49,629 bases of DNA from Alphaproteobacteria bacterium. GTDB taxonomy: Bacteria > Pseudomonadota > Alphaproteobacteria > Rs-D84. Under the pieces are notes generated by a model. It did no database searches. It saw only the letters and a list, made by a program, of their open reading frames with translations, and was not told the DNA's origin. Where the stretch lies: assembly GCA_041673665.1 (NCBI GenBank), contig JBAYXF010000002.1:1-49629 (forward strand). The letters are read 5' to 3'. How positions within the stretch are numbered: position 1 is the stretch's first letter; each line of letters opens with the position of its first letter. Shown piece by piece: positions 1-49,629 of the stretch. A program made the position numbers and the translations under genes.

Positions 1-451
1 AAATCCAAATTGATACTAATACAGTTTTTTTAATTATATCCATTATGGTTTTTTTTACATCCCCCTTGGATTTAATTAAATTATATGCTTCCAACATTAA
101 CCAAAATGCTAACAAAACACCCAATAATATTTGAATAAAATTAAATAAACTGCGTTGTAAAGATACCCCTACTTTATCCAAAGCGTCTATCAATGATTTA
201 CCAATTCGTGCCTCTACGGGAACATAATCATCAACTATGGGTGTATAAAAATTATCTACATCCGAAGACAAGCCTTCTAATAAAAGCTGTCTGTTGTGGT
301 CCGTTGCCCAAACACCATAATCAGAAACATCCCCAGCATTTGGGGCATTTCCATCTGCATGTACCGGGACGGTAAAAAACAAACAAAAAACAACCAAAGC
401 AAATTTGCAAAATATATTTATTTTTTTAAGATTTAATTTAAATAAATTCAT
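1..451 (-). CDS. TrbL/VirB6-like membrane protein, paralog A; 5' part only, ORF runs off the left edge
   Basis: Hand translation of the minus strand from ATG (451..449) gives 150 stop-free codons: MNLFKLNLKKINIFCKFALVVFCLFFTVPVHA/DGNAP... This reads as a Sec signal peptide, a ~70-aa soluble segment, a Trp-containing TM helix (ILLGVLLAFWLMLEAY), a short charged loop (KSKGDVKK) and the next TM, which is the layout of TrbL/VirB6 N-termini. It starts 5 nt after the stop of paralog B. It is absent from the supplied ORF track because it has no stop in the window. Confidence 0.5.
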   Translation of the reverse strand, partial: MNLFKLNLKKINIFCKFALVVFCLFFTVPVHADGNAPNAGDVSDYGVWATDHNRQLLLEGLSSDVDNFYTPIVDDYVPVEARIGKSLIDALDKVGVSLQRSLFNFIQILLGVLLAFWLMLEAYNLIKSKGDVKKTIMDIIKKTVLVSIWI

Positions 452-456
452 ATTTA

Positions 457-1917
457 TTATTTGCTTGCCTTTTCCATTGCATCTGTAATTGTTTTGGTTA
501 TTCCAGATGGAATACTCCATAACTTTTGTCCCATCTCTTTGAATGACTTTCCTATATTAAATATCGGATCTTTGCCCGAGCCATCACCAACAAAAATTTC
601 ATCCAGTTTTTTGCTGATAACATAAAAATATAACAAGAATATTCCCAACATCATCATCATAAAATCCCAACCATTACGCATAAAATCAAATGCCCCTGGA
701 TGCGATGCTTCGATGGTTGCACTGGTACGGTCAAAACATGCTTTGAATAAACTTTTATCCATTTTTCCATCTTGCAAGGATGCTTTTTCACAGTCTGAAA
801 ATACCTGAGCTACAATTTGATTTGATGAATTTTGTGCCGATTGCATTCCTGCAAACCCAGGTGGAGTAATTACAGAATAGCCATCCACCGGTCCCGGGAA
901 ATATTCATCTGCAACATATGCAACAATTGTGTAAATTATTAAAACTTTCAGTGTAATTACAATTACCCTGACCGCACAATTTACAAGCATATCAACCGAT
1001 TTACCAACCGCGCCCTTTAACACCCCCCAAACGTTTTCATATGCATAACTGGCAATAATAACGGGTAGAAATATAATTATAAATACTAATCTGAAAACTA
1101 CATTTAAAATATCAAAGAACAAACCAAATCCGATAATTAAAAACATTATTACCAAGCCCAATCCAGCCAACCAGGTAAACAAGCCTCCACCCATTCCCAT
1201 CCATGCGAAATTCATCAAAGAAAATCCACCAGACGCCCCGGCCAAAATAACACTGCTGGCATTACCAACAACACACATAAATGGTTTTAATGCTGGACCA
1301 ATCACATTATCCGAATTTTGAGTTTCTAACGCTGGACACATTGCATCAGAACCTATGCCAGTTGCGGCCATGGCAAGTTCAGACCCAACATACATAACTG
1401 GGCGAATTGTAATATCAGATACTGTTTTTAAAATTGTTGTGCCACCAAAACTTAATGCACCCAAAAAAGCACCAACAAATAAAACCCTGGCAAATTGTTT
1501 CCATACAGGATCAAACCAACTTTTAAAATCAAAATCCCTGGATTTTGTGGTCATTTTAACATTTTCTTTGTTGGCTTCGGCTATCTTTTTCCAGGTATGT
1601 ACCAACAAATAAATTGCAAATCCCAATGCAATTAAAATCCATAAATTAGCAACCAACGCATCCCAAAAACTTTTTGTTGCCATACCAATTACATTAAACA
1701 ATTGGGTAACATAGGGACATAAAAAACAACCATTGCTTTTTGATATATCACAAACATCACCAACGCACGCACCGGTTGCTTGCAAAAAGCTGTTCATGCT
1801 GGCGTATGTAATAGAATCACCATTTATACTGGATGACAAATACCAAATACCGACACCAATGGCAATAATCCACATTATCGCTTTGACAGCTATTAAAATT
1901 ATTTTCGATTTCAACAT
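457..1917 (-). CDS. TrbL/VirB6-like polytopic membrane protein, paralog B (CxxC subtype)
   Basis: 486-aa ORF with an N-terminal TM and a Cys-rich segment ending in CFLCPYV just before the first core TM. There are at least 6 further TM helices, periplasmic loops with Cys pairs (AMCPAL..PFMCVV; FSDCEK..FKACFD) and a K-rich tail with GQKLWS. The CDS itself is near certain; the family assignment is tentative. Confidence 0.55.
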   Translation of the reverse strand: MLKSKIILIAVKAIMWIIAIGVGIWYLSSSINGDSITYASMNSFLQATGACVGDVCDISKSNGCFLCPYVTQLFNVIGMATKSFWDALVANLWILIALGFAIYLLVHTWKKIAEANKENVKMTTKSRDFDFKSWFDPVWKQFARVLFVGAFLGALSFGGTTILKTVSDITIRPVMYVGSELAMAATGIGSDAMCPALETQNSDNVIGPALKPFMCVVGNASSVILAGASGGFSLMNFAWMGMGGGLFTWLAGLGLVIMFLIIGFGLFFDILNVVFRLVFIIIFLPVIIASYAYENVWGVLKGAVGKSVDMLVNCAVRVIVITLKVLIIYTIVAYVADEYFPGPVDGYSVITPPGFAGMQSAQNSSNQIVAQVFSDCEKASLQDGKMDKSLFKACFDRTSATIEASHPGAFDFMRNGWDFMMMMLGIFLLYFYVISKKLDEIFVGDGSGKDPIFNIGKSFKEMGQKLWSIPSGITKTITDAMEKASK

Positions 1918-1920
1918 AAA

Positions 1921-3123
1921 CTATTTTTCTTTTTTGTCTGCCGAACCGTCTTCTTTTTTATCAGCATCTTTACCAACAACTGCACTCCAAAGAGTTTTTC
2001 CAGTATTTTTTGCAAAATCAAATGTGTTTTTTCCAACCTTTAAGGCGTCTTCTCCCAACTTATCCCCTGATTCATTTCTTTGGGTTATATTAAATGCATC
2101 TGTGATTGCTTTGGCAACTTGTTTAATATTTTCTGATAAATATCCTACGATATAAACCAATACCAAAACCCCACCCAAAGAAACCATGGCCAAATTATCA
2201 TCTGATATATCGCTGGCCAATATATTCCCATTCATTACTTCTGTGACATCAATGTTTGGCCCGGCAAAAAACTTTGTAATTATAACCATAATTACAACAT
2301 AAGTTATAACAACCGTTGCCAATGAAACAATAGAATTTATTAAATTTTGGAAAAATGCGGGGGTTATTTTACTGCTCATATTTTTTACCCAATCCGCGCT
2401 TTTGGAATTTTTAAATACCCATAAAACCAACATAAATGGGAAAAAGAATGCAAAGAAAGTCATATCAATTACAACATCGGCGAAATAAAAACAAAACTTT
2501 ATAAATAATTTAAAAAACGCCCAAACAACATACAGTCCCATAAAAAATATCATAATATGTTTTAACAGCGCACCAATACCCAAAAAAGCTTTCCATTCAA
2601 ACGCCTTGTCCATTATTGCCATACCTAGTTTCATCATTGATTGAAATTGAGTAATGCTGGTCTTCATCAATAAAATTATTTTGTCGCGTAACTCGGGACG
2701 ATAAAATCCATCCTCAGACATTTTTTCTGGGGTATATACTACCTTTTGCGCAACTTGATCTGGATTTGTATTTAACATTGATTGTGTATAAACCAATGTC
2801 ATATCGGCCACAGGTTCAAAACTGAGTCTGGTTACCAGTCTTGGAACCATAACCCCCAATCCCAAAATAGTAATTACAAATAAAGAATTTATTATTACTG
2901 GTTTCAAATAAGATTGATACATCGGTTCCATTTTATCTTTTGCGCGCAAATTTGTTACGACGGAATACAAAACATAAAAAGCAACAAAAACACATAATAA
3001 AACCGCCGCCAGCAATGCCATCTTTCCGTAAACAGCACTGGTGGTCGCAGAAATAACCTGGAACAAACGGTCAAATACAGGACAGCTCCAACATTGCACC
3101 GAAGATTCTATCCATCCACTCAT
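1921..3123 (-). CDS. TrbL/VirB6-like polytopic membrane protein, paralog C (CxxC subtype)
   Basis: 400-aa ORF whose N-terminus MSGWIESSVQCWSCPVFDRLF carries the CxxC motif, followed by 6-7 TM helices. The tail reads GKTLWS...KKEDGSADKKEK. The ATG overlaps the stop of paralog D by 4 nt. Confidence 0.55.
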   Translation of the reverse strand: MSGWIESSVQCWSCPVFDRLFQVISATTSAVYGKMALLAAVLLCVFVAFYVLYSVVTNLRAKDKMEPMYQSYLKPVIINSLFVITILGLGVMVPRLVTRLSFEPVADMTLVYTQSMLNTNPDQVAQKVVYTPEKMSEDGFYRPELRDKIILLMKTSITQFQSMMKLGMAIMDKAFEWKAFLGIGALLKHIMIFFMGLYVVWAFFKLFIKFCFYFADVVIDMTFFAFFFPFMLVLWVFKNSKSADWVKNMSSKITPAFFQNLINSIVSLATVVITYVVIMVIITKFFAGPNIDVTEVMNGNILASDISDDNLAMVSLGGVLVLVYIVGYLSENIKQVAKAITDAFNITQRNESGDKLGEDALKVGKNTFDFAKNTGKTLWSAVVGKDADKKEDGSADKKEK

Positions 3124-4382
3124 TTCTTTTTAAACCATCCTATTGCTTTAGTAATACCCCTGCGCCATTCATGTGCTTTACTCCATGCATTCTTAGTATC
3201 GCCAATTGCTTTATTATATAAACTATCCGAACCACTGCCCGTATAATCCATCAATTGTTTTTTAGTTATTTCAAAAATTTTAAACATTAAAAAGAAAGTC
3301 AAAACAGATGACATCCACATTATAGAATGCCCACCAAAACCCATTGGATTATTTGCAACAACTGGGACATTACTGGATGCAGAACCGCCCGCAGCAACAA
3401 CAAATGTTGAATGATTAAAATTAAACAAGGCCTTGATCGCGGCAATATTTATTATCAAGATAAATACACAAGCAATCATCGTTATTACTAATTTTTTTAA
3501 ACTTTCTATTATCTGGCTGAATGCCGGCCATGGATTAACCCAACCCTTGGCATTTTTATCGGCAACAAAAGTTAAAACTTTGAATGGGTACATTATCAAA
3601 GCCATTCCAAATTCAAAAATTGCCTGGATTATCAAAAGTGCCATAAAGAAATTACTGGCGACAAAAGTAAACACCAAAAATATGCCCGTTATCAAGTTCA
3701 TAATATCACGGCCACCATGTGGTATCAGCGTCATCAACCCCAACAAACCGTCAGTTATAAATTTTAATCCACGTTTGATAACTTGGTTATTTGCCTGTGT
3801 TATTTGGGCGACTGGGCGAATTAAGAACTTACAGCCTGCCTCTGAAATATATCCTTTCTCAATTAAGTCCGGCGGGCAAGCCATGTTTTCTTCTGAAACA
3901 CCGGCCGACATATTCATCTGATTAATACTTGCTGTCATGCTTTGCGTATAAATTTCCCCAAATTGCAAAAAAGGGTCTACAATTATACCGGTAATATATT
4001 GCGGCTTGATTGGTAATAGCAATGCTGCTGCGATTATACCCCGAATACATGGTTTTAATACATCTTCGGAAATTTTAAGCGCAGATGGTTTTTCCCACAT
4101 TTGTCCGCCCCTGGCGTTAAAAAAATCCAACCAACTTTGCGGGATATACATTTTTACCAAATACATTCCGATAAACCAACCCAGCCAACCCCAAACCAAG
4201 ATGTAAATTATCCCATCCCCATTGCCCACAAAAAATTCATACGTAGCCATAGCAACAGATACAAACGCATTCAAAATTATCGGTATAAACAGAGAAAGAT
4301 CCAGTGCATCAACAATCCCCCATGACGCATAAGCTGCACATGGCAAAATTAAAAATAATAAAGATAAAAGTATTTTTCTCAC
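3120..4382 (-). CDS. TrbL/VirB6-like polytopic membrane protein, paralog D (signal-peptide subtype)
   Basis: 420-aa ORF with a GTG start (plus strand cac at 4380..4382). It has a signal peptide MRKILLSLLFLILPCAAYA/SWG, many TM helices, a loop Cys pair (MACPPD..EAGCKF) and a tail TKNAWS..WFKKK. Confidence 0.55.
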   Translation of the reverse strand: MRKILLSLLFLILPCAAYASWGIVDALDLSLFIPIILNAFVSVAMATYEFFVGNGDGIIYILVWGWLGWFIGMYLVKMYIPQSWLDFFNARGGQMWEKPSALKISEDVLKPCIRGIIAAALLLPIKPQYITGIIVDPFLQFGEIYTQSMTASINQMNMSAGVSEENMACPPDLIEKGYISEAGCKFLIRPVAQITQANNQVIKRGLKFITDGLLGLMTLIPHGGRDIMNLITGIFLVFTFVASNFFMALLIIQAIFEFGMALIMYPFKVLTFVADKNAKGWVNPWPAFSQIIESLKKLVITMIACVFILIINIAAIKALFNFNHSTFVVAAGGSASSNVPVVANNPMGFGGHSIMWMSSVLTFFLMFKIFEITKKQLMDYTGSGSDSLYNKAIGDTKNAWSKAHEWRRGITKAIGWFKKK

Positions 4383-4390
4383 TTCTTCGT

Positions 4391-4399
4391 ATTATAGCA
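4391..4399 (-). promoter_or_regulatory. extended -10 promoter element (TGCTATAAT) for paralog D operon
   Basis: The reverse complement of 4391..4399 is TGCTATAAT. The GTG start follows 8 nt downstream, with no SD and no clear -35. Confidence 0.5.
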
Positions 4400-4419
4400 T
4401 AAAAAGCCGGTGCAAATTA

Positions 4420-4428
4420 TGATATAAT
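4420..4428 (+). promoter_or_regulatory. extended -10 promoter element (TGATATAAT) for paralog E
   Basis: TGATATAAT lies at 4420..4428. The GTG start at 4435 is 6 nt downstream, with no SD. Confidence 0.5.
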
Positions 4429-4434
4429 TAGTCC

Positions 4435-5778
4435 GTGAACAAACTAAAAAAATTTTGGATTATCTTTCTTTCATTCTTGCCATTTTCTGCGGGAGCGATT
4501 GCTCCGCTGGCCATTGGCGCCATTGCTGGGGGCGTAACAATTGCCGGATTTTCAATCTATCGCTCTATGTCACCTGTTGATATGGTAGATGCCTTATCTT
4601 TCTTTTCCAGTTGTTGGTCGTGCGGAATGTTTAATGATATAATGTTGGTTTTATCAAATGTTTTACCACGTATTTATTCGGCTATTGGCCAGGTTTGTAT
4701 TCCAATAGCTTTTGCCCTGACCGCCGTATATTTCGGGTGGGAGGTATTAAAAGGTTATCTGGGAATAGATGGTCAACCAAAATCCCCCGATGCATGGAAC
4801 TTTTCTGGGAAACTGGGCGCACATTTATTCAAGCTTACTTTTATAACTCTGTTATTGGCTTTCCCATTACCCAGGTTTATAACCAGCACAGCCGTAGAAC
4901 CCATCTTTAACGTTGGTTTGACACTTTCGCATTCAATAGATGTAAGAATGGCCCCAAATATAAACAATGAAAATTCTTTTGAAACTTGCCTGATCGCAAC
5001 CGCTGTTATGGACCCTTCAAGTGCTGACAAAGCCGCAGCCTCAAACGGTGCATTTTCACCAAAGCTTCGCCATAATCTGGCCTGCCAAATAGGTCAAATT
5101 CATCAAATGACCGGTCTGGGAATGACCGCAGGTTGGACAATTATGAACATGGCATTTAATGATAAATATATGTACAAGCTGATATTCAATATTCCAATTT
5201 TCCCAAATGTAGTTATGTTTTTAGCGGGACTTTTAGTTGTCGTTTTATTTTTCTTTGCCCTGTTGCCAATCCCGCTTTACTTTTTACAAACCTTTATCGA
5301 ACTGGGGATGAGTCTGGTTATGATGCCATTAATGTTAATTTCTTGGCTGTTCCAAGATGCGGACGGGAAAACATGGATGGTACTGCCAGATGGGAAAAAG
5401 AACATCAAGGGAATTATTGATAAAGTTGTTCAAAACACATTGGGTATCGCAATGGTTGGTATATTTACTGCATTTTCAGTGTTATTCTTAAATTCGGCTT
5501 TTGGTAAATGGCAAGGTGCCAGCGTTTTACAAACCGCAATAACTGAAAACAAAGCCGAAGTTTTAATAGATGGCATGTTTATGAATAACGACAGTCTGGT
5601 AACAATTATAATGATGGGATTATTCTTGGCAATCTTTATGAATGCTATACCGGCACTAAGCCAGGCTTTGTTCAGCGATGTTAAAATACCAACCAAGCTT
5701 TATGATGATGTAAAGAAAGATTTCGGCAAAATAACCAGTAATGTCAAAGCCTGGTGGAAAAATATAAAGAAGGACTAA
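4435..5778 (+). CDS. TrbL/VirB6-like polytopic membrane protein, paralog E (CxxC subtype), divergent from A-D
   Basis: 447-aa ORF with a GTG start and a hydrophobic N-terminus. A CWSCGMF motif precedes the first core TM. It has several TM helices, a loop Cys pair (FETCLI..NLACQI) and a tail VKAWWKNIKKD. Confidence 0.55.
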   Translation: MNKLKKFWIIFLSFLPFSAGAIAPLAIGAIAGGVTIAGFSIYRSMSPVDMVDALSFFSSCWSCGMFNDIMLVLSNVLPRIYSAIGQVCIPIAFALTAVYFGWEVLKGYLGIDGQPKSPDAWNFSGKLGAHLFKLTFITLLLAFPLPRFITSTAVEPIFNVGLTLSHSIDVRMAPNINNENSFETCLIATAVMDPSSADKAAASNGAFSPKLRHNLACQIGQIHQMTGLGMTAGWTIMNMAFNDKYMYKLIFNIPIFPNVVMFLAGLLVVVLFFFALLPIPLYFLQTFIELGMSLVMMPLMLISWLFQDADGKTWMVLPDGKKNIKGIIDKVVQNTLGIAMVGIFTAFSVLFLNSAFGKWQGASVLQTAITENKAEVLIDGMFMNNDSLVTIIMMGLFLAIFMNAIPALSQALFSDVKIPTKLYDDVKKDFGKITSNVKAWWKNIKKD

Positions 5779-5828
5779 AAGTCAAGCAATTTATTTTACT
5801 ATACTGACTTTAATCCAGCTTTAAAATC

Positions 5829-5837
5829 TGATATAAT
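5829..5837 (+). promoter_or_regulatory. extended -10 promoter element (TGATATAAT) abutting ORF 5845
   Basis: TGATATAAT lies at 5829..5837, and the ATG at 5845 is 7 nt downstream. There is no SD. Confidence 0.45.
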
Positions 5838-5844
5838 TCCAGCA

Positions 5845-6369
5845 ATGACTTACAAAACCATACGTTCCCCGTTTTTATTCTGGCCCACCAGAGGGACCCG
5901 TGATTCGGACACCTATCAATCGGCCAGGCGTATTATTTCGGATCGTCATGGTGAAATGCCTTGTTTGACGCCCACAGATTTCGATATGATTGAATTTTTC
6001 AAAGCAACTCCTGATGCCGTTCTCTATTATCCTGTGTTTTCTGGTGTCCCTGGCTGGTGGGGCGAATTATTAGGCGGCAGTGCCCAAGTTTGTGAAAAAA
6101 TCGTCCTGACCAAAGATTGCTCTTTAATGGCAATCGCCAAAGACCAAATAATTGAAAACAAAGATCAGAATAAACTTTTTGTTGCCGAAATTTTTCCAAA
6201 CCCTGGTTTTTTCAAAAAAGTATCCAACTTTGGCGTAAGCATAGCCGATATGTTGGCAACCGAGTCTGGAACCGTTTTGGCTCTGTTTTCTGGGAAAAAC
6301 CCTGGCAAATTCCAAAACTTCATAGAATCTTCGGGTAATTTTTACCTGGGATGTGTTGGCGGATATTAA
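5845..6369 (+). CDS. hypothetical protein (174 aa), no family recognised
   Basis: Long ORF in an otherwise empty interval with its own -10 element. There is no signal peptide or TM. I cannot place the sequence (MTYKTIRSPFLFWPTRGTRDSDTYQSARR...). Confidence 0.5.
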   Translation: MTYKTIRSPFLFWPTRGTRDSDTYQSARRIISDRHGEMPCLTPTDFDMIEFFKATPDAVLYYPVFSGVPGWWGELLGGSAQVCEKIVLTKDCSLMAIAKDQIIENKDQNKLFVAEIFPNPGFFKKVSNFGVSIADMLATESGTVLALFSGKNPGKFQNFIESSGNFYLGCVGGY

Positions 6370-6387
6370 ATTAATATCTATTCTTAC

Positions 6388-6415
6388 TTGATTTTACAAA
6401 ATTTCCCTGTATAAT
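6388..6415 (+). promoter_or_regulatory. sigma70-type promoter of rpmE (TTGATT-16-TATAAT)
   Basis: -35 TTGATT at 6388..6393, a 16-nt spacer, then -10 TATAAT at 6410..6415. Confidence 0.55.
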
Positions 6416-6439
6416 TTGCAAGCTAAAAAAGGTTTAACT

Positions 6440-6649
6440 ATGAAGAAAAACATACATCCAGAATACCACGAAATCAAAGTTACCCGTACAGATGGCAAAA
6501 CAATAAAAATGTTCTCGTCTGTGGACAAAGATTTGGTTTTATCTGTTGATAATCTGAACCACTCTGCTTGGACCGGTCAGCGTGCTGCCGCAGACAAGGG
6601 TCAGCGTGCCGCCGACTTTAAGAAAAAATTCGACGGGTTCAAATTTTAA
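6440..6649 (+). CDS. rpmE: 50S ribosomal protein L31
   Basis: MKKNIHPEYHEIKV... and the ...FKKKFDGFKF C-terminus match L31. The ATG at 6440 is preceded by AAAAAGG. The TTG at 6416 used by the ORF track lies immediately after the -10 box and is rejected. Confidence 0.9.
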   Translation: MKKNIHPEYHEIKVTRTDGKTIKMFSSVDKDLVLSVDNLNHSAWTGQRAAADKGQRAADFKKKFDGFKF

Positions 6650-6652
6650 TAA

Positions 6653-6680
6653 GCCCAGCGTTCGCGCTGGCTTTTATTTT
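6653..6680 (+). terminator. rho-independent terminator after rpmE
   Basis: GC-rich stem GCC(C)AGCG / CGCTGGC with loop TTCG, followed by TTTTATTTT. Confidence 0.6.
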
Positions 6681-6694
6681 TAAAAGCACAATAA

Positions 6695-7405
6695 ATGGAA
6701 AAAGAAAATCTGATAAAAGGCTCTTCGGAATTAAATAAAATGTTTGCCGCATTGGCGCAAACTGGGGCCGGATTACGTCATGATTTTGGGGAAGTTGAAA
6801 ATCTACAACAATCTCTTTCTGGTGCCCGTGACTTTGTTAAAAAAGCCGCGATAAGAATAGAAGAATCAATTTTACATAATTTAACCCTGATTCGTCCAAA
6901 TGCTGGTGTTTTAACACCAAATTATTCCCGCGATGGTGATGGACGGGATGAATTTGTCTTGGCATTTTCAGGCGCTAAAAATTTTATTCGTGGAAATCCA
7001 CATTTTGCGATATCTTTGGCCTTACGATCAAACAATGAAACAAAAATCGCATTGGTATACAGCCCAATTAACGAAAGATTATATTATGCCGAGGCTGGAT
7101 GTGGTGCTTTTGCATTTTCCGCATTTCATTCGGCGCGAATCAAGGTTTCCGGAATAAAAGAGCCGGAAGATTTAACATTGGGACTGGATTCGAATGATTT
7201 CAGGGTTGCTGGGGATACTCGTATTACTGGCTGTCCCGCGTTGGATCTTGCATGGGTTGCTGCCGGAAAATTTGATGGTTTTATATCCCAGCCACTAGAT
7301 TATGCAGAAATTTGTGCTGGGGAATTATTAATTAACGAGGCTGGGGGAGCAATCGAAATGAATGCCGAATTAGTGGCATCAAACAATAAATGGAAGAGAG
7401 AATAA
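6695..7405 (+). CDS. inositol monophosphatase/SuhB family protein with degenerate active-site motifs
   Basis: Collinear with SuhB: NFIRGNPHFAISLAL, ALDLAWVAAGKFDGF, AGELLINEAGG. The metal-binding DPxDGT motif reads LAFSGAK. Confidence 0.8.
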   Translation: MEKENLIKGSSELNKMFAALAQTGAGLRHDFGEVENLQQSLSGARDFVKKAAIRIEESILHNLTLIRPNAGVLTPNYSRDGDGRDEFVLAFSGAKNFIRGNPHFAISLALRSNNETKIALVYSPINERLYYAEAGCGAFAFSAFHSARIKVSGIKEPEDLTLGLDSNDFRVAGDTRITGCPALDLAWVAAGKFDGFISQPLDYAEICAGELLINEAGGAIEMNAELVASNNKWKRE

Positions 7406-7422
7406 TCCAAAAGGAAATTCTA

Positions 7423-8022
7423 ATGATTCTACTTAAAAACATTAATGGCAGATATCACTCTGATTATAAATTTATACTAAAAACCATATTGGCCTTGTCT
7501 TCCAGCGGGCTATATCGTGGCGAAAAAGAAATTATAAAAATCATTACTAATAGCGTAAAAGCTGTTGATACATCAATAACAAAAGCACAAAATGCCAATC
7601 AAATGTTAATTGATTACAAAGCATGTGTTAATTTACCTACATCAAAACTTAAAAAGAATGCTTCTAATTCATATATCGCCGTCTGTAATTCAACCTCAGA
7701 TTTATACCAAACATTTTATGATATTCGTGAAAATGGGAGTAATTTCGGAAAAAACTTAATTTCCAGAGAAATAATGCTGGCTTTTCTAAAAATCTTAGAA
7801 AAAACAGAACAATTAAAAAAAATGACCCCTATGTTTGATTTGGGTACTTCAATCACAAAAATAACAAGCGTCAGCAGTATGTATATGGGCGAGATTGAAA
7901 CATTCAGTAAAGATTCTGTTAAAAAAATAGAAGAACAATATAAAGAAATGAATAAAAATTATTCTGACTTTGCCCATGCATTCTGGCCAAGTTCATCAAA
8001 AAATAGTATTCATACTTTATAA
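7423..8022 (+). CDS. hypothetical protein (199 aa), K/N/S-rich, no family recognised
   Basis: ORF 7390..8022. I prefer the ATG at 7423 because AAGGAA (7410..7415) sits 7 nt upstream. The gene is very AT-rich, with no TM or signal peptide. Confidence 0.45.
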   Translation: MILLKNINGRYHSDYKFILKTILALSSSGLYRGEKEIIKIITNSVKAVDTSITKAQNANQMLIDYKACVNLPTSKLKKNASNSYIAVCNSTSDLYQTFYDIRENGSNFGKNLISREIMLAFLKILEKTEQLKKMTPMFDLGTSITKITSVSSMYMGEIETFSKDSVKKIEEQYKEMNKNYSDFAHAFWPSSSKNSIHTL

Positions 8023-8030
8023 TTTATTTA

Positions 8031-8058
8031 TTGATTTTTTGTATCAGTTGGTTATAAT
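8031..8058 (+). promoter_or_regulatory. sigma70-type promoter of tRNA-Gln (TTGATT-16-TATAAT)
   Basis: -35 at 8031..8036 and -10 at 8053..8058. The tRNA 5' end lies 14 nt downstream. Confidence 0.55.
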
Positions 8059-8071
8059 CTTGGGGCTTTGA

Positions 8072-8145
8072 TGGGCCATCGTCTAACGGTAGGACAAGAG
8101 ATTTTGGTTCTCTTTATCGCGGTTCGAATCCGTGTGGCCCAACCA
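8072..8145 (+). tRNA. tRNA-Gln (anticodon UUG)
   Basis: Cloverleaf folded by hand. Acceptor TGGGCCA/TGGCCCA, anticodon stem AGAGA/TCTCT with loop TTTTGGT, T-loop GGTTCGAATCC, and an encoded CCA. Confidence 0.9.
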
Positions 8146-8154
8146 AAAAATTTC

Positions 8155-8181
8155 CGCACCCACTTGGGTGCGATAATTTTT
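8155..8181 (+). terminator. rho-independent terminator between the two tRNAs
   Basis: Stem CGCACCC/GGGTGCG with loop ACTT, followed by ATAATTTTT. Confidence 0.55.
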
Positions 8182-8238
8182 ATAATTATTCTTGAAAATT
8201 CAGCTTTTTCATTATAAGCTGGCAAAAGCTTGCTACAC

Positions 8239-8313
8239 GGTCCCATCGTCTAGCGGTTAGGACGCCAGATTCTCATTCTGAAAACACGGGTTCGATTCCC
8301 GTTGGGACCGCCA
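8239..8313 (+). tRNA. tRNA-Glu (anticodon read as CUC)
   Basis: Acceptor GGTCCCA/TGGGACC and a D-arm TCGTCTAGCGGTTAGGAC typical of tRNA-Glu. The anticodon loop is TTCTCAT with U33 and A37. T-loop GGGTTCGATTCCC, and an encoded CCA. Confidence 0.85.
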
Positions 8314-8340
8314 AAATCTTCTCTGTTTTTTTATTATCAC

Positions 8341-8727
8341 CTAGGGCTTTAATACCTTACGCGCCTGCTCTAACAAATCTATTGCTTTATCTATACTAAT
8401 GCTGTCTGTGATCGTCCCCGGGGTTTGTTTTGCTGGCTTGGCCGTACCAATTGGTTTTTCGTTCGGAACGGTTATATCGGCGTTCATAAACTTTCCATCT
8501 TTTATCAGCTTTTTAACGCCGGCAATGGTCATACCACGATCATACAGCAATTCGCGAACCTGCTTCAAGGCGGCAACTGTTTCGGGACGATAATAGCGAC
8601 GTCCGCCCGCGCCCGTTGCTGGCTTAATTGAAACAGGAAACTGCTTTTCCCAATAGCGCAAAGTATGCGCGGGAATATCCAACTGTTTTGCTACTTCGTT
8701 AATAGAAATAAACGGTTCATTCGCCAT
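8341..8727 (-). CDS. MerR-family HTH transcriptional regulator
   Basis: The N-terminal [24 protein letters not shown]...[11 protein letters not shown] is a MerR-type winged HTH. The start overlaps the gyrA stop by 11 nt. Confidence 0.8.
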
Positions 8728-11407
8728 CGGCTATTTCCTCGGATTCTTCTTCTTTTTCAATTGCTGTTGCACTGATAACGCGTTCATCGTCCGCTGTGCG
8801 GAACAATGTTACGCCCGCTGTTGCACGACCCGCGATACGTACCGCATCCGCCGGGGTTCTGATGATTTTTCCGCCATCTGTAACCATCATAATGTCATAG
8901 TTTTCATCAATTGGGAAGCTGCCCGCGACCGCGGTATTTTTACCACCCAGTTTAATTGCGGTAATACCCGAACCGCCACGATGGGTCAAACGATATTCAT
9001 AAGAACTGGTGCGTTTTCCAAATCCATTTTCACTGATGGTTAAAATAAATTGTTCATCGCGTGCCATCTCCGCCATTGTTTCTTCGCCCAAAACAACGCT
9101 TGTTGTTTCTTCTTCGTCGCCTGCATCTTCTTCGGCGCCATCTGCACGACGCAGTGCGCGGCTTTGTTTAATGTATGCAGCACGTGTTTCAGCATCTGCG
9201 TCCGAATGATTCAGCATTACCATGCCAATGATTGTATCATCTTTGCCCAATTTAATTGCGCGAACACCTGTTGAATTACGACTGGCGAACACACGAATTT
9301 CTGTAACAGGGAATCTGATGCAACGACCACAATAAGTACTTAAGAACACATCTTGATTTTCATTACACAGCATAACACTGACCAAGCTTTCGTCATCTTC
9401 CAATTTCATTGCAATCTTTCCGTTCGCGCGTATGCTTTCAAAGTCTGAAAAATCATTTCTGCGGATCGTCCCCATGCTGGTGGCAAACATCAAGAAGGTT
9501 CCAGCCTCGACATCTGGCACTGGTAAAATTGCTGTAATTGTTTCGCCATCAGACAAAGGCAAAAGATTTACCAATGGACGACCCTTGGCACTGGCGGCCG
9601 CTTCGGGTAATTTATAAGTTTTCAAGCGATAACACATTCCCTTGGAACTGAAGAACATCAACGGGGTATGAGTATTTGCAACAAATAGTTGTGATACATA
9701 ATCATCTTCTTTGGTCTTCATCGCATTACGCCCCTTGCCCCCGCGTTTTTGTGCACGATAAGTATCCAGCGCAACACGTTTGATATATCCAGTATTTGAA
9801 ACCGTTACAACCATATCTTCGCGCGCTATTAAATCTTCTATATCCATATCAACTTCGGCATCTGAAATTATTGTTCTGCGTGGAACAGACCAATTATCAC
9901 GAACAGAGTTTGTTTCATCACGGATTATTTGAACAATGCGTTCATGGCTGCCCAAGATATCCAACAATTCTTTGATAATTCCACCCAAATCAACCAGATC
10001 TTTGTGGATTTTTTCACGTTCTAGTCCGGTCAAGCGATGTAATTGCAATTCTAATATAGCCTTTGCTTGATCTTCACTCATGCGGAACATGCCGTTTTCA
10101 TATTCTGTATTTGGATCATCAATTAATTTAATATAGCTTTCTATATCTGATGCCTTCCAGCTGCGCGCAACTAATTCCATTCGCGCGGCTTCGGGGGATT
10201 CGCTGCCCTTGATCAATTCTATAATTTCATCTAAATTTCCAACTGCAACTGATAGCCCCAGTAAAGTGTGCGCTTTATTTCGTGCCTTGTTCAATTCAAA
10301 TATAGTTCTGCGGCGAATAACATCTATGCGGAAATCAATAAACGCATCCAATACCATACGAACATTAAACAGCATTGGCTGGCCACGATTTAACGCCATC
10401 ATATTTACAGGAAAGCTGCTTTGTAATTCTGTATATTGGAACAATTGATTCAAAACGACATCAGCAATCGCATCGCGTTTTAATTCAATTACTATGCGTA
10501 CGCCTTCTTTGCTGGTTTCATCACGAATTTCCCCGATGCCTTCGACCCGTTTTTCTTTGGATAGATTTACTATTTTTATAATTAACCCGGCTTTGTTAAC
10601 CTGGTACGGAATTTCATCGACTATGATTGCTTGTTTTTCTTTCATGTCCTCGACATGGGTTTTTGCACGGACAATCACACTGCCACGACCAGTCGTATGC
10701 GCTTTATATGCCGCGCTGCGACCCATCATGATTCCGCCGGTTGGGAAATCAGGTCCCTGAATAATTTCAAATAATTCTTCGTCAGATATATCTTTGTTCT
10801 CTAATACCGCCAAAACACCATCGCAGACTTCGCCCAAATTATATGTTGGAACATTTGTTGCCATACCAACTGCAATTCCACTGCCGCCATTTACCAAGAA
10901 ATTTGGAAATTTTGCTGGCAAAACCTGGGGCTCTTGCAAACTGCCGTCAAAGTTTGGCATCCATTCAATGGTATCTTTATCCATATCATCCATCAAAGAC
11001 GCACCCAGCTTGGACAATCTGGCTTCGGTGTAACGCATTGCCGCGGGCTTGTCCCCGTCCATACTACCAAAATTTCCCTGTCCCTGGACCAAACAGGCCC
11101 CCATAGAAAAATCTTGGCCCATACGAACCATGGCCTCATAAATACTACTGTCGCCGTGTGGGTGGTATTTACCCATAACATCACCAACAATACGCGCACA
11201 TTTTACAGTTGCACGGGTTGCTGGCGCCACATCGTTCATAACATACATAATTCTGCGATGCACGGGCTTGCACCCGTCACGAACATCCGGCAACGCACGA
11301 TCCATAATAACCGACATAGCATAGTCTAAAAAGCTGCCACGCATTTCTTGTTCTAGTGCGCGTGTTGGTGCTTTGATTTGTGTGGAATTTTCATTGATTT
11401 CTGACAT
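8717..11407 (-). CDS. gyrA: DNA gyrase subunit A
   Basis: Motifs [41 protein letters not shown], and C-terminal beta-pinwheel repeats. The ATG at 11407 is preceded by GGAG. The upstream in-frame ATG at 11464 adds a non-conserved extension. Confidence 0.97.
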
Positions 11408-11507
11408 AAAAAATACTCCGTTTTTTAGTGTTATAAACATAGCAAATTGCTGGGTTTCGGGCAAGAAAATAATCCAAAAAAATGCGATTTTTATATAAAT
11501 AAAATTA

Positions 11508-11535
11508 TTGACAAATATAATTTTGTGTTTATAAT
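11508..11535 (+). promoter_or_regulatory. near-consensus sigma70 promoter (TTGACA-16-TATAAT)
   Basis: -35 TTGACA at 11508..11513 and -10 TATAAT at 11530..11535, about 35 nt upstream of ORF 11570. Confidence 0.55.
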
Positions 11536-11569
11536 GGTTTCGTCAACAAATAATAAAAAGGTATAAAAA

Positions 11570-11905
11570 ATGGCAAGTAAGAAAACATTATATAAAGTCG
11601 GGGATCCAATAACATTTAGTCACCACGTTTCCTATTGTACTTTTGTTATAACATCTAAAGACGAAGTCAGATTCTCTCGTTCTTCTGGGGAAATTATAGA
11701 AGGTAAAGTTTATGGCATAGCCCCCGACGAAAGAATATATGGGAAAAATCTTGATAAACAATTTAATAGGAAAAATATTTCAGAAAACGATATGAAATTT
11801 AAATTTTTTGCGGTTTTCAACAGAGGCTCCGGTATGGCATTTGGAGAAACTGCTGCAATCGCAAAAAAAGGCCTATTAACTAAATATGTTGCAAATACTA
11901 AATAA
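11570..11905 (+). CDS. hypothetical protein (111 aa), no family recognised
   Basis: ORF directly downstream of a consensus promoter. The product is soluble and basic. Confidence 0.5.
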   Translation: MASKKTLYKVGDPITFSHHVSYCTFVITSKDEVRFSRSSGEIIEGKVYGIAPDERIYGKNLDKQFNRKNISENDMKFKFFAVFNRGSGMAFGETAAIAKKGLLTKYVANTK

Positions 11906-11920
11906 TAAAAGGCAGATATA

Positions 11921-12034
11921 ATGGAACCTATGATTTTACTTGGGGCAATTAAATCAATCGCTGCGATTTTATTCGTATGGTGTTTATTTACCGAATTTTT
12001 AATCTGGGCAAAAATAATTGAACGCCAAAAATAA
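11921..12034 (+). CDS. possible small membrane peptide (37 aa)
   Basis: ATG at 11921 with AAAAGG 9 nt upstream. The product is MEPMILLGAIKSIAAILFVWCLFTEFLIWAKIIERQK, a single TM helix. It is below the ORF-track length cut-off and found by hand. Confidence 0.3.
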   Translation: MEPMILLGAIKSIAAILFVWCLFTEFLIWAKIIERQK

Positions 12035-12101
12035 CTTTGCGCTGTAAATTTAGGATGTTTTTTAAATGCGGCTGAACACAGAAATAATCATCAGATTTTA
12101 C

Positions 12102-12130
12102 TTGCAAATCGGCAAAACCTGTGGTTAAAT
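12102..12130 (+). promoter_or_regulatory. candidate rpmH promoter (TTGCAA-17-TTAAAT)
   Basis: Hexamers at 12102..12107 and 12125..12130 with a 17-nt spacer. The match is weaker than for the other promoters. Confidence 0.35.
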
Positions 12131-12162
12131 GCCCTAGCAATTAAAAAGAAAGAGATTTAGAA

Positions 12163-12315
12163 ATGGCAACCAAAAGAACATATCAACCATCAAAAACCCG
12201 TCGAGTAAAAACCCATGGTTTTCGTGCAAAGATGGCAACAAAAAGTGGCCGTGATGTATTAAATCGTCGCCGTGCCAAAGGACGCGCACGCGTCGCGGTA
12301 TCTGCAGTCAGATAA
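12163..12315 (+). CDS. rpmH: 50S ribosomal protein L34
   Basis: Hand-translated 50 aa: [50 protein letters not shown], which is the L34 signature. It is below the ORF-track cut-off. Confidence 0.9.
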
Positions 12316-12319
12316 AAAA

Positions 12320-12341
12320 CCGCCCATTCGGGCGGTTTTTT
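12320..12341. terminator. bidirectional rho-independent terminator (rpmH / convergent gene)
   Basis: AAAAAA CCGCCC ATTC GGGCGG TTTTTT. Confidence 0.7.
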
Positions 12342-12352
12342 AATTTATATGT

Positions 12353-13227
12353 TTATCCGTATTTTCTAACATTCCACAAATTTTCTAACAACCAGTGCCC
12401 ATTTGGCAGCAAATCCAAACCAATTGCCGTATCTTCTACCTTAAACCCACGCGATTTATAAAAATCGCTAAAATCTGCCGCTATTTTTATCAACTCAATA
12501 ATTTTATTGGGGGATATATCAAGATAACTATCAAAAAACGATGGATTTTGATTACGATAAATCATTTCTTGTTCGGCAATTGTAATATTTCGGTACTTTG
12601 CGCATGCTTCCAGTCTAGTTTTTCTTTTCTGCTCGGTAAATTTTTCATCTTCAAACCAAAAATCTAGATACAAGAACGGATTTTCCAGCAAATCTCGCAG
12701 GGGGGGGCAAACGACTTGGTTTTTACCACCGCGCTTGGTACAACCAGACCTTTGGACAATTCTTGCATTTCAAATCCACTGGGCAAGAAATCAATAACCA
12801 ATCCGTCATTGATAAAAGACATTGCACAAATTGTGCTGGCTGTATCGCGATTCGTCCCATAAATCCATACGCTTGGTGTCCAACCTTCTTGTTTGGCGCT
12901 CAAAATTATATCTGTAATTCTTGTAAAATCGGTTCTAATAATTCCTGAAATCCCATCGCGATTCGGTGGTAATTTTGGATGGTCAAATCTTACACAGGCG
13001 TTTCCACACCCTATATCTTTATTTTTATCCATAAATTTTTCAAGCGCGGTGATTATTTCAGATTTTTTATCCGTATCAACCAATAATACATCCACGCTTG
13101 GCAAGCCAGATTGCCAAAGGTCTATTCCACCATTCCATTTCAAAAAATTTGGGCGGCGAAGACTATCCAAAGAATCATAATCGTATGGATTATGATCGGA
13201 TAGCATTTCAATCATTGGTTTTCCCAT
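12353..13227 (-). pseudogene. frameshift-interrupted gene of unknown function (ORFs 12664..13227 and 12353..12691 join across a C8 tract)
   Basis: The 187-aa ORF ends 12 codons after a C8 run (G8 on the plus strand, 12700..12707). The overlapping 112-aa ORF has only a TTG start and no SD. One extra C (or 2 fewer) fuses them into ...KSFAPPLRDLLENPFLYLDFW..., about 290 aa. Confidence 0.55.
12700..12707. repeat. G8/C8 homopolymer at the frameshift site
   Basis: Counted directly: g at 12700 plus ggggggg at 12701..12707. Confidence 0.95.
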
Positions 13228-13946
13228 TCACAAATAATGCTGGCGTTTTCAATATCGCCAGTTTTTATTTTATGGCGGCTGGTCAGCCCATTTATTGCCG
13301 TTTCTATTATCACATCTGTCGTATCAAAAGGGATTTCTTTTTTGAAATTAAGAAAAATTTTGCGCAGCCTGTGCGTATCACGAAAATCAAATCCAACGCT
13401 TTCGGTTGCCCATTTTGCATAAATCGCATTATTTACGTGTTGGTTCACATCAACATCATCATAACGAATCAAAAATTGTGTGTCTTTTTCTGTCGGCGCA
13501 AAATCTGGAAATTTATCAAATGGTAAATCCAATGCGCGCGGCGCGCCATCTGTCCAATCCGCCGGCAGATAATCATTCAGACGGATTGGCCTGCGCACAG
13601 CGGTATTTATCAAAATCCATTGGCTGGTTGCGCGAACCATCAGCCGTCCGTCCAACCCATGAACTTCAAAATCACGAACCGCCTTTAACGGTCCATGCGC
13701 CGCCGGCCAAGTTGTAATAACCAGCTCGTCCGATTCGCGTGGCAGTTCAACAATATCCACCAAATAATGCGTTACAACCCATGCTGTTCCTTTTTCTATA
13801 CAAAACACGCGTCCAGCCCCCAAAATTTCAGCATGAGTATCTGCAACATCCTGCAAATAGTTCATCAAAATAACGGGGCGAATAAATCCATGTTTGTCGC
13901 ACTGATATGTTTTTACTATTTTGTTTTCAGTGTATTTATTGTTCAT
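13212..13946 (-). CDS. acyl-ACP thioesterase (FatA/FatB-type, double hot-dog)
   Basis: 244 aa. The pattern ...AWVVTHYLVDIVELP...ITTWP...RDFEV...SQWILIN...YDDVDVNQHVNNAIYAKWATE matches the acyl-ACP thioesterase family (D.N.HVNN motif). The start overlaps the valS stop by 11 nt. Confidence 0.75.
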   Translation of the reverse strand: MNNKYTENKIVKTYQCDKHGFIRPVILMNYLQDVADTHAEILGAGRVFCIEKGTAWVVTHYLVDIVELPRESDELVITTWPAAHGPLKAVRDFEVHGLDGRLMVRATSQWILINTAVRRPIRLNDYLPADWTDGAPRALDLPFDKFPDFAPTEKDTQFLIRYDDVDVNQHVNNAIYAKWATESVGFDFRDTHRLRKIFLNFKKEIPFDTTDVIIETAINGLTSRHKIKTGDIENASIICEWENQ

Positions 13947-16326
13947 TTTGTTTTACCACTATATCAAATTTATCACCAGATTCTATCGAGTCTGCGCGCG
14001 ATCCAGATTTTATAACACCATTTAGTTCTTTTGGAATTTCAAAATCTAAAATTACTTTTTCCAATTTTGCGCCATTACCCAATTTATAATCCGTACGCAA
14101 TCCACGAATTCGTTTTAGTACATCCAGCGCAGTTTGCATTTGCGAAACATCTGTATCTCTTTCTTTTTGAAAGACAGGATACTGGGTTAAATGCAAAGTT
14201 TTAGATTCGTCTGCATATATTTTCTGATACAGCTCTTCTGTAATAAATGGCACAAACGGTGCATACAAACCAATGATTTCACGCAAAACTTCCCACAGCG
14301 TCCACTGTGCAGCAGATTTAGATTCTGCACCATAATTTTCAGGACTCCAAAATCTGTCTTTAATGAATTCCAAGTATTGATCACAAAATACATCATAAAA
14401 GAAAGTATCAATAGCCGCACGTGCGTTAAAAGTATCATATTTATCCATATATTTTCGCACTTCGGCAATTGTTTTATTCAATTCAACCAACAACCATCTG
14501 TCTTCTATAAATCTGGAATTTATTTCTGTCGGGTTTGATTTTTCGTCAAAATCTTTCAAGTTCATTAAAACATATTTTGATGCATTCCAAAGTTTAGTAA
14601 GCAATTTAGTACCGCGTTTAACCTCGTCCTCGGAATATCTTAAGTCCCCACCAATTGGCGCAGTTGAAACCCAATAACGAAGTGCATCAGCACCATATTT
14701 TTCAATTGTATCCAACGGGTCTGTGCCGTTCCCCTTGGTCTTGGACATTTTTTTTCCTTTGGAATCGCGAACCAGTCCGTGGAAATTAACCGTTTTGAAC
14801 GGCACCTTGTTCATGACATACATCCCCATCATTACCATTCTGGCAACCCAGAAAAATATAATATCTGCCGCGGTATATAATAAATCTGTTGGATAATATT
14901 TTTCCAGCTCTGGTGTTTTATCTGGCCACCCCAGTGTTGAAAAAGGCCACAGCCCGGAGGAAAACCATGTATCCAAGCAAGATTCATCCCGTACAAGTTC
15001 TTTGTTTCCTGCTTGCTTTTTTGCATCTTCTTCGCTTTCTGCAACATAGATATTTCCATCAACGTCATACCATGCCGGGATTTGATGCCCCCACCATAAT
15101 TGACGTGAAATGCTCCATTCATGGATATCTTTTAGCCATGCCGTATATAAATTTTTTCGATGATCTGGCAAAAAGTTTAATTCCCCATTTTCTGCCACCG
15201 CCATTGCCTGAACAGATAGTTTTTCTGCATCAACAAACCATTCATCACGAACCATATATTCAATAACACAATTACCACGCTGTGAATAAGGGGTTGGAAT
15301 TGTTTTATCTTCAACCTTTACCAGCAATCCGGACGCTTCTATGTCCGCCATTATTTGTTTACGGGCTTCGAACCTGTCCATACCCTGATACTTTTTTGGA
15401 ACCTGTTCGACCGCCGCCATTTTTGCATCAGGTGTTAAAATGCAAACCGGTTCTAAATTATGACGTTGCCCAACAGCCCAGTCATCTTGGTCGTGCGCAG
15501 GTGTAATTTTTACAGCCCCTGTTCCCTTGTCCGGGTCTGCATGTTCATCTGCGATAACCGGTATTTCTATATCAGTCAGTGGAATAATCGCTGTTTGCCC
15601 GATAAACTGTTTTAATTTTTTATTTTCTGGATGAATTGCTATTGCCCTGTCCCCAAACAAAGTTTCTGGTCTGGTCGTTGCAATTTCTATGGCGCCACCA
15701 TCTTTTAATGGATAATTAAAATAATAAAACTTACCCTTTTCTTCGCGTGTTTCTATTTCCAAATCAGAAATTGTTGTTTGTTGTTTTGGACACCAGTTAA
15801 CCAATCGGCGCGCTTTGTAAATTAAACCTTCGTTGTACATTTGAACGAACAACTTTGTAACCGCACGCGATAAACCATCATCCATTGTAAAACGGGAACG
15901 CGACCAAACAGGAGTCACACCCAAAACATGTAATTGATTGACTATTTGTCCACCCTTTTCTTCTTTCCATTTGTGTGCGTAATCCAACAATTCTTGCTTT
16001 GACAGGGTGCGTGGGTTTATCCCTTTTTTAGAAAGATCCCGTTCTACTAATAATTGGGTTGCTATTGATGCATGATCGGTTCCCGGCTGCCACAAAACAT
16101 CAAAACCATCCATTCTTTTATAACGACATGTTATATCAGTTAAAACATTATCCAAGGCATGTCCCATATGCAAACTGCCCGTTATATTTGGTGGCGGCAT
16201 CATCATGCAAAAAGCAGGTTTTTTGCTTGCTACATTATTTTCCCAAAAATTGTTTTCATCCCAAAACTTTTGGATTTTTGTTTCAATTTCACGTGGGGCA
16301 ATATTTTTCCCAAGCTCGATATTCAT
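13936..16326 (-). CDS. valS: valyl-tRNA synthetase (short form, no C-terminal coiled coil)
   Basis: HIGH motif PPPNITGSLHMGHAL and KMSKS motif KMSKTKGN. The ATG at 16326 is preceded by AGGAAA. The product is 796 aa. Confidence 0.95.
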   Translation of the reverse strand: MNIELGKNIAPREIETKIQKFWDENNFWENNVASKKPAFCMMMPPPNITGSLHMGHALDNVLTDITCRYKRMDGFDVLWQPGTDHASIATQLLVERDLSKKGINPRTLSKQELLDYAHKWKEEKGGQIVNQLHVLGVTPVWSRSRFTMDDGLSRAVTKLFVQMYNEGLIYKARRLVNWCPKQQTTISDLEIETREEKGKFYYFNYPLKDGGAIEIATTRPETLFGDRAIAIHPENKKLKQFIGQTAIIPLTDIEIPVIADEHADPDKGTGAVKITPAHDQDDWAVGQRHNLEPVCILTPDAKMAAVEQVPKKYQGMDRFEARKQIMADIEASGLLVKVEDKTIPTPYSQRGNCVIEYMVRDEWFVDAEKLSVQAMAVAENGELNFLPDHRKNLYTAWLKDIHEWSISRQLWWGHQIPAWYDVDGNIYVAESEEDAKKQAGNKELVRDESCLDTWFSSGLWPFSTLGWPDKTPELEKYYPTDLLYTAADIIFFWVARMVMMGMYVMNKVPFKTVNFHGLVRDSKGKKMSKTKGNGTDPLDTIEKYGADALRYWVSTAPIGGDLRYSEDEVKRGTKLLTKLWNASKYVLMNLKDFDEKSNPTEINSRFIEDRWLLVELNKTIAEVRKYMDKYDTFNARAAIDTFFYDVFCDQYLEFIKDRFWSPENYGAESKSAAQWTLWEVLREIIGLYAPFVPFITEELYQKIYADESKTLHLTQYPVFQKERDTDVSQMQTALDVLKRIRGLRTDYKLGNGAKLEKVILDFEIPKELNGVIKSGSRADSIESGDKFDIVVKQNEQ

Positions 16327-16413
16327 ATTGTTTCCTTTTTTCACCAGCATTTTACAATTAAAAACGCTGCGTTTCAAGCGCAGCATTGCGAAATACACAA
16401 ATTGTGTATTCCG

Positions 16414-16938
16414 CTATTTAATAACCACTACTTCCCATTTGCTTATATCTAATTTTTGCAAATCTTTTGGTAAATCGGATTTTTTCATAACATTCCATGT
16501 TTGGGTACGTCCAAATGGGCCAATTTTTCCACGAACACGTAATTTAGTTGGTTCGTTTTCTTCTTGCCAAATTACACTGCGGTAAATGCTGCCCTTTTTA
16601 GGGTCCATAATTCTTCCGCCGGAATATTCCATATCATCTTCGTCCCATTCCATATCCCAAAGAATATCCAACCCGGCCATTTTTGGTGCACCTTTAACAT
16701 TATCCGCAACACGAACAGGTTTGTTCAACGTTTCTGATATTTTACCAGTTTCTAAATCATAAAGAGCAATTATACGACCACATAAATTAGTTTTATCTTC
16801 ATTTTTGCATTCATAAAGAGCGACGATTGATTTTGGTTTGTTTATTTCATCATCAACGGTTTGATAAAATCCAGTCAATGGTGTCGCGTTCGCCGCAAAT
16901 GGCAAAAGCATCACAGCAATTAGCATAATTTTTTTCAT
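16414..16938 (-). CDS. DUF2147-like secreted protein
   Basis: Signal peptide MKKIMLIAVMLLPFAANA, then GFYQTVDDE..KPKSIVALYE..LCGRIIAL...DP..G..Y, as in DUF2147. The ATG at 16938 is preceded by AAGGA. Confidence 0.65.
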   Translation of the reverse strand: MKKIMLIAVMLLPFAANATPLTGFYQTVDDEINKPKSIVALYECKNEDKTNLCGRIIALYDLETGKISETLNKPVRVADNVKGAPKMAGLDILWDMEWDEDDMEYSGGRIMDPKKGSIYRSVIWQEENEPTKLRVRGKIGPFGRTQTWNVMKKSDLPKDLQKLDISKWEVVVIK

Positions 16939-17009
16939 TTTTATTCCTTTTTTGATTTTATATCGGACAAGTTTAAAACTAGCATACAAAAACATGAAAA
17001 GCAATTTAA

Positions 17010-17738
17010 TTAAATCGCACGAACAACCCGACAAAAAGTTATTCCAATTACCTTGTCTGCCCCCGCTTTCTTTAATGCGCGGTGTAATTCTGCAAATGTA
17101 GCGCCAGTTGTCATAACATCATCAACCAACAAAATTGTTTTACCTGTAATATTCTCTGGATGCATCACAGCAAAGACTCCGCGAATATTATCCGCTCTTT
17201 GTTTAGCATTCTTATGTCCCATGTCCGAGCGATGTTTACGATGAATAGAATCAATATCCAGTCTGGTATTTAAATATTTCGCGATTGGTCGCGCTAACAA
17301 AGTTGCTTGATTATACCCGCGTTTAAACAAACGGCGATTTGAAAGTGGCACCGGCATCACAATATCAACTTTTTCATTCATTTCTCTCAACGCCATAATC
17401 ATTGCTCGACTCATAATTCTTTGATAATGAATTTGCCCTGCGTGCTTAAATGACAACATTATATCCCGTGAAAATTCATCGTAAACACATGCGCTGCGCA
17501 TCCAATCCAGCTCGTTTTCACCAGCTGCACACACGGGACACATCGGACGTGCCCCCAGATCTAAATTAGCAGGAAACGGATATCCGCAAATATGACATTT
17601 TGGATCAGAAATCCAATTAAATTTACCCCAACAATCATGGCACAAGGTTCCATGTTCGGATACCGGATTTTTACAAATTGAACATGCTGGGGGAAAGAAA
17701 AAATCAAGAATATTAAATAATACTTTCTTAATCATCAT
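17010..17738 (-). CDS. comF: ComF-family phosphoribosyltransferase-like protein
   Basis: N-terminal double CxxC zinc-finger region (CSICKN..CHDCW..CHICG..CPVC) and a C-terminal PRTase motif ILLVDDVMTTGAT. Confidence 0.85.
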   Translation of the reverse strand: MMIKKVLFNILDFFFPPACSICKNPVSEHGTLCHDCWGKFNWISDPKCHICGYPFPANLDLGARPMCPVCAAGENELDWMRSACVYDEFSRDIMLSFKHAGQIHYQRIMSRAMIMALREMNEKVDIVMPVPLSNRRLFKRGYNQATLLARPIAKYLNTRLDIDSIHRKHRSDMGHKNAKQRADNIRGVFAVMHPENITGKTILLVDDVMTTGATFAELHRALKKAGADKVIGITFCRVVRAI

Positions 17739-18495
17739 CCGCACCGCTGGTGGCATTAAACCATTGTCTGCCAACGATTACAAAATATTTTCCATCTTCA
17801 ATTTCCATGCGTGGCTGGACAGATTTTTTAACATCGGTTATCCAATATATTCCACCAGTTTTCGTATCTATCGCATACAAGCGCGAATCTGTTCCAACAA
17901 CAAAAGCAATATCGCCCGCAATTAAAAAAGGCGTCGCAACAGATATATCATTGCACCATTTTTTATCGCCATTTGAAATATTTACCTGACAAAAAGCGCG
18001 TCCCATACCACCTGCGAATAATCTGTCTTCGTCAATTATAAGTGGGGCAACCACATCCAGAACAGAACCAACACTTAACATATCCATGTCTTTATAAATA
18101 TCAGCTATCCATTCTATATTTTTCGTTTTTGGATTAAGTTTTATTACTTCCCCTGTTGTCAGCCCAATATAAATAAAATTTTTATACAACACTGGGATTC
18201 TGGGTGCGTCTATTTTTGTTTCGGTTGGAAATCCCGCAAATATTTTTCTTTTTTCGCCGTCAGCAGACAATTCAAAAACTTCATTATTAAGGTTTTGCTC
18301 ATATTTTGTTTGTTGTTCTGGGGTCTTTATACGATCAAAGCTGCTTACCACTACATCTGTTGGAATATTCCCCAACAAAGCCGGTTCTGATGTACCAAAC
18401 ACAGGGGTTCTAATCCCTGGCAAAATTGGATCTGGTTTAGAACACGCCCCCAAAAATAACACTAATAAAAATAATACCAGATGTGTTTTTTTCAT
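17728..18495 (-). CDS. BamB-like outer-membrane lipoprotein (short, PQQ-type beta-propeller repeats)
   Basis: Lipobox LFLGAC, repeated ...G.l.a.d..tG...W blade motifs (LYAIDTKTGGIYW), and synteny with the yfgM-like gene upstream. Confidence 0.6.
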   Translation of the reverse strand: MKKTHLVLFLLVLFLGACSKPDPILPGIRTPVFGTSEPALLGNIPTDVVVSSFDRIKTPEQQTKYEQNLNNEVFELSADGEKRKIFAGFPTETKIDAPRIPVLYKNFIYIGLTTGEVIKLNPKTKNIEWIADIYKDMDMLSVGSVLDVVAPLIIDEDRLFAGGMGRAFCQVNISNGDKKWCNDISVATPFLIAGDIAFVVGTDSRLYAIDTKTGGIYWITDVKKSVQPRMEIEDGKYFVIVGRQWFNATSGADDD

Positions 18496-19178
18496 TATTT
18501 TAAGCTTTCCGCCATTGCCATAATTATGGCTGGTGCATGTTTGTCGTTAATTAATTTATTCAACCATTTATCTGCAATGTCTTTATCCCCCACAGATATA
18601 TATTTTTGTGCGATCAACAGCATCCCAGTATAATAAAAAGGCGATTTTTCAGTTAAAACCGGTGATAAAAACTTTTCAAATTCTTCTGATGACATCGAAT
18701 CTCCGCGAATCGCCGAAAGTCTAATTAACGCCAAATCACGAAAATCACGAGTTGAGCCCTCTTTTGCCAATTTTTCCAGTTTTATAATCCCCTTGCCGGC
18801 ACGCAAGTCCATCATTGCAGATTCCCACAATGCCAAATCCCCCATTCCACCCGAAGATTTTGCAGCGGCACGTGCAAATTCCGCATCTGCATCGTCAATA
18901 TTTCCATTTGCACTCATTGCAATGGCAGATTCAAAGATTTTTGCCTGGGCATTTGCAGAGCTGATGCGATAATTACGATATAATTGAAAGGCAACAACCA
19001 AAATCACGACCATTATTATTCCGGCAATCAATGAACGCGTATGCTTTTTTACAAAGCTGTATACTTTCTCTGCATACACTTCTTCGGTTATTTCACGATA
19101 CAACGCGTCTTCGGCGTGATCTTCCATAGTTTTCTTGGTTGGTTTAGTATTTTTATTATGCGATAACATATTCGCCAT
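18495..19178 (-). CDS. YfgM-like membrane-anchored TPR-like protein
   Basis: Acidic N-terminus, a single TM (LIAGIIMVVILVVAF) and a helical-repeat periplasmic domain. It lies immediately upstream of the bamB-like gene, as in the yfgM-bamB arrangement. Confidence 0.55.
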   Translation of the reverse strand: MANMLSHNKNTKPTKKTMEDHAEDALYREITEEVYAEKVYSFVKKHTRSLIAGIIMVVILVVAFQLYRNYRISSANAQAKIFESAIAMSANGNIDDADAEFARAAAKSSGGMGDLALWESAMMDLRAGKGIIKLEKLAKEGSTRDFRDLALIRLSAIRGDSMSSEEFEKFLSPVLTEKSPFYYTGMLLIAQKYISVGDKDIADKWLNKLINDKHAPAIIMAMAESLK

Positions 19179-19233
19179 TATTTATTCCTTTTGGTTTTAT
19201 AAAATCATAGTAATTTTATCCCCCGGTCGCAAG

Positions 19234-19262
19234 TTGATTTTTAAGGACATCTGCCCTATAAT
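19234..19262 (+). promoter_or_regulatory. sigma70-type promoter of rpoH (TTGATT-17-TATAAT), 6 nt from the ATG
   Basis: -35 at 19234..19239 and -10 at 19257..19262. The ATG is at 19269 and no SD is present. Confidence 0.5.
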
Positions 19263-19268
19263 AGATTC

Positions 19269-20156
19269 ATGCCAGAAGTACTGCCAACTATTAAAAGTTC
19301 GACCCTGCCCGCCATTTCAGATGGCTATTCTTTGGCGCGCTATATCGATTATATTAAAAAATATCCCATCTTAACAGCAAGCGAAGAATATGAGTATGCA
19401 ACCGCATGGTCATCCCAGCATGATTCTGATGCAGCCGAAAAATTAATTACTTCACATTTGCGTATGGTGGTGGCTGTTGCTTATGAATTTAAAAATTATG
19501 GTCTGCCTGTATCCGATTTAATCGCATCTGGAAACCTAGGATTGATGCAGGCCCTGCAAAAATTTGACCCCGAAAAAGGGTTTCGCTTTTCAACCTATGC
19601 CATGTTTTGGGTCAAAGCAGAAATGTACGATTTAATCCTTTCTAATTGGTCAATGGTAAAAATTGGAACCTCGGCAAATCAAAAACGTGTTTTCTTTAAT
19701 CTGTCCCGCGCTAAACGTGCACTTGGGATAATGAATGGAAATATATCCCCAGACGAAGTAAAACAAATTGCTGAATATTTAGACGTTAATGAAAAAGATG
19801 TTTCTCGTATGGCACAAAGAATGGGCGCACGCGATGTATCGCTGAATGCGCCAGCGCACAAAGATTCAGATTCTACAGACCTTCTTTCTAATCTAGAAGA
19901 TAAAACAGAATCTATCGAAGATCGACTGGAAGTATTTCAAGCAAGAAAGTCCGGGATGGCCCTTTTGAAAAAACATTTAGCTGATTTACCAGAACGCGAT
20001 AAAGCAATTTTAATTGCGCGCAAAATGTCCGATCCGGTTAAAACACTAGAACAACTGGCTGGCGAATATGGAATCTCGCGCGAGCGCGTACGTCAAATAG
20101 AAGAACGCGCGTTTGCAAAATTACAAAAAGCTGTCTTGGCGGAAACAAAAAAATGA
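19269..20156 (+). CDS. rpoH: RNA polymerase sigma-32 factor
   Basis: Regions 2-4 of sigma70 family (HLRMVV..A..F..YGLP..DLI..GN.GLM.A...FDP) and an RpoH-box-like QKRVFFNLSRAKR. Confidence 0.92.
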   Translation: MPEVLPTIKSSTLPAISDGYSLARYIDYIKKYPILTASEEYEYATAWSSQHDSDAAEKLITSHLRMVVAVAYEFKNYGLPVSDLIASGNLGLMQALQKFDPEKGFRFSTYAMFWVKAEMYDLILSNWSMVKIGTSANQKRVFFNLSRAKRALGIMNGNISPDEVKQIAEYLDVNEKDVSRMAQRMGARDVSLNAPAHKDSDSTDLLSNLEDKTESIEDRLEVFQARKSGMALLKKHLADLPERDKAILIARKMSDPVKTLEQLAGEYGISRERVRQIEERAFAKLQKAVLAETKK

Positions 20157-21160
20157 AAAAACTAGTTTTACCTTTAATTTTCTGCGTCTTACCAATTGCT
20201 GCTGACGCGTTAGAGCATAATTATGATAATTGGATTTTTAAATTATCTGGATACGGCACCGCTGGTTATGTAATTTCTGATGACAGGTCTGATCTTGCAA
20301 ATGATTGGCAAGTTCGTGGACAAATGACATATCGTAAATCCAAAGATTTATTATTTGGTGTGGCCATTTCACACAATGCATGGGGCACAGACCAAGACAA
20401 ACCATTTATGGATGCTTTTGTTTATACCGAATCCCCATGGGGGCGTATGGAACTTGGGGGGACAGATACCATCGCAGCGAAACTGGGACTGGGGCTGCCA
20501 GACGTTGGGGGCTTGCGCATAAATAACGATTCAATTATTTATGATTTTGCAGATCCATCACCAATGCTTTCACGCGGAACAATATCTGGGGCACAATTCG
20601 CCTTTCGCGCAAATGCAGTCAGTGCACCCGGACCAATCCAGGCGGGATTTTCATTTGCACCAAAACAACATCATTTTAACAGCGCTTCGGATTTCGGTTT
20701 AAAATATAAAAAATCCGGCGGAAAAACAAAACTAGCATTATCTTTGGGGGCGTCTTTCATAGATAAACCAGAAAATTTTACGGGCGATATTTATGCCGCA
20801 CGTGCTAATGCTGATTGGCGTGGCCAAGTTTCAGCCGGATTAAACCTGCAATATAACAGCTGGATTTGGGGATTAAACGCTAAAACTACTTATGACAAGA
20901 ATCCAATTGGTTCGATATCTGATGGTATTTCTGTCGGCACCGGAATCAGTTATGACTTTTTAAAATGGTCCGTTTCGTCATCTTATATGTTGTCCCAAAT
21001 CGGCATATTTCATGACAACGAAGATTATTTTGCACATACTGGAATAATATCACTTCGTTATAAAATTAATTCATTTTGGAATATTTGGACCAGTGGCGGA
21101 GTCGTCTCGTCGGACAAAACCTCGCCATTTATTTCAGCGGGTGTAATGATAAAATTTTAA
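20153..21160 (+). CDS. outer-membrane beta-barrel porin-like protein
   Basis: Signal peptide MKKLVLPLIFCVLPIAADA, alternating amphipathic beta-strand pattern, and a C-terminal ...GVMIKF (terminal Phe). The ATG overlaps the rpoH TGA (ATGA). Confidence 0.6.
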   Translation: MKKLVLPLIFCVLPIAADALEHNYDNWIFKLSGYGTAGYVISDDRSDLANDWQVRGQMTYRKSKDLLFGVAISHNAWGTDQDKPFMDAFVYTESPWGRMELGGTDTIAAKLGLGLPDVGGLRINNDSIIYDFADPSPMLSRGTISGAQFAFRANAVSAPGPIQAGFSFAPKQHHFNSASDFGLKYKKSGGKTKLALSLGASFIDKPENFTGDIYAARANADWRGQVSAGLNLQYNSWIWGLNAKTTYDKNPIGSISDGISVGTGISYDFLKWSVSSSYMLSQIGIFHDNEDYFAHTGIISLRYKINSFWNIWTSGGVVSSDKTSPFISAGVMIKF

Positions 21161-21168
21161 ATAAAAAA

Positions 21169-21189
21169 CCCGCAATGCGGGATTTTTTT
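21169..21189. terminator. bidirectional terminator (porin / yip1-like)
   Basis: AAAAAA CCCGC AAT GCGGG ATTTTTTT. Confidence 0.65.
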
Positions 21190-21784
21190 ATACCAAACAC
21201 TTTAACGCCGCACCAGTATTTTTCAACATAAACCAGCCCAAACGATAATCCGTTGCGTAAATTGTTATCGCAAAGATTGCAAATGCCCCGATAACCAGCA
21301 TAACTTTTATCTTATTACCCTTCATACAATATACACCAATGTTATAAAGCAGGAACAAGATATAGCTATCTACTAAGATACTTACTATCCATAAACTGGT
21401 ACAATTCCATGCCAAAAGATTTAAAATCAAAATAATTGGATAAATAAAGAATACCGAAGCCAATCCTTTGACCGCAATTTCCCAATCACGTTCCCCGCTG
21501 GTTATTTCAGATACCATCATCATCATACCAGCAAGTAAGAATAACAAAGCAACTGCCAATACTGGAACAACTATCAATTTAGAAAATACAGCAGAAAATG
21601 TAATTGTTGCGCCACCAATCAATTGCAATGCCAAAACAGCAATTCCACCCAACAAACCATACATAAATGCCTTTAACATTGATTCTTCTAAATTACCATC
21701 CGCGACAATTTTAGAAAAGAATTGACGTGGTTGGGTTAAAATATGAATTATGTGTTGTGACCATTTTTTTAATTTTGATATCAT
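21188..21784 (-). CDS. Yip1-domain-like integral membrane protein
   Basis: 5 TM helices after a short N-terminal segment (...ILTQPRQFFSKI...). I prefer the ATG at 21784, because the longer start at 21841 would leave only 11 nt before the divergent der. Confidence 0.5.
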   Translation of the reverse strand: MISKLKKWSQHIIHILTQPRQFFSKIVADGNLEESMLKAFMYGLLGGIAVLALQLIGGATITFSAVFSKLIVVPVLAVALLFLLAGMMMMVSEITSGERDWEIAVKGLASVFFIYPIILILNLLAWNCTSLWIVSILVDSYILFLLYNIGVYCMKGNKIKVMLVIGAFAIFAITIYATDYRLGWFMLKNTGAALKCLV

Positions 21785-21852
21785 TTTTTTGCCTTTTCTT
21801 CTTCTTATGTCTATAATAAAGCCAACAAACAAAGATTTCAACAGGAAAAATT

Positions 21853-23190
21853 ATGATAAAAGTTACTATTGCTGGTCGCCCAAATACTGGCAAATCTACA
21901 TTGTTTAATGCTCTGACGCATTCACGCAACGCGCTGGTTCACGATCGCCCCGGCGTTACTCGTGACGTTTTAACCGGCAATGCTAAACTGGGGGATTTGG
22001 AATTTGAGCTGATGGATACCGCTGGGCTAGAGACAAAAGGAACCGAACTAGAAAAGCAATCTACTGAATTCGCATTGAATGCCATCAAATTGGCTGATGT
22101 TATTTTATTCGTGGTTGACGGTCGTGTCGGCGTTACATCCGAAGATTTACAATGGGCAAAACAGGTCAGAAAAACAAATAATAAAGGCAATGTATTACTG
22201 TTGGCAAACAAAACCGAATCTGCAAAACGAATCGCGGATTTACATGATTTTTACAAACTGGGCTTCGGTCAACCATTTCCAATCAGCGCTGAACATAAAA
22301 CGGGAATGGATAAAATTTATGACTTTATAAAAGAATCTGCAACCCAAGACACGAACAAAATTGAAAAAGAACCACAATCAAATGTCCGCATAACAATTAT
22401 GGGACAACCAAATGTTGGAAAATCTACTTTTGTTAATCAAATATTGGGCGAAAAGCGCGTAATTGTCCGTGATGAACCCGGCGTTACCCGCGATACTATC
22501 GAAATCAAAGCAAAATATTTAAATCGCGATATAATTATTAATGATACCGCGGGACTTCGTCGTAAATCAAACATAACCGACGGATTAGAAACTTTGTCCG
22601 CATTAAAATCTTTGGATGCACTGGGAAAAACCGATGCGGTAGTTTTGGTTATTGATGCAACTGGTGATATTGAAAAGCAAGCACTGGGAATCGCTACACG
22701 TATTTATGACGCAGGAAAAATATTGGCAATCGCATTGAACAAATGGGATCTGGTTGATGAAATAGAACGAGATGATAAATTATTAAAATTAAAACACCAA
22801 TTTAAAAAATCGTTTCACCAGATAACCCGCCCAATGATTTTACCAATCTCTGCCGAAAATGGTATGGGGGTAAAAAACCTGATGCGTCGAATTTTTGGTT
22901 TATACGATAAAGCATTGGATAGAAAACCTACTTCTTTATTAAATCGCACCATTGAAAAATTAATAGAAGCCCGTCAACCACCACTTTCGCGCCTGAAACG
23001 CCCAATGAAGATTAAATTTGTCAGTCAGATTTCAACAAATCCAATAAAAATCGCAATTCACGTTGGAGGCGCATCTGATATGCCAGAAAGTTATACCAGA
23101 TATCTACGCAAGGGCCTTGCCAAGGCAATGGATTGGGAACAATTACCGATCTTTATAGAATACAAGAAATCAGAAAACCCATTTGATTAA
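21853..23190 (+). CDS. der: ribosome-associated GTPase Der/EngA
   Basis: Two tandem G domains (GRPNTGKSTLFN; GQPNVGKSTFVN; DTAGL x2; NKxD x2) plus a KH-like C-terminus. Confidence 0.95.
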   Translation: MIKVTIAGRPNTGKSTLFNALTHSRNALVHDRPGVTRDVLTGNAKLGDLEFELMDTAGLETKGTELEKQSTEFALNAIKLADVILFVVDGRVGVTSEDLQWAKQVRKTNNKGNVLLLANKTESAKRIADLHDFYKLGFGQPFPISAEHKTGMDKIYDFIKESATQDTNKIEKEPQSNVRITIMGQPNVGKSTFVNQILGEKRVIVRDEPGVTRDTIEIKAKYLNRDIIINDTAGLRRKSNITDGLETLSALKSLDALGKTDAVVLVIDATGDIEKQALGIATRIYDAGKILAIALNKWDLVDEIERDDKLLKLKHQFKKSFHQITRPMILPISAENGMGVKNLMRRIFGLYDKALDRKPTSLLNRTIEKLIEARQPPLSRLKRPMKIKFVSQISTNPIKIAIHVGGASDMPESYTRYLRKGLAKAMDWEQLPIFIEYKKSENPFD

Positions 23191-23711
23191 TTTTTTCTTT
23201 GGCTAAATTCACAACCACAATATTTTTGTCTGTAAAAATCTGATTCACAATTTATTTTTTGTCGAAGTGTTTCGTCCCAATTAAATGGAACATATTCCAG
23301 TCCAAACCCATGTGCAGCTGCATCTACCTGGCTTTGGTCTTTGTGTTTTGACACACCAAAAACAGATGTTATTTTATTATATCTATTGTCCGCAGCCCAG
23401 GTGGCGCCCCATGCAAAGCGCATTTTGAAACATTCACTGCAACGTTTTCCGCGCTCGGGTTCAGATTCCAGTCCGCAAACAAGTTTTAACCATTCATCAT
23501 GGTTATAATCGCCAACATGATACTTTACGCCCAAACTTTCACAATACTTTATCTGTTCGTCCAGACGTTTTTGATATTCTGTCATTGGAAATATATTTGG
23601 ATTATAAAACAAAACGATAAAATCGGCACCCTGCTCTTTTAACTGTGTAATTGCCCCACACGCGCACGGCGCACAGCAAGACATTAAAACAATTTTATCT
23701 TTTTGATTCAT
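23187..23711 (-). CDS. queH: epoxyqueuosine reductase QueH (DUF208)
   Basis: LMSCCAPCA...FYNPNI.P..EY..R....CxxC... pattern and a C-terminal YRQKYCGC. Confidence 0.8.
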   Translation of the reverse strand: MNQKDKIVLMSCCAPCACGAITQLKEQGADFIVLFYNPNIFPMTEYQKRLDEQIKYCESLGVKYHVGDYNHDEWLKLVCGLESEPERGKRCSECFKMRFAWGATWAADNRYNKITSVFGVSKHKDQSQVDAAAHGFGLEYVPFNWDETLRQKINCESDFYRQKYCGCEFSQRKN

Positions 23712-25714
23712 TATTTTATTTTAAATTCTGCACCGATCTCTGAATCATCTGGTAATTCAATTATACCATCGTGATTATCGCCCGCCCCCAATTCATCTGC
23801 GGCGCACATCATGCCATTTGATAATATCCCACGCATTTTTCGTGCGGTCAGTGGCGCATCAAACGCCGGTAATTTTGCCCCAACCATCGCCAAAACAGAA
23901 ACCATTCCCGCGGCTGCATTTGGCGCACCACAAACGATTTGTAATGGCTTGCCCTGCCCCGCATCCACAGTCAATACTTGTAAATGATCACTGTCTGGAT
24001 GAGACGTCGCAGTTAAAATCTTTGCAACAACAATTTTTGGTGGTTGTTTAACATATTTTTCGGTCATGGCTTTAATCTTATCGTCATCTATACGTGAAAA
24101 AATGTTTTCTGGAACAACAAATTCCGCGTTATTTGAAATTCTGTGTTCATATTTTTCAGGCCATGATAAGTCCAACTTTGGTTTAAATATATTTTGCATT
24201 TTTTCCGCAGCATTTGGAATAAACGGCGCCGAAACACGCGCATAAAAATCAATTAATTGAAAACATTCATTTAATACCGCACCAGCCGCATCTGAATCTG
24301 TTTTAACCAGATTCCATGGCTCGGTCTTTGTAAAAAATTCATTACCAGCGGCCCACAATGAACGCAAAGCCTCCACAGCTTTCCGAAATTCACATGTTTC
24401 CAGCGCAACTTTTAAATTATTTAATTTATCATTTAATATCTTTTCTAAATCTTTATCAAACTTATCTGATTTTTTTGGAACATTCAGACCAAAATTCTTT
24501 TCAGATATTTTACAAACACGACTTACAAAATTCCCAAGCATCCCGTTCAAATCTTTATTTACAATATCGGCAAAGCGTTGAATTGTAAAATCAGTATCGT
24601 CTGTTTCAGGCGCAGATGCCAATAACGCATACCGCCAACAATCCGCCGGCGCATCAGCTATGGCTTGGTCCAAAAAGATTCCATGGTTTGCGGATTTGGA
24701 AATCTTATCCCCTTCGAAATTTAAGAAACAAAATCCTTTTAATACATCAACTTTTTTCCAATTACCCTCCGCCCAGGCAAATTCCTGGCCTGGGAAAAAT
24801 AGAGAATGAAATTTTATATTATCTTTGCCCATAAACTGCACATAATGACAATCTTCCCCGCCATGCCACCAGTCCGCCCATTTTTTGTTCGCATTTTGCG
24901 ATATAGAAATATATCCCCACGGCGCATCAAACCATACATAAAACACCTTGTCTTCGTATCCTGTTTTATTCACTGGGATTCCCCATGGTAAATCGCGCGT
25001 AATTGAGGGATTTGGAACATCTTCTGACAAATATTTTTTCGTCGCACCAATAGCATATTTTGACCAACCGTTTTTTTCAGCAGTTTTATTAAACCAATTT
25101 TCAACATCCGCCTTTACCAAGTCCGCACGATAAAACAAATTCTTTGTTTCGCGCATTTCTATGTTATGGCTGCCGCTTTCTGCTACATATGGGTTTATTA
25201 AATCTGCAGGATCCAACAATTCGCCACATTTATCACATTGATCGCCACGGGCTTTCTCATGTCCGCATTTTGGACAGGTCCCTTCTATCTGTCTGTCCGC
25301 TAAAAACATTTTATCATCAACTGAATAAGGCTGAATCGTTGTTTTTTCTTCTACAAAACCGTTTTTTTCCAAAGAATCAAATAAATCATGAACTAATTTT
25401 GTTTGCTGAGCCGTATGAGTTGTTCCATACCCACCATCAAAGGACACATTAAAGTCATTAAAGATTTTGGCATGTAATGAATGATATTTTTTTACTAAAT
25501 CCTCGACGGGCATGCTTTCTTTTTTTGCGCTGATGATTATCGGACTGCCGTGTGCATCAGCACCACATACAAACAAAACATTTTCCGCGCCATAATGGGC
25601 ACGAGCAAATCTGGCATAAACATCTGCCGGCAAAACACTGCCTATAAAGTTGCCAATATGTGGTACAGCATTTACATAAGGTAATGCACTGGTGATCAGA
25701 TATTTCTTACTCAT
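23711..25714 (-). CDS. metG: methionyl-tRNA synthetase with C-terminal tRNA-binding domain
   Basis: ITSALPYVNAVPHIGN (HIGH), a zinc knuckle CPKCGHEKARGDQCDKCG, KISKS, and a C-terminal EMAP/Trbp111-like domain (...QIVCGAPN...). The ATG is at 25714. Confidence 0.95.
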   Translation of the reverse strand: MSKKYLITSALPYVNAVPHIGNFIGSVLPADVYARFARAHYGAENVLFVCGADAHGSPIIISAKKESMPVEDLVKKYHSLHAKIFNDFNVSFDGGYGTTHTAQQTKLVHDLFDSLEKNGFVEEKTTIQPYSVDDKMFLADRQIEGTCPKCGHEKARGDQCDKCGELLDPADLINPYVAESGSHNIEMRETKNLFYRADLVKADVENWFNKTAEKNGWSKYAIGATKKYLSEDVPNPSITRDLPWGIPVNKTGYEDKVFYVWFDAPWGYISISQNANKKWADWWHGGEDCHYVQFMGKDNIKFHSLFFPGQEFAWAEGNWKKVDVLKGFCFLNFEGDKISKSANHGIFLDQAIADAPADCWRYALLASAPETDDTDFTIQRFADIVNKDLNGMLGNFVSRVCKISEKNFGLNVPKKSDKFDKDLEKILNDKLNNLKVALETCEFRKAVEALRSLWAAGNEFFTKTEPWNLVKTDSDAAGAVLNECFQLIDFYARVSAPFIPNAAEKMQNIFKPKLDLSWPEKYEHRISNNAEFVVPENIFSRIDDDKIKAMTEKYVKQPPKIVVAKILTATSHPDSDHLQVLTVDAGQGKPLQIVCGAPNAAAGMVSVLAMVGAKLPAFDAPLTARKMRGILSNGMMCAADELGAGDNHDGIIELPDDSEIGAEFKIK

Positions 25715-25815
25715 ATTTTTCTCGCTTTTTATAAAAATAGACGCCAACGGGGCGCCTAAAATTCCCGTTAATGCTTAATAAAATTATATTTTCATTCGTT
25801 TCATTTTACAAATTC

Positions 25816-25892
25816 TGGTGGACGCGAGAAGACTCGAACTTCCGACCCCCTCCATGTCAAGGAGATACTCTAACCAACTGAGCTACGCGTCC
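25816..25892 (-). tRNA. tRNA-Val (anticodon GAC)
   Basis: The minus strand reads GGACGCGTAGCTCAGTTGGTTAGAGTATCTCCTTGACATGGAGGGGGTCGGAAGTTCGAGTCTTCTCGCGTCCACCA, with anticodon loop TTGACAT. Confidence 0.9.
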
Positions 25893-25931
25893 AGCGGAAA
25901 AGATTATAACAGACAGATAAATAATTGCAAA

Positions 25932-27575
25932 TTATTTTAGTCGTCTGATCCTCTTTTCCAAACATCTTTCATTACAGGACAATCCGTCTTCGGATAAAAT
26001 CAAAGCACGTTGATATGCCTCTATAGCGCCCGCTTTATCCCCAATTTCTGTTCTAAGATCGCCCAAGTGTTGAAACAGCGAGGAATTTTCATCGGCCACT
26101 CGCCCTACTCGTTCTAAAATTTCTGATGCGGCAGAAGCACCTTCTTTAGACCAAACAACCATTGCCAATGTATCCCAAGCATCTATATTTGATGGAGAAT
26201 CTTTAATAACGGCCGTTACATATAAATACGCTTTATCTAAATTTTCTTTTTTTTCGGCCCATATTTTTGCCATATTTAATAAAACTTCGGGATTATTTTG
26301 AGTTAAATCCCCAGCCTTTAAAACATCATCTTGGGCTTTATCAAACTTTGAATCGGCCATATAAATTCGCGCCCGAACAAGCAATAAATACGATTTTACT
26401 TTTTCAAATCCTTCTTGTGATAATCCCGGCATTTTTAATACTTTATTTACAGCATCCAATGCGTCATTATACCGGCCTTTTTGCAAATCCATCGCGACTA
26501 ATTTTTGTAATGCTGGGATAAAATATGGATTTTTATCCAACGCTTTATTTAAAATCGATCGGGACTTATTAAATTTCCCGGCTTTTTCAGCATCTTTCAT
26601 CATTACAAATAAATAATACGGACTGTCGGAATTTATTTTTGAAAAATAATCGGCTTGTTCACCAGATTCGGCAACATAAAAATATGTACCCAAATAATAA
26701 TTTATTGCATCGCTGTCACCACCCATGGCCTGGGCCAACCGCATCAACATAAGCGCTGCCCCAGAATAAGACATTGACGGAGTATGAGAAACCGTTTGAA
26801 CCAACCCGAAACAAAGCGCCTTTTTAAAACCTGTAAATTCGGAATAGTCTGCTTTATACGAACTTGCAAAAGCCCCACCTGGCGTTTCAGAAAAATCTTG
26901 ATACAATTCCGCGGCCGCCTTATCAAATCCATTTTTTTCATAAAAAGCTTTTAAATATAGATAATCATTCAAATTAAAAAAGTCTAATGGAACCTTATCA
27001 AAATTTTTTTTTGCTTTAGCTGGTTTTTTAATTTCGGCGTAAACCATACCTGTCGCAAATAATTTCCAGCTTTCAGACGTATTCGTCTTTTTTATAAATT
27101 TAATCGCTTCAGATTCCTTTCCGACCGCAACAGCCGACCATATTCGCACCTGGGCCAATATTTGGGAATTATTCTTGGCGACAATATTATAAACACTCTT
27201 CCAGTCTTCTTCCCTTAGCAGGTATGCTATGCGGGCAATTCGGGCCGGCAAAGTGCTTTCCTTTGCCAATACCTTCCCAGAATAATCAAAATTTCCCGCC
27301 AAAAATTGTCCAATAGCTACGTCGACCTTGATCGGTTTAATATCGGAATCTTTTAATATTTCTGAAAATTTGATTACAGAATCAAAATCATCAATCCAAA
27401 TAGCATGCTTTATCGCCAGATAATTTCCAAATTTGCTTTCTGAATATACATAGGCTTCAGAATTATTGTTATTATGCAGTTGTCCCCACATAACCATAGC
27501 CAAAAATATTATCCCCCCCAGCAACAGAGAGCTGCCAATAATAAACGAATTGTTTTTGTTTCTTGCTTTTTTCAT
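25932..27575 (-). CDS. membrane-anchored TPR-repeat protein
   Basis: N-terminal TM (IIGSSLLLGGIIFLAMVMW) followed by multiple TPR-like A..Y..A repeats through to the C-terminus. Confidence 0.65.
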   Translation of the reverse strand: MKKARNKNNSFIIGSSLLLGGIIFLAMVMWGQLHNNNNSEAYVYSESKFGNYLAIKHAIWIDDFDSVIKFSEILKDSDIKPIKVDVAIGQFLAGNFDYSGKVLAKESTLPARIARIAYLLREEDWKSVYNIVAKNNSQILAQVRIWSAVAVGKESEAIKFIKKTNTSESWKLFATGMVYAEIKKPAKAKKNFDKVPLDFFNLNDYLYLKAFYEKNGFDKAAAELYQDFSETPGGAFASSYKADYSEFTGFKKALCFGLVQTVSHTPSMSYSGAALMLMRLAQAMGGDSDAINYYLGTYFYVAESGEQADYFSKINSDSPYYLFVMMKDAEKAGKFNKSRSILNKALDKNPYFIPALQKLVAMDLQKGRYNDALDAVNKVLKMPGLSQEGFEKVKSYLLLVRARIYMADSKFDKAQDDVLKAGDLTQNNPEVLLNMAKIWAEKKENLDKAYLYVTAVIKDSPSNIDAWDTLAMVVWSKEGASAASEILERVGRVADENSSLFQHLGDLRTEIGDKAGAIEAYQRALILSEDGLSCNERCLEKRIRRLK

Positions 27576-27583
27576 AGTATAAT
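27556..27583 (+). promoter_or_regulatory. sigma70-type promoter of rsmG (TTGTTT-16-TATAAT), 6 nt from the ATG
   Basis: -35 at 27556..27561, inside the first codons of the divergent TPR gene, and -10 at 27578..27583. The ATG is at 27590 with no SD. Confidence 0.45.
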
Positions 27584-27589
27584 CAGTTT

Positions 27590-28177
27590 ATGAAATACCC
27601 AGTCCAAATACAAGAAAAATTTGACCTGTATTCGCAGATTCTGCGAACCTGGCAAAGCAAGATGAACCTGGTTGCCCCCAGCACATTAAACGATGTGCAA
27701 AGACGACATATAGACGATTCAGCTCAATTGGCAGATTATTTACCAAAAAATGTAACCGTTCTGGATATGGGCAGCGGCGCCGGATTCCCATCTGTTGTTT
27801 TGGCAATTTTAGGCTGGCAAGTTATCGCTATCGAATCGATTCGTAAAAAGACAATCTTTCTAGAAGAAGTGAAGTCAAAATTAAACCTAAAAAACCTAAA
27901 AATAATAAATGACAGGGTTGAAAACTACCTGAAACAGATAAAAAACAGCGAAAAAGAGACAATTATCTTTACCGCCAGGGCATTTGCTCCGTTGATAAAT
28001 ATACTGGACTACATTGCCGCATTTGCGTCTTCGGCGTATTTATTAAAAGGCGCAGGAATCCAACAAGAAATTATTACTGCCCAAGAAAAATATAATTTTA
28101 ATTACACCCTATTCCCATCAACAACTGGGGATGGTTTTATCATAAAAATTGACCATTTAAGGCCACGGCGCAAATAA
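27590..28177 (+). CDS. rsmG: 16S rRNA (guanine527-N7)-methyltransferase
   Basis: W....NLV...TL.....RHI.DS.QL and the SAM motif VLDMGSGAGFPSVVLAI. Confidence 0.9.
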   Translation: MKYPVQIQEKFDLYSQILRTWQSKMNLVAPSTLNDVQRRHIDDSAQLADYLPKNVTVLDMGSGAGFPSVVLAILGWQVIAIESIRKKTIFLEEVKSKLNLKNLKIINDRVENYLKQIKNSEKETIIFTARAFAPLINILDYIAAFASSAYLLKGAGIQQEIITAQEKYNFNYTLFPSTTGDGFIIKIDHLRPRRK

Positions 28178-28318
28178 ATTTTGGGTACGAAACATTATTT
28201 GCACGCAAAAAATATTTTTCTCTTTAAAATATCACAAAAAAATTACTTTTTTATGTCTTAAAACAACAAAAGTTTATATTAAATATCTTTTATTATTGAA
28301 TATAAAAATAATTAAAAA

Positions 28319-29221
28319 TTACCCCTTAAAAAAAGATGAATTTGATTCATAAAAATTTTCTAAATTTTTTAAATTCAATTTATTTGATCTGGACGTTTTT
28401 ATAATCCATTTTAATGCTGCTAGCCCCTCGATCGTTCCAGATAATTTTTCTTTTTTTCCGATCGATACCCCCGCCGAATAATTTCTGCTTGTTTTGCTGG
28501 ACGCAGTAAGAAACAAATCCCCTACTCCACAAAGCATATTAAAGGTATCCATCTTTGCCCCGAAAAGCCGGCCAAATTGAATAATTTCACGCCAGGCCAA
28601 GGTTAAATTCAAAGCCCTCTCGTTCTCGCCGGCACCCATCGCATCCAAATATCCCAACAATATAGCAATAGCATTTTTTCCAGCGCCGCATATCTGGACA
28701 CCATTAATGTCAGACGTATCTTCTAAATAAATACTGTTTAATGCTTTATGCGCAAAAACCCTGACTTTCGGGGATCCTGCGATGGTGCTGCCGGTCGGTT
28801 TTCCCCTGGCGGCTTCGCCTGCGAATTGCGGCCCTGATAATATACCTATATATTTTTCCGACCCTGGGATAACTTCACTCACGACATCCGATAATAATTG
28901 ATTAGACTTCGGTTCTATCCCTTTAGAACAAATGATTATCGGCTGTTTCTTCCAAAAAGGCCGGGCTTTTTTAATCATATCTTTAAAAAACGCTGTGGGT
29001 GTCACTATTAACCAGCCATCAGTACCGGAAATGTCGGAAATTTTATCTGTTGCTGTTATTTCGTGCGAAATAACGACCCCCGGTAACCTGGAATTCCGGT
29101 GTTTTTGATTAATTTCATCTTTATCATCGTATGCCCATAAAACAACTTGGTTTCCAGAATGCGCCGCGATGTTTGCCAAAGCGGTTCCCCAGGCACCCGC
29201 ACCAATTATACCTATCTTCAT
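28319..29221 (-). CDS. gpsA: NAD(P)H-dependent glycerol-3-phosphate dehydrogenase
   Basis: MKIGIIGAGAWGTALA Rossmann N-terminus, ...SKGIE..., ...GPQFA.E.A...P, ...RN...G. The start overlaps the parB stop by 4 nt. Confidence 0.9.
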   Translation of the reverse strand: MKIGIIGAGAWGTALANIAAHSGNQVVLWAYDDKDEINQKHRNSRLPGVVISHEITATDKISDISGTDGWLIVTPTAFFKDMIKKARPFWKKQPIIICSKGIEPKSNQLLSDVVSEVIPGSEKYIGILSGPQFAGEAARGKPTGSTIAGSPKVRVFAHKALNSIYLEDTSDINGVQICGAGKNAIAILLGYLDAMGAGENERALNLTLAWREIIQFGRLFGAKMDTFNMLCGVGDLFLTASSKTSRNYSAGVSIGKKEKLSGTIEGLAALKWIIKTSRSNKLNLKNLENFYESNSSFFKG

Positions 29222-30090
29222 TGTAATTTTCCTATGATTTTTTCAAGTTCACCGCGATTTGTAAAACGCAATATTAATTGCCCTGCGCCATTTCTTTTCA
29301 ATGTTATTTTCGCAACAACCCCTGTGTTTTTCTTGATTTGTTTTTCAATTTCTTGGATTTCTGCACTATTCTGAGGATTTCCAGAAAAAGATCGGCTCTT
29401 TTTGCTTCTCTGTGCTTTCTTTACTAGATCCTCTGTATCTTTCACAGACAAATTCCCGGCAAGTATTTTTTTTGCTAATGCCTCGGGATTTTCTGCAACG
29501 GCCAAAGTTCTGGCATGCGTAGCGGACAATTGTCCATCTATTACCATTTGTTTTATTGATTCTGGCAATGCCGATAAACGCAGGATATTTCGCAAATAAC
29601 TGACCGATTTGCCTATTAAACGGGATACATCTTCGTGAGAATACCCGGCCTTTTTCATTAAATTATCATATGCCGCTGCTTCTTCAATAGCATTCAAATC
29701 AGAACGTTGAACATTTTCAATCAACGCTATTTCAGCTGCACTGTTTTCGTCCAAGTTTTTTACCAATACCGGTATTTCCGAAAGCCCTGCCATTTTACTG
29801 GCGCGCCAACGACGTTCACCAGCAATAATTTCATACTGATTCGACTTCCCTGTAACGCTGCGTACCAAAATCGGCTGCAAAACGCCTTTTTCTCGTATGG
29901 AGTTTGCCAACTCTTCTAATTCCTGGGGGGCAAAAGATTTTCTGGGCTGATCCGGATTTGATTCAATTGCTACAATTGGGATATGCCGAACCGCAACACG
30001 CTCCGCGCCAGACAATACTGAAATTTCCGGCATTACTCCCATTTCTTTTTGTAAATCCGCCAAACCACGACCCAATCCAAATTTAGACAT
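29218..30090 (-). CDS. parB: chromosome partitioning protein ParB
   Basis: GLGRGL..L, ...NPDQPRK.F....L.ELA.SI...G.LQPILVR, ...IIAGERRWRA, and an HTH region. The ATG at 30090 is preceded by AAGGAG. Confidence 0.92.
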   Translation of the reverse strand: MSKFGLGRGLADLQKEMGVMPEISVLSGAERVAVRHIPIVAIESNPDQPRKSFAPQELEELANSIREKGVLQPILVRSVTGKSNQYEIIAGERRWRASKMAGLSEIPVLVKNLDENSAAEIALIENVQRSDLNAIEEAAAYDNLMKKAGYSHEDVSRLIGKSVSYLRNILRLSALPESIKQMVIDGQLSATHARTLAVAENPEALAKKILAGNLSVKDTEDLVKKAQRSKKSRSFSGNPQNSAEIQEIEKQIKKNTGVVAKITLKRNGAGQLILRFTNRGELEKIIGKLQ

Positions 30091-30868
30091 TTGTTTCTCC
30101 TTTATCATCACAGGCATTTACAACCTCGGTGGCCAAACACAAATAAGCCTGGGCACCGGTTGAGTTAAAATCATAGAACAGGGCAGGCTTACCATGACTA
30201 GGAGCCTCTGAAACCCGAACATTTCTGGGTATTATGGTTTTAAATACTTTTTCGCCGAATGTTCCACGAACATCTTCTTCTACAGCCTTGGTCAAACCAT
30301 AACGACGGTCGTACATTGTTAAAACAATACCCAAAATATCCAAATTTGAATTCCATTTTTTCTGAATCTCACTCACTGTATTCATCAAACTTTGCACCCC
30401 CTCTAATGCGAAAAATTCACATTGCAGAGGAATAATCAAAGAATCAGCCGTAGTCAGTGCATTCAATGTCAAAAATCCCAGAGCAGGGGGACAATCCAAT
30501 AAAATATAATCATAATGATCAACGATTGGTGCCAAAGCATCGCGCAAACGATATTCACGATTATCCATATCTAATAATTCTACCTCTACACCGGATAATT
30601 GCTGACTGCTGGGCAAAATATGCATATTTGGAATAGCGGTGGAAAGTATATTATTTGCCGCTGTATCAGTCCCCATAATTACACCATGAACACTTTGTGG
30701 GTGCGAAGCACGCACAAACCCAAGCCCCGTTCCAGCGTTTCCCTGGGCGTCCAGATCTACCAACAAAACCCGGCGTTTTATTGCTGCAAGCGATGCCCCA
30801 ATATTTATTGCGGTTGTTGTTTTACCAACCCCACCTTTTTGATTTGCGAATGCGATTATTTTTGCCAT
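30083..30868 (-). CDS. parA: chromosome partitioning ATPase ParA
   Basis: Deviant Walker A NQKGGVGKTTT, plus VLLVDLDAQGNA and ILLDCPP. Confidence 0.93.
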   Translation of the reverse strand: MAKIIAFANQKGGVGKTTTAINIGASLAAIKRRVLLVDLDAQGNAGTGLGFVRASHPQSVHGVIMGTDTAANNILSTAIPNMHILPSSQQLSGVEVELLDMDNREYRLRDALAPIVDHYDYILLDCPPALGFLTLNALTTADSLIIPLQCEFFALEGVQSLMNTVSEIQKKWNSNLDILGIVLTMYDRRYGLTKAVEEDVRGTFGEKVFKTIIPRNVRVSEAPSHGKPALFYDFNSTGAQAYLCLATEVVNACDDKGETNV

Positions 30869-30889
30869 TTCCTGTTTCCTTTACCACAC

Positions 30890-30916
30890 AAAAATACCCG
30901 AATCCAACGATTCGGG
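30890..30916 (-). terminator. rho-independent terminator downstream of rlmN
   Basis: The minus strand reads CCCGAATC GTTG GATTCGGG followed by TATTTTT. Confidence 0.55.
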
Positions 30917-30928
30917 CAAGGCTAAAAA

Positions 30929-30946
30929 TTATTTCGCGCGAAATAA
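30929..30946. repeat. perfect 18-bp palindrome TTATTTCGCGCGAAATAA (parS-like or terminator stem)
   Basis: It is self-complementary over all 18 nt. The central 16 nt match the parS consensus TGTTTCACGTGAAACA at 12/16 positions, with symmetric substitutions. It lies 61-78 nt upstream of the parA ATG. Confidence 0.4.
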
Positions 30947-30961
30947 CTTTTAATTAATTGA

Positions 30962-32023
30962 TTATACGTTGTTTTTTATACGCAATTGTCCACAGGCGCT
31001 GCCAATATCTGCGCCGCGTTCCCGGCGAATTCGTGCATGAATTCCACTTTTTAATAATATGTCTTGGAATCTATGAACTGTATTTCCGCTGGGGGCAACA
31101 AAATCACGTTCGGACACAGCGTTCCATGGAATTATATTCACCATACAATTTTTACCCTGTAATAGATCGATCAAATCTTTCGCGTCCTGTTCCGAATCAT
31201 TTTTTCCACCCAATAAAATATATTCTATCATCAATTGACGGCCAGTTTTTTCAGAAAATTGAAAAGCAGCATCTAAAACATGGGATAAATCATACATTTT
31301 ATTAATAGGCATCAGTTCGCTGCGCATGCTGCTGACTGCTGCGTGCAAAGAAATAGCCAAATTTATTGGGCGGCCCCATTGACTAAGTTCGTTTATACCT
31401 GGAACTATGCCACAGGTTGAAACAGTTATACGACGCCAACTTATATTTAATTCGGAATTTACGCGTTCCAAAAATCCCTTTAGATTTTCCAGGTTTTGTA
31501 ATGGTTCGCCCGTGCCCATAACAACCAAATGAGACACATCGTTATTATTTGGATCGCCATTTGCACGTGAATTTCCACCATCCCCACGAAGCGCCCACTG
31601 GGCAACCAAAACCTGGGCCATCATTTCGTTTAAGGTTAAATTTCTTTTTAATCCGAGTAATGTACTGGCACAAAATTTACATCCCATGGCACAACCAACC
31701 TGGCTTGATACACAAACGCTGTTTCCATAACTGGTACGCATTAAAACCGATTCTATTAACTCATTATCGTTTAATTTCAGCAAAAATTTTGTTGTTTGTT
31801 CGTCCGAAGATTCCAATTTTTTTACAATTTCACAGGGCAGGGGGGTTGCGGCCTTGTCCAGCTGCATCCGCAGCGATTCTGGCAAATTTTTCATCACAGA
31901 AAAATCCGGCGCGCCGCGATTTAACCATTCGGTTATTTGTTTTGCGCGAAATTTTGGTTGTCCTAAATCCGTTACGAATTTTTCCAGTTCAGATTTTGTA
32001 AGATTAAAAAGGATTTGTTTCAT
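30962..32023 (-). CDS. rlmN: 23S rRNA/tRNA (adenine-C2)-methyltransferase RlmN (radical SAM)
   Basis: Motifs PKFRAKQI..W, CVSSQVGCAMGCKFCAST, MGTGEPL.N, CGQL. Confidence 0.93.
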   Translation of the reverse strand: MKQILFNLTKSELEKFVTDLGQPKFRAKQITEWLNRGAPDFSVMKNLPESLRMQLDKAATPLPCEIVKKLESSDEQTTKFLLKLNDNELIESVLMRTSYGNSVCVSSQVGCAMGCKFCASTLLGLKRNLTLNEMMAQVLVAQWALRGDGGNSRANGDPNNNDVSHLVVMGTGEPLQNLENLKGFLERVNSELNISWRRITVSTCGIVPGINELSQWGRPINLAISLHAAVSSMRSELMPINKMYDLSHVLDAAFQFSEKTGRQLMIEYILLGGKNDSEQDAKDLIDLLQGKNCMVNIIPWNAVSERDFVAPSGNTVHRFQDILLKSGIHARIRRERGADIGSACGQLRIKNNV

Positions 32024-32844
32024 TAAAGCTTGTATTTATCGTCCATAATCACAACAACCGCTTTCCTGCGTAATTGTTTTAATTGCTGATCCCCTTGGAA
32101 CAACGCTTTTTTCCATGTTGCATTACGTTCCAAAATATCATCTAATTGATCGTAATCTTTCATTCTTTTTTTATTACAAATCAAGATCACCGAATCGTCT
32201 TTGCGCGATGACCATTTTAACAAATCTAGTCCGGCCATACGTTCACGGATATCATCAGACAGTTCATATTGTGGGGCGGTTAATTTTTGAGGCGCACCCC
32301 CAAGATTTTCAGCTATATGCATTGCATCATCGCAATCTTTTGGGGCAGTCAAACTTTTTACGACAGATTCTGGTATGTTTAACAAACGAATAAAGGTTAT
32401 TTCTAGTGGTAATCCTTTGGCCCGTTCCAGCCCTGTTGTTTCGCTTGCTATTTCGTCCTTGGTAATGGTTATGGTTGGCATTATTGTCCGCACAATTACC
32501 ATTTGCCAGGCCATATCCGCTTTGACCGCAGATTTTGCCATTTCGCGTTCCGTTTCAGACAAACTTCCCATGTTCATCTGCTTTAATTGCTTGTTTACTT
32601 CATCGTCTGTCGGGACGATTCTAAAGTTTTCAGCATATTTTATTTTTACACTGTCGTCGATGATGTTATTCAACGCGCGTTTGCGATTATCTGTATAATT
32701 ATGTCCCTGGGCAGTCATTAATTTCACCCGCGCTACAATATCTGCATCAGTTATTGGTGTTCCGTTTATAGTTGCGATAACGCTGGCCGCATTCAATGCA
32801 CATGGTATTAAACATAAAACTAAAAGCATAAATATTTTTCTCAT
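32023..32844 (-). CDS. SurA-like periplasmic chaperone (short, at most one degenerate parvulin-like domain)
   Basis: Signal peptide, then a SurA N-domain pattern (VIATINGTPITDADI...R..AL..IID..V). It sits immediately downstream of lptD, as in lptD-surA synteny. Confidence 0.6.
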   Translation of the reverse strand: MRKIFMLLVLCLIPCALNAASVIATINGTPITDADIVARVKLMTAQGHNYTDNRKRALNNIIDDSVKIKYAENFRIVPTDDEVNKQLKQMNMGSLSETEREMAKSAVKADMAWQMVIVRTIMPTITITKDEIASETTGLERAKGLPLEITFIRLLNIPESVVKSLTAPKDCDDAMHIAENLGGAPQKLTAPQYELSDDIRERMAGLDLLKWSSRKDDSVILICNKKRMKDYDQLDDILERNATWKKALFQGDQQLKQLRRKAVVVIMDDKYKL

Positions 32845-32847
32845 TAA

Positions 32848-34872
32848 CTATTTCCCTTCGGTAAGCTTTAATGCGAATTGGAACTTGAATTGTGTGCCAC
32901 CATAGTAGTTTTCTCCATCTTGGTATATACGTTCGGCCCCATCTTCTACATAATCAAACGATATTGTATAGCATGGGTGTTCGTAATACAAGCCCGTGCT
33001 TAAACGTTGAATTCTATCATCAGACAAATTATAAATAACACGTGTTTTTAGTGAAAGTCTATCTGTCAGTTTAATGCCGCCGCCTAATACTGCTTCGCTT
33101 ATTACTCTGTCCAGAACCAACGCACCTGTAAACTGTGTTGCACGAATATAGCCGGCTTCTGCATAATCATTTTCGCCTATGCGTGCCATAGACTCTAAAT
33201 GCCGCAGCCCCATATCATTACTTGAAAATCTAAATCTATTTAAAAAGCTAAAATATTCTCCAGAATAAAGTCCCGCTCTGGCAACATAATCCGACACACC
33301 ATCATGAAATCCGGAATTTGGATCCAAGTTTCCAGGGGTAAAAAAGTCATAGCTTTGCCCGATGAAAATCTCTGAACGCAAATCATTCACTGAAAACGCA
33401 GCCCAGCCCAATCCATAGTCCGCATAATTTCCATTGGTCCAAAGATCATACCCAGATAATCTATTATCAGAAAACAACATTGCATCAGAAAGCAAAGAAC
33501 CAGCTGAATCTGTGTTCACAAACCCAGATGTGCTTAGTCTGCGCTGAACGGTTAATCTGGCCTTGGGCTCGATTATATTAACCCAATTTTCACCATTTTT
33601 TATAAACGGCAACGACCACTCAACATATCCTGATGGTAAAAAGCGTGATTTAACCCCCGAGAAATCATCAGGGACACCATAAATAGGGGTATTTATAAAA
33701 TTATAGGCATCATACCGCGCTGAAGCAGAAAGGGTTAACTTTTGCCCAAGCGGAAGAATCCAAGGCGACACTATTTGTGCAGAACCAATCAATCTTTGGC
33801 TGGTCGAATCGCTGCTGCTGACACCCAAAACATCACCCATGAATGACAAATACGTATTTTCAAATATCGGGCTAGTTTGATAAACCCCATGGATATTAGG
33901 TAAAATATCCCCTGACGGATTAGTATAATTACCACTTAATACACGTAATTCTTGAAAAAAGTGGGCATCCATTGTTGTATAACCGCGGGATGCAAACAAT
34001 TCCAAACGCGCGCCTGAATCTAAATATGGCTGATCATTATAAAAATCATACTGCTGTAAATAAGTTTTATCTGAAGTTCTATCAAAAAACAAATTCAACC
34101 GTGCAATATCCCCCAGCTCTATCAAATCTTTATTAAAAACATGCCATCTGTCCAGGCCCACTTTATTATGAGTATATGAACCTGTGGTTTTTATGCTGGA
34201 CCGCTTCATATTTAAACGGTGTTCTACTTGCCATAAAGCATTTTCGTCGGTCAAATACGAGGCCGTAATAGTTGCATCATGATTATCAGAAAAATTTATA
34301 TAAAAAGGTACATTTACCTGCATTCCCATATTATTTGTAGAATTTAAATACGGAAATAAAAAGCCACTTTTGTATTTTACGCGTGGGTCGGGGTAGCTCA
34401 TATGGGGAAACCAAAAAATCGGGACATCATAAAACCATAAAACAGAATTATAAAAAGTCATTTCCATTTTTGAATCTTCGTGATTCAATTTAGTTGCAGA
34501 TATGCTCCACGCGTCATTAGAATCGCCGCAATTTGCACACGTTGTATAGTTCAAATGTAATGCTGTTGTTTTGTCGCCCTTTTTTTGTATATCTTGGGCG
34601 GTTATTCTTGTTTGTTTTGACAGATACAAAGTTACTTCTTTTCCTGATACATTTGTGTGTTTTTCACCTAAATACGCATCCACTAAATTTATACTTTGGC
34701 CAGATTGACTTGTTATGCTGGTATCGCCACTTGTTTTTATTGCTTTTTTGGTTACATCATATTCTATTTTTGGCGCAACTATTGTTTTAGAGGCATTTGC
34801 ATCTAATCCGACAGCACCGGCAGCAGTACAAAAAAACAAAGAAAAAAGATAAAACGCGTATATTTTTTTCAT
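32848..34872 (-). CDS. lptD: LPS-assembly outer-membrane protein LptD
   Basis: Signal peptide, an N-terminal OstA-like segment, FP......P....SGFL.P, and a large beta-barrel. Confidence 0.88.
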   Translation of the reverse strand: MKKIYAFYLFSLFFCTAAGAVGLDANASKTIVAPKIEYDVTKKAIKTSGDTSITSQSGQSINLVDAYLGEKHTNVSGKEVTLYLSKQTRITAQDIQKKGDKTTALHLNYTTCANCGDSNDAWSISATKLNHEDSKMEMTFYNSVLWFYDVPIFWFPHMSYPDPRVKYKSGFLFPYLNSTNNMGMQVNVPFYINFSDNHDATITASYLTDENALWQVEHRLNMKRSSIKTTGSYTHNKVGLDRWHVFNKDLIELGDIARLNLFFDRTSDKTYLQQYDFYNDQPYLDSGARLELFASRGYTTMDAHFFQELRVLSGNYTNPSGDILPNIHGVYQTSPIFENTYLSFMGDVLGVSSSDSTSQRLIGSAQIVSPWILPLGQKLTLSASARYDAYNFINTPIYGVPDDFSGVKSRFLPSGYVEWSLPFIKNGENWVNIIEPKARLTVQRRLSTSGFVNTDSAGSLLSDAMLFSDNRLSGYDLWTNGNYADYGLGWAAFSVNDLRSEIFIGQSYDFFTPGNLDPNSGFHDGVSDYVARAGLYSGEYFSFLNRFRFSSNDMGLRHLESMARIGENDYAEAGYIRATQFTGALVLDRVISEAVLGGGIKLTDRLSLKTRVIYNLSDDRIQRLSTGLYYEHPCYTISFDYVEDGAERIYQDGENYYGGTQFKFQFALKLTEGK

Positions 34873-35933
34873 TTTTTAAACAACATTAATGTTAAAACAC
34901 CTATCACTATAAACTCTACCCCCGCTAAAACAGTCAGCCCAAAAAGCGATCCAATTATACCGGAAAAGGTCATAAACAAGCCCATGGCAACACCCATACT
35001 TGCTGTAGCAACTAATGGAGAAAAACTTATTCTCCTTCTTAAAAGAGAGGCTTTTAACATAACCAATGCAGCGATTAATACAAATATAATATCCATAAAT
35101 GGCATCAGAAAACGATTTGCCAATTCCGATACTAATAATTTATATTCAGACACTTTAAAGTTGTCTTTGTTACGCACAGCACTAATTAACTGAGCTGTTG
35201 AAATACGTCTGGTCTTGAACGAAAACTTTACCTGTTTATCTGATATGTTCATATCCATATCAAAAGAATCAAAAGTACCAACAACAAATGAATCGCCCAA
35301 AGACTGAACCGAACCATTTGCCATAATAATAGACATTCCACGTGACGTTGATATCAGCTTTCCTTTTTCTGCCAAAGCAATCAACTGATTTTTTGAATTA
35401 CGATTATCAAACAACATCAATCCTGAAATATCCATATTATTAACCTTGTTAACAAATACCACCAGGTTATCAGCCAGCTCGTTAAAAGATGCTTCTTGCA
35501 ACGCAAGATGAGCCAATCCGTATCTCATTTCCCATTGTTTTTTATAAAACCTTTCTTGGGTTGTTGGCACTAGCCAGACACTTAAAATCAAATGTATAGC
35601 TGTCAGAACGCCCGCGAAAAGCAATGCTGATTTAGCAACTCGTGCTGGGGACAATCCAGAGCCAACCATAACCGTTATTTCACGATCTGCTATTAAACGA
35701 TTATAAACAAACATAACCGCTATGAATAAAGCAAACGGAATAATAAGCGTTGCAATAAATGGTATCATCATCATGGTTAAACCCAAAAACCCACCCATAC
35801 TAACATTATATTGAATAAGTATTTTAAGCATGGACAGAATTTGCAACATCCAAGCCAAGCCGGTTAAAACCAGTAACAACATTATAAAAAATGAGGTAAT
35901 TTGCCGCAGTAAATACCCATCTAGAATCTTCAT
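34869..35933 (-). CDS. lptG: LPS export permease, LptF/LptG family
   Basis: MKILDGYLLRQ... N-terminus typical of YjgP/YjgQ permeases, with 6 TM helices and a central periplasmic domain. It overlaps the lptD start by 4 nt. I prefer the ATG at 35933 because the TTG at 35969 lies inside the predicted -35 box. Confidence 0.82.
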   Translation of the reverse strand: MKILDGYLLRQITSFFIMLLLVLTGLAWMLQILSMLKILIQYNVSMGGFLGLTMMMIPFIATLIIPFALFIAVMFVYNRLIADREITVMVGSGLSPARVAKSALLFAGVLTAIHLILSVWLVPTTQERFYKKQWEMRYGLAHLALQEASFNELADNLVVFVNKVNNMDISGLMLFDNRNSKNQLIALAEKGKLISTSRGMSIIMANGSVQSLGDSFVVGTFDSFDMDMNISDKQVKFSFKTRRISTAQLISAVRNKDNFKVSEYKLLVSELANRFLMPFMDIIFVLIAALVMLKASLLRRRISFSPLVATASMGVAMGLFMTFSGIIGSLFGLTVLAGVEFIVIGVLTLMLFKK

Positions 35934-35940
35934 GCTCCAA

Positions 35941-35969
35941 AGTATAATCACAAGGGGAAAAGATTGCAA
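35941..35969 (-). promoter_or_regulatory. sigma70-type promoter of lptG (TTGCAA-17-TATACT), 7 nt from the ATG
   Basis: Minus strand: TTGCAA (35969..35964), a 17-nt spacer, TATACT (35946..35941), TTGGAGC, then ATG (35933). Confidence 0.5.
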
Positions 35970-35974
35970 GAAAG

Positions 35975-36030
35975 AAGGACAAAGGTTTTACCCTTTGTCC
36001 TTATAAAAAATCCGCCAGATGGCGGATTTT
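35975..36030 (-). terminator. tandem rho-independent terminators downstream of pal
   Basis: Hairpin 1 (36011..36026) is TCCGCC/GGCGGA flanked by A6 and T6. Hairpin 2 (35975..36002) has an 11-bp stem AAGGACAAAGG/CCTTTGTCCTT. Confidence 0.7.
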
Positions 36031-36450
36031 TTATTTAACGGTTGTGGTTGCGTTACGGTTCTTTCCCCATACGCTTTCGCCACTGCCCAATTTCCATGGA
36101 CGTTCTTTACCATAAGAAATGGTCGAGATACGTTTAGCTTCGATACCGTCTTTAACCATTACAGCTTTAGCTGCATTGGCACGACGTGCGCCCAAGCCCA
36201 AGTTATATTCTGTTGTTCCGCGTTCGTCACAGTTACCAGCAATTTGTATCTTGGTATCTGGATGATGCTTCATATACAAAGATTGGCCCAACAAATTGTT
36301 TTGTGCATCTTCTCTGATTATTGAAGAATCAAAATCAAAGAACGCGCGTTGTTCGTTCAAATTTGATGGTTCGACAATTTTGTTTGCCCCACCGCATGCT
36401 GCCAACAAGCCAGCTACGCCTGCCAACATCATAATTTTTTGCATTTTCAT
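36031..36450 (-). CDS. pal: peptidoglycan-associated lipoprotein Pal (OmpA-like)
   Basis: Lipobox LLAACGG and an OmpA-like domain (FDFDSS.I......L......HP...I.I.G.CDERGT.EYNL.LG.RRA). Confidence 0.9.
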   Translation of the reverse strand: MKMQKIMMLAGVAGLLAACGGANKIVEPSNLNEQRAFFDFDSSIIREDAQNNLLGQSLYMKHHPDTKIQIAGNCDERGTTEYNLGLGARRANAAKAVMVKDGIEAKRISTISYGKERPWKLGSGESVWGKNRNATTTVK

Positions 36451-36526
36451 GAAAATACTCCCTTGTGTTTTTTTGGTTCAGGTATTATTTTACATGCTAT
36501 TGTCTGAAAAATCAAGGAAAAATCTT

Positions 36527-37210
36527 ATGGAAATCAATTCATTACACGACTTATATCTGGCAGGTGTAAAGTGGGAACTTTCTAATTTTGCTTATCCAAA
36601 AAAAGAATCAAAACAAGAAAATATTGAACAAAAAATAGTGCACAATACAAAAAATATAATTAAAACTATCGCCCCAATCTCGATGACCGCGGCCCAAGAA
36701 ATAGTCTGCAACGCAACAAATTTTTCAGAACTGTGCAATACAATTACAGAATTTAATCATCCATTAAAAATGTTTGCAAAAAATACTATTTTGCCGACAA
36801 TTGGGGAAAAATTACTAATCCTCACTGATTCCCCCTCGTCCGAGGATGATGAATTTGGGCAAATTTTATCTGGCGTATCCGGCGAACTTTTAGACAAGAT
36901 GTTAAATGCTATTGGACTGGAAAGAAATCTTGTATCAATCTGTCCATTGTTATTCTGGCGAACGCCAGGGGGCAGAACACCAACTGACGAAGAGCTGTCT
37001 TTGACCAAACCCTTTGTTGATAAATTTATTGAACTTAGCAACCCAACAGCTGTTTTAACACTGGGCCCATTGGCCGCAAAATATCAATTTAAAAACAATC
37101 CTGAATTTCAAATATTTTCAATTCCAAACCCCAGTTATATGATCCTGAAACCAGATTCAAAAAAAATTGCATGGGACCAATTGCAAAAAATGTTGAAAAG
37201 TCTGGAATAA
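36527..37210 (+). CDS. uracil-DNA glycosylase superfamily protein, family-4-like with degenerate motifs
   Basis: Collinear with family-4 UDGs: ...LLILTDSPSSEDDEFGQILSGVSGELLDKMLNAIGLERN...RTPGGRTPTDEE......F....I....P..VLTLGPLAA...NPS. The ATG at 36527 is preceded by AAGGAAA. The longer ORF-track start is antisense to pal. Confidence 0.55.
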   Translation: MEINSLHDLYLAGVKWELSNFAYPKKESKQENIEQKIVHNTKNIIKTIAPISMTAAQEIVCNATNFSELCNTITEFNHPLKMFAKNTILPTIGEKLLILTDSPSSEDDEFGQILSGVSGELLDKMLNAIGLERNLVSICPLLFWRTPGGRTPTDEELSLTKPFVDKFIELSNPTAVLTLGPLAAKYQFKNNPEFQIFSIPNPSYMILKPDSKKIAWDQLQKMLKSLE

Positions 37211-37250
37211 ATGTCTAGAATCAAACTGTCTAATTATAAAGGAGACCACA

Positions 37251-37805
37251 ATAAAACCAACATTTAACAGAGAATCTCGCCGTGATTTAGGCCCAAGAAC
37301 AAATAATAAAATTTTTGCAAAAAGTGTTCAGGTAATTTCTGAAACTGGCGCAAATCTGGGCGTAATGCCAACCCCTCAAGCTTTACAAATGGCAATTGAT
37401 AATGACATGGATTTGGTTGAAATAAATGCAACCAATGTGCCGCCTATTGTAAAAATTATGAATTATGGTAAGTTCAAATATGAACAAAAAAAGAAGGCTT
37501 CGGAAGCACGTAAAAACCAAAAAACAAACGAATTAAAAGAAGTTTGGATAAAACCATTCATCGAAGAAAATGATTTAAATATCAAAATGAAAAAGGTATT
37601 TGAGTTTTTAGAAGATGGGGACAAAGTTAAAATAGCAGTGATGACAAAAGGTAGTAAAAGAGTACTTGCTATTGGCGCCAGATCTGGCGCAACAACAAAC
37701 CTTTTTGAGCGCGTTATTCAAATAATAGGTGACAAAGGATTGGTCGAATCTAAATCCAAACCTGATGAAAGAACAAGATCTATAATAATTGCACCTGCAA
37801 AATAA
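37251..37805 (+). CDS. infC: translation initiation factor IF-3 with a non-canonical (ATA) start
   Basis: The ORF-track fragment (37365..) lacks the IF-3 N-domain start. The frame is open from 37197 with no ATG, GTG or TTG. AAGGAG (37239..37244) lies 6 nt before ATA (37251), and translation gives (M)KPTFNRESRRDLGPRTNNKIFAKSVQVIS..., which aligns with IF-3 N-termini. Confidence 0.8.
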   Translation: MKPTFNRESRRDLGPRTNNKIFAKSVQVISETGANLGVMPTPQALQMAIDNDMDLVEINATNVPPIVKIMNYGKFKYEQKKKASEARKNQKTNELKEVWIKPFIEENDLNIKMKKVFEFLEDGDKVKIAVMTKGSKRVLAIGARSGATTNLFERVIQIIGDKGLVESKSKPDERTRSIIIAPAK

Positions 37806-37831
37806 AAAAAACCGCCAAATGGCGGTTTTTT
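37806..37831. terminator. bidirectional terminator (infC / accC)
   Basis: AAAAAAA ACCGCC AAAT GGCGGT TTTTT. Confidence 0.7.
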
Positions 37832-39185
37832 ATTTTTTACCCTTGGGCGACAAAAATTCTTCAAGCCAATGATTATCTACATTCAAAGATTTTACATCTT
37901 TGGCCCCCAACAATTTTTGTTGCAAAGGAATTGTCGTTTTTATCCCTTCTATTATAAACTCATCCAAGGCTCTTTGTGCACGCATTAAACATGCTGGACG
38001 ATTTTGTGCCCAAACTATTAATTTTGCAATCAAAGAATCATAAGTAGGTGGTATTGCATACCCGGTATAAACCGCGGAATCAATACGTATCCCAAGCCCC
38101 CCTGGAGGATTATATGATGTTATCTTTCCAGGATTTGGAATGAACGTTTCTGGGTCTTCGGCATTAATACGAAATTCTATTGCATGTCCATTTGGAATAA
38201 GGTTTCCCTGGTTATACCCCAGCTTTTCCCCCTGGGCAATACGAATTTGTTCACGAACCAAATCCACCCCATAAACCATTTCTGTTACAGGATGTTCCAC
38301 CTGCAATCTGGTGTTCATTTCAAGGAAGTAAAACTTGCCGTCTTTAAACATAAATTCTAAAGTTCCAGCATTTGTATACCCCATTTTTTTCACAGCAGCG
38401 CGACAAGTTTCTATCATATCATCACGTTGCTTAATGGTCAGTGCAGCGGCTGGACATTCTTCCATAACTTTTTGATTTTTGCGTTGCAAAGAACAATCGC
38501 GCTCACCAAAAACCACAACCCCGCCATGTTTGTCCGCTAAAACCTGGAATTCAATATGTCTGGGATGTAATAGTAATTTTTCCATATACAGGGTATCATC
38601 ACCAAAACCAGCCTTGGCTTCGCGCTTGGTCATTTGGAACGCTTCGGTCATTTCAGAAGCGCTCATAACTGGTCGCATACCCTTGCCACCACCACCAGCT
38701 GACGCTTTTAACATAACTGGGTATCCAATTTTTTTGCCCCATTCCAATGCAGACTCTAATGTATCCACTGCGCCCTCACTACCTGGAACAACGGGCAAAC
38801 CACATTTTATTGCGGTTTTTTTGGCGGCAACTTTGTCCCCCATTTTGGAAATCATATTTGCATCTGGACCAATCCAAACTAAATTGTGTAATTCAACTTT
38901 TTCTACAAAACTAGCGCGTTCAGATAAAAATCCATAACCTGGATGAATTGCATCAGAATTGGTCAACAACGCTGCCGTTAAGATTGCAGACTCGTTAAGA
39001 TATGAATCTTTTGCTGGACCTGGGCCAATACAAACAGATTCGTCCGCAACATGAATATGTGAAGCCGTAATATCAGACGTAGAATAAACCGCAACGGTTC
39101 TTATGCCCATATCACGACATGCACGAATGATTCGCAAGGCTATTTCCCCACGATTCGCTATCAGGATTTTTTTTATGGCTGGCAT
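37830..39185 (-). CDS. accC: acetyl-CoA carboxylase biotin carboxylase subunit
   Basis: KILIANRGEIA.RI.RAC, the ATP-grasp motifs and EMNTR.QVEHPVTE. Confidence 0.96.
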   Translation of the reverse strand: MPAIKKILIANRGEIALRIIRACRDMGIRTVAVYSTSDITASHIHVADESVCIGPGPAKDSYLNESAILTAALLTNSDAIHPGYGFLSERASFVEKVELHNLVWIGPDANMISKMGDKVAAKKTAIKCGLPVVPGSEGAVDTLESALEWGKKIGYPVMLKASAGGGGKGMRPVMSASEMTEAFQMTKREAKAGFGDDTLYMEKLLLHPRHIEFQVLADKHGGVVVFGERDCSLQRKNQKVMEECPAAALTIKQRDDMIETCRAAVKKMGYTNAGTLEFMFKDGKFYFLEMNTRLQVEHPVTEMVYGVDLVREQIRIAQGEKLGYNQGNLIPNGHAIEFRINAEDPETFIPNPGKITSYNPPGGLGIRIDSAVYTGYAIPPTYDSLIAKLIVWAQNRPACLMRAQRALDEFIIEGIKTTIPLQQKLLGAKDVKSLNVDNHWLEEFLSPKGKK

Positions 39186-39186
39186 T

Positions 39187-39651
39187 TTATTCTATCACCA
39201 TTAATGGCGTATCAAATTCTACCGCTTGGCCGTCAGAAACCAAAACTTCTTTTACTACACCATCTTTGTCAGCTTTGACTGGATTAAATGTTTTCATAGC
39301 TTCTATTAAACAAATTGTATCACCAGTTTTAACTCTCTTGCCGACTTCCGCAAACTGTTTTGCGCCTGGTTCTGGTGCTAAATATGCAACACCAACCATA
39401 GGTGAACGAACCGCGTTTATTTCACATGCCGCAGGATCCGCCGAAGTATCACAAGAAGTTTTTGCCAATGGTGTCGCAGGCGTTGGCGCAGGCATTGTTG
39501 CAAATGCTGGCGCTGCTATCGCACCTTGGCGTGAAAGATGAACATGTTTACGATAAATGCCAAATAAAAATTGGCGTTCTAAATCAAGTTCGGTAAGACC
39601 CATCTCGTCCATAATTTTGGTCATGGCCTTTACTGTTGCGCGAAATGACAT
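39187..39651 (-). CDS. accB: acetyl-CoA carboxylase biotin carboxyl carrier protein
   Basis: C-terminal biotinyl domain with LIEAMKTFN. The ATG at 39651 is preceded by AAGGAG. Confidence 0.9.
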
Positions 39652-39704
39652 CAAGTCTCCTTTTAAAACGTGCAAGACCCATTGTAGCAAATCTGAAATA
39701 GATG

Positions 39705-39920
39705 TCAAGGAACAGGATCATATCCAAAACCACCCCCTGGACGACAGCGTAAAATCCTTTTTATTGCTAACCATGCCCCACGCAGGGCGCCGTGCTTTTC
39801 TATGGATTGTTTAGCATATTCACTGCAAGATGGGGTAAAACGGCATATTGCGCGACCACCAAACAAAGGGGATAATCCCAATTGATAAAATTTAATTAAT
39901 GCCAGGGCTATTTTTTTCAT
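39705..39920 (-). CDS. yidD: membrane protein insertion efficiency factor YidD
   Basis: YQ..LSP......CRF.PSCSEYA..........G..L...R..RC.P....G.DPVP. Confidence 0.9.
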
Positions 39921-40242
39921 TTGATAATTTATCCAGGGCTTCCTTCATTGTTTCTGTCCCTATTTTCAACGTAGCATCTAAAATTGCCGTCCTGGCTATG
40001 ACAATATAATCCATTTCTGGACTCATATCCGATTCGCAATCGCGCAGCCAAACCCGCAATAAACGTTTTGCTCGATTGCGATCATGTGCGTGAGCAAACG
40101 TCTTTTTAGAAGCAATCAGCCCATATTTTGCATCCCCAGGCCATAATGTTGGACGACTACGAACTATAAAAATAGGCGTTTTAACCACAGGGTCATCTGT
40201 GCCGGCTATAAAATCCTTATGTTTTCTTATTGTTTGTCTCAT
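39892..40242 (-). CDS. rnpA: ribonuclease P protein component
   Basis: 116 aa, basic, with the RNR motif region AHDRNRAKRLLR. It overlaps yidD as in rnpA-yidD operons. Confidence 0.85.
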   Translation of the reverse strand: MRQTIRKHKDFIAGTDDPVVKTPIFIVRSRPTLWPGDAKYGLIASKKTFAHAHDRNRAKRLLRVWLRDCESDMSPEMDYIVIARTAILDATLKIGTETMKEALDKLSNEKNSPGIN

Positions 40243-40252
40243 AATACTAATT

Positions 40253-40280
40253 AGTATAAGATAATAATTGCATTTTGCAA
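40253..40280 (-). promoter_or_regulatory. sigma70-type promoter of rnpA (TTGCAA-16-TATACT), 10 nt from the ATG
   Basis: Minus strand: TTGCAA (40280..40275), a 16-nt spacer, TATACT (40258..40253), AATTAGTATT, then ATG (40242). No SD. Confidence 0.5.
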
Positions 40281-40316
40281 ATTCTGCTTTATTATTGCGA
40301 AAGAAATTAAAAATAA

Positions 40317-41390
<1,074 letters not shown>

Positions 41391-41394
41391 AATA

Positions 41395-41414
41395 AGCGCC
41401 TTTGGCGCTTTTTT
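41395..41414 (+). terminator. rho-independent terminator after mreB
   Basis: AGCGCC TTT GGCGCT TTTTT. Confidence 0.7.
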
Positions 41415-41466
41415 AAAAGTTGAAAGTTGAAATTAAAAATAGTAGCATTCCCCAAAAGGAAAAATT

Positions 41467-41664
41467 ATGGAAGAAAACAAATTATCTTTTGAAGAAGCAT
41501 ACAAACAATTAACGGAATTGGTTAAAAAAATGGAATCTGGCGAATTGCCATTGGCTGATTCGGTTGGGGCATATGAAACAGGAATAAAGTTAAAAGCTTA
41601 TTGCGAAAAATTACTAAAAGACGCCGAGCTTAAAATAGAAAAATTAAAAACATCCGAAATTTAA
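41467..41664 (+). CDS. xseB: exodeoxyribonuclease VII small subunit
   Basis: 65 aa, with SFEEAYKQLTELVKKMESGELPL..S...YE.G..L...C...L as in XseB. Confidence 0.85.
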   Translation: MEENKLSFEEAYKQLTELVKKMESGELPLADSVGAYETGIKLKAYCEKLLKDAELKIEKLKTSEI

Positions 41665-44171
41665 TGGCCGAAAAATTAACACTTTCACCGATTATGAAAC
41701 AATATCTGGATATGAAGGCCGAAAATCCAGATGCTGTTTTGTTGTTTCGTTTGGGCGATTTTTATGAGGCTTTTTTCAATGATGCTCGCACAGTCAGTAA
41801 AATTTTGGACTTGGTTTTGACCCATCGCGGAACCGATGAACGCGGCAGCGATATCCCTATGTGCGGAATTCCATGGCACGCAGCAGATAATTATTTTGCG
41901 CGTCTTGTAAAATCCGGTACCAGCGTTGCGCTGGCCGAACAGATGGAAACCCCTGCCGAAGCAAAGGCCCGTGGACATAAACAAATAGAACGTAAAATCG
42001 TTCGTGTTATTACAGCTGGAACATTAACCGATGATAATTTATTAAGTCCGAAAAAATCTAATTTCCTGGTCGCCATCGCGCCAACAGAAACATCTGAATA
42101 TAGTTTTTCTGGTTGCGATATTTCAACCGGGGAATTTTTTATAGGACAAACTACAAGTATTTTTGATGATATTTTTAAGATTTCCCCTGCCGAAATTATT
42201 TATCCCGAAGATTTGGCTGAAACGCCCGAAATAATGCATCTACGTGAATCCTTTTCTACTACACCTGTATACAAAAAATTATATTCCAGGGCTGATATTG
42301 ATGTAATTACATCAAAACTTTTGCCTGTATTTGGGACACCCTCTCTTTCTGACAGATTGCTCGCGGCTTATTTAAATAATACCCAACGTGGCACGACGCC
42401 AGCATTTCGAACCCCTTATCGTTTTGGCGCGGGAAAACAATTATTGATTGATTCGGCATCTTGGAAAAGTTTGGAAATTGATTCTGTATTGAATGATGGT
42501 GGCACATGCTTGTTTGATATTTTGGATAAAACACATACGGCGGCTGGTGCACGAAAAATGCGCGGTTTTTTACGACAACTGTCCGGAGATGTCGGCGAAA
42601 TACGCCGCAGACAAGAACATATCGCTCATTTGTTATTAAACACAGATATCTTTAAATCCATGGGAAATGAGTTATCAAAATTACCCGATGCTGGACGCGC
42701 AATAACACGCTTGATTACTGGACGTGGAACACCACGGGATTTACGCGCAGTGTCCGACCTTTTAAATTCTTTGCCAACCGTAAAATCTGTTGGTGAAAAA
42801 TTGGATCAAAGTTTAAGCGACAAATTCAAAGAAATTAAAACCTTTGATTCGTTTGCTTTGGAATTGCGTAATGCTTTATTAAACAATATCCCCGCTTTTT
42901 TTCGCGATGGTGAAATCATTGCGGACGGATTTGACGGTGCGCTTGATAACATGCGGCAAATGGCACACGGCGCCAAAGAAACCATCGCAGCCCTGCAAGC
43001 AGAATATATCCAACAAACCGGCATCAATGTTCTTAAGATAAAATTTAATAATATATTGGGTTATCATATAGAGGTTCCAAATGCTCGTGCAGATATTTTG
43101 ATGAACCCAGAATCCGGATTTATTCATCGTCAGACCATGGCAAATAATATGCGGTTTACAACTGCGCGTTTAATCGACCTGGACAACGATGTTCGGGGAG
43201 CAGCTGAAAAAGCCGCGGCAATTGAATCTGAAATCATTGCAAAACTGATTGAAAAAATTCGCAAAATTTCTGATGAACTGCTACAAACGGCGGATTTGTT
43301 GGCCGAAACAGATGTATGGATGGCATTGGCAACCGCCGCAACAGAATATAATTGGGTTCGTCCAACAATAACAAATGGCGATGAATTTGAAATAGTTGCC
43401 GGGCGTCATCCTGTAATAGAAAGCATATTACAAAAATCTGGAAATCAATTTGTTCAAAATGACTGTGCGCTTGATGATAAAAAAATAGCATTACTAACCG
43501 GTCCAAATATGGCGGGAAAATCAACTTACTTGCGGCAAAATGCATTGATAACAATTTTGGCGCATATGGGATCTTTTGTGCCAGCAAAATCGGCAACCAT
43601 TGGTATTTGTGATCAATTATTTTCGCGCGTGGGCGCATCTGATAACTTGGCTGCTGGACAATCAACGTTTATGGTTGAAATGCAAGAAACTGCAAATATT
43701 TTAAATCGTGCAACAAACAAAAGTTTTATTATTTTTGATGAAATAGGGCGCGGAACCGCAACTTGGGATGGAATGGCTATTGCCCAGGCTGTGCTGGAAT
43801 TTTTAAACGATATTAAACCCAGAACTTTATTTGCGACCCATTATCACGAGCTGACCAAAATTCCACTGAACGCGTTAAAAAATCTGAACGTCCAGATTAC
43901 AGAGCATAATGATGAAATTATATTTATGCACAAAATTGCACCGGGTGTTGCAAATCGTTCTTATGGAATTCACGTTGCACAAATGGCTGGTATGCCGGAC
44001 AGCGTTGTATCCAGCGCAACAATGATTTTGGAAAAACTTGAAAATAACGGAAACCATAAACACAATCATGAAAATTTATCGGGGCAGGTGGGTAAAGAAA
44101 AAATATCCGATGTCTTTATTGTCAGATCTAAAGATAAAGAATCCCCACAACTATCGCTTTTTGGTAAATGA
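41664..44171 (+). CDS. mutS: DNA mismatch repair protein MutS
   Basis: TP.MKQY...K......LLFR.GDFYE.F and Walker A TGPNMAGKSTYLRQ, plus DE.GRGT. Confidence 0.96.
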   Translation: MAEKLTLSPIMKQYLDMKAENPDAVLLFRLGDFYEAFFNDARTVSKILDLVLTHRGTDERGSDIPMCGIPWHAADNYFARLVKSGTSVALAEQMETPAEAKARGHKQIERKIVRVITAGTLTDDNLLSPKKSNFLVAIAPTETSEYSFSGCDISTGEFFIGQTTSIFDDIFKISPAEIIYPEDLAETPEIMHLRESFSTTPVYKKLYSRADIDVITSKLLPVFGTPSLSDRLLAAYLNNTQRGTTPAFRTPYRFGAGKQLLIDSASWKSLEIDSVLNDGGTCLFDILDKTHTAAGARKMRGFLRQLSGDVGEIRRRQEHIAHLLLNTDIFKSMGNELSKLPDAGRAITRLITGRGTPRDLRAVSDLLNSLPTVKSVGEKLDQSLSDKFKEIKTFDSFALELRNALLNNIPAFFRDGEIIADGFDGALDNMRQMAHGAKETIAALQAEYIQQTGINVLKIKFNNILGYHIEVPNARADILMNPESGFIHRQTMANNMRFTTARLIDLDNDVRGAAEKAAAIESEIIAKLIEKIRKISDELLQTADLLAETDVWMALATAATEYNWVRPTITNGDEFEIVAGRHPVIESILQKSGNQFVQNDCALDDKKIALLTGPNMAGKSTYLRQNALITILAHMGSFVPAKSATIGICDQLFSRVGASDNLAAGQSTFMVEMQETANILNRATNKSFIIFDEIGRGTATWDGMAIAQAVLEFLNDIKPRTLFATHYHELTKIPLNALKNLNVQITEHNDEIIFMHKIAPGVANRSYGIHVAQMAGMPDSVVSSATMILEKLENNGNHKHNHENLSGQVGKEKISDVFIVRSKDKESPQLSLFGK

Positions 44172-45049
44172 AAAATTCAGGATTTATTTTACTTGATAAA
44201 CCAAGTGGTATTTCCAGCCGCGCTGCGGGTGGACGGGTTGCGCGAATGTTTGGCGCCAAAACGTTTGGACACATTGGAACATTGGACCCTATGGCGTCTG
44301 GCTTGCTCATAATTGCATTGAATGGTGCAACCAAAGTTATCCCATATATCCCGGACACAAAAAAAGAATACGAATTTTCCGTTAAATGGGGAACTGAAAC
44401 AGACACCCTGGACGCCAAGGGCCGCATTATTAAACAAGATGACAATTTAAAAATACCATCAAATGAAATCCTCGAAAAAATATGTACTGAATTTATTGGC
44501 GAATATGACCAAGTGCCGCCGAATTTCAGCGCTGTGCATATAGATGGGCAACGGGCTTATAAATTGGCATTAGCGGGGGAAAAATTAGATATTAAATCCC
44601 GACAGGTTCATATTTATAACCTGAAAAATATAACTAATTCTGAATTTATTGTTGAATGTTCCAGTGGTACGTATGTCCGCTCGCTGGCGCGCGATATTGC
44701 AAAAAAGTGCGGGACGATCGCCACCTGCACCGCTATTCGCCGCACAAAAACAAATGGTGTTGATATAAAAAATGCTGTTGCACTTGATTTTCTGGAAAAT
44801 TTATTTAATAATGGCGGGCGCGCTGCGATAAATGATTATTTGCAGCAAACAGATTTTGGACTGGGCGACATTCCGGTTTTAAATCTGGATAACAATGACT
44901 CGGTATTATTCAAGCACGGCGGATTTTTAACCAGATCTGCTTTTACAGAAAATGGTTCTGTTCGTGTTTATTCTGATAAAGAACTTATTGGAATTGGAAT
45001 AATTGAAAACGGTGTCTTAAAACCAAAAAGGATTATCAATGTCGATTAA
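44168..45049 (+). CDS. truB: tRNA pseudouridine(55) synthase
   Basis: [11 protein letters not shown] and [13 protein letters not shown]. Confidence 0.93.
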
Positions 45050-45320
45050 AACATTTATTAAAAACATAAAAACCAAAATAATTGCTGACAACAAGGTCAG
45101 TGATAAAGATAATGGCGGTTCTGCAACTGCTCAGGTTGCGATTTTAACTGAACGTATTAAAAACCTGACAGAACATATGAAAAACAATCATAAAGACGAA
45201 CACTCGAAACGAGGTTTGTTATTGATGGTTAATCGTCGTAAGAAATTACTGGCTTATATCAAAAAACGCAACGTAAGCGATTACGAAGCTTTGATTAAAA
45301 AGCTTGGTTTGCGTAAATAA
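45039..45320 (+). CDS. rpsO: 30S ribosomal protein S15
   Basis: Motifs [16 protein letters not shown]...KD.HS.RGLL.MV..RRKLL.Y......Y..LI.KLGLR. Confidence 0.9.
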
Positions 45321-45325
45321 ATTTA

Positions 45326-45350
45326 ATCCCCTTTATGGGGATTTTAATTT
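45326..45350 (+). terminator. rho-independent terminator after rpsO
   Basis: ATCCCC TTTAT GGGGAT followed by a T-rich run. Confidence 0.55.
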
Positions 45351-45385
45351 TATTTGCAAATTACAGTTTTTAATTTATAATCAAA

Positions 45386-45457
45386 CAGTAAGAGAAAGAA
45401 GATTATTCATTTTTATTTGCACACAGCTGATAAAAACGAATAATTTTTCTCTTACTG
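45386..45457 (+). promoter_or_regulatory. long imperfect hairpin in the pnp 5' leader (candidate RNase III / autoregulatory site)
   Basis: 45386..45398 pairs with 45445..45457 (12 Watson-Crick pairs plus 1 G-U). After a 3-nt bulge, 45402..45408 pairs with 45438..45444 (7 bp). The apical loop is 29 nt. Confidence 0.5.
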
Positions 45458-45490
45458 AATAAAAATTAAAATAATAACAAGAGGAAAATA

Positions 45491-47644
45491 ATGTTATTCG
45501 GTTTACTTGGGGACAAGGCTCCCAAAAATGCCTTGAACAATCCAATCCGTTCAGAAATTGAATTTGGTGGTGAAAAATTAGTATTAGAAACTGGTCGTTT
45601 TGCGAAACAGGCGACTGGCAGCATTATGGCCAAAATGGGGGAAACAATGGTTCTTGCGACTGTTGTATCTTCACGCGAAGCCAAAGAAGGCCAAGATTTC
45701 TTTCCATTAACCGTAGACTATCAAGAAAAATTCGCATCTGCTGGTCGTATACCAGGATCACGCGATCGCCGCGAAGGCCGTGCATCATTAAATGAAACCT
45801 TGATTTCGCGTTTAATTGATCGTCCAATTCGTCCACTGTTTCCTGAAACTTTTACTAATGACACTCAAATTGTCGTTACCTGTTTTTCGTATGACAAGAA
45901 AAACCAACCTGATATATTAGCCATGATTGCATCATCTGCTGCGTTGGCTATATCTGGCGTTCCATTTTTGGGACCAATTGGTGCGGCACGCGTTGGTTAT
46001 GCAAATGGTAAATATTTCCTGAACCCAACAAAAAAAGATATTGAAGATTCCGAATTGGAACTGGTTGTTGCCGGAACCAAAGATGGCGTTTTAATGGTCG
46101 AATCCGAAGCAGGGGAGCTGTCCGAAGATGAAATGTTGGGCGCTGTTAAATTTGGTTTTGATGCATTCCAGCCTGTCATTAACGCGATTAATGAATTAAA
46201 AGAGAAAGTTGGAAATGCTGCATGGGATGTCGCTGAACGCGCACCAGAATACAAAGCAATGGAATCTGATTTGGAACGCTTTGCTGACCAAATTGGCGAG
46301 GCATTAAAGATTTCCGCTAAACAGGAAAGATATGCCGCGTTGGATGCTATTAAAACAGATGCTCGTGCATCAATTGCTGATGCAACTGATTTACAAAAGG
46401 CATGGGCCAGCGAAATTATAGAGGCAATTACTGCACGTATTATGCGTCGTAATATATTGGATAAAAAACCACGTATTGATGGTCGTGATTCCAAAACCGT
46501 TCGCCCAATCGAGGTTGAAGTTGGCGTACTGCCACGTACACACGGTTCGGCATTATTTACACGCGGCGAAACCCAGGCTTTGGTCACATTAACATTGGGT
46601 AATGATAAAGACGCACGTCCTGGTGAATCTTTGGACGGGGCATTTGATGATCGCTTTATCTTGGATTATAACTTTCCCCCATTTTCAGTTGGAGAAATTG
46701 GACGTATTGGCGCACCAAAACGCCGTGAAATTGGACATGGAAAATTGGCATGGCGCGCAATCAATCCTATGTTGCCATCCAAAGAAAAATTTGATTACAC
46801 AATTCGTGCAGTATCCGACATCTTGGAATCCAACGGCAGTTCGTCCATGGCAACCGTTTGCGGAACTACATTGGCTTTGATGGATGGTGGTGTTCCAATG
46901 ACACGTCCAGTTGCTGGTATTGCAATGGGTCTGATTAAAGAAGGTAAAGAATTCGAAGTCTTGACCGATATTATGGGCGATGAAGATCATTTGGGCGATA
47001 TGGATTTCAAAGTAACTGGTACTGACAAGGGTGTCACTGCTTTGCAGATGGACATTAAAATCACATCTATTACTTTTGAAATTATGAAACAAGCATTGGC
47101 ACAGGCAAAAGATGGGCGTATGCATATCTTGGGAATTATGACCAAGGCTATTAAAGCTCCACGTAAAGAATTGTCTGAATATGCACCACAGACCTTTACA
47201 ATGAAAATAAATCCTGATAAAATCCGTGACGTTATTGGCAAAGGTGGCAGCGTTATCCAAGCACTGACCAAAGAAACCAATACCAGCATTGATTTAACAG
47301 ACGATGGTACGGTTAAAATTATGGCAACTGATAAGGCTGACGCTGAAAACGCAATGGCACGCATCAAAGAAATTACTGCTGAACCAGAAGTTGGTCAAAT
47401 CTATGATGGCACAGTATCCGGATTAAAAGATTTTGGTCTGTTCGTTAAAATTATGAATGGAAATTTTGAATCATTGGTTCATATTTCTGAGATAACCGGC
47501 GAACGTCTAAACAAAATAGAAGACGCTAAAATAAAAGAAGGCGATAAAGTATTTGTAAAATACTTAGGCGTGGATAAACGTGGGAAAACCCGTCTGTCTA
47601 TGGTCGGAATTAATCAAAAAACTGGCGCCGAGGAGAAGAAATAA
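45491..47644 (+). CDS. pnp: polyribonucleotide nucleotidyltransferase (PNPase)
   Basis: Two RNase PH domains, a KH domain (IGKGG..I) and an S1 domain. AAGAGGA SD upstream. Confidence 0.96.
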
Positions 47645-47943
47645 TGGATATGAAAGCATTAATGGACCAAGCCAAGCAATTGCAAAGCAAGGTTTCCGAT
47701 GCCCAAGAACAATTGGGAAAAACCAGTGTCAAAGGTATCGCTGGTAATGGTATGGCCATTGTAGAAATGAGTGGTAAATACGATCTGGTTAAGCTAACAT
47801 TGAATCCAGATTTAGTAAAAGAAGATTTGGAAACAATAACTGCTTTGATTTCTGCTGCATTTAACGATGCTAAATCCAAGGCAGATGATTTGATTGATAA
47901 AGTTATGTCCACCGCAACGGCTGGAATGCCAATGCCTGAATAA
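47644..47943 (+). CDS. ybaB: nucleoid-associated protein YbaB/EbfC
   Basis: 99 aa, with ...MDQAKQLQ......Q..L.......G.AG.G.V.V...G.......I.P.L...D.E.L.DLI..A.N.A as in the YbaB family. Its ATG overlaps the pnp TAA. Confidence 0.85.
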   Translation: MDMKALMDQAKQLQSKVSDAQEQLGKTSVKGIAGNGMAIVEMSGKYDLVKLTLNPDLVKEDLETITALISAAFNDAKSKADDLIDKVMSTATAGMPMPE

Positions 47944-47950
47944 TGGTTTT

Positions 47951-48026
47951 GGATGATTAGCTCAGTTGGTAGAGCATCTCGTTTACACCGAGAGGGTCGG
48001 GGGTTCGAGTCCCTCATCATCCACCA
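47951..48026 (+). tRNA. tRNA-Val (anticodon UAC)
   Basis: GGATGATTAGCTCAGTTGGTAGAGCATCTCGTTTACACCGAGAGGGTCGGGGGTTCGAGTCCCTCATCATCCACCA, with anticodon loop TTTACAC. Confidence 0.9.
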
Positions 48027-48034
48027 GATATAAA

Positions 48035-48057
48035 ACACTCCGCAAGGGGTGTTTTTT
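48035..48057 (+). terminator. rho-independent terminator after tRNA-Val
   Basis: ACACTCC GCAA GGGGTGT followed by TTTTT. Confidence 0.65.
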
Positions 48058-48135
48058 ATTTATTTTTTTATTCTTTTTATTATGACTTAATTGTGATAAA
48101 ATTATTATCTGAAACATAAAACAAAAGGATGAATT

Positions 48136-48498
48136 ATGTTAAAAAAAATATCAATGGTTGCATTGTTAATATCTGTATGTACGGCTGCATCTGCTTTTAC
48201 AATATTTAATAAACCCGCTAATACAAAGCTTACCAAAGCTGTTACTGCTGCTGAAAAAAACGCTACAAAAAAAGACACAGCCAACAAATCATGCAGTTGC
48301 GACACTGCTGCATTAGAAGGCAAAATTAAAGAACTTCGGGATAATTTGGACGACATGAAAAAAGACTATCCTGATACAGGAACCATACAAAAAGAGATGC
48401 GGGCAATGAAGGACGACTATAATAACCAAATTAAATTTATCAATAACAACATTGAATCTATCAATAAAAAGCTTGGTGAAATACAAAGCCATTTATGA
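48136..48498 (+). CDS. small secreted coiled-coil protein, no family recognised
   Basis: Signal peptide MLKKISMVALLISVCTAASA, then a K/T-rich linker and a heptad-like helical region (LEGKIKELRDNLDDMKK...). AAAGGA SD upstream. Confidence 0.5.
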   Translation: MLKKISMVALLISVCTAASAFTIFNKPANTKLTKAVTAAEKNATKKDTANKSCSCDTAALEGKIKELRDNLDDMKKDYPDTGTIQKEMRAMKDDYNNQIKFINNNIESINKKLGEIQSHL

Positions 48499-48502
48499 TT
48501 AA

Positions 48503-48530
48503 AGACGACATTGCAAAATGTCGTCTTTTT
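48503..48530. terminator. rho-independent terminator (9-bp stem), possibly bidirectional
   Basis: AGACGACAT TGCAAA ATGTCGTCT followed by TTTT. Confidence 0.65.
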
Positions 48531-48562
48531 AATTTTATCCCGCCGCCCATTTGGGCGATTTT

Positions 48563-49629
48563 TTATTCTGATAGGTTTTTAAACTCACCGCGGTCCAGCA
48601 TTGCTGCAATTTCATGATGTTTTGTTTTCTTTGCACTGGTCATAGGCAACTCATCTTCGGTTATTGCAAAATGGCTGACCCATTTATATGGTGCAATTGT
48701 CAAATTTGATGCCTTTAATAACAGGGCAATTTTTGCAACGGTGGTTCCTGGCTTTACTTGAAACACTCCATAAGCAACAACTTTATCATTTATAATGCGT
48801 TCTAAAACAGCCGCAGACAATATTTCATCATTTTGCAAATACAAGTCTTCAAGTTCTTCGGGATAAACATTTTTACCAGATTCCAGAACAATAACTTGTT
48901 TTTGACGTCCCTTGATTACCAATCGTTGTTTTCTATCAAATTTTCCAAGATCCCCAGTTTTAAACCAGCCATCTTCGAATGCTTCCTTGTTAGCTTCATC
49001 ATTTCCAATATAATGTGGCATAACCAAGTTTCCACGAACCCAAACTTCGCCGATACCTTCTTTGTTTGGATTATGAATTTTAATTTCATTGCCTGGCAAT
49101 GGTCCAGCATAATAAGTTTTTCCATTTGCCAATTTAAATTTAAAATTAAAATTTGCTGGACCCGTTGTTTCGGTCAATCCATAACAATCACCAACAGCAA
49201 AACCCAAACTTTCAAAAAACTTACGTACTCTTGGTTTTAATGTTGCCCCTGCGGAAATCAAAACCTTGACCCGTCCGCCAAAGATATCATGAATTGGTTT
49301 GGTTACTTTTTTTACCAGTCCGCCAAGACCGATAAATTTTAAAACTCCGCCCATTCTAACAATGCTTCGTACCAAAATATATGCATGTTTTTCTTTTAAC
49401 CCGTCTATGATTTTTTTATAAAAGCCTTCCCATATTCTGGGAACTGCCGGTATAACCTCAGGCTTATATTTTTGAAAATCTTTTAAAAATTCTTTTGGAT
49501 TTAATACTGGCTGCAATAATAGCGAACATCCTAATGAAATAGGGGATATAATATTTATAACCACACCATAAATGTGATACAGCGGCAAAAATCCATAAAA
49601 CATGTATTCTTTGTGTATTACAGGGCTAT
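48563..49629 (-). CDS. long-chain fatty-acid--CoA ligase (AMP-dependent synthetase), 5' end outside the window
   Basis: Motifs YGLTETTGP, GWFKTGDLG and GRQKQVIVLESGKNVYPEELE. The reading frame stays open upstream of the ORF-track ATG (49603) to the window edge (...SPVIHKEYMFYGFLPLYH). Confidence 0.88.
   Translation of the reverse strand, partial: SPVIHKEYMFYGFLPLYHIYGVVINIISPISLGCSLLLQPVLNPKEFLKDFQKYKPEVIPAVPRIWEGFYKKIIDGLKEKHAYILVRSIVRMGGVLKFIGLGGLVKKVTKPIHDIFGGRVKVLISAGATLKPRVRKFFESLGFAVGDCYGLTETTGPANFNFKFKLANGKTYYAGPLPGNEIKIHNPNKEGIGEVWVRGNLVMPHYIGNDEANKEAFEDGWFKTGDLGKFDRKQRLVIKGRQKQVIVLESGKNVYPEELEDLYLQNDEILSAAVLERIINDKVVAYGVFQVKPGTTVAKIALLLKASNLTIAPYKWVSHFAITEDELPMTSAKKTKHHEIAAMLDRGEFKNLSE

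What the first reader, a model, noticed from the sequence alone, without database searches (positions are those of the whole stretch)
1..5778. Array of five paralogous TrbL/VirB6-like polytopic membrane proteins with no other T4SS gene beside them
Seen: four co-directional, tightly packed minus-strand genes (3120..4382, 1921..3123, 457..1917 and a partial one at <1..451; junctions -4, +3 and +5 nt) plus one divergent gene (4435..5778). The four complete ones encode 400-490 aa proteins with 6-8 hydrophobic helices and extracytoplasmic loops that each carry a Cys pair. Their Lys-rich tails share a K-x-[LA]-W-[SW] motif (GQKLWS, GKTLWS, TKNAWS, VKAWWK). Three copies share an N-proximal C-[WF]-[SL]-C-[PG]-x-[FV] motif (CFLCPYV, CWSCPVF, CWSCGMF) just before the first core helix. 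The other two have cleavable signal peptides instead, so there are two subtypes. Established: tandemly multiplied virB6 genes are a hallmark of the Rickettsiales vir-homolog T4SS, where they follow virB3-virB4. Inference: this is an expanded VirB6/TrbL-like family. However, the proteins are much shorter than rickettsial RvhB6, nothing like virB3/virB4 precedes them, and one copy is inverted. I also do not recognise the CxxC subtype from described VirB6/TrbL proteins. It could therefore be a distinct, undescribed envelope or translocation module.
Basis: partly seen in the sequence, partly recalled or inferred. Interest (0 to 1): 0.8.

Follow-up and report, generated by a model that had tools for sequence, protein, structure and literature searches.

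The report
Five-gene VirB6-like membrane protein cassette
A genome-reduced, partner-dependent gut bacterium keeps five very old, very different copies of the membrane protein that forms the five-part base of type IV secretion machines, in a fixed chromosomal block with no other secretion gene nearby, which may mark an undescribed cell-contact or transport apparatus.

Summary
Four complete ORFs and one cut ORF at the stated coordinates encode five polytopic membrane proteins, and all five belong to one very divergent paralog family.

The VirB6/TrbL reading is supported, but only by remote-homology methods.
- Pfam, NCBIfam and PDB sequence searches find nothing directly.
- 30 of 67 distant relatives carry PF04610.
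- Two independent AlphaFold models both have R388 TrwI/VirB6 as their only non-background fold match.
- A broad family profile matches nine genuine plasmid VirB6 proteins (HHalign 90.8 %, E = 1.2e-6).

The organism belongs to order Rs-D84 (Ca. Enterousia). These are gut Alphaproteobacteria with genomes of about 0.7–1.6 Mb and a reported obligately partner-dependent lifestyle.

The block A-B-C-D / E-F is identical in 76 of 80 species genomes (the other 4 are contig-truncated) and is under strong purifying selection. No T4SS gene lies within ±10 kb. Arrays of four or five such genes recur in at least five other uncultured lineages, also without a recognisable T4SS gene within ±10 kb.

Best reading: an ancient, non-redundant VirB6-type inner-membrane platform, possibly a heteropentamer, of a highly derived T4SS-like apparatus.

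Whether VirB4 or other T4SS genes exist elsewhere in these genomes could not be tested here, and that is the decisive unknown.

Novelty: new variant of a known kind.

The parts
1..451 (-). Paralog A (array position 5). Only the N-terminal 150 codons lie in the window; the gene runs off the left edge. It has a signal-peptide-like N-terminus and no CxxC.
   Evidence: Translation. Family-A HMM gives E = 1.9e-44. Full-length orthologs are 423-439 aa in L001/L004/L006/L007. A links to D, E and B at 3.5e-9 to 3.5e-7.
457..1917 (-). Paralog B (array position 4), 486 aa. It has an N-terminal membrane anchor, a Cys-rich segment with CFLC, a central-loop Cys pair and a second Cys pair in a later loop. 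It is the best-conserved position across lineages.
   Evidence: L090 position 4 against the family-B HMM gives 7e-41, and the reverse search agrees. dN/dS 0.080.
1921..3123 (-). Paralog C (array position 3), 400 aa, the minimal version. CWSC lies at residues 11-14. It has no signal peptide and no loop Cys pair.
   Evidence: AlphaFold pLDDT 86.5, pTM 0.79. Foldseek ranks 1-7 are all TrwI/VirB6. HHalign to canonical VirB6 covers residues 167-345. dN/dS 0.074.
3120..4382 (-). Paralog D (first gene of the minus-strand operon, presumed array position 2), 420 aa. It has a signal-peptide-like N-terminus, no CxxC and a loop Cys pair.
   Evidence: It overlaps C by 4 nt. dN/dS 0.062. Its assignment to position 2 rests only on gene order and the CxxC pattern, not on score.
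4383..4434 (.). A 52-nt divergent intergenic region between D and E. It must hold the start signals for both transcription units.
   Evidence: Sequence read. The median D-E spacing is 49 nt in 80 genomes. The promoter consensus scan is at background level, so no promoter is demonstrated.
4435..5778 (+). Paralog E (array position 1, inverted relative to the others), 447 aa. It has an N-terminal hydrophobic hairpin, CWSC at residues 60-63 and an invariant loop Cys pair (C185/C217).
   Evidence: AlphaFold pLDDT 69.8. The Foldseek top hits are TrwI/VirB6. Position 1 of other lineages maps to E. dN/dS 0.054.
5845..6369 (+). Gene F, 174 aa, soluble and unrelated to A-E. It follows E in all 80 genomes examined. 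Whether it is a functional partner is unknown.
   Evidence: Synteny in 80 of 80 genomes. No Pfam, PDB or PADLOC match. Unrelated to A-E by HHalign. dN/dS 0.060.

Best explanation
The block encodes five ancient, non-redundant members of a previously unrecognised, CxxC-bearing branch of the TrbL/VirB6 superfamily.

**Shown**
- They are remote VirB6 homologs.
- They form a fixed, translationally coupled chromosomal cassette: D-C-B-A on one strand, and E followed by F on the other.
- The cassette is kept intact and under purifying selection throughout the genome-reduced order Rs-D84.
- Comparable arrays of four or five genes exist in several other uncultured lineages, at least two of them labelled Alphaproteobacteria.

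**Inferred**
- Canonical VirB6 is a homopentamer that forms the inner-membrane base of the T4SS stalk. Because none of the five paralogs has been lost from any complete locus examined, the five proteins most likely co-assemble in the inner membrane into one VirB6-type platform or channel, plausibly a 1:1:1:1:1 heteropentamer.
- This platform would serve a highly derived T4SS-like, contact-dependent translocation apparatus. Its remaining parts, if any, are encoded elsewhere, as in the scattered Rickettsiales rvh system.
- In bacteria reported to lack biosynthesis and standard uptake transporters, such an apparatus would mediate exchange with a partner cell.
For: **Homology to VirB6**
- 270 relatives were found by an exhaustive profile search.
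- 30 of 67 distant ones carry PF04610, and no competing membrane family recurs. The TrbL stretch lies inside the region the profile matched.
- Foldseek with two independent models puts only TrwI/VirB6 chains at the top. For E: prob 1.00, TM 0.55-0.58 normalised to the target. For C (pLDDT 86.5): ranks 1-7. Everything else scores TM 0.1-0.2.
- HHalign of the broad profile A3 against nine plasmid VirB6 proteins gives 90.8 %, E = 1.2e-6. It aligns the family's invariant Pro with the invariant G-P of VirB6.
- A ≥94 %-conserved Trp lies 11-18 residues after that Pro in B, C, D and E, compared with +18 in VirB6.

**Ancient and non-redundant**
- 76 of 80 genomes have exactly A- B- C- D- E+ F+.
- Junction medians are -1, -1 and -4 nt.
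- dN/dS is 0.05-0.10.
- The L008 and L092 arrays are position-by-position reciprocal best matches for all five positions. Position 4 = B, position 3 = C and position 1 = E, and the CxxC pattern of L090 (+-++-) equals E-D-C-B-A.

**Pentamer precedent:** R388 VirB6 (PMC9259494).

**Envelope-machine hint:** in L093/L094 the last array member is fused to an M23 peptidoglycan peptidase.

**Lifestyle:** Rs-D84 has no respiration, biosynthesis or standard uptake transporters, and is inferred to be an obligate symbiont or parasite (PMC12306168).
Against: - No direct Pfam, NCBIfam or PDB sequence hit.
- The narrow ortholog profile fails against VirB6 (E = 0.18).
- Foldseek E-values are only about 1e-2, with rmsd 8-11 Å.
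- No VirB4, VirB8-11 or VirD4 is seen in the 49.6-kb window or within ±10 kb in the loci whose gene and Pfam tables were read: four Rs-D84 relatives and seven loci from other lineages. A T4SS context is therefore an assumption.
- Hetero-oligomerisation is inferred only from copy number and conservation.
- Some other lineages show four called genes rather than five (L093, L104).
- Family A lacks the Pro…Trp signature, and positions 2 and 5 cannot be mapped to D and A by score.
Confidence: 0.55

Rival explanations
1. **Stand-alone VirB6-only channel.** The five proteins form a membrane pore or conduit that works without VirB4/VirB11/VirD4 ATPases and without an outer-membrane core complex. It would act, for example, as the uptake route for metabolites or macromolecules in bacteria that lack standard transporters.
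For: No T4SS gene lies within ±10 kb of the array in any locus whose gene table was read or in the 49.6-kb window. Canonical virB6 lies within a few kb of virB4 and virB8-11. The genome paper on Rs-D84 discusses partner interaction and uncharacterised membrane proteins but mentions no secretion system. No library paper links Rs-D84 to type IV secretion.
Against: No VirB6 homolog is known to work without VirB4 (own knowledge). The Rickettsiales precedent shows that T4SS genes can be widely scattered (PMC2653234), so absence nearby proves little. Whole-genome content could not be examined here.
Confidence: 0.2
2. **Functionally diversified paralogs.** Each of the five forms its own homo-oligomer and serves a different substrate, condition or partner. 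This resembles the 'multiple uptake channels' idea proposed for the Rickettsia VirB6 duplicates.
For: The paralogs are about 75-80 % divergent and have different N-termini (signal peptide, CxxC or hairpin) and different loops. This idea was raised for Rickettsia VirB6a-e (PMC2653234). Other lineages show four called genes (L093, L104).
Against: The copies are retained one-to-one in all 76 complete loci, in a translationally coupled operon. That fits stoichiometric co-production better than independent use. Five copies match the VirB6 pentamer (PMC9259494).
Confidence: 0.17
3. **Not VirB6 homologs.** They are an unrelated helical membrane-protein family, such as a transporter, that resembles VirB6 only through long hydrophobic helices.
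For: No direct Pfam, NCBIfam or PDB hit. Foldseek E is about 1e-2 and TM below 0.6. The intermediate profile A2 does not reach TrwI by sequence.
Against: Three independent methods converge on VirB6 and on nothing else. The HHalign alignment pairs the invariant Pro motifs. No alternative family recurs among 67 relatives.
Confidence: 0.06
4. **Decaying remnant** of an integrated conjugative element or plasmid T4SS.
For: TrbL/VirB6 genes are typical cargo of conjugative elements.
Against: The chromosomal position and gene order are fixed in 76 of 80 species. dN/dS is 0.05-0.10. No integrase, relaxase or coupling protein lies nearby. GC content is 0.35-0.39, close to the window's 0.36-0.44.
Confidence: 0.02

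Closest known systems
Rickettsiales vir-homolog (rvh) T4SS: RvhB6a-e arrays of Rickettsia, and VirB6-1 to -4 of Anaplasmataceae
   Same: Both have four or five tandem, co-directional virB6-type genes in a genome-reduced alphaproteobacterium. Both sets of duplicates are about 80 % divergent from one another yet individually conserved. The Rickettsia VirB6/TrbL domains average 413 aa (PMC2653234), similar to the 400-490 aa proteins here. In Rickettsia the rest of the T4SS is scattered elsewhere in the genome.
   Different: - There is no virB3-virB4 directly upstream.
- One copy is inverted.
- The Rs-D84 proteins lack the large N- and C-terminal extensions. Extensions do occur in lineages L008, L092, L093 and L094.
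- Pfam PF04610 does not recognise them.
- The subfamily carries a conserved C-W-x-C motif.
- The host order is Rs-D84, not Rickettsiales.
- Direct orthology to RvhB6a-e was not tested because no Rickettsia sequence was available. None of the 20 relatives looked up is labelled as VirB6 or assigned to Rickettsiales; only 5 carry any name, 4 of them 'hypothetical protein'.
Canonical VirB6/TrbL (A. tumefaciens VirB6, R388 TrwI, pKM101 TraD; Pfam PF04610)
   Same: Both are polytopic inner-membrane proteins with long hydrophobic helices and a large central loop. The fold search picks TrwI as the only non-background match. The profile-profile match covers the core helices and includes the invariant Pro. 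A conserved Trp lies downstream of that Pro in four of the five families.
   Different: - Canonical systems have one copy per system, located between virB5/eex and virB8.
- Canonical VirB6 is about 310-365 aa in the nine-protein set used here.
- It has no CxxC and no conserved loop disulfide pair.
- Here there are five divergent copies with no adjacent T4SS gene.
Extended VirB6 / DotA-type protochannel proteins
   Same: They are large VirB6-like membrane proteins with extra domains. DotA (9ngy) appears at rank 17 for model E (prob 0.54). Distant relatives of this family are 600-1500 aa with the VirB6-like core internal.
   Different: The DotA match is weak. The Rs-D84 proteins are minimal rather than extended. 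No Dot/Icm genes were seen.
Peptidoglycan-hydrolase components of T4SSs (VirB1-like; LytM/M23 or CHAP domains in Gram-positive systems)
   Same: In L093/L094 the last VirB6-like gene of the array is fused to an M23 peptidase. This links a cell-wall-cutting activity with a translocon component, as in T4SSs (PMC12857230).
   Different: The fusion is absent from the window's lineage, and no separate hydrolase gene lies next to the Rs-D84 cassette.

Membership tests
TrbL/VirB6 superfamily (Pfam PF04610) | Direct match to the PF04610 profile at or above the gathering score | tested here: not met
   There is no PF04610 hit at E ≤ 10 for any of the five window proteins or for any of 31 orthologs of E. 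NCBIfam is also negative.
TrbL/VirB6 superfamily (Pfam PF04610) | Transitive link: sequence relatives of the family carry the PF04610 domain on the homologous region | tested here: met
   30 of 67 distant relatives from the exhaustive profile search hit PF04610, best E = 1.2e-8. In P0168, P0169 and P0172 the TrbL stretch lies inside the stretch matched by the family profile. Several of these score just under the gathering threshold.
TrbL/VirB6 superfamily (Pfam PF04610) | Profile-profile similarity to experimentally anchored VirB6 proteins | tested here: met
   A3 (44 sequences, Neff 6.1) against A4 (R388 TrwI plus 8 plasmid VirB6 proteins located between virB5/eex and virB8) gives HHalign 90.8 %, E = 1.2e-6 over 146 columns. 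The narrow profile A1 (Neff 2.0) fails with E = 0.18.
TrbL/VirB6 superfamily (Pfam PF04610) | Fold like solved VirB6 (TrwI; 7o3v, 8rt9, 8rtd) | tested here: met
   Model E (pLDDT 70): five of the top six matches are TrwI chains, prob 0.99-1.00, with TM 0.55-0.58 normalised to the target for the best three. Model C (pLDDT 86.5): ranks 1-7 are all TrwI, TM 0.39-0.47. Caveat: E-values are about 1e-2 and rmsd is 8-11 Å, so the resemblance is distant.
TrbL/VirB6 superfamily (Pfam PF04610) | Conserved core-helix Pro followed by the essential, invariant Trp | tested here: inconclusive
   Canonical VirB6 has P181…W199 (+18). Here B has +12, C +16, D +14/+18 and E +6/+11, each ≥94 % conserved, and A has none. 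HHalign aligns the Pro but not the Trp columns.
TrbL/VirB6 superfamily (Pfam PF04610) | Encoded within a T4SS gene cluster (next to virB3/virB4/virB5 or virB8-11) | tested here: not met
   None is present in the 49.6-kb window, in ±10 kb of Rs-D84 relatives, or beside the arrays of other lineages.
TrbL/VirB6 superfamily (Pfam PF04610) | Works with a VirB4 ATPase encoded in the same genome | not testable with these tools
   Only ±10 kb around the array can be fetched. No supplementary gene tables are held.
TrbL/VirB6 superfamily (Pfam PF04610) | Assembles as a pentamer | not testable with these tools
   No multimer prediction was available. Five conserved paralogs are suggestive only (PMC9259494).
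Rickettsiales rvh RvhB6 array | Four or more tandem, mutually very divergent virB6 paralogs, each conserved across the lineage | tested here: met
   There are five paralogs at 21-26 % pairwise identity. Each is a single-copy ortholog in 76 of 80 genomes.
Rickettsiales rvh RvhB6 array | Array directly follows rvhB3-rvhB4 (islet A) | tested here: not met
   The flanks are UvrD (47 of 72) or MraY (10 of 72) on one side, and gene F, rpmE and an inositol-phosphatase gene on the other. For the Rickettsia arrangement see PMC2653234.
Rickettsiales rvh RvhB6 array | Large N- and C-terminal extensions around the ~413-aa VirB6/TrbL domain (proteins of 670-1150 aa) | tested here: not met
   The window proteins are 400-486 aa. 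Extensions occur only in other lineages: L008, L092, L093 and L094.
Rickettsiales rvh RvhB6 array | Orthology to RvhB6a-e, and a host within Rickettsiales | not tested
   No Rickettsia sequences were available for comparison. The host is GTDB order Rs-D84 (PMC12306168), although NCBI labels some of these MAGs 'Rickettsiales bacterium'.
Conjugative-element-borne TrbL | Variable presence and linkage to relaxase, coupling protein or integrase | tested here: not met
   The locus is fixed in 76 of 80 species, is under purifying selection, and has no mobility genes nearby.

The most novel reading that the evidence does not exclude
The five proteins form a heteropentameric VirB6-type pore that works without any VirB4/VirB11/VirD4 ATPase or outer-membrane core complex. 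It would be a minimal, T4SS-derived conduit, and the main route by which these transporter-poor, biosynthesis-poor gut alphaproteobacteria take material from, or attach to, a partner cell. The same four-to-five-gene cassette would have been retained independently in several uncultured genome-reduced lineages.
Probability: 0.2. Interest if true: 0.9.

Novelty: new variant of a known kind. Interest (0 to 1): 0.64.

Why it matters
1. **A hidden branch of a known family.** This is a whole branch of the VirB6/TrbL superfamily that standard annotation misses. Hundreds of orthologs are all labelled 'hypothetical' with no Pfam domain. It is marked by a C-W-x-C motif and by organisation into a cassette of four or five genes.

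2. **A test of VirB6 stoichiometry.** VirB6 is now known to be a pentamer. A cassette of exactly five ancient, individually indispensable paralogs, and by extension the long-puzzling five RvhB6 genes of Rickettsia, suggests a heteropentameric platform. I found no paper in the library stating this idea. It can be tested directly with multimer prediction and pull-downs.

3. **A candidate for partner dependence.** Rs-D84/Enterousia bacteria are widespread in human, livestock and termite guts. They are reported to lack standard uptake transporters and are thought to depend on other cells by unknown means. This cassette is one of very few concrete candidates for that interface.

4. **Possible ATPase independence.** If these genomes truly lack VirB4, this would be the first VirB6-type protein found to work outside a T4SS.

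Tried and rejected
**Searches that found nothing**
- Direct Pfam, NCBIfam and PADLOC scans of the five proteins.
- phmmer or profile searches against PDB sequences with C, E, A1 and A2.
- tblastn of the M23-fused relative against plasmids, which hit only the M23 domain.
- Source names for 20 distant relatives. Five carry a name, four of them 'hypothetical protein'. The only informative one is 'M23 family metallopeptidase [Alphaproteobacteria bacterium]'.
- Homolog searches from bridging proteins, which returned only 3-4 hits.
- Literature on T4SS in Rs-D84: none found. No supplements are held, and the Begmatov 2023 paper is not held.

**Ideas rejected or left unsupported**
- *Functional link to the mraY-ftsW-murG cluster that abuts the array in the window's closest relatives.* Rejected: MraY is the neighbour in only 10 of 72 genomes, and UvrD in 47 of 72.
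- *E's N-terminal two-helix hairpin is a fused copy of the small gene that precedes arrays in other lineages.* Not supported by BLAST or HHalign.
- *The small 68-91 aa proteins are VirB2 or VirB3.* Only one sub-threshold TrbC/VirB2 hit (E = 0.011). HHalign against R388 TrwL/TrwM is not significant.
- *The large divergent neighbours in other lineages are VirB4.* Rejected: they are charged, low-complexity-like proteins with no Pfam match, and no Walker-type motif was visible in their translations.
- *Gene F belongs to a known family.* No Pfam, PDB or PADLOC match.
- *Promoter or terminator signals define the operons.* The scan is at background level.
- *Full one-to-one orthology of all five positions with other lineages.* Only positions 1, 3 and 4 map; positions 2 and 5 are unresolved.

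Full report
**1. The observation**

An open frame runs off the left edge at 1..451(-). The junctions are +5, +3 and -4 nt, and D and E are divergent across 52 nt.

The four complete proteins are related to one another at 21-26 % identity: BLASTP gives C-E 3e-15, C-D 6e-6, B-C 2e-5 and D-E 2e-5. I rebuilt each family from about 75 orthologs and compared the profiles. All five then connect: A-D 3.5e-9, A-E 1e-7, A-B 3.5e-7, B-E 1.7e-7, C-E 1e-13 and D-E 1e-6. The truncated ORF is family A (E = 1.9e-44), and no further copy exists in the window.

- CxxC is conserved in B, C and E.
- A Cys pair in the central loop is conserved in A, B, D and E, but not in C.
- The C-terminal K-x-x-W is only loosely conserved.

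Against the closest genome, dN/dS is 0.05-0.10 at dS 0.4-0.5 for every gene, so these are functional genes.

**2. Organism and conservation**

E has 751 homologs in the word-indexed search. All are 'hypothetical', none has a Pfam domain, and the sources label them as uncultured Alphaproteobacteria or 'Rickettsiales' MAGs from termite, ruminant, chicken, mouse and human gut.

The genome-collection scan found relatives in 277 stretches. The 80 best loci include several Candidatus Enterousia genomes and two chromosomes of only 958,618 and 716,531 bp. According to PMC12306168, Enterousia belongs to GTDB order Rs-D84. Its genomes are 0.67-1.6 Mb. They lack respiration, biosynthesis of amino acids, nucleotides and lipids, and standard uptake transporters. 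The authors infer an obligate symbiont or parasite lifestyle that uses uncharacterised membrane proteins.

Across the 80 genomes, 76 have exactly A- B- C- D- E+ F+, and the other four are cut by contig ends. The A-B, B-C and C-D junction medians are -1, -1 and -4 nt, which points to a translationally coupled operon. F is an unrelated soluble 174-aa protein that follows E in all 80 genomes.

In the window's closest relatives the array abuts mraY-ftsW-murG. This holds in only 10 of 72 genomes, whereas a convergent UvrD-type gene is the neighbour in 47 of 72. I therefore treat the cell-wall adjacency as incidental.

**3. Is it VirB6/TrbL?**

Direct searches say no. Pfam and NCBIfam at E ≤ 10 find nothing. 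None of 31 orthologs hits PF04610. PDB sequence searches with single proteins and with profiles are empty.

Three remote-homology approaches agree that the answer is yes.

(a) *Bridging relatives.* An exhaustive profile search of 1.84 billion representatives found 270 relatives. Of 67 distant ones, 30 carry PF04610 (best E = 1.2e-8), 10 carry an M23 peptidase domain, and no other membrane family recurs. Where checked, the TrbL stretch lies inside the region my profile matched, although several score just below Pfam's threshold.

(b) *Fold.* The AlphaFold model of E (pLDDT 69.8) has TrwI/VirB6 chains of the R388 T4SS as five of its six best Foldseek matches. Probabilities are 0.99-1.00, and TM is 0.55-0.58 normalised to the target for the best three. 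Other proteins score TM 0.1-0.2. A second model, of C with a broader alignment (pLDDT 86.5, pTM 0.79), has TrwI at ranks 1-7. The E-values are only about 1e-2, so the resemblance is consistent but distant.

(c) *Profile against genuine VirB6.* I collected nine plasmid VirB6 proteins, each lying between virB5/eex and virB8. A broad family profile matches them with HHalign probability 90.8 % and E = 1.2e-6 over 146 columns. The alignment pairs the family's invariant Pro with the invariant G-P of VirB6. The narrow ortholog-only profile fails, which explains why routine annotation misses the family.

The essential Trp of VirB6 has plausible counterparts in B, C, D and E but not in A.

I conclude that these proteins are a remote branch of the TrbL/VirB6 superfamily. 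The branch is marked by a C-W-x-C motif that is more than 90 % conserved among the 67 distant relatives and has no counterpart in the canonical set.

**4. Context: no T4SS nearby, in any lineage**

The rest of the window is housekeeping: GyrA, MutS, TruB, PNPase, MreB, AccC, LptF/G and LptD. The gene tables for ±10 kb in four Rs-D84 relatives show no T4SS family.

The distant relatives are arranged in a similar way.
- L008: an 86-aa gene, then genes of 770, 781, 857, 474 and 650 aa.
- L090: a 78-aa gene, then 449, 619, 459, 460 and 437 aa.
- L092: a 91-aa gene, then 640, 648, 405, 457 and 763 aa, flanked by rpsB-tsf-pyrH.
- L094: a 68-aa gene, then five VirB6-like genes, the last fused to M23.
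- L093 and L104: four called genes each.
- L089: a short contig with the first two array genes, both weakly TrbL-positive.

All sit in chromosomal, housekeeping surroundings without VirB4, VirB8-11 or VirD4.

The L008 and L092 arrays are reciprocal best matches position by position for all five positions. Position 4 maps to B, position 1 to E and position 3 to C in both search directions, the last only for L090. Positions 2 and 5 cannot be assigned by score. However, the CxxC pattern of L090 (+-++-) equals the order E-D-C-B-A. The Rs-D84 block therefore looks like the same ancient cassette with its first gene inverted.

The accessory genes of those other lineages are a small 2-TM protein, a conserved membrane protein and long charged proteins. 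None has a detectable counterpart in Rs-D84, and none could be tied to VirB2, VirB3 or VirB4.

**5. Mechanism**

*Shown:* VirB6-superfamily membership, a fixed operon-like cassette, five ancient copies with none lost, and purifying selection.

*Established elsewhere:* VirB6 is a homopentamer that forms the inner-membrane base of the T4SS stalk and the proposed pilus assembly site (PMC9259494). Rickettsia keeps five virB6 duplicates that are about 80 % divergent, placed behind virB3-virB4a, with the rest of the T4SS scattered over four other islets (PMC2653234).

*Inferred:* the five proteins co-assemble into one VirB6-type platform, plausibly a heteropentamer. This platform belongs to a highly derived, contact-dependent translocation apparatus whose other parts, if any, are encoded elsewhere. 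The M23 peptidoglycan-peptidase fusions in sister lineages fit an envelope-crossing machine.

I found no paper that combines 'VirB6' with 'heteropentamer'.

The main rival is that the cassette works without any T4SS ATPase. I could not test this, because only ±10 kb around the array is retrievable and no gene tables for Rs-D84 genomes are held.

**6. Verdict**

- It is not a member of the rvh RvhB6 arrangement as defined: there is no virB3/virB4 upstream, the proteins lack extensions, and the host order differs.
- It is not a mobile-element remnant.
- It is best called a new variant of a known kind: a CxxC-bearing, Pfam-invisible VirB6 branch organised as a five-gene chromosomal cassette in genome-reduced, partner-dependent gut Alphaproteobacteria.

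Interest is moderately high. It would rise sharply if these genomes turn out to lack VirB4, or if a heteropentamer is demonstrated.

Noticed in passing
window 5845..6369 (+): Gene F is a 174-aa soluble protein with no Pfam, PDB or PADLOC match. It follows paralog E in 80 of 80 Rs-D84 genomes and is under purifying selection (dN/dS 0.06). It may be a dedicated partner of the cassette.
   Followed up: partly
L093 2119..12777 and L094 1726..12998: Other gut lineages (one relative is labelled Alphaproteobacteria) have a 68-71 aa two-helix protein followed by four or five VirB6-like genes. The last is fused to an M23 peptidoglycan peptidase (1279-1331 aa). The L093 small protein gives a sub-threshold TrbC/VirB2 pilin hit (PF04956, E = 0.011).
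   Followed up: partly
L008 2961..6283, L090 4928..9685, L092 2850..9613: The arrays in these lineages are preceded, divergently, by a conserved membrane protein (L008_420 ≈ L092_385 at 4e-28, ≈ L090_336 at 6e-9). L092_385 gives a sub-threshold NERD hit. Also upstream are very long Lys/Glu/Asn-rich charged proteins of 664-921 aa. None has a counterpart in Rs-D84.
   Followed up: partly
L009, L010, L011, L015, L030, L073 (record titles): Several GenBank MAG records titled 'uncultured Muribaculaceae bacterium' carry this alphaproteobacterial cassette. L009 is 94 % identical to the window's E. These records appear to be taxonomically mislabelled.
   Followed up: no
window ~38000..41000: Cumulative GC skew falls steadily to a minimum near 38-40 kb and then rises. 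Gene orientation switches from mostly minus to mostly plus between 39708 and 40341, upstream of mreB. This pattern would fit a replication origin in that interval.
   Followed up: no
L001 1291..4589, L004 459..2682, L007 1399..4691: In the window's subclade the array abuts mraY-ftsW-murG. No murD lies between mraY and ftsW, so this is a fragmented dcw cluster.
   Followed up: no
window 6416..6680 (+): rpmE (ribosomal protein L31; the ORF listing starts at a TTG at 6416) is followed immediately by the only convincing terminator-like hairpin in the region (6655-6680). E, F and rpmE may therefore be one transcription unit.
   Followed up: no
window 7390..8022 (+) and 8341..11464 (-): A 210-aa ORF overlaps the end of the inositol-monophosphatase-family gene (a 205-aa counterpart in L001 has no Pfam hit on record). 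A MerR-family gene overlaps the 5' end of gyrA, whose ORF listing starts at a TTG. The MerR-gyrA pairing recurs in L001, L002 and L004.
   Followed up: no
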